DNA of 64,000 bases, from positions 6,134 through 70,133 of the IMG/VR virus record IMGVR_UViG_3300023096_000001. The stretch is one strand, 5' to 3'. Source of the DNA: a virus. The translations under genes and the position numbers were made by a program. Positions 1-64,000 of this stretch are shown one piece after another. Each line of letters starts with the position of its first letter. Position 1 is the stretch's first letter. The notes beneath the pieces were generated by a model. That model was not told the DNA's origin, made no database searches, and saw only the letters and a program-made list of their open reading frames with translations.

Positions 1-90
1 TCCAGATTGATCTGCGCTATCGAGAACAATAACCTCTTTTCCATTTAATTCAGGAAACTCATCTCCTACGTAAATTGCTCTATAACTCAT
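1..90 (-). CDS. hypothetical protein, partial (runs off left edge)
   Basis: ATG at 90, open frame MSYRAIYVGDEFPEL... to window edge. Confidence 0.4.
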   Translation of the reverse strand, partial: MSYRAIYVGDEFPELNGKEVIVLDSADQSG

Positions 91-109
91 TTTTCGTTTA
101 CTTTTTTGT

Positions 110-373
110 TTACGGTTTAATTCCATGTTTATGGAAGATGTCAAGAATCTGCTGGTGTTCGATGGTTTCGTTAGCCAAGTATAAGTTCGACATGTCTAAC
201 CAAAAATCTTCTTTTTCATTGGTTTCGCTCCAAGTTTCAAAACACAAAAACAGCCTATCAATTGAAAAATCAACAATACTTGTTTCTCCTATATTGAGCT
301 GATCCGCCATCCTCCTGCCAATAATCGCAGGGAACCTGTCAAGGTATATTTGTTTCTTTTCTTCGAGAGTCAT
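110..373 (-). CDS. hypothetical phage protein
   Basis: 87 aa ORF in tightly packed minus-strand run. Confidence 0.65.
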   Translation of the reverse strand: MTLEEKKQIYLDRFPAIIGRRMADQLNIGETSIVDFSIDRLFLCFETWSETNEKEDFWLDMSNLYLANETIEHQQILDIFHKHGIKP

Positions 374-513
374 TTCAATCCTTTTAAAAGTTTCTGATAA
401 ATTTCAATCGTTCGCAGGCAGTTAACCTTTATAATCTCCGTCTTGGTATTCGCTAGCTGCTCTTGCAGGTTTTTTATACGCAACTCAATCTTCTCGCGCT
501 CTGTCGTAGTCAT
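370..513 (-). CDS. small coiled-coil hypothetical protein (47 aa)
   Basis: Read by hand: MTTTEREKIELRIKNLQEQL...; ATGA overlap with next gene. Confidence 0.5.
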   Translation of the reverse strand: MTTTEREKIELRIKNLQEQLANTKTEIIKVNCLRTIEIYQKLLKGLK

Positions 514-667
514 CAACCTTTTGCTGGATAAAGTCTTTCAAAGCCTCATATTTGCGCTTTTTAAAGTTAGGATTTAAATCAAGCTCAGCCCTAAGAAGAG
601 GCGCCGGGATGAGTCCAATCAGCACGCCCTTATATTTTCCGAAAGGATATCTTGTTTTTTCATCCAT
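485..667 (-). CDS. DUF3820-like small protein (PFGKYKG motif)
   Basis: MDEKTRYPFGKYKGVLIGLIP; start moved to ATG 667 from track start 736. Confidence 0.6.
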   Translation of the reverse strand: MDEKTRYPFGKYKGVLIGLIPAPLLRAELDLNPNFKKRKYEALKDFIQQKVDDYDRARED

Positions 668-878
668 GAGGCTCTGTGGATTGGATAATGCCGATCGTGT
701 TGTGTAAATCCACATTGGCGCGTTCAAGTTCGGCATGCTCAGAAGCCAGCTCTTTCATGCGCGCTTCTCTGCGTTTTTTGGTCATCTCGACCAGTGTGGT
801 GATCAAGTGGTTTAAATCCGCCTCTGAGAGCCCTTCGACGGATTCATATATACTGTCAATTCTTTGCTTCGCATCCAT
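660..878 (-). CDS. coiled-coil hypothetical protein
   Basis: 72 aa helical ORF in operon. Confidence 0.6.
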   Translation of the reverse strand: MDAKQRIDSIYESVEGLSEADLNHLITTLVEMTKKRREARMKELASEHAELERANVDLHNTIGIIQSTEPHG

Positions 879-942
879 TGTTTTTTCTGTTTAAAATATC
901 TCCGGGAGAAGTTCCCCCGGAGAATAATCATCATTCTAACCC

Positions 943-1395
943 TTAACCTTTTTCTTTCAAACGATCTTCGTGACGGAATACTTCCAATATTTTAGTCTCT
1001 GTCAAGGTCTCTGCTACAGGGGAGATCAGCCATTTCGAGAACTCTTTCGCAGCGATGGCTAGTGCATCTTTACTGTCCTCTGCTTCGATGGTCATGTAAC
1101 CAGTCACACGCTTCGGAGTTCCTTTTTCGGTATCTTCTGTATAATAATGCTTCAAACGGTACCACTTTAGGTAGTCTGCCTGAGACTCTTCGTTGGGGAT
1201 AATCTCTCCGGCTTGGTACGGGGTGATCGCCAGGATTTCAAGCTCTTTGGCAAACTCCCCTGTCTCTTGCTTTTCAGCGACCAGCGCTTCGGTCTCTGTC
1301 CAGGAATACGTCTGAAAGAGATAACTTTCATTAAAGCTCTTCAAATGACCCGCTTCATCTTCTTTCTGGTAGCGTAATCTTACTAAATGGTACAT
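943..1395 (-). CDS. DUF4494 family protein
   Basis: VRLRYQKEDEAG...ESYLFQTYSWTETEA resembles the Bacteroidota DUF4494 N-terminus. Confidence 0.7.
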   Translation of the reverse strand: MYHLVRLRYQKEDEAGHLKSFNESYLFQTYSWTETEALVAEKQETGEFAKELEILAITPYQAGEIIPNEESQADYLKWYRLKHYYTEDTEKGTPKRVTGYMTIEAEDSKDALAIAAKEFSKWLISPVAETLTETKILEVFRHEDRLKEKG

Positions 1396-1408
1396 AATAT
1401 TTCGTTTT

Positions 1409-1735
1409 TTAAAATGGATTCCCTGATTCTATTTCTTTTTTAGTCTTATCCTTCCGGCGTACCCTTTCAAGCAATGCCGCTGACGGGGTGAACTTGATGC
1501 CGGTCCGCTCAGGAATTCGCATAAGCTCTCCTGTTGCCATATTCCTGCCAATGTTCGCCTTTTGGATAATGGGCTTTAAAACCCATGCCCCGCGAAGTTG
1601 AATGTGCAACCCTTTCGAAAGGACTTCTTCGGTGATTTTTACGTATGCCTCCATAAAGGCGATGCAATCCTGTTTACCTAGCCCAATCTTTTCCTGAAGG
1701 GCTTCTACGTAATCTGCTTTAGTGAATGATTTCAT
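1409..1735 (-). CDS. hup: HU/IHF family histone-like DNA-binding protein
   Basis: TKADYVEALQEKIGL...IQLRG...GRNMATGELMRIPERTGIKFTPSAAL HU arm motif. Confidence 0.9.
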   Translation of the reverse strand: MKSFTKADYVEALQEKIGLGKQDCIAFMEAYVKITEEVLSKGLHIQLRGAWVLKPIIQKANIGRNMATGELMRIPERTGIKFTPSAALLERVRRKDKTKKEIESGNPF

Positions 1736-1995
1736 GGGAGTATTATTTCGGTATTTAAAATTGAACTAAGCCAAACGTCTTTATTATCTCCATCCCAAGG
1801 GATAAAACTCTCAGCATTATCAGCGCATTTCTGTCTTACGTCTTCAGCTACTTGTTGGGCGTAAAGTCTGGCTACTTCTTCATAAAATCCATCGTCGTGT
1901 AACATTTTCAAAAAAGGATAACTTTCTTTGAATCCAGATATATTAAAATAACCGTATTGTCTGGCTATTTTTGTTTTACATTCTGAGTATGTCAT
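1732..1995 (-). CDS. hypothetical phage protein
   Basis: 87 aa, ATGA overlap with hup. Confidence 0.6.
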   Translation of the reverse strand: MTYSECKTKIARQYGYFNISGFKESYPFLKMLHDDGFYEEVARLYAQQVAEDVRQKCADNAESFIPWDGDNKDVWLSSILNTEIILP

Positions 1996-2057
1996 ATCTA
2001 TTAAAGTTTAAAGAATGTACGCGGAGCAGAACCCCGCGCGATTCAAATCTCCAAGCA

Positions 2058-3131
2058 TTATTGTTTTTTGATTCTTTTTAAGATGTACTGCGCGCCGGCA
2101 ACGAAAGCAGTATATTCTGGCGTTTTTGCTCCGTAACGGGTTCCCGCTTCGACGGTCACATCATATTCAATGCCTTCCTCTTTCGGAGTCACCTGCGGCG
2201 GGATAGCCCTCTTCGCGCCTCCTTCTGGGTATGCGATCATTTCTTTGAATTTTGATAAGCCCTTTTCGTTCGGAGGATAATCGCCAACAAATTCGAGTGG
2301 ATTTTTCAAGATATTCTCAAAAGAAATGTCACTAGGTATTGTCTTGTCTTGCTGAACCGTAAACCCAGATGGTGCTGATCCTTCGGTAATAGTGCCTGAA
2401 GATTGCTGCACAAACTGCATCGGATCCACGGGAGCTACTGGTGTCAACGATGCCCTCAACGCTTCAAGCTCTGCACGGTCTTTATCAAGCTTATCCTGTG
2501 CCGCCTTCAACTTGTCAGCCTCATCCTTTAAACGCTTCTTTTCGTCCTCTTGCGCCTGCTTATCAGCGGCTTCTTGGGCAAGGATCGCTTCAGACTCCTG
2601 TGTCATCAAGAGTAGTTCGCTATTGAAGTCAGCATCTTCGAGGCGTTCAATCGCGGACTGCGAAATGGAAACTTGTCCTAGGGTAAAATGCGTTCCATTG
2701 AACCGGGCATTCAGCTTCAAGAGAGACTCTGCGCGAGTTTGGATCTTCAGCTGCCGTTGCTGCTCTTTATGTTGTTTTTGCTGCTCTACCGCTAAGATGT
2801 ACTGCGTTTCCATCAATTCCAATGGACGTTTAATCTCGTCCAGCTTTTCAATAATAATTTTGCTGGCTAAATTAACCTGACGTTGCCACTTTACGGCATC
2901 ATCAACAAGAGATTTTCGTATTTTGTCAACTGATGTTATCGATTTCTTAACATCCTTCCGTGCAGCGGCGACTTTATTGAAGCCCTCTTTGTCGTCAGGA
3001 CCTTTAATGGATAATCCTTGATATTGTGTCTTCATCCGCGCGATGTCCGCTTCAATGGCGGTGATCGGAGCGAGTTTATTCTCCTCGGAAGAAGTGATTA
3101 TTGGTGGTTCTGTTTCTGCTACTTTTTTCAT
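2058..3131 (-). CDS. long coiled-coil phage protein (DUF1351/gp157-like)
   Basis: N-terminal helical bundle DKEGFNKVAAARKDVKK...EIKRPLE, then long coiled coil. Confidence 0.5.
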   Translation of the reverse strand: MKKVAETEPPIITSSEENKLAPITAIEADIARMKTQYQGLSIKGPDDKEGFNKVAAARKDVKKSITSVDKIRKSLVDDAVKWQRQVNLASKIIIEKLDEIKRPLELMETQYILAVEQQKQHKEQQRQLKIQTRAESLLKLNARFNGTHFTLGQVSISQSAIERLEDADFNSELLLMTQESEAILAQEAADKQAQEDEKKRLKDEADKLKAAQDKLDKDRAELEALRASLTPVAPVDPMQFVQQSSGTITEGSAPSGFTVQQDKTIPSDISFENILKNPLEFVGDYPPNEKGLSKFKEMIAYPEGGAKRAIPPQVTPKEEGIEYDVTVEAGTRYGAKTPEYTAFVAGAQYILKRIKKQ

Positions 3132-3403
3132 GCTATTATTTTTGTCAATTTAATGCCCATTACAACGTATCCTTGTTCAATGCCGAACTGTCCACCTTTT
3201 AACACATAGGCAACATCACAGAGGCAGCTCCCATGAAATGATACTCCATCAGAGGTTTGGTCAAAGTCGAACAAATGCAATTCGTCGCCAACTTCATAAT
3301 GCCTGTCATCAAGTCTCACCTCAAATGTTTTCTCTCCAGATATTACTGCCGCATAATATTCTCTCCAAGTTTTTAACCTATGCTGTCTTCTTGCGATCTC
3401 CAT
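3128..3403 (-). CDS. ASCH/PUA-like domain protein (DUF3850)
   Basis: HRLKTWREYYAAVISGEKTFEVRLDDRHYEVGDEL. Confidence 0.85.
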   Translation of the reverse strand: MEIARRQHRLKTWREYYAAVISGEKTFEVRLDDRHYEVGDELHLFDFDQTSDGVSFHGSCLCDVAYVLKGGQFGIEQGYVVMGIKLTKIIA

Positions 3404-3404
3404 C

Positions 3405-3710
3405 TTATACTTCTTTTGAATGTCCTGTTTTATCTTCTACATGCTGCTTACTGTAACTACTATAATACTGACAACCCTCCTTGCGGATGATACTCTTCGG
3501 AGAGATGTACCCTTCTGGGTTGATCCTGGCAACTTCTACCTTTCCATCAGGGTTTACTTCAAAAATTTGCCGAAAGCTCCCGTCTACCATCAATGCGCCA
3601 AGGGTTGCCATGTAGCAAGTTAAATCCTTCAGCGTTTCTTTGTCGCGGCGCTTGATGTTGATGTAATTGTTGGCTTGACGCGCTGAAAGAATTTGGGGGA
3701 AAGTTCTCAT
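3405..3710 (-). CDS. hypothetical phage protein
   Basis: 101 aa ORF in operon. Confidence 0.6.
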   Translation of the reverse strand: MRTFPQILSARQANNYINIKRRDKETLKDLTCYMATLGALMVDGSFRQIFEVNPDGKVEVARINPEGYISPKSIIRKEGCQYYSSYSKQHVEDKTGHSKEV

Positions 3711-4237
3711 GGTTTATCCTTTAAAGATTCATAATAAGCAATGTGCGCTTCGCGAGTGTCAAGCAGCTCCATTGTGTCGATTCGGCGGTACATGAAACGC
3801 TCCTGATCGTAAACAATGTATCTGTGAAGTTTATTGTGTTCAGGCATTGTCAACTCAATTACGTCTTTATAGTGAGCTTCATTATAAGACCAATGATGAA
3901 GATGGTTCCCCTTTTCTTTTTTCATATTGCTTGTTGCATTGGTAGCTTTGGCCTTCTCTGGATATCTAGCTCTATATTGCTTAGTCCTATCCCTGGCTTC
4001 TTCCGGACTTTCTTTATGAATATCTTTATAACCAAGCCTATGATATTTTTCTCTCGCTCTAATAACCTCTTTTGCTACCCACTCAGGATTGTTTGCCCTT
4101 AAGTCCTTTTCACGAATATCTACATCGCGCTTTGTACAGTCTTTACATTTATTTAAATGACCATCAGCCATTTTTTTATGTTTGTAATAGTCACCTAGTG
4201 GCTTTACAATGTTACATTTGAAGCATTTCTTTTCCAT
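3707..4237 (-). CDS. HNH-type endonuclease with N-terminal CxxC..CxxC zinc finger
   Basis: KKCFKC...KCKDC and HLHHWSY...DVIEL..EHNKLH; start at ATG 4237. Confidence 0.7.
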   Translation of the reverse strand: MEKKCFKCNIVKPLGDYYKHKKMADGHLNKCKDCTKRDVDIREKDLRANNPEWVAKEVIRAREKYHRLGYKDIHKESPEEARDRTKQYRARYPEKAKATNATSNMKKEKGNHLHHWSYNEAHYKDVIELTMPEHNKLHRYIVYDQERFMYRRIDTMELLDTREAHIAYYESLKDKP

Positions 4238-4288
4238 ACTCCAAATGTAATTAAAATGTTCAGAAAGTGCAAACAAATTGCTACCATT

Positions 4289-5023
4289 CTAAAAAGGGAG
4301 ATCCGAATCCTCTTCGTCCTCCGTAAAAGTGCTTTGAGGAGGTTCAGGGACAGAAGCGCTAGCAGAGGCTGTTTGCGTCGCATCAACCCTTCCAGAAGAC
4401 TCCTGTGTAGAAGTATCCTGCTGCTTATTGCCATCAATATACTCAACCAATGAATCGTATAACACATCCGCTGCTGCGCCTTGTTCAGGTGTTACCTGGG
4501 CGGACAATTCAAACACGGGCACACTGTAATTCACCGATCCTTTCTTCCCGTCCCGAGCACCAGATACGGTTACCCATTGAGAGTTCATCTTCGAAAGATT
4601 TGATTTACAGAATTCATTCCACTCCGCGACAGCAGTTCCTTTAAGGGAGAGATTAAGTAAAGCGCCTTTCTCGGTCATTAAGTATACGGAGCGATGATAA
4701 AATCCACCGGCTGCGGCTACCGTGTTTTTGATGTCTTTATAAAGACCGCTTACGATAGGACCTCCTTTGAAGGATTTTACGTTTAAAGGTTGTTCTGATG
4801 TATTGGCTACTTCATTAGAATAAATCCCTGAAGAGCTTTGATCGTGCCATCCCTTTACAGTCGCCATCTGCTTTAAGAAAAGAAACTTAAAAGGTAATTT
4901 AATTTCAAAATTGGCGGCTTTATCTTTGTCATAGTATGAGAAAACTTTCCCATTTGACTTCCATTCGAGGAAATACTTCGCTGGATTCTTTGATGCGGAT
5001 ACTACTTCTGATTCACGTCCCAT
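4289..5023 (-). CDS. putative single-stranded DNA-binding protein
   Basis: beta-rich core, disordered linker, acidic tail ending EDEEDSDLPF typical of SSBs. Confidence 0.65.
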   Translation of the reverse strand: MGRESEVVSASKNPAKYFLEWKSNGKVFSYYDKDKAANFEIKLPFKFLFLKQMATVKGWHDQSSSGIYSNEVANTSEQPLNVKSFKGGPIVSGLYKDIKNTVAAAGGFYHRSVYLMTEKGALLNLSLKGTAVAEWNEFCKSNLSKMNSQWVTVSGARDGKKGSVNYSVPVFELSAQVTPEQGAAADVLYDSLVEYIDGNKQQDTSTQESSGRVDATQTASASASVPEPPQSTFTEDEEDSDLPF

Positions 5024-5078
5024 TTTTTTTAAGATTTAAATTTGAAAGATTATTTTGGTCAAGATGTTGTTGTGAGAG

Positions 5079-5115
5079 AAAAAGAGCCGGCTATACACTC
5101 CCGTATAACCGGTCT
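5079..5115 (-). terminator. intrinsic terminator/attenuator hairpin in SSB leader
   Basis: AGACCGGTTATAC-GGGA-GTGTATAGCCGGCTC followed by T-run on minus strand. Confidence 0.6.
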
Positions 5116-5148
5116 TTAAAATTACCCTCCTCTAAATTTTTGTTATGT

Positions 5149-5156
5149 CAAAGATA
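5149..5156 (-). promoter_or_regulatory. Bacteroidota housekeeping promoter -7 box
   Basis: TATCTTTG matches TAnnTTTG in AT-rich intergenic DNA. Confidence 0.65.
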
Positions 5157-5232
5157 ATTATTAAGTTTCTATTAACGAAATGCTTAGCTAAAAAATATTG
5201 TAATTTATATATTTTCTAAATAACTATTAGCT

Positions 5233-5595
5233 TCAATTGGTTTCATTCAATTTAGCAATCAACGCGTCGGCATTCTCGACGGCCATCTTCGCATTGGATT
5301 CTGGATTGGATCCTCCGTAGTGAGAGATCAGTCCCTGCATCATCAAGGAGGCGAGGTGCGTGCGGATGTCCAGGTGTTCTTGTTTTGGGTTAAAGATACC
5401 ATCTTTGTCTGAAACCCACCATTGACTTTCTGCATCACTCTTTACTAATTTCCCCTCTACAGGAATAGCGTATGAAGGGTTTGATTTATTTTCCATATTT
5501 TTAGACCAATTTTTGTTTCTCTGACTTCTTTCCTCGTTTAGGCATTGTTGCAAAAAATGTTCTGAAAAGTTAACATCAGTAAGCTGTCTTTTCAT
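5233..5595 (-). CDS. hypothetical phage protein
   Basis: 120 aa; C-terminal LASLMMQGLI...AKMAVENADALIAKLN helix common in phage proteins; true start may be downstream. Confidence 0.55.
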   Translation of the reverse strand: MKRQLTDVNFSEHFLQQCLNEERSQRNKNWSKNMENKSNPSYAIPVEGKLVKSDAESQWWVSDKDGIFNPKQEHLDIRTHLASLMMQGLISHYGGSNPESNAKMAVENADALIAKLNETN

Positions 5596-5599
5596 TGCA

Positions 5600-6565
5600 T
5601 TAATTTATAAAGTTATATCCAGCATCCTTAATAACATCTTGTACGCATTTAACCTGCCCCGGTTCGATTTTTACAAGATTCCAGTACTTGTCCCTCAACT
5701 CAAGAGATCCGTCTGGAAATATATTGAGCCAAGTGTTATAAACTCTATTTAAATCTATACTCACATACTCAACTTTTCCGTCTTTCCAGCTTAAATTACT
5801 AAGCCCTCCTCGTCCATCAAAACACTTCCCGATAGAATCCCTTGTCATGCTGTCGTTACCCAAATCAGCAAGTCCTGATCGCTTAAAGAGAGGAAATTTA
5901 TACCCTATACTGTTAAGCAGATCAAATACTGCGTTCTCATCGATAGCCCTTGGGCTATATGTAATAATCTTTTTGTCTTGAAGGTTATTAATCGTGTCTT
6001 CTGAATACGTGCACCGACCATGACCTATCGTTAAACCCATGAGCTTCTTTTTTGGAGAGTGCATGAGTATTAAAATATTTTCCCCGGAAGACTCTTGCGC
6101 ATCAAGATAAGTATTTCCAAGAAAATCACAAATCGCCAGTAGAGCTTCTTCGTCATATATAAGCCCTTTTGATAATTTTTTATCGGGCCAGGCGGGAGCT
6201 TCTTTAAACGGTTGTACTGGGTAATATTTGCTCGGGCTGAGTCTTTTATCCCATACTTGTTTAGATTCCTCTTGTGCTTTTTGCTCTTCCTCGCTGATGG
6301 GGTCTACAATCCTAAAATTATCGACTCCTAAGGCTTCTTTCACTTGCTGTGTGGTTACATAAGCAACAGGTTTATAAACTTCTATGTCTTCAATTTTAAC
6401 TAGCCTACAAAAAGCGCTATTTTGAGAATGAAGCGTTGCATGAACCAACTTATCATCCTCCTCGTCATCTCTGTAATAAGCTCCGCCACCATATTGGCCG
6501 AAAATTAACACATCTTCGCGTCCTTTAATTTTAACTAAATCTCCGTTTTTAAATTTATTTTCCAT
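5600..6565 (-). CDS. hypothetical phage protein
   Basis: 321 aa ORF. Confidence 0.7.
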   Translation of the reverse strand: MENKFKNGDLVKIKGREDVLIFGQYGGGAYYRDDEEDDKLVHATLHSQNSAFCRLVKIEDIEVYKPVAYVTTQQVKEALGVDNFRIVDPISEEEQKAQEESKQVWDKRLSPSKYYPVQPFKEAPAWPDKKLSKGLIYDEEALLAICDFLGNTYLDAQESSGENILILMHSPKKKLMGLTIGHGRCTYSEDTINNLQDKKIITYSPRAIDENAVFDLLNSIGYKFPLFKRSGLADLGNDSMTRDSIGKCFDGRGGLSNLSWKDGKVEYVSIDLNRVYNTWLNIFPDGSLELRDKYWNLVKIEPGQVKCVQDVIKDAGYNFIN

Positions 6566-6837
6566 TAAGCTTCAATGTTAAAAGTGTTAAACACATAAAG
6601 AATATCCTCTTCAGAGGGTTCATTTCCCTCTTCATACAATTGCAGAATAGCGTTCCAGAATTTAGAACCTTCAACAGACTCCTCCCAGAGAAATGCGTCA
6701 AGGATCAGATCATGCAAGGAATCCTCTGTCGAGGTATGGTACTCCATCGTCACCTGAGAAGCTAATCTTTCAGCGAGGATCTTTGGAAAGCTTGCCCTGT
6801 ATAGGTGCTGCTTTTGAAGGGTGGAGGTGACGTTCAT
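6565..6837 (-). CDS. hypothetical phage protein
   Basis: 90 aa, coupled to neighbour. Confidence 0.6.
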   Translation of the reverse strand: MNVTSTLQKQHLYRASFPKILAERLASQVTMEYHTSTEDSLHDLILDAFLWEESVEGSKFWNAILQLYEEGNEPSEEDILYVFNTFNIEA

Positions 6838-6851
6838 GGTATTTAAGACAG

Positions 6852-7253
6852 CTAAAGAGTTGACGTAGTCAAATATAATGCTTTTTCAATACGGCAGAAA
6901 ACCGTTAGTATTAAACTCGCTTGTTTGAGAGAGTCGACATTATGTGGTAAGAGCGTTAAACATTCCCTGTGATCAATTCCATTATAGTGCTTGTCAAGGC
7001 CACAGGCGTTCCCCGGAACCATAATGTGTTCAGGCCCCCATTCTCCCCATCGTACCATTATTCGACTGAGTTCAGGATTATATCCATGATCTTTAAGCCA
7101 AATAGGGGCGCATTTTTTAATCATATTATCAATGTTCTCTTGGAGATATCCTGATTTTTTAACCATTTCTTTAAATTCAGGATAAAGTTTGATGGCGAAT
7201 CCGCATCCGCTCATTTTGTTAATATCTGGGTCCCAGTGGTCTATTCTGTACAT
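6852..7253 (-). CDS. hypothetical phage protein
   Basis: 133 aa, RWGEWGPEHIMVPGNACGLD motif. Confidence 0.7.
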   Translation of the reverse strand: MYRIDHWDPDINKMSGCGFAIKLYPEFKEMVKKSGYLQENIDNMIKKCAPIWLKDHGYNPELSRIMVRWGEWGPEHIMVPGNACGLDKHYNGIDHRECLTLLPHNVDSLKQASLILTVFCRIEKALYLTTSTL

Positions 7254-7278
7254 TGGTCTAGTATTTTAAGTCTAACTT

Positions 7279-7503
7279 TCAATCTTCCCAACGCGCCTCC
7301 AACCAATAAATACAATCCCCATCCTGCAGGAGCCTACTCCAATCGTGGCACTTGTTCTCAAATTTAAACGTGGTGCCGTCAAAGAATGCCCTGCCACAGC
7401 TCGTCGGAGAAAGGTCGCAGACCAGGTTAAACCATCCGGGTTTTCCCGGCTTGCGCTCGCTGAGAAGGATCGGCTTGTAGATGATGTTTTGCGCGTGAGT
7501 CAT
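7279..7503 (-). CDS. hypothetical phage protein
   Basis: 74 aa ORF in operon. Confidence 0.55.
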   Translation of the reverse strand: MTHAQNIIYKPILLSERKPGKPGWFNLVCDLSPTSCGRAFFDGTTFKFENKCHDWSRLLQDGDCIYWLEARWED

Positions 7504-7515
7504 AAGGCTTGAATT

Positions 7516-7803
7516 TTAAATTTTCCACTCTCCGTTAATCATTACAATTAGGCGCCTTTCCACGATCACAGGCACGTCCGGCTTGTCTTGATCCACAAAG
7601 GATTGCTTCCAGTGAATTCGCCCAACCTTGCACATTTTCTTTTCGCGGCCAAACTTCATAAGCTCCTCCGTTTCGACGAACCACTGCTCTTTGTCGCTCA
7701 ATAGTAGCGATTCTTTTATGAGTGCCGTATTTTTAATATGCAGCTCGGAGATTTTGCAATTGTTCGCAGCAATTTCGGCCTTTATTTTTTGTCTTTTTTT
7801 CAT
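7516..7803 (-). CDS. hypothetical phage protein
   Basis: 95 aa ORF in operon. Confidence 0.6.
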   Translation of the reverse strand: MKKRQKIKAEIAANNCKISELHIKNTALIKESLLLSDKEQWFVETEELMKFGREKKMCKVGRIHWKQSFVDQDKPDVPVIVERRLIVMINGEWKI

Positions 7804-7815
7804 ACACGATACTAT

Positions 7816-8172
7816 TTATACGTTACCCTTTTCAGGATTTAATTTTGAAAGAATATATGCGCCAAAGGTGTCTTGAATGTGGGCAGCTTCTTTATCGGAA
7901 AGATTCAGCCCACCGATGCCGGTGAGGTATCCCCAGCCCCGAAGCATGAGAAGAGCTCTGCCTTGCTCATCTTGGATCAGGATATTGCTGTAAGTTAGCT
8001 TTTCTTCGAAGGGCTCCTCTTTAATGCCATTGATCAAGTTTATGATCTTAACCTCTTCTTTAAGGCTAACCTCTTCAAATTGAAACACGAAGTGTCCTTT
8101 GCTGTCTAGCACCCACTCTGAGTACTTCTCCTTTCGAAAGGGTGGGGTCCAAACATCTTGCCATGTTTTCAT
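7816..8172 (-). CDS. conserved-looking phage protein (RGWGYLTGxGG motif)
   Basis: LRGWGYLTGIGGLNLSDKEAAHIQD. Confidence 0.7.
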   Translation of the reverse strand: MKTWQDVWTPPFRKEKYSEWVLDSKGHFVFQFEEVSLKEEVKIINLINGIKEEPFEEKLTYSNILIQDEQGRALLMLRGWGYLTGIGGLNLSDKEAAHIQDTFGAYILSKLNPEKGNV

Positions 8173-8175
8173 AGA

Positions 8176-8352
8176 TCAATTTTTTATTTTTTTAATTAAA
8201 TGAATTGGGATTCTGCACGTGTATCCGTTTTCATCCACTAACTTTACATGCTTCAGTCCCGTCATTTGATTTAAATTAACTACCGTGCCTTTTAACCAAA
8301 TGGTCGAACCTTCGTGCTTATACTTTACTTTCTCTCCTTCAGTTAGTGTCAT
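8176..8352 (-). CDS. small SH3-like hypothetical protein
   Basis: MTLTEGEKVKY...GTVV; start moved to ATG 8352 (ATGA overlap). Confidence 0.5.
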   Translation of the reverse strand: MTLTEGEKVKYKHEGSTIWLKGTVVNLNQMTGLKHVKLVDENGYTCRIPIHLIKKIKN

Positions 8353-8642
8353 AGTTCCCACTTTTTTAAAGCGTTGATATATTTGATCATTTTTACCAGG
8401 CACCCATGCGCAGCGATTCTCCTTTCACCCGGATATTTATAATCCGTCTGCGCGGGCGCATACCCTTCTGTGGCAAGATTCTTGAAAAGAAATTTATTAT
8501 GATACATGACCAAGGCATAACCTTCCTTCGCTTCGATGCGGTCTGCTACTTCGAATATTTTATCGAAATATGGTAAGTATTTATAATCTTTAAATCTAAC
8601 GCCCATGTATTCGCAGATTAAGTACTCTTCTTCTATGGTCAT
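8349..8642 (-). CDS. hypothetical phage protein, paralog of 16397..16774
   Basis: LICEYMG...DKIFEVADRIE pattern. Confidence 0.55.
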   Translation of the reverse strand: MTIEEEYLICEYMGVRFKDYKYLPYFDKIFEVADRIEAKEGYALVMYHNKFLFKNLATEGYAPAQTDYKYPGERRIAAHGCLVKMIKYINALKKWEL

Positions 8643-8654
8643 TGTGGTGAGGTT

Positions 8655-8972
8655 TTATTGTGCATCACTTACATTCTCGGCAGAGATTTCCATAAAAACC
8701 TCTTCTTTTTTGACAATCTCCCCCTTCGCATCCAACCGCGGCATTGCGCGCGGAAATTTGTTTGATATGTAAAACCACTCATAAACACTTGATAAAGTAT
8801 GTTCTACGATCATAATATTACCTCTATCACCTGTACTACTTTTCATCCAGTGTTTCATTACCCCTTTTTCTTTGTCAAACCAGCCTGTGTAAGTTAAGCC
8901 GTGCTCAACAGTTGTGAAGATTACCTGTGCGCCATCAAGTGGCAATGTTCTTTTTAATACTTGAATTTTCAT
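8655..8972 (-). CDS. hypothetical phage protein
   Basis: 105 aa ORF. Confidence 0.6.
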   Translation of the reverse strand: MKIQVLKRTLPLDGAQVIFTTVEHGLTYTGWFDKEKGVMKHWMKSSTGDRGNIMIVEHTLSSVYEWFYISNKFPRAMPRLDAKGEIVKKEEVFMEISAENVSDAQ

Positions 8973-9026
8973 AATTGTTTTGAATAAAGGTTTGAAAATA
9001 ATTTATTAAGGGTGCCATTTAAAATG

Positions 9027-9809
9027 CTATCCTTGCTTTAACTTCAATTCTTGCTGCTTCTTTTTGCCGGGTTTGGACCAGGATAGATTTTCGTTTATTA
9101 AATGATTTAAAAATACTCTACCTTTCTCAGTCCAAACCATATAGTGCTCTGTATAAGTGACTCCTTCCGCAGTCGTATGCGGATGCGTCCTCGTCTCAAT
9201 ATAACCTTTCCCTGTGTAGTCGGCATAAAGCATATACCTGCCATTGCTTTTCTTGTATTGAATCCTTCTATTTACAAGTATTTTATTCAAGGCGATGGCT
9301 GATAGCCCCAACTCATTAGCGATCTCGGATGTTGTCATGGTTGTCTTTGAGGAGAGCACCACATCCACATACTCCGCTTTTGGTGCCAGTATCGCATTTT
9401 CTTCTTCGAGTGCAATCACTTTCTTTTCTGCCTCAAGTGCCATCTCCAATATTTGTAACCTTGACAACTCAGGCATAACTATTGAATGAGACTGAGAAGT
9501 CTGCTCTGTAATCAAATCCTCAATTCGATCTCTGAATTTTTTCGCTCTCTCAGATCTTATAAAGAATCCCAACCGAATAAGTCCTCTCGCTGTCCAGTAC
9601 GTAACTGATTGAGAACCACTGCTGTCAGTATTACTGACACTGATAAAGTGTTTATTTTCCACAAGCTCATCAGACTTGGTGCTTTTATGCTGCCTTATCG
9701 AGCTTTCGGAAACACCATATCCACATGCAACTGAAGCATTATCCAATAGTAATTGATGTACTGAGTGCTCTTTGGCAGAAAAAGTAACTCCTTCAAATTG
9801 AAATTCCAT
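9027..9809 (-). CDS. phage antirepressor with KilAC (ANT) C-terminal domain
   Basis: LAPKAEYVDVVLSSKTTMTTSEIANELGLSAIALNKIL...WTEKGRVFL; N-terminal WTARGLIRLGFFIRSERAKKFRD. Confidence 0.85.
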   Translation of the reverse strand: MEFQFEGVTFSAKEHSVHQLLLDNASVACGYGVSESSIRQHKSTKSDELVENKHFISVSNTDSSGSQSVTYWTARGLIRLGFFIRSERAKKFRDRIEDLITEQTSQSHSIVMPELSRLQILEMALEAEKKVIALEEENAILAPKAEYVDVVLSSKTTMTTSEIANELGLSAIALNKILVNRRIQYKKSNGRYMLYADYTGKGYIETRTHPHTTAEGVTYTEHYMVWTEKGRVFLNHLINENLSWSKPGKKKQQELKLKQG

Positions 9810-9816
9810 ATAAATC

Positions 9817-9975
9817 TTATTTTAAGTTTTCCTCTTCAAGGTCTTCCACGACAAGAACCCTTCCGCTGGGGAGCTTTTCTGTCTTGACCAGGTCTTTATT
9901 GATCCAGTTCCAAACCGTTCGGTAGCTCACTTTTTTCAAGACCGCGTACTCTTTTATTAAATAGGTCGTCTTCAT
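9817..9975 (-). CDS. small MerR/excisionase-like HTH protein (52 aa)
   Basis: Read by hand: MKTTYLIKEYAVLKKVSYRTVWNWINKDLVKTEKLPSGRVLV. Confidence 0.7.
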   Translation of the reverse strand: MKTTYLIKEYAVLKKVSYRTVWNWINKDLVKTEKLPSGRVLVVEDLEEENLK

Positions 9976-9978
9976 ACA

Positions 9979-10009
9979 CAAATTTAAATAAATTTCACAT
10001 TAATACAAA
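9979..10009 (-). promoter_or_regulatory. Bacteroidota promoter (-33 TTTG, -7 TAAATTTG)
   Basis: both boxes, 19 nt spacer, directly upstream of HTH-antirepressor pair. Confidence 0.75.
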
Positions 10010-10028
10010 TTATTTCACAGATATTCTT

Positions 10029-10256
10029 TCAGTCAATCCTTTTCGCGTCTTCCTCTTCCCAATCCACGCAAGGCACATCCTGCTCGCCAAGATACCTGCC
10101 GTTGCGCCAGTACAATTCGAAATATTCCACAGAGCGGTCCTGTAGGACAATACGCTGATGATACCGCTCCAACCCGCACACACCACATTTCTGCGGCTTA
10201 AACCCGTTGGGGATGTCTACCGGGTTGGGGTGATCCTGCCAAAGGTGCGCTCTCAT
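10029..10256 (-). CDS. hypothetical protein with CxxC
   Basis: 75 aa ORF. Confidence 0.55.
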   Translation of the reverse strand: MRAHLWQDHPNPVDIPNGFKPQKCGVCGLERYHQRIVLQDRSVEYFELYWRNGRYLGEQDVPCVDWEEEDAKRID

Positions 10257-10567
10257 GGTAATGTTATAATTAGTTCAATGTTGTCAATGCTGATGTCCAT
10301 ATCCCATTCTTCCGGGTCTAATTGATGATTTGATGGATATGAAACCGTATGGATATCACATTTATATATGCCTTTCTGTAAAAGTAATTTTTCGCTCTCT
10401 TCCTTAGGAAGATTGTCTGATAGAAATATACCATCAAAAATATCTAGCTCAATTAGGTTGGGTATGCTATGGATCAAGGCCCATTCGCCAGTATCCGTTG
10501 AAGAGATCATACATTTAAATGTACTCTCCTTGGTTCGTCCGAAAATGTTAAATGTATCTATGCTCAT
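10253..10567 (-). CDS. hypothetical phage protein
   Basis: 104 aa, ATGA overlaps. Confidence 0.6.
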   Translation of the reverse strand: MSIDTFNIFGRTKESTFKCMISSTDTGEWALIHSIPNLIELDIFDGIFLSDNLPKEESEKLLLQKGIYKCDIHTVSYPSNHQLDPEEWDMDISIDNIELIITLP

Positions 10568-10773
10568 GGTTTATTAAATAATTCTTTAGGGAAATATAAT
10601 CTATCAGTTAATCCTATCATAGGTATATGAAATTCTTCACCAATGCCCACTAAAGAGACTTTTTCACCTTCAACACTCCTTAGCTGATAACGTTTATCAT
10701 GCGATAACCAATTAGCTTCAAAAGGCGGTATTTCAATGTCTTTTTTGACTACTACATAATCACCTGTATTCAT
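10564..10773 (-). CDS. hypothetical phage protein
   Basis: 69 aa, ATGA overlaps. Confidence 0.6.
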   Translation of the reverse strand: MNTGDYVVVKKDIEIPPFEANWLSHDKRYQLRSVEGEKVSLVGIGEEFHIPMIGLTDRLYFPKELFNKP

Positions 10774-11051
10774 GATTTCTTAAAATTTTTCTTATTCGCC
10801 AACCCTTTATAATACCGCACCTTTTCGCGTAAGCTCGTGATCGAGTCATTATTCTCTTCGATGACCTTTTCCAGGGCAATCCGCTCCTGCACATTCCACA
10901 TGATGATTTCATTCTTTTCGCGGAGTATTTTGTAGTGATGCCACGCGCGAAGGGAAAACCCGACAATAGCTGCCGTTGTAACGCATACACACCAGTATAG
11001 CTCCCAGCCCACGTAATTCTGATTTAAACTTTTTAAGAATGATGTCCACAT
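10770..11051 (-). CDS. membrane-anchored coiled-coil protein
   Basis: hydrophobic segment LYWCVCVTTAAIVGFSL then coiled coil. Confidence 0.6.
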   Translation of the reverse strand: MWTSFLKSLNQNYVGWELYWCVCVTTAAIVGFSLRAWHHYKILREKNEIIMWNVQERIALEKVIEENNDSITSLREKVRYYKGLANKKNFKKS

Positions 11052-11127
11052 TGGTTTCTTTGAATGCTCACCCCTGAAAGGGTGAAGATGAGTAATAGAT
11101 AAATAATGATAGAGAAGGTGATCATGG

Positions 11128-11370
11128 CTAGCTCTGTTTAGGATATACCATTGTTAAAAGAGGCATCACAAAAGGGATCGCTTCGTGTCCCTGTCCATAC
11201 TTTTCAATAACTTCATTCACCGCTTTCGTGGGGCACGAAATAAGGGCTTCTGAGACAATATCGCCTTGGCTGTTATGCAGCACGCTGGACCGAAAAAAGA
11301 TTTTGCCACCGTGCTGTGTGATGGTGTCAGGCAGAGCCACTTGGCTCAAGAGCATTAAGATTCTTTGCAT
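11128..11370 (-). CDS. hypothetical phage protein
   Basis: 80 aa ORF. Confidence 0.55.
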   Translation of the reverse strand: MQRILMLLSQVALPDTITQHGGKIFFRSSVLHNSQGDIVSEALISCPTKAVNEVIEKYGQGHEAIPFVMPLLTMVYPKQS

Positions 11371-11445
11371 GATTGTTTTTGCTTAGATACGACAATTCAT
11401 TCAACTTTAAAAGGTGACTGCTGAAAACGGTAATATGTTAAAAAT

Positions 11446-12408
11446 TTACTTTTTCTTGAAAACGTATGCAGGTATTGAGCTTGTCAAATAAGTGACTGGA
11501 ATTGTACCAGAGCTGAGGTAACGCAGATTCTGTACTTTCAATTGTTGCTTCGTGTACGTCTTCAAATAGTTGACTCCCTTAGGAATTTCTAAATAATCCC
11601 TGTTTGGAAGTTTAAATTCAGACATCACCTCACGAACAATCATGTACCCGAATAAAAAAGCGCCTTTTAAAAAGCCAAAAGTTTCATCATGATAAAGATG
11701 GCGCTCTTTTTCGGGGATGATGACGTATTTTCGACGATACTCCATCAAGCCGGCTTTTTGCCAGATCTTTTTATACTTACGTCCTGTGGTCTCAGACTTT
11801 CTACCTGAATGCTTTGCAATGCCTTTATTTGATATACAAACTTGTCCTCGAGACTTCTTTCCGCCCTTAGCTTCATACGCGTCCAATTTCCTTTTCACGC
11901 CTGCGCCAAGGTCAAATTTCCCAGCTCTGTTTTTCAATGTTTCGAGTTCGAATTCCTTCTGGACATGTTTGTATACCATCTTCAGCACTGAAATTACTGA
12001 GATAGACCTTAATAGTATTTTCGTTTCGGCTAGTGTTTCTCCAGATGTTGCAGTGACACATTTGCCGGTTATAAAAACCCCTTTGGAAGGGTACAATTTA
12101 TTCAGGGTTTTACTGCCTGACAGGAAAATGTGTCCGTCACGAAATTGGACGACTTTTTCTTCTGTCAGAATGTTTAAATGAAATTTCAAGGCATTCAAAG
12201 ATATGCCCATCTTTTCAGCGAGCTGCCTCTTGGAGGTATTGTAAAGAATAGGGTGCTTGTAAAGCCTTCTCATTTGCACGTAATAAGCCAATGTCCCTAA
12301 GAGATTCTTGTTGTAGAAGTCAGTCCACATCATACAAGGCAGCTGAACATTCTTTTTAGAATGCTTTTCGGTTAATTGATTCTTTTTACGTTTTAGCTTT
12401 TTTAACAT
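11446..12408 (-). CDS. winged-HTH protein, possible replication initiator
   Basis: SKRQLAEKMGISLNALKFHLNILTEEKVV HTH; basic protein; ATG at 12408. Confidence 0.55.
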   Translation of the reverse strand: MLKKLKRKKNQLTEKHSKKNVQLPCMMWTDFYNKNLLGTLAYYVQMRRLYKHPILYNTSKRQLAEKMGISLNALKFHLNILTEEKVVQFRDGHIFLSGSKTLNKLYPSKGVFITGKCVTATSGETLAETKILLRSISVISVLKMVYKHVQKEFELETLKNRAGKFDLGAGVKRKLDAYEAKGGKKSRGQVCISNKGIAKHSGRKSETTGRKYKKIWQKAGLMEYRRKYVIIPEKERHLYHDETFGFLKGAFLFGYMIVREVMSEFKLPNRDYLEIPKGVNYLKTYTKQQLKVQNLRYLSSGTIPVTYLTSSIPAYVFKKK

Positions 12409-12560
12409 AGCAAAAGCCACCCTAAGTAAGATTAAGCATTGAGTGAGTTTTGCGAAAACAATCAGAGCTAATCAGGGTGGCTTTTCAGATGCTGTAAATA
12501 TGGGTGATCCGGTGATCCAGATGAAAAAGCTAATCTATTTACTCTAAATTGTTTTCGCAT
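12409..12560 (-). promoter_or_regulatory. structured 5' leader with alternative pairing
   Basis: 12-bp stem 12412-12423/12474-12485; loop 12451-12462 complementary to 5' end 12548-12559. Confidence 0.6.
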
Positions 12561-12562
12561 TT

Positions 12563-12593
12563 CAAATATAATCAATACCGGCATACTTACAAA
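12563..12593 (-). promoter_or_regulatory. Bacteroidota promoter (-33 TTTG, -7 TATATTTG)
   Basis: both boxes, 19 nt spacer. Confidence 0.75.
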
Positions 12594-12601
12594 AAATATT
12601 T

Positions 12602-12781
12602 TCAATACTCGTCAAGCTCCCTCCCTTCGCAGGATTCCCCTTCGAGAATATCCGCCAAAAACAGGGCTGCTGCAAAAAGTCCCAGTGCCAGGGTGAACCC
12701 TTCCCGTTGCTGTTCGAAGATGATCATCCCGAAAAGGGTCAGCGCGAAAAGGAGAAGCGAAAGGGGTTTTAGTAGTTTCAT
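12602..12781 (-). CDS. small two-TM membrane protein (59 aa)
   Basis: Read by hand: MKLLKPLSLLLFALTLFGMIIFEQQREGFTLALGLFAAALFLADIL... Confidence 0.55.
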   Translation of the reverse strand: MKLLKPLSLLLFALTLFGMIIFEQQREGFTLALGLFAAALFLADILEGESCEGRELDEY

Positions 12782-12981
12782 GGCTTCGTACGCTTAAATT
12801 TTTCTGTCACAAATTCTGAATCAATCAAGAATAGAAACCCTATACATCCAGCTAAAACAACTACCGTCCCAATCAATATGCCTGCCCAGAATACGGTATA
12901 CCAAAAGGTGGCACAGAATATAAGGGCACAAATAAGCATAGCCCAAAATGCTAAATCAATATTTTCTCTATCTTGTTTCAT
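12778..12981 (-). CDS. small two-TM membrane protein
   Basis: LAFWAMLICALIFCATFW / ILIGTVVVLAGCIGFLFLI. Confidence 0.6.
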   Translation of the reverse strand: MKQDRENIDLAFWAMLICALIFCATFWYTVFWAGILIGTVVVLAGCIGFLFLIDSEFVTEKFKRTKP

Positions 12982-13129
12982 CGGTCGTAGATTTTAAAAA
13001 GAGTAAAACTGATATTATTAAAATAAACACAAACAACCCTGTAAAATTTCCCGTATAAGGCGAGATAAACCCAAGGGTAGACACAAACAGCAGAAACGCG
13101 GAAAGGTTGCGTAGGTCAGAGTTTCTCAT
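12968..13129 (-). CDS. small two-TM membrane protein (53 aa)
   Basis: Read by hand: MRNSDLRNLSAFLLFVSTLGFISPYTGNFTGLFVFILIISVLLFLK... Confidence 0.5.
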   Translation of the reverse strand: MRNSDLRNLSAFLLFVSTLGFISPYTGNFTGLFVFILIISVLLFLKSTTDETR

Positions 13130-13302
13130 GGTCTATGTTGTTTACGAGCTTTCCTTTGCGCTTTCCTTTTTGCAATAGTCTTCTTGTCAGGGCTCGGTTT
13201 ATTGGGGTTTCTTTTCCTCATACTTAGGTCGATGTTGTTGCCACTTGACATAACAGCGCCCATCAAGGATAATAATCCTAAAGTGTCTTTGATGCTGCTC
13301 AT
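13126..13302 (-). CDS. small basic protein (58 aa)
   Basis: Read by hand: MSSIKDTLGLLSLMGAVMS...KRKAQRKARKQHRP; ATGA overlap. Confidence 0.5.
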   Translation of the reverse strand: MSSIKDTLGLLSLMGAVMSSGNNIDLSMRKRNPNKPSPDKKTIAKRKAQRKARKQHRP

Positions 13303-13430
13303 TTTGATTTTTGTTTAGCGTTTTTAATGACAAAGCTGCACGCCCAAAGAAGCAGGCATAAAGCGGTAGAGATCTGAAGCACTTCAAGTAGCTCCTCTCC
13401 GTGAGATAATAAAATTCCTGACATGGTTAA

Positions 13431-13670
13431 TTATTTTAATCGTACAAATCCCAAAATTTCCCTAAATCCATCTAAGTTGTCATAAGAGGCCGTTATTTTC
13501 CCATTAGGCGACTTAAAAATAGATATTTCAATATTATAACAATAATCAGGTTTGAAGTAAAACTCATTAAACTTATAAAGCTTTCTTGTCCTGTATAGTT
13601 TTTTTGCAAGCCTCAATTCTCTGGGATAATTTCTCCTGTCGCTTACTGTTGCGAAATAACGCCTTCTCAT
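13431..13670 (-). CDS. hypothetical phage protein
   Basis: 79 aa ORF. Confidence 0.5.
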   Translation of the reverse strand: MRRRYFATVSDRRNYPRELRLAKKLYRTRKLYKFNEFYFKPDYCYNIEISIFKSPNGKITASYDNLDGFREILGFVRLK

Positions 13671-13894
13671 AAATATTTTTGTGCGATAAGAATAATTTTT
13701 TCGTAATCCTGTATTTTAACCTGCATGTCGCGGATAAACCCTTCGACGGAATCCGTCCGGGGTACCTGTGCAGATTCATCTTTGAAACCTTCTGCCCATA
13801 ATTGGGCTTCAAGGTCGAGGCGATTTTGGTTCTGAGTGCTCATATCGACTTGATTTATCGGTTTTAAGTGATTTGAAAGTGTTTCGAATAGCAT
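13667..13894 (-). CDS. hypothetical phage protein
   Basis: 75 aa, first gene after long leader. Confidence 0.55.
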   Translation of the reverse strand: MLFETLSNHLKPINQVDMSTQNQNRLDLEAQLWAEGFKDESAQVPRTDSVEGFIRDMQVKIQDYEKIILIAQKYL

Positions 13895-13899
13895 AATTT

Positions 13900-14140
13900 T
13901 AAAAGGTTAGCACCTGCCCGAAGTTGCGTCTTCGGCGAGACCTCTTACGCGGGAGGCACAGGTTGGAAATTATCCGCATTGATGTTGGCATCAAGAATCT
14001 TTTCAGATCGGAAGTTGTTACCTTGCAGCGGAAATGTCTTAAAAGTTTCACCCCTTTCAAGCGCGTGGTTCGCACGGCTTATCTTTACTTAGGGCAACAT
14101 GTCAAAGAGCGTTTCAGGAATCTATTTCCCTTTTGTTCGT
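13900..14140 (-). ncRNA. candidate ~240 nt structured leader/ncRNA with boxA-like element
   Basis: no credible ORF; 5'/3' end complementarity; hairpins; CGCTCTTTGACA at 14100-14111. Confidence 0.4.
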
Positions 14141-14142
14141 TA

Positions 14143-14199
14143 CAAAGATACTTCATATAATTTCATATAAACAAACATTATTTCATATAATTTCATAAT
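14143..14199 (-). promoter_or_regulatory. Bacteroidota promoter overlapped by TTTCATATAA direct repeats
   Basis: -7 TATCTTTG 14143-14150, -33 TTTG 14172-14175; four repeat copies in 14152-14199. Confidence 0.7.
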
Positions 14200-14217
14200 T
14201 CAGAATTCGTCTAAATA

Positions 14218-14376
14218 ATGGAACTTCAGCAGCTACTTAAAAAAACAATTATCCTCTCAAAAGCCCAATTAAAGCAGGTCATCGAAGACAGGGCCGCTGC
14301 TGAAAGGCAGAAACTTTTGCTCAGGCGTGTGAAAGATAGTTTAATTCAGGAAATTTTCGAAAAGAAAAACCCCTAA
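14218..14376 (+). CDS. small helical protein, divergent orphan (52 aa)
   Basis: Read by hand: MELQQLLKKTIILSKAQLKQVIEDRAAAERQKLLLRRVKDSLIQEIFEKKNP. Confidence 0.35.
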   Translation: MELQQLLKKTIILSKAQLKQVIEDRAAAERQKLLLRRVKDSLIQEIFEKKNP

Positions 14377-14419
14377 AGAGGGGCGCTCTGAAGGGGTTTG
14401 CTTGGTTAGGTTAATAATA

Positions 14420-14638
14420 CTACTTTTTAAACTGTTTGATCTCCAAAAGATCCGCACACTGTTCAATAATTTGATCCAATTCCTGGATTCTCCTTGCCGC
14501 GAGATTCTTTGAAAGTGTTTTTAATGACGGATCCACCTTCAAGGCTTTCTTTAAGAAATACCGGGCGCATTTTTCTGCTTCTGAATGCTGCCTTGCAAGG
14601 AGCTGCGCTGGTGGGATGGAGGTGTATTTAGGGTTCAA
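14420..14638 (-). CDS. hypothetical phage protein
   Basis: 72 aa ORF. Confidence 0.55.
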   Translation of the reverse strand: MNPKYTSIPPAQLLARQHSEAEKCARYFLKKALKVDPSLKTLSKNLAARRIQELDQIIEQCADLLEIKQFKK

Positions 14639-14829
14639 TATTTAAATATAGTGGGTTCGTGCATGGTGGCATACATAAACAATTCTCTGTATTGAGTTAA
14701 ATTTAAGAGACATAACTTATTCGTGCCGTAATTTTTCGTAATCGTAGTCCACTCGTCTTGCTCATTCCAATCTAACATATAGTAATACGACCTTGCTACG
14801 ACTTCAGATCCATCTGCTAAAGTTTTCAT
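14635..14829 (-). CDS. hypothetical phage protein
   Basis: 64 aa, MKTLADGSEVVARSYYY. Confidence 0.55.
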   Translation of the reverse strand: MKTLADGSEVVARSYYYMLDWNEQDEWTTITKNYGTNKLCLLNLTQYRELFMYATMHEPTIFKY

Positions 14830-14832
14830 GCT

Positions 14833-15690
14833 TTACTGAATTTTGAAACTCCCAACATACTTCACCCCAATGCTCACTTTCTCCGGCAGAATAATTAAGA
14901 CATTCTTCCAGGAAACACCGTCTAAGGAATATTCTACATTCATCTGCTTTAAACCGCTCACCTCTTTCAGGGTAAACGAGACAGAAACCGTTTCAGGGTC
15001 TGTTTGTGAGAACGTAAGCCCTTCGTAAGAAACCCCGCTCTCGCAGTTGTTCAAACACCCCCTTGTCGCAGCTCCCAGCGCAAGCGGATTGGGCGGGTTG
15101 CCTTGATAGCATAATTTAATGTCTTTAGAGCTGGTCAGCACGCCTGAAAGGTTTAAACCCGTTGCTACTTTGATTAAACCGGTCCCGGTGACAAGTTCGG
15201 TACCGTTCAGGTTCAACCCTCTGGCGTCCACGCTGCTGCATCCTTCCATCGACAGATTGCCTCCGTTCAGGTTTAAATTCCCTTCAACAATCGTCCTGCC
15301 GGAAACTTTATAGGTGACATTCTTGCCGCCCAGCTCAAGGTTGCCTTTTACCAGGTGCGTGCCCTTGTTTTGCAGGTAAAGCATGGTGCCCGTCAGGATC
15401 ACATCTTGAGAGGTAAGCAATCCTTCATTGATAATTGTGGCATTATTGGCCGGTTTTAGGCGGTCTGAGAGGGTTAAATCTCCAGAGCTAAGCACACTCA
15501 CCTTCAACGCTGATCCGCTGACAGGAACGAATGTTTTCACGGTTGTTTTTCCTGGCACAGTAAGCTGTACATTGTACCAGACAAAGATTGTGTCGAAACT
15601 TCCCGCTGGCAGGCTGTAATCGGTTTTCGCGGTCAGGTTGCTCCCGAAAGAGGGAAACGCGAAAAGGATAAGGATGAGTAGTTTTTTCAT
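14833..15690 (-). CDS. secreted beta-repeat protein with host-like Ig-domain fragment
   Basis: signal peptide MKKLLILILFAFPSFG; GNLNLNGG repeats; C-terminal VEYSLDGVSWKNV. Confidence 0.6.
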   Translation of the reverse strand: MKKLLILILFAFPSFGSNLTAKTDYSLPAGSFDTIFVWYNVQLTVPGKTTVKTFVPVSGSALKVSVLSSGDLTLSDRLKPANNATIINEGLLTSQDVILTGTMLYLQNKGTHLVKGNLELGGKNVTYKVSGRTIVEGNLNLNGGNLSMEGCSSVDARGLNLNGTELVTGTGLIKVATGLNLSGVLTSSKDIKLCYQGNPPNPLALGAATRGCLNNCESGVSYEGLTFSQTDPETVSVSFTLKEVSGLKQMNVEYSLDGVSWKNVLIILPEKVSIGVKYVGSFKIQ

Positions 15691-16058
15691 GATTGAATTA
15701 AATCAAGTGCTCTTTGTAATCCATTTTCCAATGCCTCTTCGTAGGAGTTATGGTCATACGTCCAGTATCCTGTATTTTCGGTGTCATCTTTCACGTTTAG
15801 GGCAACACTCCAGTCGCTGAAATTGTCGGTTGTAATTTCTATGTGGATGTTGTGAGTTTCCCTTAGCCAAGACTGCAGAACAGATTGACTTGGAAAGCAG
15901 ATTCTGTTATACCGATCCAGTTCCGAATTTTTACCTATTGCCCCATTTATCCAAACATCTCCTGTTTTTGGTTCCACAGATTTTCTGTAATATTCGTCAA
16001 ATCCTTTTTCTTTGGCTAGAACCGCTGTTTGTGTTAAAGCTATATAATCTTCCATCAT
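15687..16058 (-). CDS. Bacteroidota phage hypothetical protein
   Basis: TAVLAKEKGFD...PSQSVLQSWLRETHNIHIEI...YEEALENGL pattern. Confidence 0.7.
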   Translation of the reverse strand: MMEDYIALTQTAVLAKEKGFDEYYRKSVEPKTGDVWINGAIGKNSELDRYNRICFPSQSVLQSWLRETHNIHIEITTDNFSDWSVALNVKDDTENTGYWTYDHNSYEEALENGLQRALDLIQS

Positions 16059-16243
16059 TTATCCCCGTTTAAGACTACCATTTCAGAATCTCTTTTTTCG
16101 CCGGATTCAAAGACAAACTGTGCCTTCACGTAAATCCGAATGGGTTGATTGTTTTTAGGTTCCGGCGGGATATCCTGTCCTGCACAGGATGCCATTAAAA
16201 GGGTGATACCCGCGAAGAGAATCGATTTAAATTGCTTTTTCAT
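16055..16243 (-). CDS. small lipoprotein
   Basis: signal peptide II with lipobox LMASC. Confidence 0.65.
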   Translation of the reverse strand: MKKQFKSILFAGITLLMASCAGQDIPPEPKNNQPIRIYVKAQFVFESGEKRDSEMVVLNGDK

Positions 16244-16283
16244 GATTATTTTTGTAAATTAAGGTTTAAAAGTTCTTTGAAAT

Positions 16284-16400
16284 TTAGTCGTACTTGCCGA
16301 TTCTGTTGTGAAAGTTGTCTTCGTGCTGGCTCGCTGCTGTTTTGGCTAGACTAAAGAAGCACCACATAATGGATGCGCCGAAAAGAATTAATGTTATCAT
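16284..16400 (-). CDS. small single-TM peptide (38 aa)
   Basis: Read by hand: MITLILFGASIMWCFFSLAK...; ATGA overlap. Confidence 0.4.
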   Translation of the reverse strand: MITLILFGASIMWCFFSLAKTAASQHEDNFHNRIGKYD

Positions 16401-16774
16401 GCTGAAAATGTGTTATAAAATTGAATAAATCTTACTACAACTTTGTAAATAGAGGCAATTTTACAGCCTGACGGATCAATGTACATGTAATTGAAATGAT
16501 TGTCGAGCATCCATTTGCCATCTTCAATCGTTGTTTTTGCGCCTACAATTTCAACGGAATAATGCCCAATTGTTTCGATCTTCTCAACAACGGGCATGAG
16601 ATCATCAAAAGAAAGGTGGTAATTAAAATTTTCATCATGCCAATCATGACCCCTCTCATAGTGTCCTGGGACGCGAATAGCTTCTGATTCTTCTTCAAAT
16701 TTTGTCGGCACCCATGCCCATCCCATGAATTCTGCCACAAGTTTATTGTTTTCTAAAATTTCTTCGGGTTTCAT
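16397..16774 (-). CDS. Bacteroidota phage protein (possibly ABA-sandwich-like)
   Basis: NNKLVAEFMGW...YHLSFDDLMPVVEKIE...IYKVVVRFIQFYN. Confidence 0.6.
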   Translation of the reverse strand: MKPEEILENNKLVAEFMGWAWVPTKFEEESEAIRVPGHYERGHDWHDENFNYHLSFDDLMPVVEKIETIGHYSVEIVGAKTTIEDGKWMLDNHFNYMYIDPSGCKIASIYKVVVRFIQFYNTFSA

Positions 16775-16827
16775 TTTCTTTTTCAGTTTTGGTTAAAATA
16801 GAATCGCTTGGCTGTCTTGTTTGGAGC

Positions 16828-17046
16828 TTAATTAACCCGTTGCAGACATCCCTGAAAGGTTGGCTCTACAAACGTGCTTTTTATCTCATCGCCCCATTTC
16901 CTGCATGAATAGCACATGGCTTTTGTGTTGCCTTTTTCGCACCATACATTAATGATTTGTCCTACACGGTATTTTGCCGTAACGGTAAAAGATCCGTGCT
17001 GCTTAAATCCTTTGAACTTCTCTATTGAAACTTTCATATAGTTCAC
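16828..17046 (-). CDS. hypothetical phage protein
   Basis: 72 aa ORF. Confidence 0.5.
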   Translation of the reverse strand: MNYMKVSIEKFKGFKQHGSFTVTAKYRVGQIINVWCEKGNTKAMCYSCRKWGDEIKSTFVEPTFQGCLQRVN

Positions 17047-17345
17047 TCTATAATACTGTCGATAAAAATAACCAGTCCAGCAATACCCTTTTCAGGGCTC
17101 ACATTCTTAAGGTGATACTGTAACCCGATAGAATCAAGCGTTTTGCAAATCACCTTTGTATTGTCGCTATAACGGGTAGATTTTTCGGAAATGTGTTCTT
17201 TTACGGGTTTGATCAACCGCTCGCCTGTTAGCACCCCAAAAATAGCCTTGTAGGCGGTGGACTGCTTAGGGAGTGGATAAGCGTTGGATTTTTTCGTTAA
17301 GGCGTCCAGCGCTGAAATTAGTGCGCCTTTGGATAGTGTTGTCAT
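17043..17345 (-). CDS. hypothetical phage protein
   Basis: 100 aa ORF. Confidence 0.6.
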   Translation of the reverse strand: MTTLSKGALISALDALTKKSNAYPLPKQSTAYKAIFGVLTGERLIKPVKEHISEKSTRYSDNTKVICKTLDSIGLQYHLKNVSPEKGIAGLVIFIDSIIE

Positions 17346-17350
17346 GAGTT

Positions 17351-17551
17351 TTAGTTTAAATAGTGTGTCGGGACTAATTTATATAAGTAATACCAATCTC
17401 TACCCTCGCTGTCTCTTTCTAGCCCAATGGCATAATCAAACTGTTTAGGGTATGACCCGTATTTATTTTCTTCTACCAAGTTCTCAATAAAAGATATTTC
17501 ATATTGATCCTTTGGGAATTTATTTGTTTCTATTAAAGCTTTAAGTGCCAT
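17351..17551 (-). CDS. hypothetical phage protein
   Basis: 66 aa ORF. Confidence 0.55.
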   Translation of the reverse strand: MALKALIETNKFPKDQYEISFIENLVEENKYGSYPKQFDYAIGLERDSEGRDWYYLYKLVPTHYLN

Positions 17552-17558
17552 TTTTTAA

Positions 17559-18005
17559 TTATTTTATCGGTTCCAAAATTAATTCTGTTAGAATCCTTTG
17601 CTCCTCATTTCCCATTAAAAGATCGTTTTCGAATTTATCCAACAACACCATGCAGGCGCGGTGTGCTTTACGGGATGCCTTCAGTTCCGGGTCGCACCCA
17701 ATTGCATCACAGTATGAAGGAAATGACATCTTACCTAAATCTGCTTTACTAATCGCATATACGAGTATATTTAAAAGGCGATCTTCGCTTAGTGTTGTAA
17801 TACCTTGCTTAAACTCCGCAGCGGTGCCGTAATGGATAAAATTCATACTATACCCTGTTTCGTTGTTACGCACCTTCACGCGGTATTTATTGTGGCTTGT
17901 CGCGTAAAGGGCACGTCCTTCGGATTTGTACGCTCCAAAGGGATCTTTTACACCCTCCTGGAGGAGTTCCGCTGAGAGGGTGTATTTTTGGATGATTGTT
18001 TTCAT
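17559..18005 (-). CDS. hypothetical early phage protein
   Basis: 148 aa, follows ardA. Confidence 0.65.
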   Translation of the reverse strand: MKTIIQKYTLSAELLQEGVKDPFGAYKSEGRALYATSHNKYRVKVRNNETGYSMNFIHYGTAAEFKQGITTLSEDRLLNILVYAISKADLGKMSFPSYCDAIGCDPELKASRKAHRACMVLLDKFENDLLMGNEEQRILTELILEPIK

Positions 18006-18007
18006 GA

Positions 18008-18589
18008 TTATAGATTATAATTGCGTGGGTTTTCAATCATATCTTTTATAATTTCTTCTTGATCGATATGGCTCATGAGAGACCATTTATCGATACTCTC
18101 TAAGTTCCCATACCCGTTGAATTTAATATAATCGTCTGACCAATTTACTTGTCCGAAAGATGCAGCACGCGCCGCCTCCATTGGTTTTCCATCGAAATAT
18201 ATATTAAAAAAATCATCGTCAAAATCAAATATTTGATTATCAGGGTCGCTTTCTCCACAATACGTATTATGAGCACTCAACCAATCCGAATCGTCCCAGC
18301 CATCAATTTTTGCAGCAAAATCCACTAGCTCGTAAATCTTGTCTACGTCACCTTCAGAAAGTGATTCACTGTAAAGCTTTTCCGGCAGGTTTTCGAAGTC
18401 CTGAAACATAAATTCCGGATCCGCCTCGTCAGAATGCAGCTCTTTACAGGCATTGAAAAATTCTTCTGAATCGTTGTAGTCTGAAAATTTCAACCATTTG
18501 CCCGTTAAATCACCATTGTTGTATTTCGCATAAGTGCCACAATAAACAGATGCTTCTGAAAGGTTTGAGTAATCGATTTGAGTTGCCAT
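18008..18589 (-). CDS. ardA: ArdA antirestriction protein (DNA mimic, inhibits type I R-M)
   Basis: YCGTYAKYNNGDLTGKW...EEF..AC...DPEFMFQDFENLP; very acidic. Confidence 0.9.
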   Translation of the reverse strand: MATQIDYSNLSEASVYCGTYAKYNNGDLTGKWLKFSDYNDSEEFFNACKELHSDEADPEFMFQDFENLPEKLYSESLSEGDVDKIYELVDFAAKIDGWDDSDWLSAHNTYCGESDPDNQIFDFDDDFFNIYFDGKPMEAARAASFGQVNWSDDYIKFNGYGNLESIDKWSLMSHIDQEEIIKDMIENPRNYNL

Positions 18590-18631
18590 GCTTGAAAGTT
18601 ATTATAAGGTTAGAATGTTTTGCCGTTTGGC

Positions 18632-18683
18632 TTATGTCAAAGGTAAGAAGATTATTTTAATATCCAACACTTTTATTAAAATA
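18632..18683 (-). promoter_or_regulatory. early promoter cassette, copy 1
   Basis: -7 TACCTTTG; shares 19 bp caacacttttattaaaata with 21362-21413 at identical offset. Confidence 0.7.
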
Positions 18684-18691
18684 TTTTTAAT

Positions 18692-18883
18692 TTATTTTTC
18701 TGTGTGGTGCTCCTGGTAAAAGAGAAGTGCCTTATCAATGTAATCCGACTTGATATCTGCTTTTAATAGCCCTTGTAGCACTTCTTCGCAGGGTGAGTAC
18801 GTAATGTGATATTTTGCGGCGTTCTTTGCTTTGCGCCCTCCTTTGCCGTGTAGCCCCGTACCGGGTTTTCTTTGTTTTTCCAT
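18692..18883 (-). CDS. small putative DNA-binding protein
   Basis: basic GKGGRK segment then strand plus helices (RHH-like). Confidence 0.45.
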   Translation of the reverse strand: MEKQRKPGTGLHGKGGRKAKNAAKYHITYSPCEEVLQGLLKADIKSDYIDKALLFYQEHHTEK

Positions 18884-18956
18884 GCCTTAAAAATACATCC
18901 TTTACAGGAAATAGTATAGTGAAATTTTAATTTAAAAAGAGTATAAATTGTGAACG

Positions 18957-18995
18957 GAACAACCCTTTAAAGTGTTGTGTATTAAAGGGTTGTTC
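18957..18995. repeat. perfect 14-bp inverted repeat (hairpin/terminator or operator)
   Basis: GAACAACCCTTTAA-N11-TTAAAGGGTTGTTC. Confidence 0.7.
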
Positions 18996-19007
18996 TTTGA
19001 AATTGTG

Positions 19008-19649
19008 TTAATGATTGGCCTCGTAAAATGCCTGGCAGAAACCTGACGGCGTTACGCTTCTCAGTTCCTTTGTTTGTTCGGATTTACCGCCCAGGTTTCT
19101 CCAACCCGGATTTTCTTTGTAGTGAGGCTCCAGTCTTTTCTTATCCGGGATATTAAACTCTCCCCAAAGCCATGTTGCCTTGTTGTAGCGGTCCTTATCG
19201 GGGTCAGGCGCATACCCAGCATAGTCGCACGGGTTGAATTTCATAAAAGGTTTGCCTAACCAAGGATTGAGAGTATGGATGCGCGACATAGGATTTTCAA
19301 GTTGCCAGAAAAGAAGATTGTAATTTCCTTTTACGTAATCAATGATTTCTTTTGTCTTCGCAACTAATTTCTGGCTTTGCTGTGTTCGTCCGTCTATGTC
19401 CTTAAGTGCAAAATGTCTCGCACCTGATAGCGCATAATCTGTGCAGGGCGGCATAGCTATGATTCCTATATTAAGTTTCTCTTTTTTGATATACATATCT
19501 TCTATGCCTTTGAGGATTGTCTTATAATCCCATGTTAGTATATCTGTATTATGCTTTATGTCTATTTGCAGTACAATCCAGCCGGCATCTTTGTAGGGTT
19601 TTGAATGATTGCCACTATGATCGAAAAGACTTATTAATATGTTTTTCAT
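19008..19649 (-). CDS. phage C5-cytosine DNA methyltransferase-like protein
   Basis: SLFDHSG motif I, PPCT catalytic motif, ENP motif, KATWLWG. Confidence 0.75.
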   Translation of the reverse strand: MKNILISLFDHSGNHSKPYKDAGWIVLQIDIKHNTDILTWDYKTILKGIEDMYIKKEKLNIGIIAMPPCTDYALSGARHFALKDIDGRTQQSQKLVAKTKEIIDYVKGNYNLLFWQLENPMSRIHTLNPWLGKPFMKFNPCDYAGYAPDPDKDRYNKATWLWGEFNIPDKKRLEPHYKENPGWRNLGGKSEQTKELRSVTPSGFCQAFYEANH

Positions 19650-19669
19650 CCTAAAAAGTTTTAAATTGT

Positions 19670-20029
19670 TTATTGATTAGCGCGTCTCACATGTGAAGGT
19701 ACGCAAACAAGGTTATCGTTATCAATCACAACATCCACGACATCACAATCACCAATGGTACAGTGACGGATAATCTGAACGGAATGTACTTTGCCGTTGA
19801 TGTCGAAAGAATACACATCTTGTTCGTCTTCCAGCTCAATAAGGATATCCTCAACGCGTTTGTCTGCCTTGTAAAGCACGTGCAAGCCGTCTTGCGCTTC
19901 AAAGATCCGTTTAATGGGTGCCGGAAAAGGTTTACTGTCTTGCGAGTTTAGCCCTATATAGAAGGCACTCATAGCAATAAAAACGCTTGCACCGATTACT
20001 GTTGATATTTTTATGCTGTTCATGGTCAT
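19670..20029 (-). CDS. membrane-anchored/secreted hypothetical protein
   Basis: N-terminal hydrophobic VIGASVFIAMSAFYIG. Confidence 0.55.
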   Translation of the reverse strand: MTMNSIKISTVIGASVFIAMSAFYIGLNSQDSKPFPAPIKRIFEAQDGLHVLYKADKRVEDILIELEDEQDVYSFDINGKVHSVQIIRHCTIGDCDVVDVVIDNDNLVCVPSHVRRANQ

Positions 20030-20160
20030 TGCTTTTTATATAAGTACAGTAAAAAATCCTTTAATCTGATTTGTATTTCAGAGGCATTCAATTCGAAATC
20101 GGGGTTTTTCAACCAAACTTTCATATTAATATGCCTATGTATTCTTAAATTCTTCATGGG

Positions 20161-20412
20161 TTAATAATTTAAAAAGTGTCTCAAATTTTCCAGCTGCAAC
20201 GGCTCTGAAACCGGTATTAAAGTGCCCTCTTTCAGGGTAATTTCCTGGTAGCTCCCGTCTGGCTTGCATGTAAGCAAAGAATCAAAACTTTCACGGGTTT
20301 CGTGCTTGTAATAAGTTCCTGATACAATCACCGTTGAAGGGGATAATCTTTTAAGAACGCATCCGTGCATTCTTAGAGCCTTGATGATTATTTCTGATAA
20401 TGTATTTTCCAT
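20161..20412 (-). CDS. hypothetical phage protein
   Basis: 83 aa ORF. Confidence 0.55.
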   Translation of the reverse strand: MENTLSEIIIKALRMHGCVLKRLSPSTVIVSGTYYKHETRESFDSLLTCKPDGSYQEITLKEGTLIPVSEPLQLENLRHFLNY

Positions 20413-20488
20413 CTTATAAAGTTGTTTTAAAAAGTTTATTGCTGCGAAAATACCCTCGCGCGCGTAGGGAAAGGTACTTTTTGAAGGG

Positions 20489-20824
20489 TTATTCTAGCTT
20501 ATAAATAAATAAGTTTAACTTTTCATCAAATTCAATAATATTAATAAGCTCTCTAACTGCTTGCTTACCCGCCTCGGTTAAAGAATACCAACATAAACAC
20601 CTTTTTTGCTCCGTGTACACTTCATGAAGGTATATTTTAGAGGTTTTAACCTTAGAAGGGTAATTTAATAATAATAATTTCTGATCAACATTTCCGTTAT
20701 GGTATTCCATAACTCTTCTATATGATTCAAGAAGGTTTATAAATTGACTCATTGACAGGTTGAATTTTGATCGCCACTTATTTATTAAGCTCCACTTATC
20801 AAATCCTATTGGTGTAATATCCAT
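20489..20824 (-). CDS. hypothetical protein, possible wHTH
   Basis: WYSLTEAGKQAVREL wing-like motif. Confidence 0.45.
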   Translation of the reverse strand: MDITPIGFDKWSLINKWRSKFNLSMSQFINLLESYRRVMEYHNGNVDQKLLLLNYPSKVKTSKIYLHEVYTEQKRCLCWYSLTEAGKQAVRELINIIEFDEKLNLFIYKLE

Positions 20825-20850
20825 AATTGAAAATTCGTTAAAAGATTAAA

Positions 20851-21078
20851 TTAAAATGATTTGTAAAGAGCTATTAATTTCACAGCCATCGTCGGCTCAT
20901 CCACTTCCAAGGGATCCACACTATACCCATACTCACTCATAGCCTCCATAATGCAGGCATCCGAGCCACAAGAATTCGACGCAGCCATCAGCCCGTCAAG
21001 GTAATTCTTATGCGCGAACCCTGAAAGGATCAAAAGCCCGAAACATAGGCATAAAAAGGAGAATTGTGATTTTTTCAT
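20851..21078 (-). CDS. secreted/membrane small protein
   Basis: N-terminal hydrophobic signal-like segment. Confidence 0.55.
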   Translation of the reverse strand: MKKSQFSFLCLCFGLLILSGFAHKNYLDGLMAASNSCGSDACIMEAMSEYGYSVDPLEVDEPTMAVKLIALYKSF

Positions 21079-21110
21079 CTTGTTAAGTGTTAGAATGTGA
21101 AAAAGATTAG

Positions 21111-21326
21111 TTAAATAAGCTGAAAATATTCCTTCATTTGTTGAATGTTATAACCTGCCGCTGATTCAACCAAATATACCCTACTTCCTGTATTGTAATC
21201 AATAGTTAGAACATCACCCATCTTAATCGATTCACATGTTAAGTCATTCATTCTACTTACATTTTTTAAGGCTGAAACTTTTGCACCTCTGAAACAATCC
21301 GAGTATTTTTTAATTTTGGTTGCCAT
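21111..21326 (-). CDS. first gene of leftward early operon, hypothetical
   Basis: 71 aa directly after promoter cassette. Confidence 0.55.
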   Translation of the reverse strand: MATKIKKYSDCFRGAKVSALKNVSRMNDLTCESIKMGDVLTIDYNTGSRVYLVESAAGYNIQQMKEYFQLI

Positions 21327-21361
21327 TTTATTTAAGCGGTTAGAATGTTATCTTTTGATTG

Positions 21362-21413
21362 TTATGTAAATATAATACCGATATAATTAATAAACAACAC
21401 TTTTATTAAAATA
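21362..21413 (-). promoter_or_regulatory. early promoter cassette, copy 2
   Basis: -7 TATATTTA; near duplicate of 18632-18683. Confidence 0.65.
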
Positions 21414-21721
21414 AATGCCTGAAATCTGTTATTTATAAAGAGTATTGATAATAAACTGTATTCCTTGTAAAATGCAACGCTTGAAAGGTAAACCCTTAGA
21501 GAATATCGTTACAAAGGATTAGAATAATGCAAGTGTAATGTTACAAGATTAATCCCGAAAAGGTCAGTAAACTTGACAAAAGGCACTAACAAAATTATAT
21601 TTGATAAAATAACCCACGAAAAAGGTTAATACTAGTAAATAGTTCCCGAAAAGGTTAATCCAAAAACGATCATAAAAGATTAAATTTGATCATATTTGAT
21701 CTGAAAGGGGATTGGTTGTTT

Positions 21722-21729
21722 TATATTTG
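21722..21729 (+). promoter_or_regulatory. -7 box of RepL-like gene promoter
   Basis: TATATTTG about 25 nt upstream of ATG 21755. Confidence 0.6.
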
Positions 21730-21754
21730 CCTTTTTCGAGTAAAATCCACTAAA

Positions 21755-22219
21755 ATGCGTCAAAATACAGTAATACAACCCGTTAAAAGTGGAATCGGTT
21801 ATCCGTTAACCCTTTCGGAGCCTACTTTTTCAGAGGATATTGCTTTGACTATTAACCCTTTAGGTGAATATGCCGATAATAACCCCTGTCACGTACATTT
21901 TGACGCAAGACTTTTGTTTGAGCTAACTGTCAGGGTTACGCCTGTAGCGATACGCGCCTATATGGCACTTTTAACAAGGTTAATCCGTAACGATCAGCCT
22001 GTATACTTTACTTCTGGAGAGATGAAAATTGCTATCAATCAATGCCTGAAGAGTTGCAAGGTTCAGCTAGCCTTTAAAGAGCTGGAGCGCGAAAAGGCTG
22101 TATTCAGACAGAAAGGCGACTATAACAATTTCTACATCAACCCTCTTTTCGCATGGACCGGCGACAGGATGCAATACTTTGACCCAGCTACCTTACCGCT
22201 ACTCCCCGAAGAAGATTAA
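21755..22219 (+). CDS. RepL-like winged-HTH replication protein 1
   Basis: AFKELEREK...FYINPLFAWTGDR RepL-type C-terminus; ATG 21755 in frame with track ORF. Confidence 0.6.
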   Translation: MRQNTVIQPVKSGIGYPLTLSEPTFSEDIALTINPLGEYADNNPCHVHFDARLLFELTVRVTPVAIRAYMALLTRLIRNDQPVYFTSGEMKIAINQCLKSCKVQLAFKELEREKAVFRQKGDYNNFYINPLFAWTGDRMQYFDPATLPLLPEED

Positions 22220-22242
22220 CTCTGTCAAAGAAACTTTGCGTA

Positions 22243-22272
22243 GGTCAATCTCGAAAGGGTTGACCTTTTTTT
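22243..22272 (+). terminator. intrinsic terminator after RepL-like gene 1
   Basis: AGGTCAATC-TCGAAAG-GGTTGACCT then T-run. Confidence 0.7.
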
Positions 22273-23246
22273 GTTTGTACTTGACTGGGTTAACCTTTTC
22301 AGCGTCTACCCCTTCTGACATTTTCCCTGGAAAGGTATTCCTTGGGAATGTTCCCTTAAAAAACAACCTCTGGCGGTATGCTCCCCTAAAAGGTGCCTTC
22401 TTGGCAAGGTTTTCTCCTCAGGATTGTTGCTTTGAAGGGTTCGCCCCGAAAAGGGTGGAGCTCTTGAAAGGGTTGGATCTTTGAAAAGGGATTCCTTACG
22501 GGATCTTTTTTGACAAATAGGCCGGGGTATACTTGAAACGCGATCAGATGGGGCCATGAAAATACCCCGGTTTAGCTTTGGTATGCCAAACAAGTTTTCC
22601 TAAATAAGGTTACCCTTTTCGGGGTCACTTATTTAATAGCCTTTTTTCGCGTTAACCCTTTTCCTGAGAACCCTCCTTGTTTCAACCCTTTTCCGCACCA
22701 ACCTTTTTCAGAGCACTTCCTTTCAGGTTATTCTTTGTCGTACCATCCCTTTCACATTCTTTTTCTCTTTCAAAGTTATCCTTGGATAGAATCTGACTTT
22801 TACCGGGGCTTATTTACAGACGCACCCCGGAAAAGAAGTATAGTGTCAAATTTAACCTGTGAGAGGTTTTCTTTGTGTGGGTAATGTAATTGGGTTACTT
22901 TTGGGAGAAAGTCGCTTAGGGGTTAAATTTTGGGTCAATAATTTGGTGGTAGTTTTATTTTCAGGAAATCATTTACAGAATTGCCTTGTTTGGTATGCCT
23001 GACCTCGGTAATATCTAGGTCAGGGTTTTTACAGAAAATGCTTCTGAAAAGTTTGTATTTATTACAGTTTATTAATACAAATTTATTTTTAGGTATAAAT
23101 CGTTAAAAAAGCGCCAATAAAGCGCACAGGTAAAGATAATTGGGTACTAAATTTTTCATTTCAAAACTAAATTTTAAGTAAACTATTTTATACTTAATTT
23201 AATAGGTATAAATACTAAACATTTGGCGATTCAATAAATATTTAGT

Positions 23247-23254
23247 AAATTTGG
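23247..23254 (+). promoter_or_regulatory. -7 box for rightward operon
   Basis: TAAATTTG with upstream TTTG, ahead of ATG 23277. Confidence 0.65.
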
Positions 23255-23276
23255 TTTATAATTAAAATAGTGTAAT

Positions 23277-23786
23277 ATGTCGTCAAATAAAAAGCCAATC
23301 TTTAATGATCAAGAGATAGGAGGTAATCCTTTTGTTGGAGATTTAGAGATAAAGGTTGTTGAAAGAATCATAGAAGGCCAATTTATAAAAGGAGATGATG
23401 GGTACGTCAGAGCTAAAGTTCAGCTAGAGTATGACATTTACGCTAAGCTATATACGGATGCTAAACGCAGGAAGGAAATAAATGAATTGCCACTCCGTTC
23501 GAAAGAGATATTATTGTGGCTGCTGTTTTCTTTAAGTCCAGGTAAGGATTATGTATGGATCAATAAAAGGCGCTATATGAAGGAATGCAACGTCTCTTCG
23601 ATCGATACGTATAAAAATGCTTTGAAAGAGCTTATAAAGAAAAAATACCTTTGCTATTCGGTCATGCCTGATGTCTTCTGGATTAATCCTTACAAGTTCT
23701 TTAAAGGCAGTAGAGTTAATAAATTCCCTGACAAGGTGGTTTTGTATAAGCCTAAGCTGGAAGATAGAGAAGATGATGATTTTTAA
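23277..23786 (+). CDS. RepL-like winged-HTH replication protein 2
   Basis: TYKNALKELIKKKYL...FWINPYKFFKGSR; aligns by eye with 21755..22219. Confidence 0.65.
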   Translation: MSSNKKPIFNDQEIGGNPFVGDLEIKVVERIIEGQFIKGDDGYVRAKVQLEYDIYAKLYTDAKRRKEINELPLRSKEILLWLLFSLSPGKDYVWINKRRYMKECNVSSIDTYKNALKELIKKKYLCYSVMPDVFWINPYKFFKGSRVNKFPDKVVLYKPKLEDREDDDF

Positions 23787-23815
23787 TTAATAATTTAAAT
23801 ATATAAAAATAAACA

Positions 23816-24043
23816 ATGAAGGCACTCAAGATGAAAAACAGTCCTGACGAAAACCCGATTTGGGGTAGGATCAGAGAACCGATGTACATCCCTCAGCGGT
23901 GCAAGATGCCAGAGATTGTTCTAGACTTCTGGACGAATGATATATTGATGGATAATACCGCAAATGGGGCTGCTGCGAGTAAGTGGGAATTTGTAAATAT
24001 TGACGTCAAAATAAACAGACAAAATGAAAATATACTTCAGTAA
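23816..24043 (+). CDS. hypothetical phage protein
   Basis: 75 aa ORF. Confidence 0.45.
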   Translation: MKALKMKNSPDENPIWGRIREPMYIPQRCKMPEIVLDFWTNDILMDNTANGAAASKWEFVNIDVKINRQNENILQ

Positions 24044-24302
24044 AGAATCAAGTAACTTAACTATAGAAAATCAAACATATAAACCTGATTTCATCTGGGG
24101 TAATGACGCTACTTTTAAAGTAGGCGTTAATGGTAAAATTAATGCCAATATAGTCGTCGGTCATCTAAACTATTATATAGATGATAGGTGGGTTGAAGAA
24201 GAAGAGTTCAAGCAGAGACTAGAAATGGACAGAGGTACGGAGCTAGAATATTTCGTATTAGCAATATTTGTTACAATATTTATTTATATGTTAACTCAAT
24301 AG
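24024..24302 (+). CDS. hypothetical protein with C-terminal TM helix
   Basis: ends YFVLAIFVTIFIYML. Confidence 0.5.
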   Translation: MKIYFSKESSNLTIENQTYKPDFIWGNDATFKVGVNGKINANIVVGHLNYYIDDRWVEEEEFKQRLEMDRGTELEYFVLAIFVTIFIYMLTQ

Positions 24303-24478
24303 ATAAAATGACTTCTTACAGGAAATTTTTTAAAAATAAATACGTAAGTAAACCTAGTAAGCTTCTGATTAACGGCAGTATATTTCTATTCTATTCAAAA
24401 ACCCAAAAAAATAAATTTTTAATTAAATGTCTTCTTAAACAAAAGGAATGAAAAATTTATCTTAATCTTTAAAGAATA

Positions 24479-24715
24479 ATGTATAAAAAATCATTGTATG
24501 GGTATGTTATTGAAGCAAAGAAAATAAGAAGCTGGTTCGATACAGATGGAGTTAAGCATGAAGACACTTATTGGATTTTGCATTATGGAAACAGAATCTA
24601 TAGCAATAAAATTGCTGCTCAGGAGGCTATAACTCATATTAGAGAAAACTCATACTGGAAAACAAAAGAGTTTAGAATTAAACCTCTGTATCAATTCATA
24701 GAAACAAACCCATGA
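24479..24715 (+). CDS. hypothetical phage protein
   Basis: 78 aa ORF. Confidence 0.6.
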   Translation: MYKKSLYGYVIEAKKIRSWFDTDGVKHEDTYWILHYGNRIYSNKIAAQEAITHIRENSYWKTKEFRIKPLYQFIETNP

Positions 24716-24888
24716 AAAACTACCTCCGCCGCGCGCCCACCCTTCGCGAGATCATCCTTTCCCAGGTTCCGCTTGCGATCTATGCGAATAGGTTTCCGAA
24801 GCATGCTGTGACTTATAACCTTCAAAGGAATTATATTCAAGGAAGTCTGAGTAAATTATCTAAATGGAAGTTTAAGAATAAAGTATGA
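24712..24888 (+). CDS. small basic protein (58 aa)
   Basis: Read by hand; ATGA overlaps on both sides. Confidence 0.5.
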   Translation: MKNYLRRAPTLREIILSQVPLAIYANRFPKHAVTYNLQRNYIQGSLSKLSKWKFKNKV

Positions 24889-25259
24889 AACCAACCATCA
24901 AAGAAGTTGCCGAAGAGATTGAGCTATCAGTGGTGGCCGGTAATCAATGGTCTCAGTTGATGGAAGCGGCAAAGTTTATTGATAAGTTGTACAACCCCGT
25001 TCGAAAATCTTTAAAAGAACTTTGGAGGGATGAGCCATCTTGTCGAGCAATCTTCAGAGAAGTGTTTCCCACAGATGAACTTGAAAAGATTACACCTGGC
25101 GCAGGTATCTTGAAGGGTGAAATGGGTTACACCGTTTGGATTAGAGCAAGAGGTGATGTTAGGTTTTATTTGAATTATGACTTAATAGAAGTCAGCGTTT
25201 CAATATTCAAATTAGTAGACCTTATTCGAGAATTAGGATATGAACCAATGAAAGTATGA
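24885..25259 (+). CDS. hypothetical phage protein
   Basis: 124 aa ORF. Confidence 0.65.
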   Translation: MKPTIKEVAEEIELSVVAGNQWSQLMEAAKFIDKLYNPVRKSLKELWRDEPSCRAIFREVFPTDELEKITPGAGILKGEMGYTVWIRARGDVRFYLNYDLIEVSVSIFKLVDLIRELGYEPMKV

Positions 25260-25405
25260 AGCCAACCGATGAGAGCACTTTAATCATGATGAAAGGAATA
25301 GGCATCATGGTCTTACTGCTCATATTTTTAGAGTATACGCCTGAAATGATTCGTTACGCAAATTTAATTATAAAAAGAGTTGTGAATTTAATAAATAAAC
25401 CTTAA
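25256..25405 (+). CDS. small single-TM protein (49 aa)
   Basis: Read by hand: MKPTDESTLIMMKGIGIMVLLLIFLEY...; ATGA overlap. Confidence 0.45.
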   Translation: MKPTDESTLIMMKGIGIMVLLLIFLEYTPEMIRYANLIIKRVVNLINKP

Positions 25406-25416
25406 ATGATACTACT

Positions 25417-25989
25417 GTGATTGATATAACCAAAACATATAAAACATTTTCAGGTAATCCAGTTAAACTGCTGCTTATTGAAGGAGAATTTGTTCATGGC
25501 CTTTATAGGCAAAAAGAAGAGCAGATGCCTGTTGGGTCACCTACGGGATGGGTTCCTATGCTTTGGGTTGTTAAAAATGGATTTCCTTGTGGGGGCATTA
25601 ATGATAATTACGTCGAAGAATTTAAGCTCGTGGAAAGTAAAGAAGTAAAACAAATAAGTCATACGATTTTTGTCGGGACAGATGGATTTTGCAGTAATAT
25701 GATAACAGCTCTTCCTGATGGATCAATTTTTGCAAGATTTACGATTAACGCCGAGATTGAAGAAGGGTCGAATAAAGTTTTTTATTTACAAGACGAGCCT
25801 GATAATATTACAAAATTTAATCTAACACATTCTGAGTCTCGGGCTTTGCAGGCTATTGCTTGTTACGGGACTGACGCCTTTTTGAAGGTTTTTTATGAGA
25901 AGTTAGGGAAGCACTACCTTCAACCTAATGAGTTATCAATAAGATCACTTTTTGCGAAGATACAAAAAGCATTACCATCTTTAAAATAA
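25417..25989 (+). CDS. hypothetical phage protein
   Basis: 190 aa ORF. Confidence 0.6.
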   Translation: MIDITKTYKTFSGNPVKLLLIEGEFVHGLYRQKEEQMPVGSPTGWVPMLWVVKNGFPCGGINDNYVEEFKLVESKEVKQISHTIFVGTDGFCSNMITALPDGSIFARFTINAEIEEGSNKVFYLQDEPDNITKFNLTHSESRALQAIACYGTDAFLKVFYEKLGKHYLQPNELSIRSLFAKIQKALPSLK

Positions 25990-26167
25990 TCCTTAAACAG
26001 CAATCCCATGACAAAGCAGCAGCAAGAAAGAAAATGGTGGGGCGGGAACAACGCCAGAAAAGCAAACTTTGCCGTGATTGGCAAAAGAGAGCGCAAAGAA
26101 GCGGAACTGCAGGAAAAGGCGGACCGAAAGTGGAGGCCTTGAAGATTATTTTTTTTAACAATGAAAA

Positions 26168-26326
26168 ATGGAACTTACTCGTACAACGATAACCTTGCCA
26201 AAAGAAATCCGGCCAGAGTTTATTAAAGACGTGCCAGAAGCTGTAGAGGTGGAGGGCGTCACATACATCCGGGAAGATATTGTTCAAAAGGCACTCAAAA
26301 CAAAGTTTGAAAATTCACAGAATTAA
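26168..26326 (+). CDS. small hypothetical protein (52 aa)
   Basis: Read by hand: MELTRTTITLPKEIRPEFIKDVPEAVEVEGVTYIREDIVQ... Confidence 0.45.
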   Translation: MELTRTTITLPKEIRPEFIKDVPEAVEVEGVTYIREDIVQKALKTKFENSQN

Positions 26327-26399
26327 ATTAATTTTGAAGCCTACACTTTATGTTTTTTTTCTTCTAATTCTTTGTAGTGCTGGTCCCATTGCAAAACAT

Positions 26400-27113
26400 T
26401 TAGTCGCTCTTGATCGGGGCGACTTTTTTTTCTTTCATCACGCCAATCGCTACTAATATCATCGTTAAAGATTCTACTGCTACAGGAATATCCGTTACAA
26501 CCTTTAGAAAGTTTTTCCCTTCCCAAACATATTCACTCTGATACACAATAGTGCAAAACAGAGCTGAGCAGTGATAAACCAATAAACACGATACAATCCA
26601 GAATACTGCTGAACGGGTCAAATCTTTGATGTAAAGCTCTTGAATAAGTTCTGAGTAAAATAACAGGCACAGAAATAAAATGAATGCAGATCGAAGTGGA
26701 AGAGAGAAAGATACGTACTTATGGTTATGAAGATCATTTACGATCGGATTTGACCATATGAGATCAACACTAAATAATGCCACATAGCTAATCGTTAATA
26801 TAGTCACAAGCATCTTCCTGGGTTTATCTAAGAAGATATACTGAAAGAATAACCCCGTTAAAATAGCACTTACTAAGACCCAAGTATTGCAGATCAGTAA
26901 GGTATTCATGCTCTGGCAAGCCATAAAAAGGCCAATGCTGTCAAGAATAAACTTAAAAGATAAGTATACAGTAAAAACGCGCAAAGGATGACTTAACTCC
27001 TTGCGCGTTAATAGAAGTATCAGTGGCAAAATTGTAATTGCTGCGTTGATACCGTATACAGGATATACGATAAAATATTTTAAAATGTTAGTCATAAGCA
27101 GTTCGTAGGACAA
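26400..27113 (-). CDS. multi-pass (about 7 TM) membrane protein, host-like sensor-associated family
   Basis: about 7 hydrophobic helices; LLFYSELIQ...SAVFWIVSCLLVY motif. Confidence 0.7.
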   Translation of the reverse strand: MSYELLMTNILKYFIVYPVYGINAAITILPLILLLTRKELSHPLRVFTVYLSFKFILDSIGLFMACQSMNTLLICNTWVLVSAILTGLFFQYIFLDKPRKMLVTILTISYVALFSVDLIWSNPIVNDLHNHKYVSFSLPLRSAFILFLCLLFYSELIQELYIKDLTRSAVFWIVSCLLVYHCSALFCTIVYQSEYVWEGKNFLKVVTDIPVAVESLTMILVAIGVMKEKKVAPIKSD

Positions 27114-27403
27114 GGCGGGGGTGTATCTAATACTTTAACCTGCCCCTTTTTTACCGTATTATCCTTCGAGACAACTTCCACCACAGGACTTAAAGCAAAC
27201 CCTCCTTCGCGCGCTACCTCTGCCAGGTGGATCCTGACACCGGTAATACTTTTCACAGGCACCCCTTCGATGAGTTCTTTGATGGCATCAATATCGAAGA
27301 AGAATGACTCGACGTAGATTTCTCCTTCTTGCAGCGTTCTTGCTTTGAATTTTTCGATGGAGGATTGTGCCTCTTGCAATGTTGTTAGTTTTCCTTTGGA
27401 CAT
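27092..27403 (-). CDS. small protein with C-terminal PPPCPTNC motif
   Basis: FFFDIDAIKELI...GVRIHLAE...SPVV...VLDTPPPCPTNCL. Confidence 0.7.
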   Translation of the reverse strand: MSKGKLTTLQEAQSSIEKFKARTLQEGEIYVESFFFDIDAIKELIEGVPVKSITGVRIHLAEVAREGGFALSPVVEVVSKDNTVKKGQVKVLDTPPPCPTNCL

Positions 27404-27429
27404 GATCTGTTCTTAAATAGTTGAAATGC

Positions 27430-27461
27430 CGAAATTACCTACTTTTAGGTATACATCCAAA
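27430..27461 (-). promoter_or_regulatory. dedicated promoter of the PxCP/7TM pair
   Basis: -33 TTTG, 20 nt spacer, -7 TAATTTCG. Confidence 0.55.
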
Positions 27462-27467
27462 AGGATT

Positions 27468-27728
27468 TTAGTTATCGGTATTGACTAGTTTCCTGCTGAC
27501 AAACTTCTCACATTCTCCCAGGATAAACGCCAATGCTTTCTCATAAGAATCTTCTGCATGAAATTTCTTATCAACGAGTGGGTTAAATACCTCACTCGAA
27601 GGAAGATGTTTGAAGTACACCCGGTAAAGGATTTGCTCTGTGCTATCCTTGAAAGAAAAACATGTGATCAGGATGCGATGGTTATTGTAATAATAAGCTA
27701 CTTGTTCGAGTAATTCTTCTATGGTCAT
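27468..27728 (-). CDS. hypothetical phage protein
   Basis: 86 aa ORF. Confidence 0.55.
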   Translation of the reverse strand: MTIEELLEQVAYYYNNHRILITCFSFKDSTEQILYRVYFKHLPSSEVFNPLVDKKFHAEDSYEKALAFILGECEKFVSRKLVNTDN

Positions 27729-27907
27729 AAAAAACTCTCTTTATAGTCAGGCGAAATACTTTGCATAAATTCTATTTCTTCCTTCGTGAATTGAACATCT
27801 CCATATTTATCAGTATCCATCATATTGAAAACAAAGTCTACTCCTTCCATCCATTCAACATGTTGTCGATATTTCTCAAGAAGTTTTTTATAGTCTATAT
27901 TCTCCAT
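27725..27907 (-). CDS. hypothetical phage protein
   Basis: MENIDYKKLLEKYRQHVEWMEGVDF; start moved to ATG 27907. Confidence 0.6.
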   Translation of the reverse strand: MENIDYKKLLEKYRQHVEWMEGVDFVFNMMDTDKYGDVQFTKEEIEFMQSISPDYKESFL

Positions 27908-27909
27908 AA

Positions 27910-28275
27910 TTAATATCCGTTCATATTTACTTTCCACGCCTCAGCGAGGCTATCTTCTTTTGCATTTTCTTCTGGAGATAATTGCGCTTTAATACTCTCC
28001 AACTCTTCAGAGACTTTCACTGCCAGGTATTCTTTATAAAGAGAACTTCCTACGTGAAAGGCGCAGTTTTCAAGGATGCTATCCGGGTGAAATTCATCTA
28101 GGTTGACGACTCTGGGGTACTGTGATCCTTTGTAGGCATAAAACCGGCAGTATCGTACGCATATCTTACTGTTTTTAGGCACATACTCATGCAGGGGTCT
28201 GTGTAGCTTGTACACGCCTTCTGAGAGGTGCTGTACGCCATTTTTTAAGGTAAAGCGTGGTTCGCGAAGTTTCAT
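27910..28275 (-). CDS. hypothetical phage protein
   Basis: 121 aa ORF. Confidence 0.6.
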   Translation of the reverse strand: MKLREPRFTLKNGVQHLSEGVYKLHRPLHEYVPKNSKICVRYCRFYAYKGSQYPRVVNLDEFHPDSILENCAFHVGSSLYKEYLAVKVSEELESIKAQLSPEENAKEDSLAEAWKVNMNGY

Positions 28276-28541
28276 AACTTTAATAGTTGAGATTTCATTT
28301 CTTTGAGAAAGCTTGCTTTAAGAGAGAATTCATCGAAGAAGTCTTTAGGCTTATCTTCCCAAGAATCTGTGTCTTGCTTGATGCCCGCTTTCCAGAAAAC
28401 TTCTACTGTGCAGGGAATCGTATCTGTGCCATTATGAGAGGTATTCGCAATCTCGTAGCTGCCTATTGACATCGATAGCCACCAGTGTTTCTTAAGAAAT
28501 TCTCTCATCTCCTGTTCGGAAAAATATAATTCTAGTTTCAT
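28272..28541 (-). CDS. hypothetical phage protein
   Basis: 89 aa, GAACCAC upstream. Confidence 0.6.
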   Translation of the reverse strand: MKLELYFSEQEMREFLKKHWWLSMSIGSYEIANTSHNGTDTIPCTVEVFWKAGIKQDTDSWEDKPKDFFDEFSLKASFLKEMKSQLLKL

Positions 28542-28559
28542 TTGGTGGTTCGATTGAAT

Positions 28560-28829
28560 TTAAATATACCCAAAGCAGATACCCACTGCGCGTCCCACCT
28601 CTTCAAGATTCACGTCTTTAGAACTAAAGTGCTGATCAAGAATCACCCGGAGCATGGACATCTTTTCGTTTTCATTGCCCATCAAGTGAACTGCTGCGGA
28701 GAAGCCCGCCTTGAAGTCTGCTTCGATGAATTTGCCGAGTTGTTTTGTGGCACGAGGATCGCCCTCAGATCCCTCTAATTGATAAAGGGCGTACTGCTTG
28801 GCGTATTTGTTTAGAAGTTTTTGGCTCAT
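28560..28829 (-). CDS. hypothetical phage protein
   Basis: 89 aa, GAACCAC upstream. Confidence 0.6.
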   Translation of the reverse strand: MSQKLLNKYAKQYALYQLEGSEGDPRATKQLGKFIEADFKAGFSAAVHLMGNENEKMSMLRVILDQHFSSKDVNLEEVGRAVGICFGYI

Positions 28830-28840
28830 GGTGGTTCGGA

Positions 28841-29059
28841 TTAAATATCAATATCCCAAACAATTTTCAGGTATTGCTTTGTTTCTATGGAATAAAAAGG
28901 TGTATCCTCGCCGTATCCATCACCAGAGTAATGCTCTGTGCCCTCCACCAATATACTGCCATCAGCAAGCAGATGATACTTTACAAGTGTAGTATAACCA
29001 TGCCTCTTACCAACGAAGAAGCTTCTTATTATTTCGATAGGCATAAGTTTTTGGCTCAT
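28841..29059 (-). CDS. hypothetical phage protein
   Basis: 72 aa ORF. Confidence 0.55.
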
Positions 29060-29724
29060 CTCACTGATACAGAATTTTCATAATGAACTTTCCTTCCGCA
29101 GACCAATTGAGGCTTCCCTTCAACATAATATTTAGACCATCCGCCTTTCCATCCTCTCTTCCCGCACCTGTCGCACTTCTTGATGTGATTTCTGTAAAAA
29201 TTAGTTATGAAACAGAATTTAATTTCCCAATGATGGACATGCCAACGAGGGTGTTTATACCATGGTCTTGATTTATGAGAAATATCTGACATAATTATAC
29301 TGGCAAGTTCGGATATAGGTCGATTAAGTCGCTTTAGATCATCCGAAATAGAGTCGATTGGATTTTCGCAAAAGTGAATAATTTCGTGAAGATGGTTTTT
29401 CATAAAATTATCCACTTTTCTGCTACTGTACCCAAATAACACATTAGCTGCAGTTCTGTACATTTCAACCGCTAGCCCTATTTCAGAAAACTTAGCTATG
29501 CCATCTGGCGTGTACCAGTATCTTAGATTAAACTCAAAATCTGAAATAATTCGGGTTTTTATCTTTTCATCTAAATGCCTAGAGCGGATAAACCAGCCAC
29601 AGCTATCATCATCACCATGAATATCAGGGTCAACATGCCAAATGTCAATCAGTGATTCCCTGTATCCACTTTTACGTTTAAAAGGACTTTTTATAGAAAA
29701 AGCTAATGTTCTTGGATCGTGCAT
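29056..29724 (-). CDS. His/Trp-rich phage protein
   Basis: MHDP...IWHVDP...DDSCGWF...[14 protein letters not shown]. Confidence 0.7.
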
Positions 29725-29754
29725 AATATAAGTTTTAGTGGTTCGGGTGAAAAA

Positions 29755-29988
29755 TCAATTATCCCAGTTGGAGCCATACGCTTCATTTCTCGCTTCAGAC
29801 TCCTCTTTTGAGAGTTTTCCGTCAGGCTTTACCGCGCTATAGTTCGACAATTTGTCAAGGGTGCCTGGGATGGTGTTGACGATCACAAGATCATATTCTT
29901 GGTTTACACCGATCAATTCGACCTTCTCTTTAGAAGCTTTATTGGTCGCGGTATACTTTTCGCCTTTTTTGAATTTTTGCTCTGCCAT
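29755..29988 (-). CDS. hypothetical phage protein
   Basis: 77 aa ORF. Confidence 0.6.
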   Translation of the reverse strand: MAEQKFKKGEKYTATNKASKEKVELIGVNQEYDLVIVNTIPGTLDKLSNYSAVKPDGKLSKEESEARNEAYGSNWDN

Positions 29989-30032
29989 GACTGTTTGTGA
30001 TTAAGTTTGATCATTACTGTAAAAATCTATGC

Positions 30033-30272
30033 CTAGTTAAATAGGATTAGTGTATTCAAAACCCACAATTGAGTAGGATTGCCTTTTGTCCACCCAGGCC
30101 CGTCATCCCAAGGAATTGTGCATACATGATTAAGACATTCACCTTCACATCCCGATATCTTAAAACATTCTTGAGCAAGCTTGTTGCTCTTAGCACAAAC
30201 GGGGAACTGATGGTAGATAGGCCAAGTTTTCCCGTCTTCTTGATAGGTTTCAATAATAATAGGATTTTCCAT
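30033..30272 (-). CDS. Cys-rich hypothetical protein
   Basis: 79 aa, five Cys. Confidence 0.5.
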   Translation of the reverse strand: MENPIIIETYQEDGKTWPIYHQFPVCAKSNKLAQECFKISGCEGECLNHVCTIPWDDGPGWTKGNPTQLWVLNTLILFN

Positions 30273-30273
30273 G

Positions 30274-30555
30274 TTATTTAACCTTTAAGCGTTCACTTTC
30301 AATCCTTTGCAATTTACTAATTTTTAGCATTTTATGCCTATCAATCAAAAGAATTATTGTCCAGATTATCACATCCGCAATCAGAGCATACAGGTAATTC
30401 CACCGATCAGGATGCTCGTTTTTAAAGCTTGAGCAGACTAATATCAAAAAGATCATTCCGATCAAGGCCAACACCAAGGAGAGCTTCATCATAAGCCCTA
30501 ACCATTGGTTGTACGAAGAGTATGCCTTAGATAGTTTATTTGACTGTTCCATCAC
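30274..30555 (-). CDS. two-TM membrane protein
   Basis: two hydrophobic helices. Confidence 0.6.
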   Translation of the reverse strand: MMEQSNKLSKAYSSYNQWLGLMMKLSLVLALIGMIFLILVCSSFKNEHPDRWNYLYALIADVIIWTIILLIDRHKMLKISKLQRIESERLKVK

Positions 30556-30746
30556 TCTTTCGATTTATTTTTCTTAAAATTAACCCTTCTCGCGGCTTTC
30601 CTTGACATGGAGGTGCAGTGATAATATCCACACTCGTTACACAGATACAGATGAAAGTCCGGGTTGTGCGTTTCAAGTTTGAAGACACGCACAACCGCTT
30701 TTGCTTCTTTTCGGGTAAGGTATCTTCTTTTCTGGGCACACTTCAT
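30552..30746 (-). CDS. small zinc-finger phage protein
   Basis: C..KRRY.T..EA...YLCNECGYYHCTS. Confidence 0.65.
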   Translation of the reverse strand: MKCAQKRRYLTRKEAKAVVRVFKLETHNPDFHLYLCNECGYYHCTSMSRKAARRVNFKKNKSKE

Positions 30747-30991
30747 ACCACAAACCTTTCGCCGCCTTTTGTCAGAGAATACCGCACAAACTTCTCGTGG
30801 ATGATTTGCTGCTGGATGAGCCCATAGCGCATAAGCACTTTAAAGGTGCACCATGCAGGTTTTGCTGTAAATACAGTATAATGCCCGTTTTGTTTTTGCA
30901 ACTCCCACGCTCCCCGAAATAGAAAGCTGGCGCCGGGATTCTTTTGTAGTTCTCTAATTAGCGCCTCTTGAGGCTTGGATAGTCTTGTCAT
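30743..30991 (-). CDS. hypothetical protein, possible wHTH
   Basis: TFKVLMRYGLI...RYSLTKGGERF. Confidence 0.5.
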   Translation of the reverse strand: MTRLSKPQEALIRELQKNPGASFLFRGAWELQKQNGHYTVFTAKPAWCTFKVLMRYGLIQQQIIHEKFVRYSLTKGGERFVV

Positions 30992-30992
30992 T

Positions 30993-31223
30993 TTAATATC
31001 CCCATTTAACTTTTAAATTCCTAGCCTCCTCTTTCCCTTCTTCGCCAAATTTTTCTAATACAGCTATCGTGATATCAGTGTCTACATTAGCAGACTCCAT
31101 GAACGAAGAGAAATATTCAAGTAATAATTGTTTTTTATCTTCTCCTTCGGGGTTTATTTCATTAAGAAAATTACTTAAATCACTGGTAAGGCAATTTTCA
31201 ATTTGTTTATTAGTTTTCATCAT
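30993..31223 (-). CDS. hypothetical phage protein
   Basis: 76 aa ORF. Confidence 0.55.
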   Translation of the reverse strand: MMKTNKQIENCLTSDLSNFLNEINPEGEDKKQLLLEYFSSFMESANVDTDITIAVLEKFGEEGKEEARNLKVKWGY

Positions 31224-31579
31224 CTTAAAAGTCTTGTTAAATCATTAATCAATATATCTCCAGAAGGCTCTACCCATGAGCCGCGAAGGCTGACCCCATA
31301 ATCAAGAAAGCCTTTGTTATCAAGGATACTGAGCACAATGTATGCTGCACCTTGTATGCCTCCGAAAACTTCATTCACAAGCTCGTCGTGGTATTTGTTG
31401 GTTTTGGGTCTATCTCTTAAATGAACTAACGTGTCAAGAATCAACTGCGCTGAGTCATGAAAGTCATCTATCTCTAACATTCCATTACAGATCATGCTTT
31501 TAGGAGTATCGTAATGAGTGCCTTCATACAAGTACATTCCCGTTGCCTCGTCGAAGTAATTTTCATAGGGTTGTATCAT
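31220..31579 (-). CDS. hypothetical phage protein
   Basis: 119 aa; LDNKGFLDYGVSLRGSW. Confidence 0.65.
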   Translation of the reverse strand: MIQPYENYFDEATGMYLYEGTHYDTPKSMICNGMLEIDDFHDSAQLILDTLVHLRDRPKTNKYHDELVNEVFGGIQGAAYIVLSILDNKGFLDYGVSLRGSWVEPSGDILINDLTRLLR

Positions 31580-31809
31580 GGTTGTTGTGCTTTTTTATTT
31601 TCCTCCTCGATAAACTCTTTTGGGTACTTCCCGCAATTATCAGCTTTAATTTGCGCAATATCTTTCAAGTCAAGCTTGCCCCCTTTCCTGAGGACACCAT
31701 CATAGAGATTTACAATCAAATCTACATACATTTCAGGCATAGCAAAACCTGTCAGTTTCAAAGCGAAGTCCAGATAAGTTACTTTTTCTTGTTGTGATAA
31801 TTTTGGCAT
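31576..31809 (-). CDS. hypothetical phage protein
   Basis: 77 aa ORF. Confidence 0.6.
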   Translation of the reverse strand: MPKLSQQEKVTYLDFALKLTGFAMPEMYVDLIVNLYDGVLRKGGKLDLKDIAQIKADNCGKYPKEFIEEENKKAQQP

Positions 31810-31903
31810 AATAATCTTTTCTTTTTAACTGCCGTCCGAAAAGCAATCCCTCCCGTGATCAGCAAGGTGAATATTAAAACAAGTAATCCTGTGAGGGTGT
31901 CGT

Positions 31904-32443
31904 TCATGATTCAACAGGCTTTACTGAATCGAATATTCCAAATTGTTGTTCATCATAATTCCAAGCGTAGACAATAAATCTACTCCCAAGCATTCCTATA
32001 AATAAACCTGTGCCTAAAATCTGTCCATGTATATTTAGACAGTTCACTCTTTCTCCATTTTTTGGTATCCATTTTTTCTCTAAGGGCTTTTCTTCTTTAT
32101 CATCCGGCCATGATGTTTTCTTTTCAATCACCTCTCCTTGATAAACTTTGTGCCCAAGAATAGTTTCTATAAACTTTATATGACTGTGAGTTAGTTGTCG
32201 AGTGTTTCCGTACGGTTCAGGTATCCATATCAAGCCATCTTCTTTAACGATCAACTTACTTCCATAGTTATTAAAACCACTTTGATAGTGCCTCCACATA
32301 ACAGTTTCTCCATTTTTTGTTTCAGCAGTCTCTGGATAGTAGGCCGCCTGTTGGATGTCTCCAAAAATAAACTCTTCCAGACGTCTCACGTCTTCGTTAT
32401 TTCCATAAAGAGTAGGCGCTTTATAAGTTTGAATTGTTTCCAT
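31904..32443 (-). CDS. hypothetical phage protein
   Basis: 179 aa, GAACCAC upstream. Confidence 0.65.
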   Translation of the reverse strand: METIQTYKAPTLYGNNEDVRRLEEFIFGDIQQAAYYPETAETKNGETVMWRHYQSGFNNYGSKLIVKEDGLIWIPEPYGNTRQLTHSHIKFIETILGHKVYQGEVIEKKTSWPDDKEEKPLEKKWIPKNGERVNCLNIHGQILGTGLFIGMLGSRFIVYAWNYDEQQFGIFDSVKPVES

Positions 32444-32457
32444 GGTGGTTCTCGTTT

Positions 32458-32700
32458 TTAAATTATAAGCATTTTTTTATGAATATAACAACTCTTGTCA
32501 CTGAATCCTTTGATAGCGGACTTGATCTCCATTTTATCTTTATGAGAGCCGCCGTTTCTAAAAACTCTCACCTTTAAAAAATCCGTTTTTTTCTCATTTT
32601 CTTCTCCTTCATTTTCTACTTCAGTCTTAAAGCCGGTGATTACAAATTTTTGGTCAATGCCTATTGCTATAAACTCATCTCCTATGCTGATTTCCTCCAT
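32458..32700 (-). CDS. hypothetical phage protein
   Basis: 80 aa ORF. Confidence 0.55.
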   Translation of the reverse strand: MEEISIGDEFIAIGIDQKFVITGFKTEVENEGEENEKKTDFLKVRVFRNGGSHKDKMEIKSAIKGFSDKSCYIHKKMLII

Positions 32701-32712
32701 AAAGAATCTTGT

Positions 32713-33048
32713 TTAGTATTGGTTAACATTATAAGTATTGGAAATTAAACCCTCGAATCCTTTCGAGTGAAGCTTATAAAGCATAGATTCTTCTTTTTTA
32801 ATTTTTTTTAGAAAGCAAATTGGGGCAGATTTTAAAGAATTTCCTAAAATAATTTTTGTGTGCCCATTTTTTAATTTTGGGTCAAATAAGTTAGAAGAAA
32901 CTCCATAAAATCGATTCCCTGAAGTATAAAACTCTTCAAATATTTCTCCTTTAGAAAATTTTCCGAACTTTTGTATTAAGACAAACACATCAAGGAACTC
33001 TTTTTCATTTCGCCCGTCAGAGAGATACTTTGTAAGTTTATGTTTCAT
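32713..33048 (-). CDS. hypothetical phage protein
   Basis: start moved to ATG 33048 (MKHKLTKY). Confidence 0.5.
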   Translation of the reverse strand: MKHKLTKYLSDGRNEKEFLDVFVLIQKFGKFSKGEIFEEFYTSGNRFYGVSSNLFDPKLKNGHTKIILGNSLKSAPICFLKKIKKEESMLYKLHSKGFEGLISNTYNVNQY

Positions 33049-33470
33049 AAGGATTACTTTATAAAGGGTAAGACTGTTTTTTTGAACGCTATTCCGGAAG
33101 TTGTCTCTTACAGGCCCCCTTACCCCCAAACATAAGTTTAGTGATAAATTAGCTGTAAAAGACAACAACGTAAACTTTGTTAAAACTGTTTTCCAGTTAC
33201 GAATTCACGTTGGAGAAACCAAATCAACTGGTAGTTTCCCTGTGGAGTAATTCGGGTTTCCAGTCCCGTTGGCGACTTTCCTGTTCTCCTTTGTCTCAGA
33301 TTGCGTCATATGTCATCCGACCCCCCAACTGTAACGCTTTTTTACAATGGCACCAATCGATCCAAATTTGGGTGCAGAATACCATCAACCCTTTCGGGAT
33401 TTTTATTTTAAATGAATGATTTGAGATTGTTCTGCCCGCAGCATAATAAATCAGAAGAGATTCATTTGGG

Positions 33471-33580
33471 CATAAAAAAAGCCCATTCAAAGGTGCATCT
33501 TCAAATGGGCGTGCTATAGGTCTGAACCGAAGCGCAATATTTATCTATCGAGATGCACCAAGAATGATAAATACTGATAG
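33471..33580 (-). promoter_or_regulatory. structured leader with terminator-like hairpin and alternative pairing
   Basis: GCCCATT/AATGGGC stem plus T7; loop AGATGCACC complementary to 5' GGTGCATCT. Confidence 0.6.
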
Positions 33581-33582
33581 AA

Positions 33583-33613
33583 CAAACTTACAAACAGAAA
33601 TATTCCCTTGCAA
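33583..33613 (-). promoter_or_regulatory. Bacteroidota promoter for 33.5-27.5 kb leftward operon
   Basis: -7 TAAGTTTG, 19 nt spacer, -33 TTGC. Confidence 0.65.
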
Positions 33614-33676
33614 GTATTTTAAATAATTTTTCTGTAATATTGTGTAATAAAACTTTTTAACCTACTACTGTATTCC

Positions 33677-36226
33677 ATGCAATTCGATCAGCAAGACTTT
33701 TATGACGAACTAACGCAGATCAAGATTACCGACGACGGGACGTTCCCTGGCAAGCGTAAACGCGTTCTGGATGCACCTTTGCTGGTATGGAAGCCGGAAT
33801 ACGAAAAAGACGACACGCTGTTTCTGAACCAGATTCAGCAGATCAGCGACACGATGCTGTTTAACGAGTCGGGTATCTACGACGATGACAACCCGAACAC
33901 ACCCCATCTTTTTGATGTCGCCAAGGGAAAGATCAACCCGAAGGATTATATCGCCGCAGAGATGGCGTATGGGTATAAGGGGTTAACCCCGGTCCGTGAC
34001 AATCACTTCTTTTACTCTGCAAAATCGCACACGTTAGGCGAGATCGTGAAGCAGCCGTTTAAATATACCGTGCGCAACATTAGCATGGAGTTTACCGACA
34101 AAAAGCTCCGTGAAGACAGAAAGAATGCAAAGGCGCTGATGAAAACGATGCTTGCGCAGCAGCTTGCTTCAGAGGATGGCGTGAATGCAGAATTTCTGGC
34201 AGATAAAAATATCAGTTTAGCTGCTCCGGTCGATGAGCTTTTAGGCAGACTCTTCCCGAGGGAAAAAATGGAGCTTATCCTTTTTAAGCTTTTGGGGCAT
34301 ATCGATAACGAGCAAAACCTTTTGATGTTGGCTCGGGACTGTTTCGATAATAAGTTTGACATCAATTCGGAATTCGCCTTTGTAGATGTAGTGAATGGAG
34401 AGGTGGTTGTAAAGCACGTACACCCTTCGAACGTGCGTATGCTAGCGAAAAGAGGGGTGAGAACCTTCGAAGACCCAGGAGTCAATGCAGTGAGTGTGCT
34501 GGATTACTTAACCATGACCGAGATCATGGATGAATATGGGGAGGCGCTGGACACAGGCACCGGTGCTAGAGGACTGTTAGAAGCCGCGAAAAAACTAAGC
34601 AAAGGCGAGACATTCAATTACGACCCTGCTAGGCCCTACTTCTCCGAATATTACCGCACCAATATTTTAACCTCCGTAGCGCATGACTTTAATCAGGGCG
34701 ATCCTAAATTCGGCAGAGCTGACTACTTCAACAATATCTTTTATCCATTTCGCAAAGGCGCTTATTCTTTAACGAATACCATCTTAAAACAGCGCATGTT
34801 TTTCAAGGTTGCTGTGCCGAAGCGTTATCTGGTGGAGATCAATGGTAAAGCGACAACCGCAAAAGAAGTAGAAAAATGGCGCAAAAGCATTGATGACGAC
34901 CGCAGTATGCAGGTGGAGTTTATCGAGCTGGATCCGAACCAGAAACCGCCCAAAGGGTATACAGAGGACAAACACAAGCAGGAGGTCTGGGAGGCTACGC
35001 GTATTGGGCATGGCACTCTTTTGAATGTGGGCCGGTATAAGTATGCTGCGGAGAAGAAAAGCAAAGAGCGGTATGTAGGCTATCCGATCATTGGTCAGAT
35101 CAGCCGGGAAAAATCTTTGGTACTGGTGGGTGAGAATGTTGCCCGCATGGTGAACACCATTTACAACCGTATTGAAGAGATTATCAACCTTTCGGGGCTC
35201 AGCACAGCGCTTTTAATTGATGAAGCGATCATTGGCTCAGGGCATGCGAAAGACGCCATATACAGCGCAAAAAAGGCCGGCATCTTGATGTACAATTCCT
35301 CGAAGATGGTGGGCGCAAACCCTTTCACGCAAAAGCATTTGACGATGCTGGAGATGGGAAACCACATCGCAGAGGTAAACAACATGTTCTTTTTGATTGG
35401 CACACTGACGGAAGGCTACAACCGGATCATTGGCACAAGTGAGCAGGTGCAAGGAATCTCTAAACCGTATGAGTCAGGGGCGAAACAGCAGATGAATGTG
35501 GCCGCTCAGAGTCAATTGAAGGTAGAGAAATTCTATGAGCACAATCTTTTCATGAACCAAGTGCTTCAAAGAACTGGTGACGTAGCGAAGTTTGTTTACT
35601 CCCGCGAAGGGTATATCAATGTGGCTTTAACCGATGGCGAGCGTGAGTTTTTAAAGTTGAGCAAAGACTTGCATTTGGCAGATTTTGATATTAAATTAGA
35701 GTCTGGTGCGGCACTGAAAGACAAGAAGGCTATCCTTGATTCTGCCGTGATGCAGGTGCTTTCTTCGGGCGGTATTGACATGCTGGAACCTTTGATCAAT
35801 ATCCTGTACACAGAAAACCCGGCAGAGGCGCTGTCTATTTTGAGAAAAGCAAAAGAGGATTTACAGGCAGCAGGTCAGGCTCAACAGCAACAAGCGGCGC
35901 AGGCGCAGCAAATCCAAGCACAGGTCCAACAGGAGAAAAATCAGGTTCCGGTACAGGTAGCACAAGTAAACGCACAATCCGCAGACAATGTGCAGCGCTT
36001 AAAGTCCGAAGAACAGCGTTTGCGTGAAGATGCTAAAGGTGATCTTAATGACATCAACAACAGTAATAAAGTGCAGGATAGACTGCTTGAGCATGAGCTG
36101 CAAGGGGATGACCGTCAAAGACAGGCTTCTTTGGAGGCGCAGTTAGAGCAGCTTCGTGCCGAGAACGAGATGCTTAAAAATATGAGCACACAGCCGCGGC
36201 AAAATAGTCCAGAACCACCACAATAA
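33677..36226 (+). CDS. portal protein, crAss-like
   Basis: 849 aa; LGEIVKQPFKY, DVVNGEVVVKHVHP, WEATRIG segments match the crAss-like portal pattern; Q-rich tail. Confidence 0.85.
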   Translation: MQFDQQDFYDELTQIKITDDGTFPGKRKRVLDAPLLVWKPEYEKDDTLFLNQIQQISDTMLFNESGIYDDDNPNTPHLFDVAKGKINPKDYIAAEMAYGYKGLTPVRDNHFFYSAKSHTLGEIVKQPFKYTVRNISMEFTDKKLREDRKNAKALMKTMLAQQLASEDGVNAEFLADKNISLAAPVDELLGRLFPREKMELILFKLLGHIDNEQNLLMLARDCFDNKFDINSEFAFVDVVNGEVVVKHVHPSNVRMLAKRGVRTFEDPGVNAVSVLDYLTMTEIMDEYGEALDTGTGARGLLEAAKKLSKGETFNYDPARPYFSEYYRTNILTSVAHDFNQGDPKFGRADYFNNIFYPFRKGAYSLTNTILKQRMFFKVAVPKRYLVEINGKATTAKEVEKWRKSIDDDRSMQVEFIELDPNQKPPKGYTEDKHKQEVWEATRIGHGTLLNVGRYKYAAEKKSKERYVGYPIIGQISREKSLVLVGENVARMVNTIYNRIEEIINLSGLSTALLIDEAIIGSGHAKDAIYSAKKAGILMYNSSKMVGANPFTQKHLTMLEMGNHIAEVNNMFFLIGTLTEGYNRIIGTSEQVQGISKPYESGAKQQMNVAAQSQLKVEKFYEHNLFMNQVLQRTGDVAKFVYSREGYINVALTDGEREFLKLSKDLHLADFDIKLESGAALKDKKAILDSAVMQVLSSGGIDMLEPLINILYTENPAEALSILRKAKEDLQAAGQAQQQQAAQAQQIQAQVQQEKNQVPVQVAQVNAQSADNVQRLKSEEQRLREDAKGDLNDINNSNKVQDRLLEHELQGDDRQRQASLEAQLEQLRAENEMLKNMSTQPRQNSPEPPQ

Positions 36227-36237
36227 CGCGATAACCC

Positions 36238-36396
36238 ATGGCAAAAGGATACAAAAGATTCACGGCTAAACACGGACAAAAGCGCCCGGAGAAGCCTTTG
36301 GAAGAAACGCCTGAAAAGGATGTTTTTGATAGTATCTCTGAAAAGCAGAATGCTAAAGGAATTGAGGACTTTTTCGAACCAACTAAAAATTATTGA
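36238..36396 (+). CDS. small charged protein (52 aa)
   Basis: Read by hand: MAKGYKRFTAKHGQKRPEKPLEE...; fills gap. Confidence 0.45.
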   Translation: MAKGYKRFTAKHGQKRPEKPLEETPEKDVFDSISEKQNAKGIEDFFEPTKNY

Positions 36397-36398
36397 CC

Positions 36399-37043
36399 AT
36401 GACGGTTCACATCGACCCTCTTACTGGACAACCTCTTTTCATTATGGATCAAATCATGATGATTGAAGTGTTCAGAAATATTTATGAAGAGTTCGGAATT
36501 CATGGCATTTATTATTGCGTATTCTTTGGCTGGGCAGCAAGTCCCTATGCTTCGATCACAAACATTCAAGAGAAACACGAACTCGTGAGCGATGAAGTAA
36601 ATAACTCTAAATACTATGATCCTGTAACAAAAACAGATGAGAGGCGTTCTAAAAGAGCTGTGCCTTGTCCATTGCCTCCTACACCTTTGGTGATCGGGTC
36701 TAATAATAAGCCCATTCCGAAGTCGGATCGAGAAAAGAAAGAAGATGAACGCATTGCGATGATTATAAAAGGCTGTAACCGGGTGAATAAGCTCGCTAGG
36801 GTGCCGGTCTTAGAAAGTAAGATTCAATACATGGCAATTATTGACCGCATCTGGGACGGCTTAAAACAGCCCTTTGACGGAAGAGACCTTGCAAAAGCTA
36901 AAGACGGAGCAGCTCTTCAAAAGCTTCTTTTAGGAAACAGAAAGGATGCAGAAAATAACCTTGAAGATGTACTACGTCAAGAAAGAGAAATACTCACGAA
37001 AGCCGACACCATGGCTTCTTTAAACGACTTTTGGTTGAGCTGA
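36399..37043 (+). CDS. putative terminase small subunit, crAss-like
   Basis: VFRNIYEE...IYYCVFFG..ASPY pattern, helical C-terminus; ATG 36399. Confidence 0.45.
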   Translation: MTVHIDPLTGQPLFIMDQIMMIEVFRNIYEEFGIHGIYYCVFFGWAASPYASITNIQEKHELVSDEVNNSKYYDPVTKTDERRSKRAVPCPLPPTPLVIGSNNKPIPKSDREKKEDERIAMIIKGCNRVNKLARVPVLESKIQYMAIIDRIWDGLKQPFDGRDLAKAKDGAALQKLLLGNRKDAENNLEDVLRQEREILTKADTMASLNDFWLS

Positions 37044-37762
37044 TGGCATCATTTAAATTTCCGAAAACAAATCCTGAATCGATACGCGGTATGGCGTATG
37101 CAATCCGAAACGAAATCTCGGGCGGAATTGCTGTGGATGACAACCGCTTTTCGATACGTCAGATCGAGATGGAGATACGCCATACAGCAGCACTCCTTCA
37201 AAAACAGGAGGACTTGGCGAATGAGGCGCTTGGAATATTACCTTCCGAAGCACGTGCGACGCCTTATCCTTGCATTCCGATGATTGACAGCAAGCAATTC
37301 AAATGCAAGTGTACGAAGTCGGGAGGACGGTTTAAAGAGGCATCCATTCCGAAAATGTATGACTGGAGAGGACATTCCTTGATTTACTATGTAGGAAATA
37401 CAGACCTTGATATGGAATTTGTTCCATTAACAAGTATCTTTGAGATCAACGCATTAGGAGAGGATCTTAATAAGCCTACTTACTTTATTCTGGGACAGAA
37501 AATATTTGTATCGCTTCCGAAAAAGTATGCCTTGATGTGTGAGATCACTGTAATAGGTGTGCCGGAAGATCCGACTGCAACGAGTGGCAAATGTTTCGAT
37601 GTATGGAATATCGCCTGGAATGCGCCGGGTCACATCAAGGCTCTGACAAAGGAGCGTGTAATGCAGACGATGGGAAGTACATTCCTTCAGACGGGTCAGT
37701 CAAGAGATATTCGCAACAATGGACAGGCAGGAAATCAAGTAGTCACAACACAAACCGCATAG
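37043..37762 (+). CDS. tail ring (head-tail adaptor) protein, crAss-like
   Basis: DDNRFSIRQIEMEIRH.AALL and ITVIGVPEDP. Confidence 0.7.
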   Translation: MASFKFPKTNPESIRGMAYAIRNEISGGIAVDDNRFSIRQIEMEIRHTAALLQKQEDLANEALGILPSEARATPYPCIPMIDSKQFKCKCTKSGGRFKEASIPKMYDWRGHSLIYYVGNTDLDMEFVPLTSIFEINALGEDLNKPTYFILGQKIFVSLPKKYALMCEITVIGVPEDPTATSGKCFDVWNIAWNAPGHIKALTKERVMQTMGSTFLQTGQSRDIRNNGQAGNQVVTTQTA

Positions 37763-37787
37763 AGATGAAATCTTTTAAAGATATTAT

Positions 37788-37994
37788 ATGGTAGTTGCAG
37801 AAGCAGTAAGGCTTTTACAAGAGATGCCTCAGCATTTAGAGCTTCTTTTGGATTGCTCTAGAGGTGGCGATAAGGGATTTGTATTCAAGCAACCTGAAAA
37901 TATTGATGTTGTTCAAGACCCAACGGATGATAACCGTGAATTTGTTTTGATTGGCACATTCGGAGAAAAACCTGATTTGGATAATTTAAATTAA
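37788..37994 (+). CDS. small hypothetical protein inserted in tail operon
   Basis: 68 aa ORF. Confidence 0.5.
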   Translation: MVVAEAVRLLQEMPQHLELLLDCSRGGDKGFVFKQPENIDVVQDPTDDNREFVLIGTFGEKPDLDNLN

Positions 37995-38005
37995 ACGAAC
38001 CACCT

Positions 38006-38287
38006 ATGAAACGATTAGATTTTTTAAAGTCCTTGATAGGCATTCCTGTTGCAGCTAAAGTTTTAACCCAACCTGAAGAGGTTGACATGAAAAAGATTTT
38101 GCGTCAGGCGAAGAAAGCTGAGATTGTATTCTATACGCCAATTTCTAGTGAAGGATCTCACTTTGAGGTATTACCTAATGGTAATGTAAGGTTAAGTATT
38201 CCTAACGTGCTGAATCAAGATCAGGGAAGATATATTGAATGTATCGATGAAAGCGGTATCGTGCCGCCACAAACAATAAAGCTTTGA
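38006..38287 (+). CDS. small hypothetical protein inserted in tail operon
   Basis: 93 aa; MKRLDFLKSLIGIPVAAK signal-like N-terminus. Confidence 0.5.
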   Translation: MKRLDFLKSLIGIPVAAKVLTQPEEVDMKKILRQAKKAEIVFYTPISSEGSHFEVLPNGNVRLSIPNVLNQDQGRYIECIDESGIVPPQTIKL

Positions 38288-38919
38288 AAACATACAGCCT
38301 TGAATATTTGATGTCTCAGGTGAATAAAACCATCATGGCGCCTTCGCCGGAGTCTATCCGTATCGGGGTGATGACAGGGGTGCGTCAAGTATTCAGAAAG
38401 ATTGGCATTCATTTGGTTTGCGGATTCAACCCCGACGAAGAAATTCAGATTACCGAAAATAAATTCAGAATACCGGATAAGGTAATCTCCATTGAGAATG
38501 TGTTCGATTCGCCTCATCAATGGGAGCACTATCAATCCTATCATACGTTAGGCACGCGTTCTCGGGATCATGACGGATATAAGGTCAATGCCGGATTGTA
38601 CACCGGGAAAAGGCTTGCTTACAGGGAGACCCCTTTAGAGCTTTACTTCCCGAACCTCAGACAAGGGACTGCTTACATGGCGTGTCATTATTTGTATGAA
38701 GACCAAGACGGAGAAATCATGATCCCGGAGATTGTGTACATGGCATGTCTTCAATATTGCAGCTATTTACTGCTGGATATGAGTAACAACCCGCGTAATC
38801 CGAAGTGGCAAGAAAGGTTGATTATGAAGCAAAATGCAGATCAGGCGATTCTTGAAGCGAGAGGCGACATTAATCAAACAAAGACAAGCGATCACAAAAC
38901 AGCACGATTTTTAAGATAA
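38284..38919 (+). CDS. tail ring protein, crAss-like
   Basis: DQDGEIMIPE...ACLQYC motif; directly upstream of muzzle. Confidence 0.65.
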   Translation: MKTYSLEYLMSQVNKTIMAPSPESIRIGVMTGVRQVFRKIGIHLVCGFNPDEEIQITENKFRIPDKVISIENVFDSPHQWEHYQSYHTLGTRSRDHDGYKVNAGLYTGKRLAYRETPLELYFPNLRQGTAYMACHYLYEDQDGEIMIPEIVYMACLQYCSYLLLDMSNNPRNPKWQERLIMKQNADQAILEARGDINQTKTSDHKTARFLR

Positions 38920-38922
38920 TTA

Positions 38923-41900
38923 ATGGCATCATCGCAAACCTTTACGAATACATTTGTCGGCGGCATGATCTCTACGATCGATCCGCACGAGCAGCCTAAT
39001 TCCACTTACCGTTATGCCATCGGAGGAAGGCTGAGTTATAATCGCACGGATGATCCCAATCAGACTTTAGATGAGAATGTAAAAAATGGAAAGACACGCG
39101 CGTTTAGCAATGCAAAAGGAAATTCTTTTTCGTTTACACTGTGTCAGGGCTATCAACCCATCGGTAGTGTAGAAACGACAAAAGGCGCTGTCATTTTTTC
39201 AACTAACGGGACCAACTCTGAGATCGGGTTTTTAACGGTCAATGACAATATTTACAAAGAAGGATACGCGAAATACATCACGCTTTACAACGACAGATCC
39301 GATCCAAATGCGGATTTTTTGCATTTTAACATCGATAAGTACATCCACGGATTTAGCGTTTACGAAAACGAGTTTATCGAACGGGTGTACTGGGTAGACG
39401 GATACAACCAAAAGAGGGTAATTAATTTACCGTTATTCTATAAAGAAGACGGCTCAACGTGGCATAACCAAGGCAGTTGTACTTCAACCTCAAATTATCC
39501 AAAGTATTTGAGTGCGCATGCAATGGACGACCGGATGGATTTAACTTTCCCAAAGGTTAAATTTTGGAAGCGTATTCCTGGAAGATTAAAGAGCGGGCAG
39601 TATCAGGTGGCTGTGCAGTATGTCAGCAAGACAGGGCACACTAGCGTTTGGAGTACATTGACAAGACCTGTATGGGTAACAACGGCAAAATTGGATGGGA
39701 ACATCACTATTGCGGATACAACCTATCAAAATGCCTATAAAGCGAATCATCACAACCGGTTTATGTCTGTCTCGAATGTGATGACCGAAGAAGGTCTTGC
39801 ATTCACGATAGAGCAGATCGATCCACGCTGGGATCAAATCAGGGTGTGTTATTCTTACAGCGTATCGCCGGATGCTTTTCAGGAAGCGAATGTATTCAGA
39901 ACCTATGATATTACCAATACGACACTTGTTTTAGAGCTAAATTCTCATACAGGTGTAGGCTTGTCTTTGGACGAATTAAATCAGCGCTTTGAAACGGTCT
40001 TGGTGACAGGGGCCACTGCGCAGCAGGAATCCCGTTCGTGGGATGCTGATCTAGAGACGTTACCTGATTTAACGCTGGACTTGAGAAGTGTGAAGGTAGA
40101 TGCTACTTTTCGGTATTACAAGCCAGACCACACCTTAGATCAAGAGTTTGCTCCGTTATTTAACCCGGTCTCAGGACGCAATGACAATGATCCGTTGACA
40201 AATACCGCTCCAACAAATAAAACCATTAAGACGGTTAATTTTACAGGAGATGAAGAGACGTATGCGATTGTCGATGATTATGAGTCTTACAAGGGACAAC
40301 TTTTTAGTCACTTGTTTAAGGGGTATTTCCGAGGGGAGACGTATGCTTGGGCGGTTGTGTTGATAGATCGAAAGGGAAACCCATTGTTCGCACAGCATAT
40401 TACAGACCAAACATTTCACAATCAATTCGACACAAAAGATGCCGATGGGAATCCGATCGATTATACGCTCAGCCGACAAAACAATGACGGGTCGTATGAT
40501 CTACGGGTAATGGGGGCAAAATTCTCCAATCTGAGAATCCCGCATAGTGTGATGTACGATAAGTTTGGCAAGCTAAATGTGAGCGGGTTTAGTATTGTCA
40601 GAACGAAGCGCATTGAAAGAGTTGCCAATCAAGGGGTGCTGATCAATTGTTATACAACTACCAATGGTACTACAGATACGGATAATGACCGATGGGTTCA
40701 ACCTCACTTGTTTGTTTCCAATCAGTATATGCCTGAATATTGGCCGGGGCAAGTACCTAACAGCCATTTGTATTCGGGCGCAGTGGGATCTAATTATGAG
40801 AAGAAAGGGAATGATGATGCTGAGGAAGGTGGCTTGAATGCCAGTCATTACTTCAACTATTATTCTCCTGACATTCTAATAGAAGGAAAACTTCCCGAGA
40901 ATTATTTATCAGGGGAAATGCAGATGATTGGATTTGGTCATGCAGCCCGCGTTGAAAAAACACCGATTACGGGTAGAAAAAATCATCCTTATACAAAGAA
41001 TTACCGGTCACTTCCTTTGGAGTGGCCTATATACAATAATCTGTTAAAATACGGTCGCCCAAAACTGGGAGACAAGTCGAGAATAAAATTTGCGACCTTG
41101 CATACGCTGGGAAAGTTTGGTATTTACAAAGGAGATACGATACCATTCGACCCAGAGACTTCCGATATTTACGACTTCCGTGCAAACACCTGGGCCACTT
41201 TGTTATGGCAGGGGTATTTTAGCAATGACGGCTCGGGCACCCTGGTTGATTTTGAAGATGTTAATCCTGACAGCCCTTTTAGTGCTTCTCTCATGCCCAA
41301 TGCGGTAATTATGAAGTTATCTGACTTTGAGGCCGTGGATGTGATCGAGAGCCTTCAGTTGAAGTCTACGTACCGGACTTCCAACATGGTTGTTACGCCT
41401 GATAATTATTATACGGCGGATAATACCAGTTCACTGGATGCCCGCAGGTATTTTTCTACGGGGCATTATCAGCCAATCACGCAGGCTGTCCTTGATAAGG
41501 TTAAAAAGAACCTGGATGATCAGGGACAGATTATAGACTATCAATTCGATGGCATAGAGGTTTTCGGAGGCGACTGTTATAATAATTTATTCGACTTTAC
41601 GAGACTTGTTGCAGAGTACAGTGATTGCAATAAATTTAATGGAAAATACCCTTCGTATTCTGTTTCAAATATTATTCCAAACGAAAGTAAGTACAATATT
41701 GCTTTGCTTGCGGGAAGAAGATTTGCTGCGAATGCGGTTTACCCACAGGATGTGGCGTGCGAGAATCAGGACTTACAATTATCGAACGGGATATCCGCTG
41801 ATCAACCGGCAGATTGGAATTATAACGAAGTGCTTCTCTTGGAAGAAAATGCTCAGTTTTTCCTTCCAAAGCCAACGGAGCTAAAGATTGTCACCAAACA

Positions 41901-43053
41901 GCCCAATGTAATACGATTCTCTCCAAGGAAAACACCGGGAGAGCTGGAAGATTCTTACCGTCAAAAGTTGCCTTTGGACTATGGTAATTCACAAGGAGAA
42001 TTCGGACGGATACAACGCTTATTGCCTTCTTTCTCTTATTTGTATGTTCTGCAGGAAAAAGGATTGTTTAGTTTATTGACGCAGTTAGACAGGGCAATAG
42101 CGACTGATACGGGCTCTATCCAAATCTCAAGTGGGTCTGTTTTCTCAGGCGTTCGACCGGTGAGTAAAATTTACGGCACAGCGCACCGAAATTCAGCGTG
42201 GGTGTACAATGACAACCTGGGTTACGTAGATGCGCGTATGGGTAAAATTGTCGTATTTAGCCAGGCGGGTGTTGATCCAGCGAGTGATAACGATTCTATA
42301 TCAGACCCAATCGCTGAAAAGAGTATTTATTTTGACAAGGAAATTTCGCATCAGCCAGGGCGTTTTATAGACATTCTTAGCGGTATTGATATCGAAAACA
42401 ATGAAGTACTGACAACGTTTTTCTTTAAGGGTCTTGAGAATGTATCGACTCCGAATATGTATAACCGGGAAGATGAGTTAAGGACATTCTCGATGATTTA
42501 TAGCAGAGAGACGGGGAACTTTCATGGAGAGTCTTATAATATTGCCCCATTCTATTTCAATATTCGTAGATTCTTGTTAACTTCAAACCCTGTAACAGGC
42601 AAAGAAAGTGAGATATTCCTTTCGAACCATGGACTTTATGGAAGTTATTTCAGAAGTTTCAAGCCGACGATTTTGGAGTTTATTGTTAACCCGGAGCCGC
42701 GTGCAAGAAAAACTTTTGACGTGATTTATTTTAACGTGAACCACGAAGGATGGGAGCGCATTTCGAAGGTGAAGTTCAGGGCGGGAAATAATATCCACGA
42801 GGTGACGCTGGCAGAAATTACCGCAGGCGTGATCACGCATAATGATGACCGGTTTAAATTTGACGGATCCTTGTTGCATGGGCCTTCTAATGAAATCGAC
42901 GACCTGATGCTGAAAGAAAAGTTGAAACATACCTATCTTGTGGTGACTGTAACTATTGACAACGGCATGCAGATGATCGATGCAAAGAATATTCAATGTT
43001 CGTTGACTAATACGGATTTTAAGTTTAGAATCAATTCGCCCAATCAGTTTTAA
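38923..43053 (+). CDS. muzzle/tail stabilisation protein (P22 gp10-like beta-propeller), crAss-like
   Basis: NTFVGGMISTIDP...NSTYRYA N-terminus; ERVYWVDGYNQKRVINL; YFRGETYAWAVVL; 1376 aa. Confidence 0.85.
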   Translation: MASSQTFTNTFVGGMISTIDPHEQPNSTYRYAIGGRLSYNRTDDPNQTLDENVKNGKTRAFSNAKGNSFSFTLCQGYQPIGSVETTKGAVIFSTNGTNSEIGFLTVNDNIYKEGYAKYITLYNDRSDPNADFLHFNIDKYIHGFSVYENEFIERVYWVDGYNQKRVINLPLFYKEDGSTWHNQGSCTSTSNYPKYLSAHAMDDRMDLTFPKVKFWKRIPGRLKSGQYQVAVQYVSKTGHTSVWSTLTRPVWVTTAKLDGNITIADTTYQNAYKANHHNRFMSVSNVMTEEGLAFTIEQIDPRWDQIRVCYSYSVSPDAFQEANVFRTYDITNTTLVLELNSHTGVGLSLDELNQRFETVLVTGATAQQESRSWDADLETLPDLTLDLRSVKVDATFRYYKPDHTLDQEFAPLFNPVSGRNDNDPLTNTAPTNKTIKTVNFTGDEETYAIVDDYESYKGQLFSHLFKGYFRGETYAWAVVLIDRKGNPLFAQHITDQTFHNQFDTKDADGNPIDYTLSRQNNDGSYDLRVMGAKFSNLRIPHSVMYDKFGKLNVSGFSIVRTKRIERVANQGVLINCYTTTNGTTDTDNDRWVQPHLFVSNQYMPEYWPGQVPNSHLYSGAVGSNYEKKGNDDAEEGGLNASHYFNYYSPDILIEGKLPENYLSGEMQMIGFGHAARVEKTPITGRKNHPYTKNYRSLPLEWPIYNNLLKYGRPKLGDKSRIKFATLHTLGKFGIYKGDTIPFDPETSDIYDFRANTWATLLWQGYFSNDGSGTLVDFEDVNPDSPFSASLMPNAVIMKLSDFEAVDVIESLQLKSTYRTSNMVVTPDNYYTADNTSSLDARRYFSTGHYQPITQAVLDKVKKNLDDQGQIIDYQFDGIEVFGGDCYNNLFDFTRLVAEYSDCNKFNGKYPSYSVSNIIPNESKYNIALLAGRRFAANAVYPQDVACENQDLQLSNGISADQPADWNYNEVLLLEENAQFFLPKPTELKIVTKQPNVIRFSPRKTPGELEDSYRQKLPLDYGNSQGEFGRIQRLLPSFSYLYVLQEKGLFSLLTQLDRAIATDTGSIQISSGSVFSGVRPVSKIYGTAHRNSAWVYNDNLGYVDARMGKIVVFSQAGVDPASDNDSISDPIAEKSIYFDKEISHQPGRFIDILSGIDIENNEVLTTFFFKGLENVSTPNMYNREDELRTFSMIYSRETGNFHGESYNIAPFYFNIRRFLLTSNPVTGKESEIFLSNHGLYGSYFRSFKPTILEFIVNPEPRARKTFDVIYFNVNHEGWERISKVKFRAGNNIHEVTLAEITAGVITHNDDRFKFDGSLLHGPSNEIDDLMLKEKLKHTYLVVTVTIDNGMQMIDAKNIQCSLTNTDFKFRINSPNQF

Positions 43054-43055
43054 AG

Positions 43056-45434
43056 ATGGCATTATTTAACACATATCTACCGATACAAACTATCCAGCCT
43101 CGAAAAAGAAATTTTTCGGGGTCTTGGCTTGATACGGCTAAATTAAATATACTCGGAACCCGAACTGATGGGTCAGAAAACGGATGGGGAAAGATAGCGA
43201 ATGTAGCTCTTCCTACTGTTTTGGGAGCTGTAGCAGGCTACTTTTCAGGCGGAACGGCCACGGGATTAGGTGTGTCTGCAGGCAACTTACTTAACAAGGG
43301 TATGAATCTCGGAGCTAAAAATATCCTCGGAGGTACAGACAGCCAATTCCAGCAAATAGCTGCGACAAATAACCAAGAGCGAGATGACTCTTTAATCTCG
43401 TTGCTAGGAAATGTTGCGGGTCAAGCCGCTGGCGCAGCAAAAACCTCTGGCATATTTGATTCTAACAAGCCTCTTTCTTTAAAGAGCGACTTTACCACGA
43501 ATTCGCAAGGGAAGGCTTTTGATAGTATGATCCGTGGGCAGAATAATCAATTAAGTGGATTCGCCGGGAATGCGTCTCAAGCGGCAACTCCTAGTGGGTT
43601 TGGAGTGGCAGCAAATGCTTTGCCAAAGACTTCTTTTTTGGATGCGCTGATGAATAATACTCAGGGGCAGAACAACCAAAATAATGTACTTTCCAGTGCG
43701 GTAGGTTTGCTGAATCAGTTCAATCAGAGCCAAGCAAACGCACAGGGCATGATGAATCCTGCTAACGCGGGACAATTCCAGATGAATACCTCTCAAGGGC
43801 AAACCAGCTCGATCATTGAAAGACCGGGAGATAATAGTAATATTACCTGGCTTGATGACAATGTCAAAAAGAATAAGCAAGTAGGACAGACTACGTTGCC
43901 GAACTCTCTTTATGGGGGATACTCGGGTCCGAATGGTTTTGCTGAAGGAGGTAAGAGTGAGACGGGCAAGATTTACGATAGCGAAGATAAAACCTCAGAG
44001 GATTACTTTATGATCCCTATTGAGACGGCAAAAGAGTATGGGGTTTCCAGTTTACTGGATGCTATGTCTATCGGGGCGGGACGGTTCGAGGAAAGAATCT
44101 TCGACCAGGAAAGTAATATCAAACAGGAGGCAATTATGAAAGCGAATTTGCCGGTAGAAAAAAAGAAAACATTATTGGGAGAGCATATCTACGAAGAGTT
44201 ATTAACCCATAAAGATTTAATGCCTGAAAAGCAGAATTTTGCCATAGGAGGTAAGATAAAATATAAAACAGACGCAAAGGCTTCTTCGGGAATAAAAGAC
44301 TTCCAACAGGCTTATAACGAGTGGAGTCGGAACCAAGGGCTTCCTGCGATATCGGTGGATGGAAAGTATGGACCACAGACTTCAGCTGCTGTAACGAACT
44401 GGAATGCGAGTAACTTCGGAAGAGAAATTTATGTCGATGCAGTAAGCCAAGGCACCAAGAATGGCATTAGAACCAAGGCGATCAAAGACCTGACTTTGGA
44501 ATCTGCGTTTTCTCCTCGTTCGTATGTAGGAAGAGATTTTAAAAGCGCTATCCGTGGGTATGACGACAAAGGCAATCCTGTGACGGAGCGCAGTGCTCAG
44601 AATTATACCGGAGGGAATTTGACCCTTGGGGGAACAAATCCTTTGGCAGGGGATGCTTTGGCGAGAACGAATGCGGACACGGGTGCTTTGGCAACCGGGA
44701 ACTCACAATCGTCTTCTCCGGCTGTAAACCCATCAGCGGGTACTTCTGCGCCAGTAGCGGGATTAACACCTTTTCAAAGACAAAATGCTTTCGGGAACTT
44801 GGCAGATTTAGCAGTAGCAGGTATTGGTGCGATTACGGCAGCTAACAATCCTATCCCAAGATATAAACCGAGTTCGGAATATACCAACATGCTCTCGCAA
44901 GTGTATGCGCAGAAAGACCAAGGGTTCACGCCTAATGAGCAGGCACTTGTCAATCAGGGCTTGCAAAATAATTATGCGCAGAGTGTAAATACCATACGAC
45001 AAGCTGTAGGAGGAGGGGCTTCTCAAGGAGCGGTGTTAGGAGCTTTGGGTTCAGCTTCGGCTCAGCTCAATAGTGCTACTTTAAATGCGGCTGTGCAAGA
45101 TGACACGCTTCGCCGGAATAACTTCCAAAACTATCAGCGCGCAGTGAATGCTGATGAGCTTTTGAATCAGAATCTTTTTGCGCAAGATCAGCAAGCGGCT
45201 TTGGCTCAAAGATCAGCGGGACTTCAGATGCTTGACGCAGGACTTCAAAATATTGCCGAACGTCAGCAGTTTAATTCGCAGTATGGTCCGGGGACAACAT
45301 ATGACCAGTTACAGCAGGCACAACTAGCGGGCGCACAAAAACAAAATCAATTGGCAGAGGCGTATCCGATGATCTATGCGAATGCGTTACGCGAACAAGT
45401 AAAAAGAGTTGCCACGAATAACTTGAAAATTTAA
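43056..45434 (+). CDS. internal virion (ejection/cargo) protein 1 with peptidoglycan-binding motif
   Basis: Gly-rich hydrophobic segments, Q/N-rich helices, FQQAYN...VDGKYGPQTSAAV. Confidence 0.65.
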   Translation: MALFNTYLPIQTIQPRKRNFSGSWLDTAKLNILGTRTDGSENGWGKIANVALPTVLGAVAGYFSGGTATGLGVSAGNLLNKGMNLGAKNILGGTDSQFQQIAATNNQERDDSLISLLGNVAGQAAGAAKTSGIFDSNKPLSLKSDFTTNSQGKAFDSMIRGQNNQLSGFAGNASQAATPSGFGVAANALPKTSFLDALMNNTQGQNNQNNVLSSAVGLLNQFNQSQANAQGMMNPANAGQFQMNTSQGQTSSIIERPGDNSNITWLDDNVKKNKQVGQTTLPNSLYGGYSGPNGFAEGGKSETGKIYDSEDKTSEDYFMIPIETAKEYGVSSLLDAMSIGAGRFEERIFDQESNIKQEAIMKANLPVEKKKTLLGEHIYEELLTHKDLMPEKQNFAIGGKIKYKTDAKASSGIKDFQQAYNEWSRNQGLPAISVDGKYGPQTSAAVTNWNASNFGREIYVDAVSQGTKNGIRTKAIKDLTLESAFSPRSYVGRDFKSAIRGYDDKGNPVTERSAQNYTGGNLTLGGTNPLAGDALARTNADTGALATGNSQSSSPAVNPSAGTSAPVAGLTPFQRQNAFGNLADLAVAGIGAITAANNPIPRYKPSSEYTNMLSQVYAQKDQGFTPNEQALVNQGLQNNYAQSVNTIRQAVGGGASQGAVLGALGSASAQLNSATLNAAVQDDTLRRNNFQNYQRAVNADELLNQNLFAQDQQAALAQRSAGLQMLDAGLQNIAERQQFNSQYGPGTTYDQLQQAQLAGAQKQNQLAEAYPMIYANALREQVKRVATNNLKI

Positions 45435-45435
45435 C

Positions 45436-47025
45436 ATGGCTACTGGAGGGTATTATAATAATTCGGCTTCTGATCTGTTAACGGCGATTAAGCCGCGTGA
45501 TAATTGGGCAGCTCGTTCGCAAGCAAAAAGAGATGAACTTCAATACGGCAATATTCTTGAAGCAAGAGCGCGTCAGGAAGCTCAGGAGTCGCAGGCTGCG
45601 GTACAGGGACAAATGGAGTTTATCCAGCAAGTACAGGCGCTTCCTTTGGAGGAACCCGACAAAGTGCGTGTGGGTGGGTTTGTAGACAGTGCCTTAAATG
45701 ATATTTTAAAAAATATTGACAAAAATTACCAAGGTAATGCGCGTAGGTATTTTGAGACGGAGGGTGTGATTGGATTAAGCCAACTTAAGAATAGTCTGTT
45801 GAATTCTCCTGTATACCTGCAAGCGCAAAGCAACAAAGCCGAGATGGATTCTATTCGTAAGGCGATGGCCGATCAAAAGGAACTTATTGGCGAGTTTACA
45901 CCGGATGGGAAATACATCACCGCGCAGCAGCGTATTCTGGATTTTCAAAACGGGGTTACTGACCGTGTGCGATTCTCGGGTGCGTATGATCCTTCAAAAG
46001 TAAATGCTGCTGAGTTTTTTGGCAAGCAGTATGCGCCAGGCGGAAGTAAGTTTGTCAGGACAGCTGTTGGAGAAGAAGAAAAGCTGGGATATGCCATGCA
46101 GGAGCTTGGCGGTACAGCAGGGTTGGATTATTATCAAAAGAGTTTAAAAGGCAAAAAGATTTACCATAAAGTAGATCCGATTGAAGATAAGAAGCTATTT
46201 GATTTAAAGGTAGCTGGTGAAGGGTTGGATATGCAATTGACGCGCTCTCAGATCAACGAGAACAATGCACAGGCGGCAAAAGCCCGTGCTGATGCTGCTA
46301 AAAAAGCTACAGATGCTGCGCCTGCGACAAGTCAGTCTTACTTTCAAAAGACTTTGGCAACGAATTTAGGCGCAAAACCTGTGACGACTTTCAATCCTGC
46401 GGTGGCGAGTAATAGTATCATTCCGCAGCTAGGCGTCAGTGTAGGCAGCATTACAAAGTCTTCCGGTGGTAAACCTGCATTGGTGTTTAATCAGTTCGAG
46501 AATATTGCTGGAGACAAATATGCCAATGCTGCGTTGAATATTGTCACGAAAGAGTTAGGGGGCAAGAAAACTTATAGTGGCTCACTGCCTGGCTTGGTAG
46601 ATACGTCAGGTCCCGGAGCATATGTGAACTTACAGAATGTGCCGCATACAATATCCAAAAGTGATTCGTATATTTACACAGATGGAGCTGAGGAAACAAA
46701 CCGCGCGACGCAAGGAAAGACAATCCCCGACAGAGCATGGAAATATTACGAGGCTGTTGTCACAGAGGCTAACGCAAAAGCAAATAAAAATGTGCCAGGT
46801 TTCTCGGTACAAGGGAAAGAGTTAAAAACCTTGTATAAGGATAAAAAGACAGGGAATGATGTGAAAGGATATGTTTTTAAAGGATATGTACCTGTAACGA
46901 ATTACCTTAATGATCCCGTCCTGGATCAAACCTTAACAAAGGGCCTTTCTGGCGTAAAAACGGCGAACGAAATATTTGATCAGCAACCAACCACCAAACC
47001 GCCAGTGGTTTTCGACTGGAAGTAA
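45436..47025 (+). CDS. internal virion (ejection/cargo) protein 2
   Basis: 529 aa helical protein between cargo genes. Confidence 0.55.
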   Translation: MATGGYYNNSASDLLTAIKPRDNWAARSQAKRDELQYGNILEARARQEAQESQAAVQGQMEFIQQVQALPLEEPDKVRVGGFVDSALNDILKNIDKNYQGNARRYFETEGVIGLSQLKNSLLNSPVYLQAQSNKAEMDSIRKAMADQKELIGEFTPDGKYITAQQRILDFQNGVTDRVRFSGAYDPSKVNAAEFFGKQYAPGGSKFVRTAVGEEEKLGYAMQELGGTAGLDYYQKSLKGKKIYHKVDPIEDKKLFDLKVAGEGLDMQLTRSQINENNAQAAKARADAAKKATDAAPATSQSYFQKTLATNLGAKPVTTFNPAVASNSIIPQLGVSVGSITKSSGGKPALVFNQFENIAGDKYANAALNIVTKELGGKKTYSGSLPGLVDTSGPGAYVNLQNVPHTISKSDSYIYTDGAEETNRATQGKTIPDRAWKYYEAVVTEANAKANKNVPGFSVQGKELKTLYKDKKTGNDVKGYVFKGYVPVTNYLNDPVLDQTLTKGLSGVKTANEIFDQQPTTKPPVVFDWK

Positions 47026-47035
47026 TAAGTAACCC

Positions 47036-50000
47036 ATGGGAAAACAGCAGAATTCTTCAATAAAACCACTTGATTATTTTGCCGATATAAAGTCGGTTGT
47101 TGTGCCAGATCAATTCCGTCAGGTACTCTCTCAGAGTGGACGAGACCCGGACGTTTGGCAGGCAGAACTCAATACACGAATCAAGCAAGGGGGAGAAACA
47201 AAGTTCGATGCAATCAATCGGGCTTTTTCTGCATTTGACCAAGTTGGGCAGACAAATAAATATACCAGTCTTCTTCAGCAGGCAGCAAAGGATAAAGAGA
47301 CGCGCAGAGCGGAAACAGAATCAAGACGTGCAGGTAGGGAAGAACGTTCCTTAAACACGGCATCTACTTCAGAGGTGCCTGAGATCGACGTAAAAGAAGC
47401 AGTAAAAGAAACCATTACACCTAATCCCACCGAGCGAGTTAGCGCATCTACTGCTTTTTTTGGATCTCTTTACAACTCTTTGGCAGGGTTAGTGGAAGGC
47501 ACGGTAAATTCTTTAAGTGATGCCGATAATTTTGTGCAGCTTTCTAAAGGGAACCCTGTGCCGATGATTATTGAGAATGCTCAGAATAAAAAAGCCATTA
47601 AGGATAATTTTAACAAGATTAAAGTTGATCTGGATGAGCAGACTAAAAAATCTCCTTTTAACTTCTCAACCAATAAGGTAGGAAATCTTGAAGTAGACTT
47701 TAGTGAAGCAGATGATCCTAAAAGGTGGTTGGCTTCATTAGGAAGTGGTGTAGGGAGTTTAGTCTCTATTCTGGCGCCCAATAAAAAGGCAAGTTTCTTG
47801 ATGTCTTTTATGCAGCAGTACACCGGCAATCAGGATGATGCTTTAGAAGCGGGTCTTGTAGGTCCGCAAGCGGTATTGTATACAACAGGCACATCTTTGG
47901 TGCAATCGGCCTTAGAGCTCGTAGGAGATCAGGGTATCTTAAAAGCACTGAAGGGAGATGCCGGGAAAGAGGTGATTAAACAAGTGGTGAAAGATAAAGC
48001 AGGACGAGCGATTACGGATCTTGCAGAGAAAGGCATTACGAAGGACATATTTAATGATGTTGTCGAGCGCACTTTCAAGGAATCTGTGTCAGACTTAGCT
48101 AATAAGAATCTGGTTGATTCCTATAAAAAGATTGCCGGTAACTTATGGGGGAAATTCAAGAAGGGAGCAGCTCCTGAAGCGGTAACAGAATTCCTTCAGG
48201 AGTGGACTACTTATGGAGCACAGCGTGGATATAATGCTTTGATGGCGGACGAGAAGACTACACCTGGACAAGGAGAATTTCAGACTGATGCTTTTAAGAC
48301 CTTAGGAGATGCTTCTTTTGGGGCATTGCTCGGAGGGTTCTTAGGCGGATCGATAGGTTCATTTGCGCCCAATTCAAAAGAGTTGCATGAGACTTTAGGC
48401 GCGTTTGTGAGTTCTGATATTAAAACGCAGTTAGCGGCGAATCCAAATCTTTCACTGGAAGACTTGAAAGGGAATGCTCGTGTCAAAGGTCTTTTAGATG
48501 TGGCTACGCAGAATGGTCAATTCAATGATGCGAATGGTCAGCTGGATCAGGCAAAGTTGGAACAGGTCGCCAAAAAAGCAGATTTGCTTTATGACACGTT
48601 CTACGAGTTTAAAGATTTACCGAATCTGAGCGGAGAAGACCGTCTGTCGATGTTCAACATTACCGATACCCGAAACCGCTTACAGGAAACACAGACTCAG
48701 TTCGCGGCAGGTGTACAACAGGTAAACGAAATCGAAGCACAGGTACAGCAGGCGCGTGCTGAAGGTAATCTTTTGGCAGCTACCAAGCTAGAGGCAACAA
48801 GAGCGACCGTAGAACAGCAGCTTGGCGAGAAAAACCCTGAGACGGGAGAATATCTGGCGGCAGAAGAATTAACTCAGCAGGCTCAGAAAACAGAATCTAT
48901 TTTTAACCAGGCAATCCCGGAGATTACCAATGCAGACCCTGGTAGGAAAGCTTTAGGAAGGTCTTTCTTAAATAGCAACCTTTTCCCGGATGATAATTTT
49001 ACACCGGACAGTGAAACGATTCTTTCTGATGGATCGCTTGTTGTGCGTGATGATAACTCAACAGCGATTCGTCTAGTGAATACTGTACCGGTGCAGCCTG
49101 AAAGTGACATTACCTCCCAGCTGGATAAGGGCACTTACAAACCGATCACGCGGTTTACCAAAGAGTATGTGCCTATCAATAACTATCAGGCGTATGCGGA
49201 AGCGGCGAATAACATTGCCTCTGATAACACACAGCGTGCAACAGATGCGGCAAAATCTCCCTATGATTACAGGCAAGATGCGACAGATTTGATTGGTGTT
49301 GCCTCACAAGCCGCAGCCACTTTGAGCGCCAACCCTTCGGTGTATGATGCGGTGTCAGATCGTGTCACGAAGGCCTATGAATTTTACACCCAAATTGCCG
49401 AGAAAGACGCGAAGAGTACAACTCCTTCGGTGCCTGCTTTGACAGAAGAAGAATTCCAGAATGCTGTAGGGTTTTTGCCGGCAGTGAATGGTGTCCGCGT
49501 GGATCCGTTTGAGCAAACTATTCTGGCGAAGCAAGCAGAACTAAATATCCCGGCAGATGTTGCTTCGCTTTATACACCCTCTAATGATGCTATTGACACG
49601 ATCCTTGACATTGAAGAGGGTAATACGAACGTGCCTATCAAAACCGTCGAGAAGTCAATCAAAGAGCTAACATCGCTTCGTAAGCTATGGCAAAACAAGA
49701 GAAAGTCCTCGCGTAGAGAATACACACTTCCGCAGATTGATGAAGTGGTAGGTGCGATTGAGAATGATTTGAACACGTTAGCGAATGAAATTTCCTATCA
49801 ACAGGCTCCTGAACTAAGACCTGAAAGGATTGCTGCACCAGAACCAGCAACGCCTGCGGAGCCAGTAGCTCCAACAGAGGCAGAGATTGAGCAAGCGCAG
49901 ACACAAGAGCCTGTTGCGGAAGATCCTGTACAAGAAAATACAACCGAACCACAAGCCCAGCAACCTATAACAGAACCAGCCAATGAAAATCCTGTCAGCG

Positions 50001-53000
50001 AAGGAACTCGCCGCAATACCCGAAAGCCACGCTCAGTCAAACAGCAGTACGTTGCGGAGGCAGAACTCGCGCGGGCTCTCGAATCTACTCAAGACAGCGC
50101 AGAGCCGGTACGACCGGAGCCTGGACTTCCAGAACAAAGTACAGAGGAGACTATCCCAAGCGAAGAAACAGAACAATCTCTCGCAGACCTTGCTGGACAA
50201 CTTGACAGCCTCAGCGAAGAAATTGGATCAGCAGACGGACAAATACAGGAAGTCAATCGAAGACTTAACGATGTCCTTGACGAAACTGCCGGAGACGTCA
50301 GCGGAAGCGAACCGGATACTCAGACGGAAGCAGCGCCGGTACGAGAGCGTGTAAGCAATCCTACGACAGTTCAAAATGTGCTGACGCAGATCACCAAGGC
50401 ATTCCCAAATGTAGATGTTGTAGTGCCAGCTAACTTGCAAGAATTTATGCAAGAGGCGGGACTTCCTATTGATGCAAACGCGCCTACAGGATTTATCCGT
50501 AGCGGACAAGTCTTTTTGAATCCACAAACCATCCAAAATGATCCGAACACACCCATTCATGAGTTCGGGCACATCTGGTCGTTATGGGCAAAAACAAACA
50601 ATCCTGAATTATACAATAAAGGAATGTCACTTATTCAGAATAGCTCCTATTTAAGGAATATCAAACGCGACAGAAATTATAAAGGACTGTCCGAAGAAGC
50701 GCAAATCGATGAGGCGCTTGCAAAAGCGATTGGTGATAAAGGAGCACAGTTTGTGGGAGCCAATCGTAAGGCAGACTTTAAAAAGTGGCTTAACCAGGTA
50801 TTTAAGAACATCCAGTCGTATTACAATTCGATCAAGTCCATTGCCGGGTTAACCCCTGAGCAGATGGCTGATTTAGCGGTAGATGAGTTTGCGGCCAATG
50901 TCGCAGAGGATTTGCTTTCAGGCAATGAGATTTCAGGGATTGATAGTGCAGCGGTAAATGCGATTATGAACCCTGTATCGGAAACTGCAATAGAAACTAC
51001 CACCGAGCCAGCTCCTGTTGAAGAAGCGTCTGCACCACAGGAAGATACTGTAGTAGAATCTGAAAAGGCAATGGCGTGGGATATGCCTGTTTTGTTTACT
51101 TCTAAGGTGGTAAGTCCTGAGGTAGGGCGTAATGTTTCTTTCGACCAAGCGGGCACCCCTACAAGAGGTGTGATTGAAGGAGAAGACGGTGAATTTTACA
51201 AAGTGCGCGGCACCCGGAGTGGAAAGCTTTATACCGTTCCTAAAAGTGAAGTATCTGATGCAGTATTGTTCTCTTTTGGAATGTCAGGCTCAGGTGAGCA
51301 GTTAGGTACACAGCAGGAATTAAAAAATGATGCTACAGCAGATTTGCGTTCAGCAGGTGTGTATGGGGTGCTTGATAAAAAGCTAACGACTGCACAGAAA
51401 AATCTTATTGACAAGACGGCGAAGAAGTTTGGCTGGAAATATTTAGGGGCACAAGAGGTGGGCGGTGTTAAAGTGGATGATCGGTGGGAGCGTGACATCT
51501 CGAAAGACATGGATTCGTTCTTTCTTGCCGATGGGAAAATGGCATTCATCCCTTTAAAAGGTAAAGAAGGTGCGCCTGGCCGCGTGGCAGAAGGGGTGAA
51601 GCAAACAGAGACATGGCTTGAAAAACTGCGTTCGACAGCAAATCCTGCTTATAAAACTGCACTGTGGCTTGTTGATTCTTCCTTCGATAGATTAAATAAT
51701 ATCGAGACGTTTGTCAAGGCGATGGACGGACAAGAGCGCCTCTATAAGCAGCTGATCTCTGACGTTAAGCGTATGGGTTCTCAAAACCGGAATTACGCCT
51801 TTAATATTTTAGGTAGACAGTATGAAGATTTTAGACGACAGCTTGGAAAGTATGCAGTCCACAAAGGATCCTCTACGTTAGAATCTGTAGAAAAGGTGCC
51901 TGTAGAGTTGGTTCAATGGGACCGTAATTTAGGGAAATCGGTTAAACGAAATGTATCACTACCTGCTTCTGTGGTGATGAATATTGTGGCGTCACACCAA
52001 TCACAGCGTGCGATGGGAGAGGCCTATACTAAGAAAAAAGCCAAAGACTCCATGGGTGTGGAATACGATGAAGATCATACTTCTTTAGTGATTGATAGTT
52101 ATTATGATACAAATCCAGACGACATTAATTTATTCTGGAAAGACAAAGGTGGCGTGGCGGACGTGCATAAAGGTGTGCATTTTAAAAGAGATGTAATGCT
52201 TGAGGCGAATGCCAAAGGGGAGTTAGAAGTGGTGCAAGACGGTCGTCAATACGGATTGTTTACGCAATCGGAGATGGACCGGATGGAAGATTATGTCATG
52301 AATAGTGGACCGGCTGACCTTCGTGAAGGATATCAGAAAGTAAAGGCTGCTTTCAATGATGCACAGGTTAGAGAGTTGATTCGTAAAGAAAACGATGAGG
52401 CGATCAATCCGGCAGATCCCTTTGTGCTGGTGCCTGATTACTCGCCGCTTCAATCTGTGAATAGTGTCAGTGCTCAGGATAAAGTAAATTCTTTTTCTCC
52501 GAACCTCGAAGACGCCAAGCAGCTTAATGAAAGAACATCGCGTCCTGAAGCGATTTATGCGGAAGACATTCTTGACAGCTTTGATTACTATAAAGAATCT
52601 GTAGGTCACATTTTGGGCAGTACACGTCTTGTTCACAACTTAAAGAATTTACAACAGGCAATCAGTACTGACTACGAAGGACCATTAAAAGGTCGTATCG
52701 ATGGAATATTAAGTGATACGATTAAAAATCTTCAGAGTTACCGTCAATCTCAGTTTGAGACATCTCGCAAAGAAAAGGCTTTGAGACCGCTGCTTCTTTT
52801 GATGGGAAAATATACGGGCAATATCTTTAGAAGCAACTTGGGTATTTCTACCAAACAGATTGGCACCTGGTTCTCGGCAATGGGATTGGGCTATATCGAC
52901 AACAAATATATGTTCGGCAATCTTGAAATATGGGGTGCCATGGCAAAGATGTCCTTCGGCGGTTCTTTGTGGGACCGTTTTGCAGGAGGATCTATTGTCG

Positions 53001-54187
53001 AGGCTACCGGTAAAGGTTTAAAGGTGGGCAGTATTGACACACAAGAAGCTGATTATATCAGGGATTTGTTAGGAGATAATATTACGGATGCTACCGCAAA
53101 AGAAGAACACAAAAGAAATTGGGCTACGGTCATTCAGCGTGTGGTGTATGGTCAGAGCCAATATACTGAATCTGCTGATTTGGGACAGTTACGGTTTACG
53201 CGTGCCGGTCTTGCGAAGACAAAGCAGCTATGGAATTATTCAGACGCCATGTTCGAAGAATATGGTATGGCAAACATTCGTAGGCTAGACCGTGCCGTTA
53301 TTTTGGGTTACATGGTAGCTGCGAAAAGACAGGTCGCTGACGAGGTAGCTGCCGGAAAGGTAAAGCCAGAAGATGCAGATGCAAGAGCGGCTGAACTTAC
53401 GACAGAGACTTTATACCTGACCAACCAAATGAGTGACCCTTCGGACTTAACCATGCTTCAGCGGAACCCTACTTTTGCAAACCGGATTATAGGCATGTAT
53501 AGTGGACAGACGCAAAAGCTATGGAATCAGATGGCGGGTGCTGCGATAGATTATTTTAAGTATGCTGACACAGCGACTCCCGAGGAGAAAGCGCTACTTC
53601 AGAATCGGTTGATCGGATCTTTAGCTTCGAACTTGCTTGTGAATACGATGTGGATGGCGACAGCCAACTTAGGGGCATCTGTGTTAAGAGGATGGCTTTC
53701 TGGTGCCGATGACAAAGAAGATGGCTATTACCAAGATAAATTCAAATGGGATGTTGCTCGGTATATGACCGGCATTGCGCCAGGGTGGTGGTCTCAGGTT
53801 GCCAGCTTTGTAATTTCTGACATTGACAATGAGAAGTGGAAGGATGAAATCTTTGACGTGCCAGGTTCTGATGCGGTTTCTCAGGCATGGGAGCTCACCA
53901 AAGCAACATATGGTTTGACGGCTAGTGTTTTTGTTGACAAGACTGAGAAAGAGAAAACAAAGCTTTTAAATGATTTTACTTATAACTTCTCAAAGATATT
54001 TGGCGTGTTAAGTGGTGTGCCTAAAACATGGATTGATCCGGTAGCAAAGCGCTTAAAGGAGACGACCAAAGCACCAAAAGGCATTAAAGAAGATGATATT
54101 CAAATCGATGGCGAAACAGCAGTTGATCCAACTATTTTAGAGCCTTCTGGCGAAGAAGAGGCTCCAGAATATTTATATGATAATTAA
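47036..54187 (+). CDS. giant internal virion protein with zincin metallopeptidase domain
   Basis: 2383 aa; TPIHEFGHIW (HExxH) at 50558-50572; P/E-rich linker; helical C-terminal half. Confidence 0.7.
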   Translation: MGKQQNSSIKPLDYFADIKSVVVPDQFRQVLSQSGRDPDVWQAELNTRIKQGGETKFDAINRAFSAFDQVGQTNKYTSLLQQAAKDKETRRAETESRRAGREERSLNTASTSEVPEIDVKEAVKETITPNPTERVSASTAFFGSLYNSLAGLVEGTVNSLSDADNFVQLSKGNPVPMIIENAQNKKAIKDNFNKIKVDLDEQTKKSPFNFSTNKVGNLEVDFSEADDPKRWLASLGSGVGSLVSILAPNKKASFLMSFMQQYTGNQDDALEAGLVGPQAVLYTTGTSLVQSALELVGDQGILKALKGDAGKEVIKQVVKDKAGRAITDLAEKGITKDIFNDVVERTFKESVSDLANKNLVDSYKKIAGNLWGKFKKGAAPEAVTEFLQEWTTYGAQRGYNALMADEKTTPGQGEFQTDAFKTLGDASFGALLGGFLGGSIGSFAPNSKELHETLGAFVSSDIKTQLAANPNLSLEDLKGNARVKGLLDVATQNGQFNDANGQLDQAKLEQVAKKADLLYDTFYEFKDLPNLSGEDRLSMFNITDTRNRLQETQTQFAAGVQQVNEIEAQVQQARAEGNLLAATKLEATRATVEQQLGEKNPETGEYLAAEELTQQAQKTESIFNQAIPEITNADPGRKALGRSFLNSNLFPDDNFTPDSETILSDGSLVVRDDNSTAIRLVNTVPVQPESDITSQLDKGTYKPITRFTKEYVPINNYQAYAEAANNIASDNTQRATDAAKSPYDYRQDATDLIGVASQAAATLSANPSVYDAVSDRVTKAYEFYTQIAEKDAKSTTPSVPALTEEEFQNAVGFLPAVNGVRVDPFEQTILAKQAELNIPADVASLYTPSNDAIDTILDIEEGNTNVPIKTVEKSIKELTSLRKLWQNKRKSSRREYTLPQIDEVVGAIENDLNTLANEISYQQAPELRPERIAAPEPATPAEPVAPTEAEIEQAQTQEPVAEDPVQENTTEPQAQQPITEPANENPVSEGTRRNTRKPRSVKQQYVAEAELARALESTQDSAEPVRPEPGLPEQSTEETIPSEETEQSLADLAGQLDSLSEEIGSADGQIQEVNRRLNDVLDETAGDVSGSEPDTQTEAAPVRERVSNPTTVQNVLTQITKAFPNVDVVVPANLQEFMQEAGLPIDANAPTGFIRSGQVFLNPQTIQNDPNTPIHEFGHIWSLWAKTNNPELYNKGMSLIQNSSYLRNIKRDRNYKGLSEEAQIDEALAKAIGDKGAQFVGANRKADFKKWLNQVFKNIQSYYNSIKSIAGLTPEQMADLAVDEFAANVAEDLLSGNEISGIDSAAVNAIMNPVSETAIETTTEPAPVEEASAPQEDTVVESEKAMAWDMPVLFTSKVVSPEVGRNVSFDQAGTPTRGVIEGEDGEFYKVRGTRSGKLYTVPKSEVSDAVLFSFGMSGSGEQLGTQQELKNDATADLRSAGVYGVLDKKLTTAQKNLIDKTAKKFGWKYLGAQEVGGVKVDDRWERDISKDMDSFFLADGKMAFIPLKGKEGAPGRVAEGVKQTETWLEKLRSTANPAYKTALWLVDSSFDRLNNIETFVKAMDGQERLYKQLISDVKRMGSQNRNYAFNILGRQYEDFRRQLGKYAVHKGSSTLESVEKVPVELVQWDRNLGKSVKRNVSLPASVVMNIVASHQSQRAMGEAYTKKKAKDSMGVEYDEDHTSLVIDSYYDTNPDDINLFWKDKGGVADVHKGVHFKRDVMLEANAKGELEVVQDGRQYGLFTQSEMDRMEDYVMNSGPADLREGYQKVKAAFNDAQVRELIRKENDEAINPADPFVLVPDYSPLQSVNSVSAQDKVNSFSPNLEDAKQLNERTSRPEAIYAEDILDSFDYYKESVGHILGSTRLVHNLKNLQQAISTDYEGPLKGRIDGILSDTIKNLQSYRQSQFETSRKEKALRPLLLLMGKYTGNIFRSNLGISTKQIGTWFSAMGLGYIDNKYMFGNLEIWGAMAKMSFGGSLWDRFAGGSIVEATGKGLKVGSIDTQEADYIRDLLGDNITDATAKEEHKRNWATVIQRVVYGQSQYTESADLGQLRFTRAGLAKTKQLWNYSDAMFEEYGMANIRRLDRAVILGYMVAAKRQVADEVAAGKVKPEDADARAAELTTETLYLTNQMSDPSDLTMLQRNPTFANRIIGMYSGQTQKLWNQMAGAAIDYFKYADTATPEEKALLQNRLIGSLASNLLVNTMWMATANLGASVLRGWLSGADDKEDGYYQDKFKWDVARYMTGIAPGWWSQVASFVISDIDNEKWKDEIFDVPGSDAVSQAWELTKATYGLTASVFVDKTEKEKTKLLNDFTYNFSKIFGVLSGVPKTWIDPVAKRLKETTKAPKGIKEDDIQIDGETAVDPTILEPSGEEEAPEYLYDN

Positions 54188-54202
54188 GATTCCCGAACCC
54201 CC

Positions 54203-54679
54203 ATGCAAATAATCATTGACAATCTTTACATCGGCAATCAGTACGACTTTCTCCCGGAAGGATGGGCTGTTGTAAACTGTGGGAAGTCACCTTGGCATCA
54301 GCAAGCCGTAGGCTATACGAAAAGTCTTGATAGCGCTCATCGGAACTATTTAATCCATGAGACAGAAGACGCGCTCAGTTTAAACCTTGTAGATGCTCCT
54401 TTCGAGTTTAAGCCACAATACACCGATCCTATCTTCAAGAAAGCATTTGAGTTTATCAATGCAAATAGAAAATCCCGACCGGTGTTGGTGCGCTGTAACC
54501 AAGGTTTATCAAGGTCTCCTTCGATTGTGCTGGCTTACCTTGGAAAGATGCTTCTGACAGCAGGTGATTATTATGAAGAGGCGCGCGAAGAGTTTAAAGA
54601 CCTTTACCCAGACTATGCGCCAGGTAAAGGTGTAGAGGCATATTTGAAGAACGGTTGGGATAGGATTATTAAGTTGTAA
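54203..54679 (+). CDS. dual-specificity/protein-tyrosine phosphatase
   Basis: QIIIDNLYIGN; VLVRCNQGLSRSPSIVLAYL (Cx5R). Confidence 0.85.
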   Translation: MQIIIDNLYIGNQYDFLPEGWAVVNCGKSPWHQQAVGYTKSLDSAHRNYLIHETEDALSLNLVDAPFEFKPQYTDPIFKKAFEFINANRKSRPVLVRCNQGLSRSPSIVLAYLGKMLLTAGDYYEEAREEFKDLYPDYAPGKGVEAYLKNGWDRIIKL

Positions 54680-54851
54680 TAAATTCATGATTTATTTTGC
54701 CTATTCTTACTATTTTAGGAGCTACAGCTACTTCTATATTTGAATCTACTTTAACTCCGTCGAATTTGACAGCTCCCATAGCAATTAGTCTTCTAGCTTC
54801 TCCCTTAAACTGAACTGCTTTACTTCCTACAATAATGTCAACTGCTTCCAT
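54669..54851 (-). CDS. stand-alone S4 RNA-binding domain, TyrRS C-terminal-like
   Basis: KGEARRLIAMGAVKFDGVKV...VRIGK; 60 aa. Confidence 0.7.
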   Translation of the reverse strand: MEAVDIIVGSKAVQFKGEARRLIAMGAVKFDGVKVDSNIEVAVAPKIVRIGKINHEFITT

Positions 54852-54875
54852 ATTATTTATTTATAAAAAGTTAAA

Positions 54876-55397
54876 TTATACAAATTCCAAACGTTCATCC
54901 AGCAATCCCTCTTCAGAGGCAATCCTCTGAGCGATCTTCCCAATTGAGAATAAATGTTTCTGGTTTTCTAAGTCTTCAGCATTCTTAGGCATGAGAGCGC
55001 CCATATAAGCCGGCTTGTGATTAATGGCTGCTACATGGCTATACCAATGATAGTTTGCTTTCATGGTACCATTCGCCACGTGCATAATGTTCACCATAAT
55101 ACTTGTATGCCATTTCCTGGCATGGGACACTCTTTTGATGTGATCCGGTATGGCATTGTAGTCTCCGTACTGCCCCATTCTAACACGGTGGAAGTCTGTA
55201 AACTTAATGTCGAAGTATTCGATTACCGCCAGCTCAATGATTTGCGTAGCGCTCTTCATATCGCCGTTTTTAGATATTAAACTGTAAAATAATTCTTCGA
55301 TGGTGTTTTCGATACCATGTATTCTTTCTTCGGCATGCGATAATCTTGTGATCAAATGGTTGACCAATTGAATCAATCCATCTTCGGTTTTCGACAT
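54876..55397 (-). CDS. coiled-coil plus DnaA domain IV-like HTH protein
   Basis: IIELAVIEYFDI...RVSHARK...YSHVAAINH echoes the DnaA C-terminal domain. Confidence 0.45.
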   Translation of the reverse strand: MSKTEDGLIQLVNHLITRLSHAEERIHGIENTIEELFYSLISKNGDMKSATQIIELAVIEYFDIKFTDFHRVRMGQYGDYNAIPDHIKRVSHARKWHTSIMVNIMHVANGTMKANYHWYSHVAAINHKPAYMGALMPKNAEDLENQKHLFSIGKIAQRIASEEGLLDERLEFV

Positions 55398-55457
55398 AAA
55401 CAATATATTTTATTTTCTGCCCGAAATATACTAAAAATATCCGTCGCAAAAAAGGAC

Positions 55458-55496
55458 TTGTAAGTCGAAATCTATATTGCGCTCTATCTAAATTTG
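55458..55496 (+). promoter_or_regulatory. putative late promoter TTGTAAGTCGAA-N19-TAAATTTG
   Basis: same 12-mer and spacing as 63708-63746. Confidence 0.65.
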
Positions 55497-55524
55497 AATC
55501 CAGAACCACAAAACAAAATATACA

Positions 55525-56460
55525 ATGGCGGATTCACTTGCATTAGATGCTTTCGAAAAGTTTAACCAGGAGATGGGATTCTCTGACAAGGATGATTCCT
55601 CGTTTGCGGGGTCTCCTATTGGATTTGACGATCAAATTGTAAAAGAACTCGAAAACCGCGTAAAAAGTACAATCCCTAAAGGAGTAGATACGCAGCGCAA
55701 TGATGCGGACGCAGCCGATCCTGAAAACTTTATTCCTGAGTATTGGAAAGGTCATGAGGATTTAATTACAAAAGGATTTGAGATCGAAGAGGATAAGACC
55801 AATTATTCTCAGCTGGCGATGCAGAAGTTTGGATCAGAGTATTCTCATTTAAACTCTCCAGAGCAGGTTTACGACGAATCTTTCCGTCAGACAGAAGGCG
55901 GCAATTATTTGAGTCAAAATCCTCGCTTCAGAGAGGCGCAAAAAGTATTGCAAGGCGGTGTTACCGATGCGGATTTAGTGCGCCAAGTGCTTCGCGAAAA
56001 GATGGATGCGGACCCGATCACGTTCTCTCGCAGAATGTTTGACGAACGTATTTCGGAGCTATTTGATGAAGATGGCTTAAATGAAGATGGCAAACGCATG
56101 GCAAATGCTTTCAAAGGGCATTATAAAAATGAATATGACAGAATCCTTCAGGAAGCCACCACTCATGCGGATAGTGCGCTTCAAAAGGAAAAAGAATACA
56201 GAAATGTCTTAACCGAGTCTTTGGAAAAGTTTAGCCCGTTCGGGGTGGAGCTTCCTGAGGATGCTAAGAACTACCTTAAGCAACTCGTTAAAAAAAATAT
56301 GGTTAATCCTTCTCAGCCGAAGACTCCAGAGGAACGCGCTGAACGTGCTATTAACGAAGCGATTTTCTCGGATAAAAAGCTCTTGGCAACTTTGCTTCGG
56401 GCAGTAGATAAAAGAGGTGTTGAAGTTGGTAAAACCCAAAAATTTAAAAGTAAATACTAA
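55525..56460 (+). CDS. putative capsid scaffolding protein
   Basis: acidic helical 311 aa immediately upstream of MCP. Confidence 0.6.
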   Translation: MADSLALDAFEKFNQEMGFSDKDDSSFAGSPIGFDDQIVKELENRVKSTIPKGVDTQRNDADAADPENFIPEYWKGHEDLITKGFEIEEDKTNYSQLAMQKFGSEYSHLNSPEQVYDESFRQTEGGNYLSQNPRFREAQKVLQGGVTDADLVRQVLREKMDADPITFSRRMFDERISELFDEDGLNEDGKRMANAFKGHYKNEYDRILQEATTHADSALQKEKEYRNVLTESLEKFSPFGVELPEDAKNYLKQLVKKNMVNPSQPKTPEERAERAINEAIFSDKKLLATLLRAVDKRGVEVGKTQKFKSKY

Positions 56461-56466
56461 AACGCA

Positions 56467-58044
56467 ATGGCAGACAAACTTAGAATAAGCGCTGGCTTCG
56501 GTAGCCGAAAAAGAGTAGCTGGAGATATCGCGCTTCGTGATGACTTGTTAGCTAAATACCCTGAGCAGTTTATCACTCAGATTATAAGTCGCATGAATCC
56601 GCGCTCACCTTGGTTGGTGTTTGGCAATCTTTTCGGGGAGGGCCAGGATATGTATACTAAGGATAAAGGTTTCGAAGTTGAAACTTCTACCATTGGAGCA
56701 GAATTTATCAGAATCGTTGAGGAAACGAAATATCGTCAGGTTTCACGTGTCGTGGATAACTCGCAAGTGCCAGATGTACTTACAGCGGGTGTGCCTTTTG
56801 ACCTATCTCTTGACTTTGGCATCCTTGACGAAGACGAACAGGTTAAGCTTCGTGATGCCCGTACCATGCTTCGTGTTGTGTCACGCCGTATCAATAATCA
56901 TGGGCACCTTGATGTTACGTTTGTATTGTCAGGTCAGGTAGGTGACACTGCGCCAGGAAGTCTTCTTCGTGTAGGCAGTCCTGTTCATTGGGGCTTTGGT
57001 AACACAAAAGGAGAAGGGTCTTCTCTTCCAAACAGCTTGCCGCTTGGTGCTTACAAAAAGAATACATTTGTAAACCCAACCATGATTACGCGTTATGGAT
57101 GGCAAGAGACAGGTTCTTATATCTCTGATGAAGTGGCAATGTTCGGTATCGAAAATGCCATGGACGGGTCTAAATCAATGATCAGAACTTCTCTTCCAAA
57201 AGAGGCGCTTGAATCATTCTTGACAAGTTTGGATGGTCAAATCATGGACTCTGTTTCCAACTTCGATCCAGAGACACTTGAAATTAACGGGTACAAAGGA
57301 AACTCTCCTTATCCAGACCGTCCTTCATACGCTGGTGTTCGTCAACAACTTGACCAAGCACACTTTCAGTATTTCCATCCTGTTAAAGCATCACTACCTT
57401 CTAATCTAAATCGGATTGAAAGTATTATGCAACAAATCCGTCAGGTATTCCCTAATTCGGATGTGTTGGTTGTAGGAGAAGGTGCCGGTATTAAGTGGGT
57501 GAAACAAGCAATTCGTTTTGCTCAGTCTACTTCAGGTGTAACCTTGTTCAGAAATGTGCCGGCTGATGGTAAAGTCGATATTGGCTTTGCGATTAACCGC
57601 TACATCACAGATGAAGGTAATCTGTATATGTATGATATGACAGATGCTTACCAGCCGAGCGGAGATTACGACACCTTCACATATGCGGGAATTACAAGCA
57701 GCGATCGTAGCCGTGAGCTATATTTCATCCCTGTGAAAACCTCAGCCGATGGTAGACGATTGAAGTCATTTAAATTGTACACCAAGTCGGGCGTTGGACC
57801 AAATGGCAACCGAGTAAACCGTGGCTTTGTTTATAACAAGATTCGTGGAAATACCGGCGAACTTGATGGTTTAAATGGCGATCAATTAATGAACTTGAAT
57901 GATGGGTCGTTGGAAGACATGGTTAGAAATCCATCTCGCTATGAGACAGGATCTACCTATGATGGAAATCAACACATGCTTCTTGCAGAGAATGTGCCTT
58001 ACATCGATGTGTATGGTATCATCAAATTGACTTTGGAAAGATAA
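56467..58044 (+). CDS. major capsid protein, crAss-like HK97 fold
   Basis: 525 aa, position after scaffold, biased codon usage, PTMITRYGWQETG segment. Confidence 0.75.
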   Translation: MADKLRISAGFGSRKRVAGDIALRDDLLAKYPEQFITQIISRMNPRSPWLVFGNLFGEGQDMYTKDKGFEVETSTIGAEFIRIVEETKYRQVSRVVDNSQVPDVLTAGVPFDLSLDFGILDEDEQVKLRDARTMLRVVSRRINNHGHLDVTFVLSGQVGDTAPGSLLRVGSPVHWGFGNTKGEGSSLPNSLPLGAYKKNTFVNPTMITRYGWQETGSYISDEVAMFGIENAMDGSKSMIRTSLPKEALESFLTSLDGQIMDSVSNFDPETLEINGYKGNSPYPDRPSYAGVRQQLDQAHFQYFHPVKASLPSNLNRIESIMQQIRQVFPNSDVLVVGEGAGIKWVKQAIRFAQSTSGVTLFRNVPADGKVDIGFAINRYITDEGNLYMYDMTDAYQPSGDYDTFTYAGITSSDRSRELYFIPVKTSADGRRLKSFKLYTKSGVGPNGNRVNRGFVYNKIRGNTGELDGLNGDQLMNLNDGSLEDMVRNPSRYETGSTYDGNQHMLLAENVPYIDVYGIIKLTLER

Positions 58045-58068
58045 CAATAACAAAACGAACCACATATT

Positions 58069-59088
58069 ATGACTTTAGTAACAGCTTCCATAAAGCAAAC
58101 TTCGGCTATTAGGAAAGAGCTATATCCTCCGAAGAGAACTCAGGTGATTTCATCTGGGTTCTCCGGGAAGATTGAGCCTGATAAGCCCGCCCGTGAGTTT
58201 AGTTTCACGAGTGACGGAGATGACGTTGTAGATCTCATTATCGAAGGCACAAAAACATTCGACTTGAGCGATCCGATTGACAAACACAACTGGGATGTAT
58301 TAAATATCTTTTGTGCATTAAATCCTTATAGTGCAAAGAGTTTATTGCTTTACAACCCACAAGAAGCAGTTGAGCGTCAGATTACTAAAGACAAACAAAT
58401 CTTTGAAGTGGAGAAATTCCTTCGGGATCATGAGCAGGATGAGATTTTATTGGGACAGTTGTATAGACGCGTTGTAGGTCCTGCTACTGGATTGACGGCA
58501 AAGCAGATATTCAATAAACTCATTAACGTCGCAAAAGAAGATTCAGACAAATTCATGGTGGGTGATAAAATTGTCAGCCTTACACAGGATTTTGAATTAA
58601 TGGCACTTTTGGACATAGCACTTGAAAAGGGTATTGTCTTTAAGGACAGCGAGGGTCGTATTAAGAAAGACCGTGATACCATTTACGCCAAAAGCCAGGA
58701 GGACGCTGCATTTCAGTTAAAAAGCGATGTAGACTTTAAGGTGTACTTGCAAAGAGGTGTTGATCCGAAAGCAACTGGCAAGCAGCAGCCTTACGAGCCC
58801 AAATTTGAAGATTCTGATTTTGTTAAACTTGCATCTTCTCTTGGGAAGGAAGTGGGAACAAAAACGCTGGATAACCAAGGATTGGGTGATGACGAAGATA
58901 CGATCAAGGTAAATATCGAAGACTTTAAAGATGCTTCTCTTATTCATGTAGAAGGGAAAGGCCCTCAGACAAAGTATTTGATCCCAACGATCACGCAGGA
59001 GAAGTTCACCAAAAAAGAGCTTGTTGCATTCTTCCAGAAGAATCAGCCTTTTTATGATCAACTAAAAGAAAGTGTCCAAGTTAAATAA
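58069..59088 (+). CDS. accessory capsid protein following MCP (crAss-like conserved gene)
   Basis: FDLSDPIDKHNW motif; synteny. Confidence 0.55.
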   Translation: MTLVTASIKQTSAIRKELYPPKRTQVISSGFSGKIEPDKPAREFSFTSDGDDVVDLIIEGTKTFDLSDPIDKHNWDVLNIFCALNPYSAKSLLLYNPQEAVERQITKDKQIFEVEKFLRDHEQDEILLGQLYRRVVGPATGLTAKQIFNKLINVAKEDSDKFMVGDKIVSLTQDFELMALLDIALEKGIVFKDSEGRIKKDRDTIYAKSQEDAAFQLKSDVDFKVYLQRGVDPKATGKQQPYEPKFEDSDFVKLASSLGKEVGTKTLDNQGLGDDEDTIKVNIEDFKDASLIHVEGKGPQTKYLIPTITQEKFTKKELVAFFQKNQPFYDQLKESVQVK

Positions 59089-59735
59089 TGCCGAAATTAA
59101 CCAACCTTGAGATATTCAGGTACGCCTCTGAAAAGATCGACAAATCTAATTCTCCTGATGTTCAGAAATTAGCTTTTGTTTGGATGTATGAAGAGGCTCG
59201 GTTAGAATGGCTTCGTTTAAAGAGCAAAGATTTTGAGGTCACAGAAGCACAGCGCTCTGATCTGAGAATCTTTATCCGGGATACAGACTTAGGGAATGTT
59301 CGTAAATCATACATCAGTGATAATTTAAATGTCGCATTTATTTTAGGTGTATGGGCAGACTTTGATTTTGAATGCAATGGTACGGTCAATACATATACCA
59401 GGCCGATTATGCCTTTGAGTATTGATGAAGCTGCTGAGGCGATGACAGATCCCTTTAATCAGCCGGACGATGAATTTCCCCGGTATGTTGAAAGAAGAGA
59501 CGTGCAAGGGCTTTATTTTGATATACTGAGCACAAATGTACCGAAAGGTGTTTCTGTTTTTTACGTCAAAAAGCCAAACCCTTACGCATTGTTAACGGAT
59601 CCAAGCGGTTTCACCGAAGAGGATCAGGCGCAACAGTATGATATCATTGACAGAGCAGTAATGAAATATGAACTCAGCATTGAGAACTTTAACAAGTATC
59701 AGGGTATGGGTCAGGAAGTTCAAACAAACGGATAA
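59088..59735 (+). CDS. portal-proximal tail ring protein, crAss-like
   Basis: KIDKSNSPD...EEARLEW...FEVTEAQRSDLR; YVKKP. Confidence 0.75.
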   Translation: MPKLTNLEIFRYASEKIDKSNSPDVQKLAFVWMYEEARLEWLRLKSKDFEVTEAQRSDLRIFIRDTDLGNVRKSYISDNLNVAFILGVWADFDFECNGTVNTYTRPIMPLSIDEAAEAMTDPFNQPDDEFPRYVERRDVQGLYFDILSTNVPKGVSVFYVKKPNPYALLTDPSGFTEEDQAQQYDIIDRAVMKYELSIENFNKYQGMGQEVQTNG

Positions 59736-59754
59736 AATTTAATTAATAATAACA

Positions 59755-60924
59755 ATGAGAGAAAGACCTTTTGGTGTTCACAAAAGACAGCCAGGCGACT
59801 GCGGACAGTCTCCTGAGTTAGCCATCTACTATTCTGGAGCAACCACGGAAGTGCCTGTGCTGGAATTTGGAAACATTGTATTTAAGGGAGGGACTTCTCT
59901 TTACCCGGCTAAAACTACAGGGATTGGCACGGGTGACGGTAGTGCAACGGCAAGCAATTTCCATAAACTTCCATATCAAAATATTTTAAACGGAGGCTCA
60001 GGCGTAAAGATCCGCAGCTGTGGCACAGACCTGAAGCAGAAGGTCCGCTTTATGTGTCTTACGCCAGGCGCTTGTGAAATCGACGAGACGGTCTCTGTAG
60101 AGGTGCGTGCGATTGCGGATTGCGAACATCCGAAATGGATGAACTGGTCAAACCCGAAAGAAGCATACTTTGAGCTGGGCTGTATTGAGACTTGTACTCA
60201 GAAGTTAAACAAGCTGGTATCTCTTTTCAATAGCGATCCAGACTCTCCGGTAGTTGCTTCCAATGTAGGAAACATCTATTTAGAACTTGAATCGAAGGTA
60301 GCGGGTGTAGGCTTTGATGTAGTACGTGTACAAGGGCTTACAGAACCCGATGTGATCGTGCCAAACTTCCGCCGTACTTATACTGCTTTCAAAATGAGAG
60401 AGTGGTTTGGTGATGAGATATTTGGGCAATGTGATGCTGACAAATGTCTTTCAGCGATTGAAATTCATGAGATGGTTTATGAGCCTGTTCGTAAATTCGG
60501 AGGCACATCGAATCCAGCCACGGACCCAACGCATTTTGAACCTGTAAAGAAGACTGTCACGGTTGTATTTGACCCGGCTATTACCAATAGTCAGTCTGCT
60601 TACACAGCACTTGTTGCATTGTTAAATCCAACAGCATACAGCGCAGCGCTTGATAAAAAAGCCGCTTCGACAACTGCTTCTGATTTTGCGGTCTATGGAT
60701 TCTGCGTAACGCGTACAGACGCCGGCTCGCCAGCAAACCTAGCGACAGCGCAAACAGATTACACCAATAGCAATACGGTTTCTGTTTCCAGAAGTGATTA
60801 TCAAGGCGGCAAGTCATTCTATACTGTGGTATCTAAGGTAGCAACAGCGCCGACAGCGGTATCTGGCGATACAGTGGCAGTAGGATACTGTGGAGAGGAT
60901 GACGAGAACGTTGCAGGAGTTTAA
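59755..60924 (+). CDS. virion structural protein (head fibre/auxiliary capsid-like)
   Basis: 389 aa beta-rich, in the crAss-like capsid block. Confidence 0.5.
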   Translation: MRERPFGVHKRQPGDCGQSPELAIYYSGATTEVPVLEFGNIVFKGGTSLYPAKTTGIGTGDGSATASNFHKLPYQNILNGGSGVKIRSCGTDLKQKVRFMCLTPGACEIDETVSVEVRAIADCEHPKWMNWSNPKEAYFELGCIETCTQKLNKLVSLFNSDPDSPVVASNVGNIYLELESKVAGVGFDVVRVQGLTEPDVIVPNFRRTYTAFKMREWFGDEIFGQCDADKCLSAIEIHEMVYEPVRKFGGTSNPATDPTHFEPVKKTVTVVFDPAITNSQSAYTALVALLNPTAYSAALDKKAASTTASDFAVYGFCVTRTDAGSPANLATAQTDYTNSNTVSVSRSDYQGGKSFYTVVSKVATAPTAVSGDTVAVGYCGEDDENVAGV

Positions 60925-61015
60925 AACCTAGCGAAAGTTAATCGAACAATTGCTTTGCAGTGGGCAAGGTGATGTATAAAGAAAAAGGTTCTTGGTGGTT
61001 CGGGAACTTTCGTGG

Positions 61016-61051
61016 GGGCTCTCAATTAAAACGGAGAGCCCTTTACTATTT
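61016..61051 (+). terminator. intrinsic terminator after capsid block
   Basis: GGGCTCTC-N10-GAGAGCCC then TTTACTATTTT. Confidence 0.6.
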
Positions 61052-61065
61052 TAAAAGAACCACAT

Positions 61066-61416
61066 ATGACAATCAAAGAAACAATTTCACGGCTAAGAAA
61101 AGACCCAAGGGATGCTTGGTATTATATCCAAGGTACTTTTCGAATGAACCTTTACAATGGAAAGTTTAAGTGGCTTTTAAGGAAGCATATTCTTGAACAG
61201 TTTGAGTGGCGAAGGGATGAGACACCTGCCAAGCAGTGTGCTTTAAACAGAAGCTGCCTTTGTTGCGGATGCCTGACGCCAGACTTGTTTTTCTCAGATA
61301 AACCATGCAGTACGGGAAAAGACAAATGGTGCCAGGATCAAGAACTGGTGCAGTGTTATCCGGCGATGATGTCGCGCAGCAAATGGAATCAATATAAAAA
61401 ATGTAAACGCAAATAA
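61066..61416 (+). CDS. Cys-rich crAss-like protein
   Basis: YIQG.FR...HILEQFEWR...C..CGC..P.L...CYPAMM...W. Confidence 0.65.
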   Translation: MTIKETISRLRKDPRDAWYYIQGTFRMNLYNGKFKWLLRKHILEQFEWRRDETPAKQCALNRSCLCCGCLTPDLFFSDKPCSTGKDKWCQDQELVQCYPAMMSRSKWNQYKKCKRK

Positions 61417-61425
61417 ACGAACCAC

Positions 61426-61713
61426 ATGAGTTACTTCAGATTACAACATCAAGATTTTGGCAGCGTAAAATCAGGCGAAGCCGTTACTGTCGAATTTGTT
61501 AAAGTAGATAATGCACCTAAGGTGCGCTCTACACAGGGCACTTGCCACTGTACCAATCCGACGGACTATCCTGACCGGGTTTCTTCTACATACACCGGCG
61601 AAGGGATTGCTCCCGGATCGGAGGGTATACGGATATCCAAACGTGTTATCGTAAACTTCGTAGATGGTACGGTTGAGAATTTACTGATCACAGGCACACT
61701 GCTTCCAAAATGA
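61426..61713 (+). CDS. DUF1573-like small Ig-fold protein
   Basis: DFGSVKSGEAVTVEF...GTCHCT. Confidence 0.6.
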   Translation: MSYFRLQHQDFGSVKSGEAVTVEFVKVDNAPKVRSTQGTCHCTNPTDYPDRVSSTYTGEGIAPGSEGIRISKRVIVNFVDGTVENLLITGTLLPK

Positions 61714-63698
61714 GTAAAGCGGTCGAGGATCTTTTGGTAGGCCGGGATATAGACCCTTTTACGCATCCGAACTCTGTTCAGGTGCTGTACCGTCCTGTTG
61801 TGGCACTTCATGAAACAGACAAGGTGCCTCCTATTCCCAAGAAAGATCCTGAGGATCCGAACTTCAAATGGTGGGCGGAGCAGATTAAACGGTGTCAGCA
61901 TGGATGGGTGGCTCCTGATGGGCATTACCTGAACGGGTTCCTTTATTTCTATCTGAACTTTTGCAAGATTCCTTTACGGAAGGAGGGTAGCACGACCTTC
62001 GATTATGACTACCCTTTTTACCGGGATAACGATGAGGATATTCTCAATCAGATTTGGGCAAACCGGTACATGATGCTTCCGAATGGCAAGCGTAAGATGG
62101 CAAAGAGCCACGTGGAAGCAAAACCTCGTGGGATTGCCTGGACAACGTTTACCTTGCTAGGCGTGGGTATATACTATTTTGTGTTTAAGAATGACTTGAT
62201 CATGGGCTGCGCTTATCCGAATGATGAGGTGGTGACTACAGAACGTGATTGGTTTAAGAATACCTGGCTGAACTTGCATCCGATCTTTAAAAGAAGAGTC
62301 TGTAAAGAAGATAAGAAGGTAAGAGAAATGGTTCTCTTGAATGACAATCAAAACAAATTTTCTATTGGATATAAAGTCGGAAGGATATCAATACCCGTAA
62401 GTGAATGCCTCTTTGATGTAATTGGTCAAGAGACCAAAGCCGGGGTTTACAAAGGGAAGCGTTTGAATCTTGCGATTGCTGCGGAGGCGGGTCTTTGGAC
62501 AGGCGACTCTCTAAAAAACTATATCACAGAAAACGAACCTTCTATTCGTTTGGGAGATGAGCAGTGGGGGATGTTTCTGATTGGAGGCACATCTAACGCC
62601 ATCATCAATAAATCGACGGCGTACAGGGAAATTTTCGAGAACCCAGGAGCTTACAATGCAACCAGGCACTTCACCCCGAAGAGCAAGGTATTGTTTGGTC
62701 ATATTGATTACTTCACCGGCAAGTCGAAGGTAGAGGAGGCTTTGGAACAGATTAAAAAGTCTCGTGAATCAAAGACTGGAGACCAGGATGCGTACAATCA
62801 GGAGCTTATCGAGAACCCACTCCACTGGGAAGAAGCATTCTTGCCTAACAACAAGACGTCTGCTTACAATGTAGCACTGATCAATGAGCACCTGACGTGG
62901 ATCAAAATGAACCATGCAAACCATTGGGTGAAGGGCCGGCTTGAATACATCATGGACTTGAATAATAAGCCTACAGGCCGTGTGCAATTTATCGAGGATG
63001 GTGTGGGCGAATGGTTTATGAACAGGGAAGGAATGCCCACAGAAGCCTATGAGAACCTTCATATCGCAGCCATTGATGATAGATACAAAACAAGATATGG
63101 AAATCATAAAAACACGGCAGAAGATTCTCATAATGCAATGATCATTTACAGGAAACCTACAGGATATCCTATCAAGTCAGATATGCCTGTATGCGTGTAT
63201 TATGGTAAGCACCCAGATATGCTAGTGGCTTACGAAGAATTCTATAAAGGGATGTTATTTTATAACGTAGCGAAGACCCTTTACGAATACAACTCCGACT
63301 CTTTTATAAACTTCCTTAGAGAAAAAAAGGAGCTAAGCCGCCTTTTTTATATAAATAACATTCCAGGTATCAAAGTCGGCAACGAAGAAAAACAAGAGAT
63401 GACCCTTTTGGGTAGTATGTATTTCACTTCAGGGCGCTATAAAAACATCACATTGCCACTTATCCTGGAAGAACTTATCAAGTGGGGTACACGAAGAAAT
63501 ACGGATATTTCCTCGGCATTCCACCTTGTACTGTGGTTAATGGAGTTGACTGACTGCTTAGCGGTCACTGTGATGAATAAATCTTACGAAAATGAGAGCT
63601 ATGTGGTTAGGCTTGGGCCGAGCAAGCAAGATACCCGATCTCATGATGACTCCGATTACCCCATGATCCGTCTAGGTCCTACCTATGCGTACTCTTGA
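61710..63698 (+). CDS. terL: terminase large subunit, crAss-like
   Basis: WWAEQIKRCQHG...GFLYFYLNF; ATPase region; nuclease HIAAIDD, YEYN, DISSAF. Confidence 0.9.
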   Translation: MSKAVEDLLVGRDIDPFTHPNSVQVLYRPVVALHETDKVPPIPKKDPEDPNFKWWAEQIKRCQHGWVAPDGHYLNGFLYFYLNFCKIPLRKEGSTTFDYDYPFYRDNDEDILNQIWANRYMMLPNGKRKMAKSHVEAKPRGIAWTTFTLLGVGIYYFVFKNDLIMGCAYPNDEVVTTERDWFKNTWLNLHPIFKRRVCKEDKKVREMVLLNDNQNKFSIGYKVGRISIPVSECLFDVIGQETKAGVYKGKRLNLAIAAEAGLWTGDSLKNYITENEPSIRLGDEQWGMFLIGGTSNAIINKSTAYREIFENPGAYNATRHFTPKSKVLFGHIDYFTGKSKVEEALEQIKKSRESKTGDQDAYNQELIENPLHWEEAFLPNNKTSAYNVALINEHLTWIKMNHANHWVKGRLEYIMDLNNKPTGRVQFIEDGVGEWFMNREGMPTEAYENLHIAAIDDRYKTRYGNHKNTAEDSHNAMIIYRKPTGYPIKSDMPVCVYYGKHPDMLVAYEEFYKGMLFYNVAKTLYEYNSDSFINFLREKKELSRLFYINNIPGIKVGNEEKQEMTLLGSMYFTSGRYKNITLPLILEELIKWGTRRNTDISSAFHLVLWLMELTDCLAVTVMNKSYENESYVVRLGPSKQDTRSHDDSDYPMIRLGPTYAYS

Positions 63699-63707
63699 AA
63701 AAGAGCG

Positions 63708-63746
63708 TTGTAAGTCGAATGCTAAGAGGCGTGCCCAGTATCTTTA
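63708..63746 (+). promoter_or_regulatory. putative late promoter TTGTAAGTCGAA-N19-TATCTTTA
   Basis: second copy of the motif. Confidence 0.6.
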
Positions 63747-63768
63747 AACTGTTAACTGCGATTTTATT

Positions 63769-64000
63769 ATGATATCACCCGATTTCTCTATTGTACAGGC
63801 TGAATGTGATGAGCTTACCTTCGAAGACATTACGCCTGCATATTCCCCACGGACTCCCTGGGGTTATGGCGCGATCAATACAGATGCGGCAGATATTGTG
63901 AAAACAGAGATTTCGCTTGACTTTGGCATCAACGGCTATTATAAATTCGAGCGGCAGTGGAATCAAACACAAGGTCCTTGGACGATTCACGCTTATGATA
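63769..64000 (+). CDS. probable virion/tail protein, partial
   Basis: Read by hand: MISPDFSIVQAECDELTFEDITPAYSPRTPWGYG...; open to window edge. Confidence 0.55.
   Translation, partial: MISPDFSIVQAECDELTFEDITPAYSPRTPWGYGAINTDAADIVKTEISLDFGINGYYKFERQWNQTQGPWTIHAYD

Follow-up and report, generated by a model that had tools for sequence, protein, structure and literature searches.

What does a phage do with a two-gene cassette that encodes a small protein with a cysteine-containing tail and a protein with seven membrane-spanning segments? The cassette lies in a stretch of 64,000 nucleotides (hereafter, the window), which corresponds to positions 6134-70133 of a 96,243-bp IMG/VR record, a virus with direct terminal repeats and a completeness rating of 100%. 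A reading made from the sequence alone had noted two open reading frames (ORFs), one ending with PPPCPTNCL and the other with about seven helices and a FYSEL motif, and had taken them for the captured half of a Cytophagales signalling locus, comprising a signal and a receptor without the kinase or the regulator. Both ORFs are present with these features, on the minus strand. The small-protein gene occupies positions 27092-27403 and encodes a protein of 103 aa with the C-terminus ...DTPPPCPTNCL. The gene for the seven-helix protein (7TM) occupies positions 26400..27095 and encodes 231 aa. This gene was first listed as 26400-27113, a 237-aa ORF with a TTG start; the ATG at 27095 is the more likely start than the TTG at 27113, because it overlaps the TGA of the small gene in an ATGA, the usual sign of translational coupling.

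The two ORFs are real genes rather than chance ORFs: homologous pairs were found on eight other phage-like contigs and, among 401 sampled Bacteroidota genomes, in about 19%. The family libraries are silent on both proteins. Pfam yielded nothing for either window protein even at E<=1, a threshold at which the AgrB, AgrD and AgrC family domains were absent from both, and nothing at E<=0.1 for 36 and 38 relatives of the two proteins. NCBIfam contains no family for either, the PADLOC models match neither, and PHROGs include no family of known function for either protein, the sole match being at chance level (E 0.61). Profile searches against the PDB returned nothing for the small-protein family or the 7TM family. 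At the DNA level, a blastn search with 4 kb of the locus gave no match among the INPHARED phages, and a search of IMG/VR with the phage-only alignment revealed no further loci. Among sequencing runs, the DNA is present in a leaf-litter metagenome, which may be its source; no RNA run containing it was listed.

The 7TM protein of the window contains seven hydrophobic segments, and the distribution of lysine and arginine residues predicts an N-out/C-in orientation; the same orientation is predicted for 29 of 30 relatives compared with it, the other one giving a tie. The conserved TM5-TM6 motif FYSEL..RSAVFW (residues 146-174; positions 26574-26660, minus strand) is part of a longer conserved stretch, FYSEL...RSAVFWI..LLVY, that spans the predicted cytoplasmic loop between TM5 and TM6 and the start of helix 6. 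Only N64, N70 and F165 are nearly invariant across 36 aligned sequences. We also considered an AgrB-like role as a processing enzyme, which is unlikely in view of the lack of a conserved nucleophile in these 36 sequences.

A profile built from three phage 7TM proteins and searched against 1.84 billion cluster representatives matched 278 of them at E<=1e-3, with E values from 1e-111 to 1e-5. The best 150 of these 278 relatives are all stand-alone proteins of no more than 302 aa, so that none among these 150 is fused to an output domain. When ORFs were searched with the same profile using hmmsearch, the window protein scored 2.8e-77, within the range of the kinase-linked bacterial ORFs (2.6e-82 down to 6.9e-16). 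The window protein is a stand-alone protein within the 200-235 aa range of this family and homologous to the kinase-linked bacterial 7TM proteins. The ESM Atlas model of the protein has a pTM of 0.80, and its Atlas neighbours, beyond close hypothetical proteins, are membrane sensor modules of the AraC, HisKA and GGDEF types, with a TM score of ~0.64. For the HisKA_7TM-bearing proteins among these, the predicted-model similarity of ~0.64 is accompanied by no sequence match to the HisKA_7TM or 7TMR-DISM Pfam models; it is compatible with a shared seven-helix architecture but does not prove kinship with HisKA_7TM.

In Bacteroidota, the two genes belong to a module of four, in the order CPxxC small protein, stand-alone 7TM protein, histidine kinase, regulator. 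On three bacterial contigs that contain closer matches to the 7TM profile, the small CPxxC protein and the 7TM protein are followed by a kinase with HisKA_3 and HATPase_c domains (286-290 aa), the start of which overlaps the 7TM stop, and by a Response_reg+GerE regulator. A scan of GTDB species genomes identified nine loci in Dyadobacter, Telluribacter, Persicitalea, Arundinibacter and a Cytophagales MAG. At the Spirosomataceae loci, the 7TM protein, the HisKA_3 kinase and the Response_reg+GerE regulator follow one another in that order in nine of nine cases, and the small gene was detected in eight of the nine. Outside these nine, a Response_reg+GerE regulator is encoded at loci L005 and L008.

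The module extends well beyond this family. In a six-frame search of the 401 genomes, which are spread over Bacteroidota, the 7TM protein was found in 76, often in several copies. The sequence-only reading had assumed that such pairs sit next to a histidine kinase and a response regulator. This linkage is borne out: a kinase directly follows the 7TM gene in all 39 bacterial loci examined, and those Spirosomataceae loci that were checked also have the Response_reg+GerE regulator. Of 31 ORFs downstream of the 7TM gene, 30 were confirmed by Pfam to contain HATPase_c; 25 of the kinases are of the HisKA_3 type and five combine PAS with HisKA, the latter forming one clade. A regulator of the NarL/LuxR type was seen wherever the flanks were long enough, that is, in Spirosomataceae and relatives. 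In most bacterial loci, an upstream ORF of 100-250 aa with C-P-x-x-C near its end aligns with the phage small protein, and tblastn connects the bacterial small proteins with one another. Where such an ORF was called, the gap between it and the 7TM gene ranges from -59 to +144 nt, mostly within ~45 nt. None of the family libraries searched has a name for this four-gene module, and literature searches for a 7TM and HisKA_3 system in Bacteroidetes and for phage proteins acting on host kinases returned nothing relevant.

The architecture of the kinases suggests what the 7TM protein could be for. All of these kinases have a single N-terminal transmembrane helix that leads directly into a coiled coil and the phospho-acceptor domain and, accordingly, have no sensor domain of their own. 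From this architecture, the 7TM protein would be the obvious candidate for the sensor of the sensor-less kinase. Among the Spirosomataceae operons, the small protein and the 7TM protein both have a median pairwise identity of 44%, compared with 63.5% in the kinase and 81.5% in the regulator, so that the input half is the fastest-evolving part of the module.

The phage has only this input half. The complete 96,243-bp genome encodes no HATPase_c, Response_reg or GerE domain, as the sequence-only reading had anticipated in describing the locus as lacking a kinase or regulator. At least nine phage-like contigs, including the record that contains the window, carry the small-protein/7TM pair, all without kinase or regulator. 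The eight further contigs, three of which are 95-115 kb long, show densely packed small ORFs as well as genes for homing endonucleases and for tail fibres or tailspikes. Every phage small protein with a readable sequence ends with C-P-x-x-C. The phage pair is a partial module, a coupled two-gene copy of the input half, and is not counted as a full member because the kinase and the regulator are missing. A role of the pair in a lysogeny decision was also considered and is unsupported, since a search of the phage genome revealed no tyrosine integrase.

An incomplete module might be passenger DNA, captured recently and by accident, functionless in the phage and decaying, and the absence of output genes from the phage copies speaks for this. 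However, intact pairs are present in at least nine phage-like contigs and, with the exception of one close pair, differ in 42-73% of their protein sequence (27-58% identity among the phage copies, 83% for the close pair). They show conserved motifs, translational coupling, a promoter of their own and no stop codons, and the phage copies form an old clade. Given the age, the intactness and the promoter, we regard passenger DNA as highly improbable. Divergent copies that keep the family motifs and their own promoter rather argue for long retention under selection.

The origin of the phage copies was addressed with a maximum-likelihood tree of 54 7TM proteins. Seven of the eight phage 7TM proteins form one clade, together with four representatives of unknown context (96/97). 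This clade joins a Spirosomataceae clade (95/97) and the eighth phage copy (L007) in a supported group (96/89) that stands apart from all other Bacteroidota homologues in the tree. The nearest bacterial relatives thus belong to Spirosomataceae, a family of the order Cytophagales, in agreement with the Cytophagales origin that had been proposed from the sequence alone. The tree has only a midpoint root, so the direction of transfer is not proven by it; because the four-gene form is present across the phylum, it is simpler to suppose that a phage captured the pair from a host resembling Spirosomataceae. A phage-only profile matched, at E<=1e-10, in 43 of 151 sampled Spirosomataceae genomes, almost always in one copy, so that a given host may lack the target.

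The cassette had been described as independently promoted. In the 64-nt gap before the small gene, there is a putative Bacteroidota-type promoter (27430..27461, minus strand) with the layout TTTG-N20-TAATTTCG, in which the -33 TTTG lies at 27458-27461 and the -7-like box TAATTTCG at 27430-27437. The latter has one mismatch to the Bacteroidota TAnnTTTG, and the related locus L001 has the same layout, likewise with a one-mismatch box. A perfect TAnnTTTG box is located 33-40 nt before the small gene in five of the six related phage loci examined, compared with a background of 6e-4 per position (naive P ~2e-9). Because of these boxes, the cassette is probably transcribed independently in most of the phage relatives; for the window itself, with its imperfect box, the description is only partly confirmed. 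At the other end, a terminator scan identified a G+C-rich hairpin followed by a T-run (26402..26424, plus strand), the predicted terminator of the convergent plus-strand genes, which overlies the last codons of the 7TM gene. It falls within the conserved flank of 50 nt (~26380-26429) downstream of the variable cassette described below.

A gene pair with its own promoter could also be a moron that works independently of any kinase, for example, in superinfection exclusion, in blocking the entry of competing phages or in protection of the membrane. The surroundings of the cassette, with tail-fibre or tailspike genes as neighbours in three contigs and TnpB-like genes in two, are accessory-gene regions typical of morons, as is the separate promoter. 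Nevertheless, the motifs of the kinase-linked bacterial 7TM proteins persist in the phage proteins, among them the cytoplasmic TM5-TM6 loop, no phage copy has lost the matched small protein, and neither a PADLOC defence model nor a PHROG family of known function was matched. A kinase-independent role of this kind therefore seems unlikely to us.

The small protein consists of two parts with different evolutionary behaviour. The conserved N-terminal alpha/beta domain (residues 1-83; 27155..27403, minus strand) was delimited by the alignment of homologues, the AF2 model and the DNA identity with the related phage locus L054. The hypervariable C-terminal tail (residues 84-103 and the stop codon; 27092..27154, minus strand) is replaced along with the 7TM gene in L054 and in another related locus, L055. 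In the alignment of 38 phage and bacterial homologues, C98 and P99 of the C-P-x-x-C in the tail (27098-27112, minus strand) are invariant and C102 nearly so, and the N-terminal domain of the family is marked by the motifs FFxG ... G-[IL]-R-x-[YH] ... V-x-V. The window protein possesses both the alpha/beta N-terminal domain and the C-P-x-x-C near the C-terminus that define the family.

An earlier AF2 model of the small protein, based on six sequences, was too weak (pLDDT 63). In the model derived from 38 sequences (pLDDT 80), two helices are combined with a long beta-hairpin, and the tail that follows is poorly ordered. No structural relative of this model was found among solved structures (best Foldseek E 0.25, best VIA-align Z 3.4), and its shape matches in the Atlas include only clusters of hypothetical proteins from Bacteroidota. 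As modelled, the N-terminal part is a folded domain of ~85 aa that is conserved across the phylum. In one bacterial clade, the small protein has a clear predicted signal peptide or N-terminal anchor. This is largely the clade whose kinases carry PAS domains, and the predicted topology of the 7TM protein is identical in this clade and in the Spirosomataceae/phage group. Depending on the side of the membrane on which the small protein acts, its two tail cysteines may form a disulfide or a thiol/metal site.

Here we find that, to judge from comparisons of DNA and protein sequences among the phages, the CPxxC tail and the 7TM gene have been swapped together as a single hypervariable cassette, which is new. 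At the DNA level, L054 is 96% identical to the window over the 574 nt that end at window position 27155 and include the preceding gene as well as ~83 codons from the start of the small gene. The similarity of the DNA is lost at about codons 84-86, the proteins agreeing to residue 86. The tail of L054 is of the PTSVCPDDC type, unlike that of the window, and the beginning of its 7TM protein (55 residues on the contig) is only 35% identical to the window 7TM protein. The same pattern is seen in L055, whose small-protein N-terminal domain is 80% identical to that of the window and 94% identical to that of L001, whereas its 7TM protein is only 40% and 36% identical to the respective counterparts. 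Similarity of the L055 DNA to the window resumes (94% over 50 nt) only near the terminator, at ~26380-26429.

The tails and the 7TM proteins come in matching types. CPDDC tails pair with the 7TM group of L055, L054 and L002 (52-83% identical), and PPACPIFC tails pair with the 7TM proteins of L001 and L051, which are sisters in the tree (96/95), while the N-terminal domains of these two loci are 37% identical. There are at least three tail/7TM types among phages with N-terminal domains that are 78-96% identical. The identity of tails correlated with that of the 7TM proteins in partial Mantel tests in which N-domain identity was controlled for, at a partial r of 0.67 for the eight phage loci and of 0.63 for 16 phage and Spirosomataceae loci; none of 5000 permutations reached the observed r, a count to be read with the loci not being independent. 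The correlation between the tail and its own N-terminal domain, controlling for the 7TM protein, was negative. On these comparisons, the type of tail tracks the type of 7TM protein and not the rest of the protein to which the tail belongs.

Part of this co-variation could reflect linkage, because the tail codons abut the 7TM gene. The breakpoints, however, are at the junction between the N-terminal domain and the tail and not at the gene boundary, a pattern expected from selection for a matched tail-receptor pair. Fast diversification as such would be expected also from phage-phage conflict, that is, if the pair acted against competing phages independently of any kinase. The joint exchange and co-variation of the tail and the 7TM protein as one unit suggest that the tail is a specificity element.

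Could the tail be a signal in its own right? The cassette would then resemble a pherotype locus, in which the variable CPxxC tail is the signal, the small protein its precursor or carrier and the 7TM protein the matched receptor. The tail, perhaps disulfide-closed, would be released by processing or lysis, the allelic types would serve to sense superinfection or infection by kin, and the host kinase would relay the output. A conserved N-terminal portion joined to a hypervariable C-terminal one is indeed reminiscent of precursors with a conserved leader and a variable core; the variable block comprises exactly the tail and the receptor, with conserved DNA on both sides; the close similarity of the N-terminal domains among phages with different types fits the same scheme; and the export predicted for the small protein in one bacterial clade is compatible with release. 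By contrast, a folded domain of ~85 aa maintained across the phylum is atypical as a leader. The small proteins of the phages and of Spirosomataceae lack a signal peptide, and their ORFs cannot be extended upstream. Furthermore, no gene for a RiPP-type modifying enzyme, an exporter or a protease appears in the neighbour tables of the phage and bacterial loci, and in the small protein no conserved cleavage motif could be recognized. We accordingly consider such a released signal distinctly unlikely. The original description of the pair as signal and receptor gains indirect support from the co-variation of the tail with the 7TM protein, but a simple secreted peptide fits poorly with a folded protein that, in the phages, has no signal peptide.

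The reading that we prefer, and to which we give about an even chance, is that the phage carries the pair as an input module matched in specificity, with which it engages the sensor-less kinase of the host. Under this model, the two proteins would be expressed in the infected cell, the 7TM protein inserting into the inner membrane in the N-out/C-in orientation. Together with its matched small protein, it would dock onto the host's sensor-less single-helix kinase, or compete for it, with the CPxxC tail as the specificity element that pairs with the 7TM protein. Phosphorylation of the NarL-type regulator would thereby be imposed or blocked and the host regulon forced on or off; alternatively, the regulon might be made to answer to the phage's own input. 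A broader proposal, which we find rather unlikely as it stands, is that the module represents an undescribed ligand-receptor input for two-component signalling in Bacteroidota, with the short variable tail as the specificity key. The phage alleles, exchanged in the manner of pherotypes, would serve, through the host kinase, either communication (sensing of kin or superinfection) or takeover of a host regulon.

Around one-fifth of the sampled Bacteroidota genomes contain this operon of four genes, two of which encode input proteins that are outside the Pfam and NCBIfam families, and the sensor-less kinase makes the module a clear-cut example, open to testing, of a split sensor kinase. In a lineage of phages of ~95-115 kb that probably infects Spirosomataceae, the input half alone has long been retained, and the tail and the receptor have diversified together. 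This offers a concrete starting point for asking whether phages manipulate, or listen in on, the two-component signalling of their hosts in Bacteroidota, a phylum for which no such case is known. The natural allelic swaps, namely, the window compared with L054 and L055, are ready-made specificity experiments.

Parts of signalling operons have been found in phages before. Phage phiCDHM1 of Clostridioides difficile carries agrD, agrB and agrC, which encode a pre-peptide, a processing enzyme and a receptor kinase; these genes were judged to be horizontally acquired from the host and were proposed to influence host signalling (Hargreaves et al. 2014, PMC3901668). Our reading of the three genes listed there is that the set does not include a response regulator (PMC3901668). 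So described, phiCDHM1, in which a host signalling operon is likewise represented only in part, is the nearest precedent in kind. The two cassettes are unrelated in sequence, however, and differ in content: here the kinase is missing as well, a stand-alone 7TM protein takes the place of the receptor, the product of the 'signal' gene is a folded, CPxxC-tailed protein of 100 aa, no processing enzyme is present, and the presumed hosts are Bacteroidota.

On the side of the bacterial module, the closest parallels in organization are LiaF-LiaS-LiaR and VraT-VraS-VraR of Firmicutes, in which an upstream membrane protein sets the activity of a near-sensorless HisKA_3 kinase that works with a NarL/LuxR regulator. 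The module described here likewise consists of a HisKA_3 kinase and a NarL/LuxR-type regulator with a separate membrane protein encoded just upstream. LiaF and VraT are, however, not 7TM proteins, the accessory proteins are not homologous, the module kinase has one helix instead of two, and the CPxxC protein has no counterpart in either system. As for the 7TM protein itself, the predicted models are compatible with a general seven-helix architecture in common with HisKA_7TM (PF16927) and with the 7TM N-termini of the AraC type (TM ~0.64), from which it differs in giving no sequence match to any Pfam or NCBIfam model and in never being fused to an output domain among the best 150 of the 278 relatives.

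The pattern of variation recalls the agr (agrB-D-C) and comQXP loci, where a hypervariable block extends over the signal-encoding part and the sensor part of the receptor, with conserved flanks and several alleles. Here, too, a contiguous hypervariable block of tail and receptor occurs between conserved flanks and in allelic types, but the variable receptor is a separate protein and not the N-terminus of a kinase, the alleles reside in phages, and the tail is only a candidate for processing and export. VqmA of vibriophage VP882 is a phage-encoded cytoplasmic transcription factor that acts on phage genes. In both cases, a sensing component taken from bacterial signalling is encoded by a phage; unlike VqmA, the components here are at the membrane and would need the host kinase for any output. 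Taken together, these comparisons indicate that a phage-captured part of a host signalling operon is of a kind already known, whereas the bacterial module to which this part corresponds is apparently undescribed.

A perfect match to the Bacteroidota -7 promoter box, TAnnTTTG, is absent from positions 26531-31000 on the minus strand of the window (26000-31000 considered), so that it is not obvious where the promoter for the long string of leftward genes from 29724 to 27468 lies. In two phage-like contigs, the promoter regions that precede the cassette of small CPxxC-tailed protein and 7TM genes (L002:1670-1849 and L053:300-486) share a long conserved stretch (...ATTATTTTCAACCATTAACTAACTTTTCTTTAATCTATC...), despite the identity of only about 33% between the proteins of L002 and L053. 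The common stretch may represent a conserved regulatory region.

Relative to contig L054, to which it is 94-96% identical, the window contains about 250 extra bases (27725-27982), including a 70-aa ORF (27725-27937); this appears to be a small gene that one of two very closely related phages has acquired or lost. In three phage contigs, a large tail-fibre or tailspike gene is convergent with the cassette (Z2HqHfyk; L052:5600-8248; L053:1569-3998; domains Phage_tail_beta, PTL_trimer and Pect-lyase_RHGA_epim), unlike in the window, where the cassette is not convergent with such a gene. TnpB-like genes (OrfB_IS605 and Cas12f1-like_TNB) are located directly after the cassette in phage-like contig L051 (4797-5831), whereas in L053 (5772-6875) some 4 kb separate them from the cassette; these genes are possible vehicles of cassette movement.

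Among the bacterial loci, the four-gene operon (CPxxC protein, 7TM protein, histidine kinase and Response_reg+GerE regulator) is flanked in the Dyadobacter-type loci (L010-L013 and L005) by an upstream gene for the thioredoxin-fold protein Rdx and a downstream DJ-1/PfpI gene, an arrangement not seen in the Persicitalea, Arundinibacter and Telluribacter loci. These flanks in Dyadobacter and L005 may reflect mere synteny or may hint at a redox-related regulon. Tandem arrays of two or three 7TM paralogues occur in some Bacteroidota genomes (G338:C1:2383807-2386101; G290:C67:293776-295144; G192:C7), and in bacterial locus L036 one kinase gene is preceded by two 7TM genes. A single kinase may be fed by several sensors.
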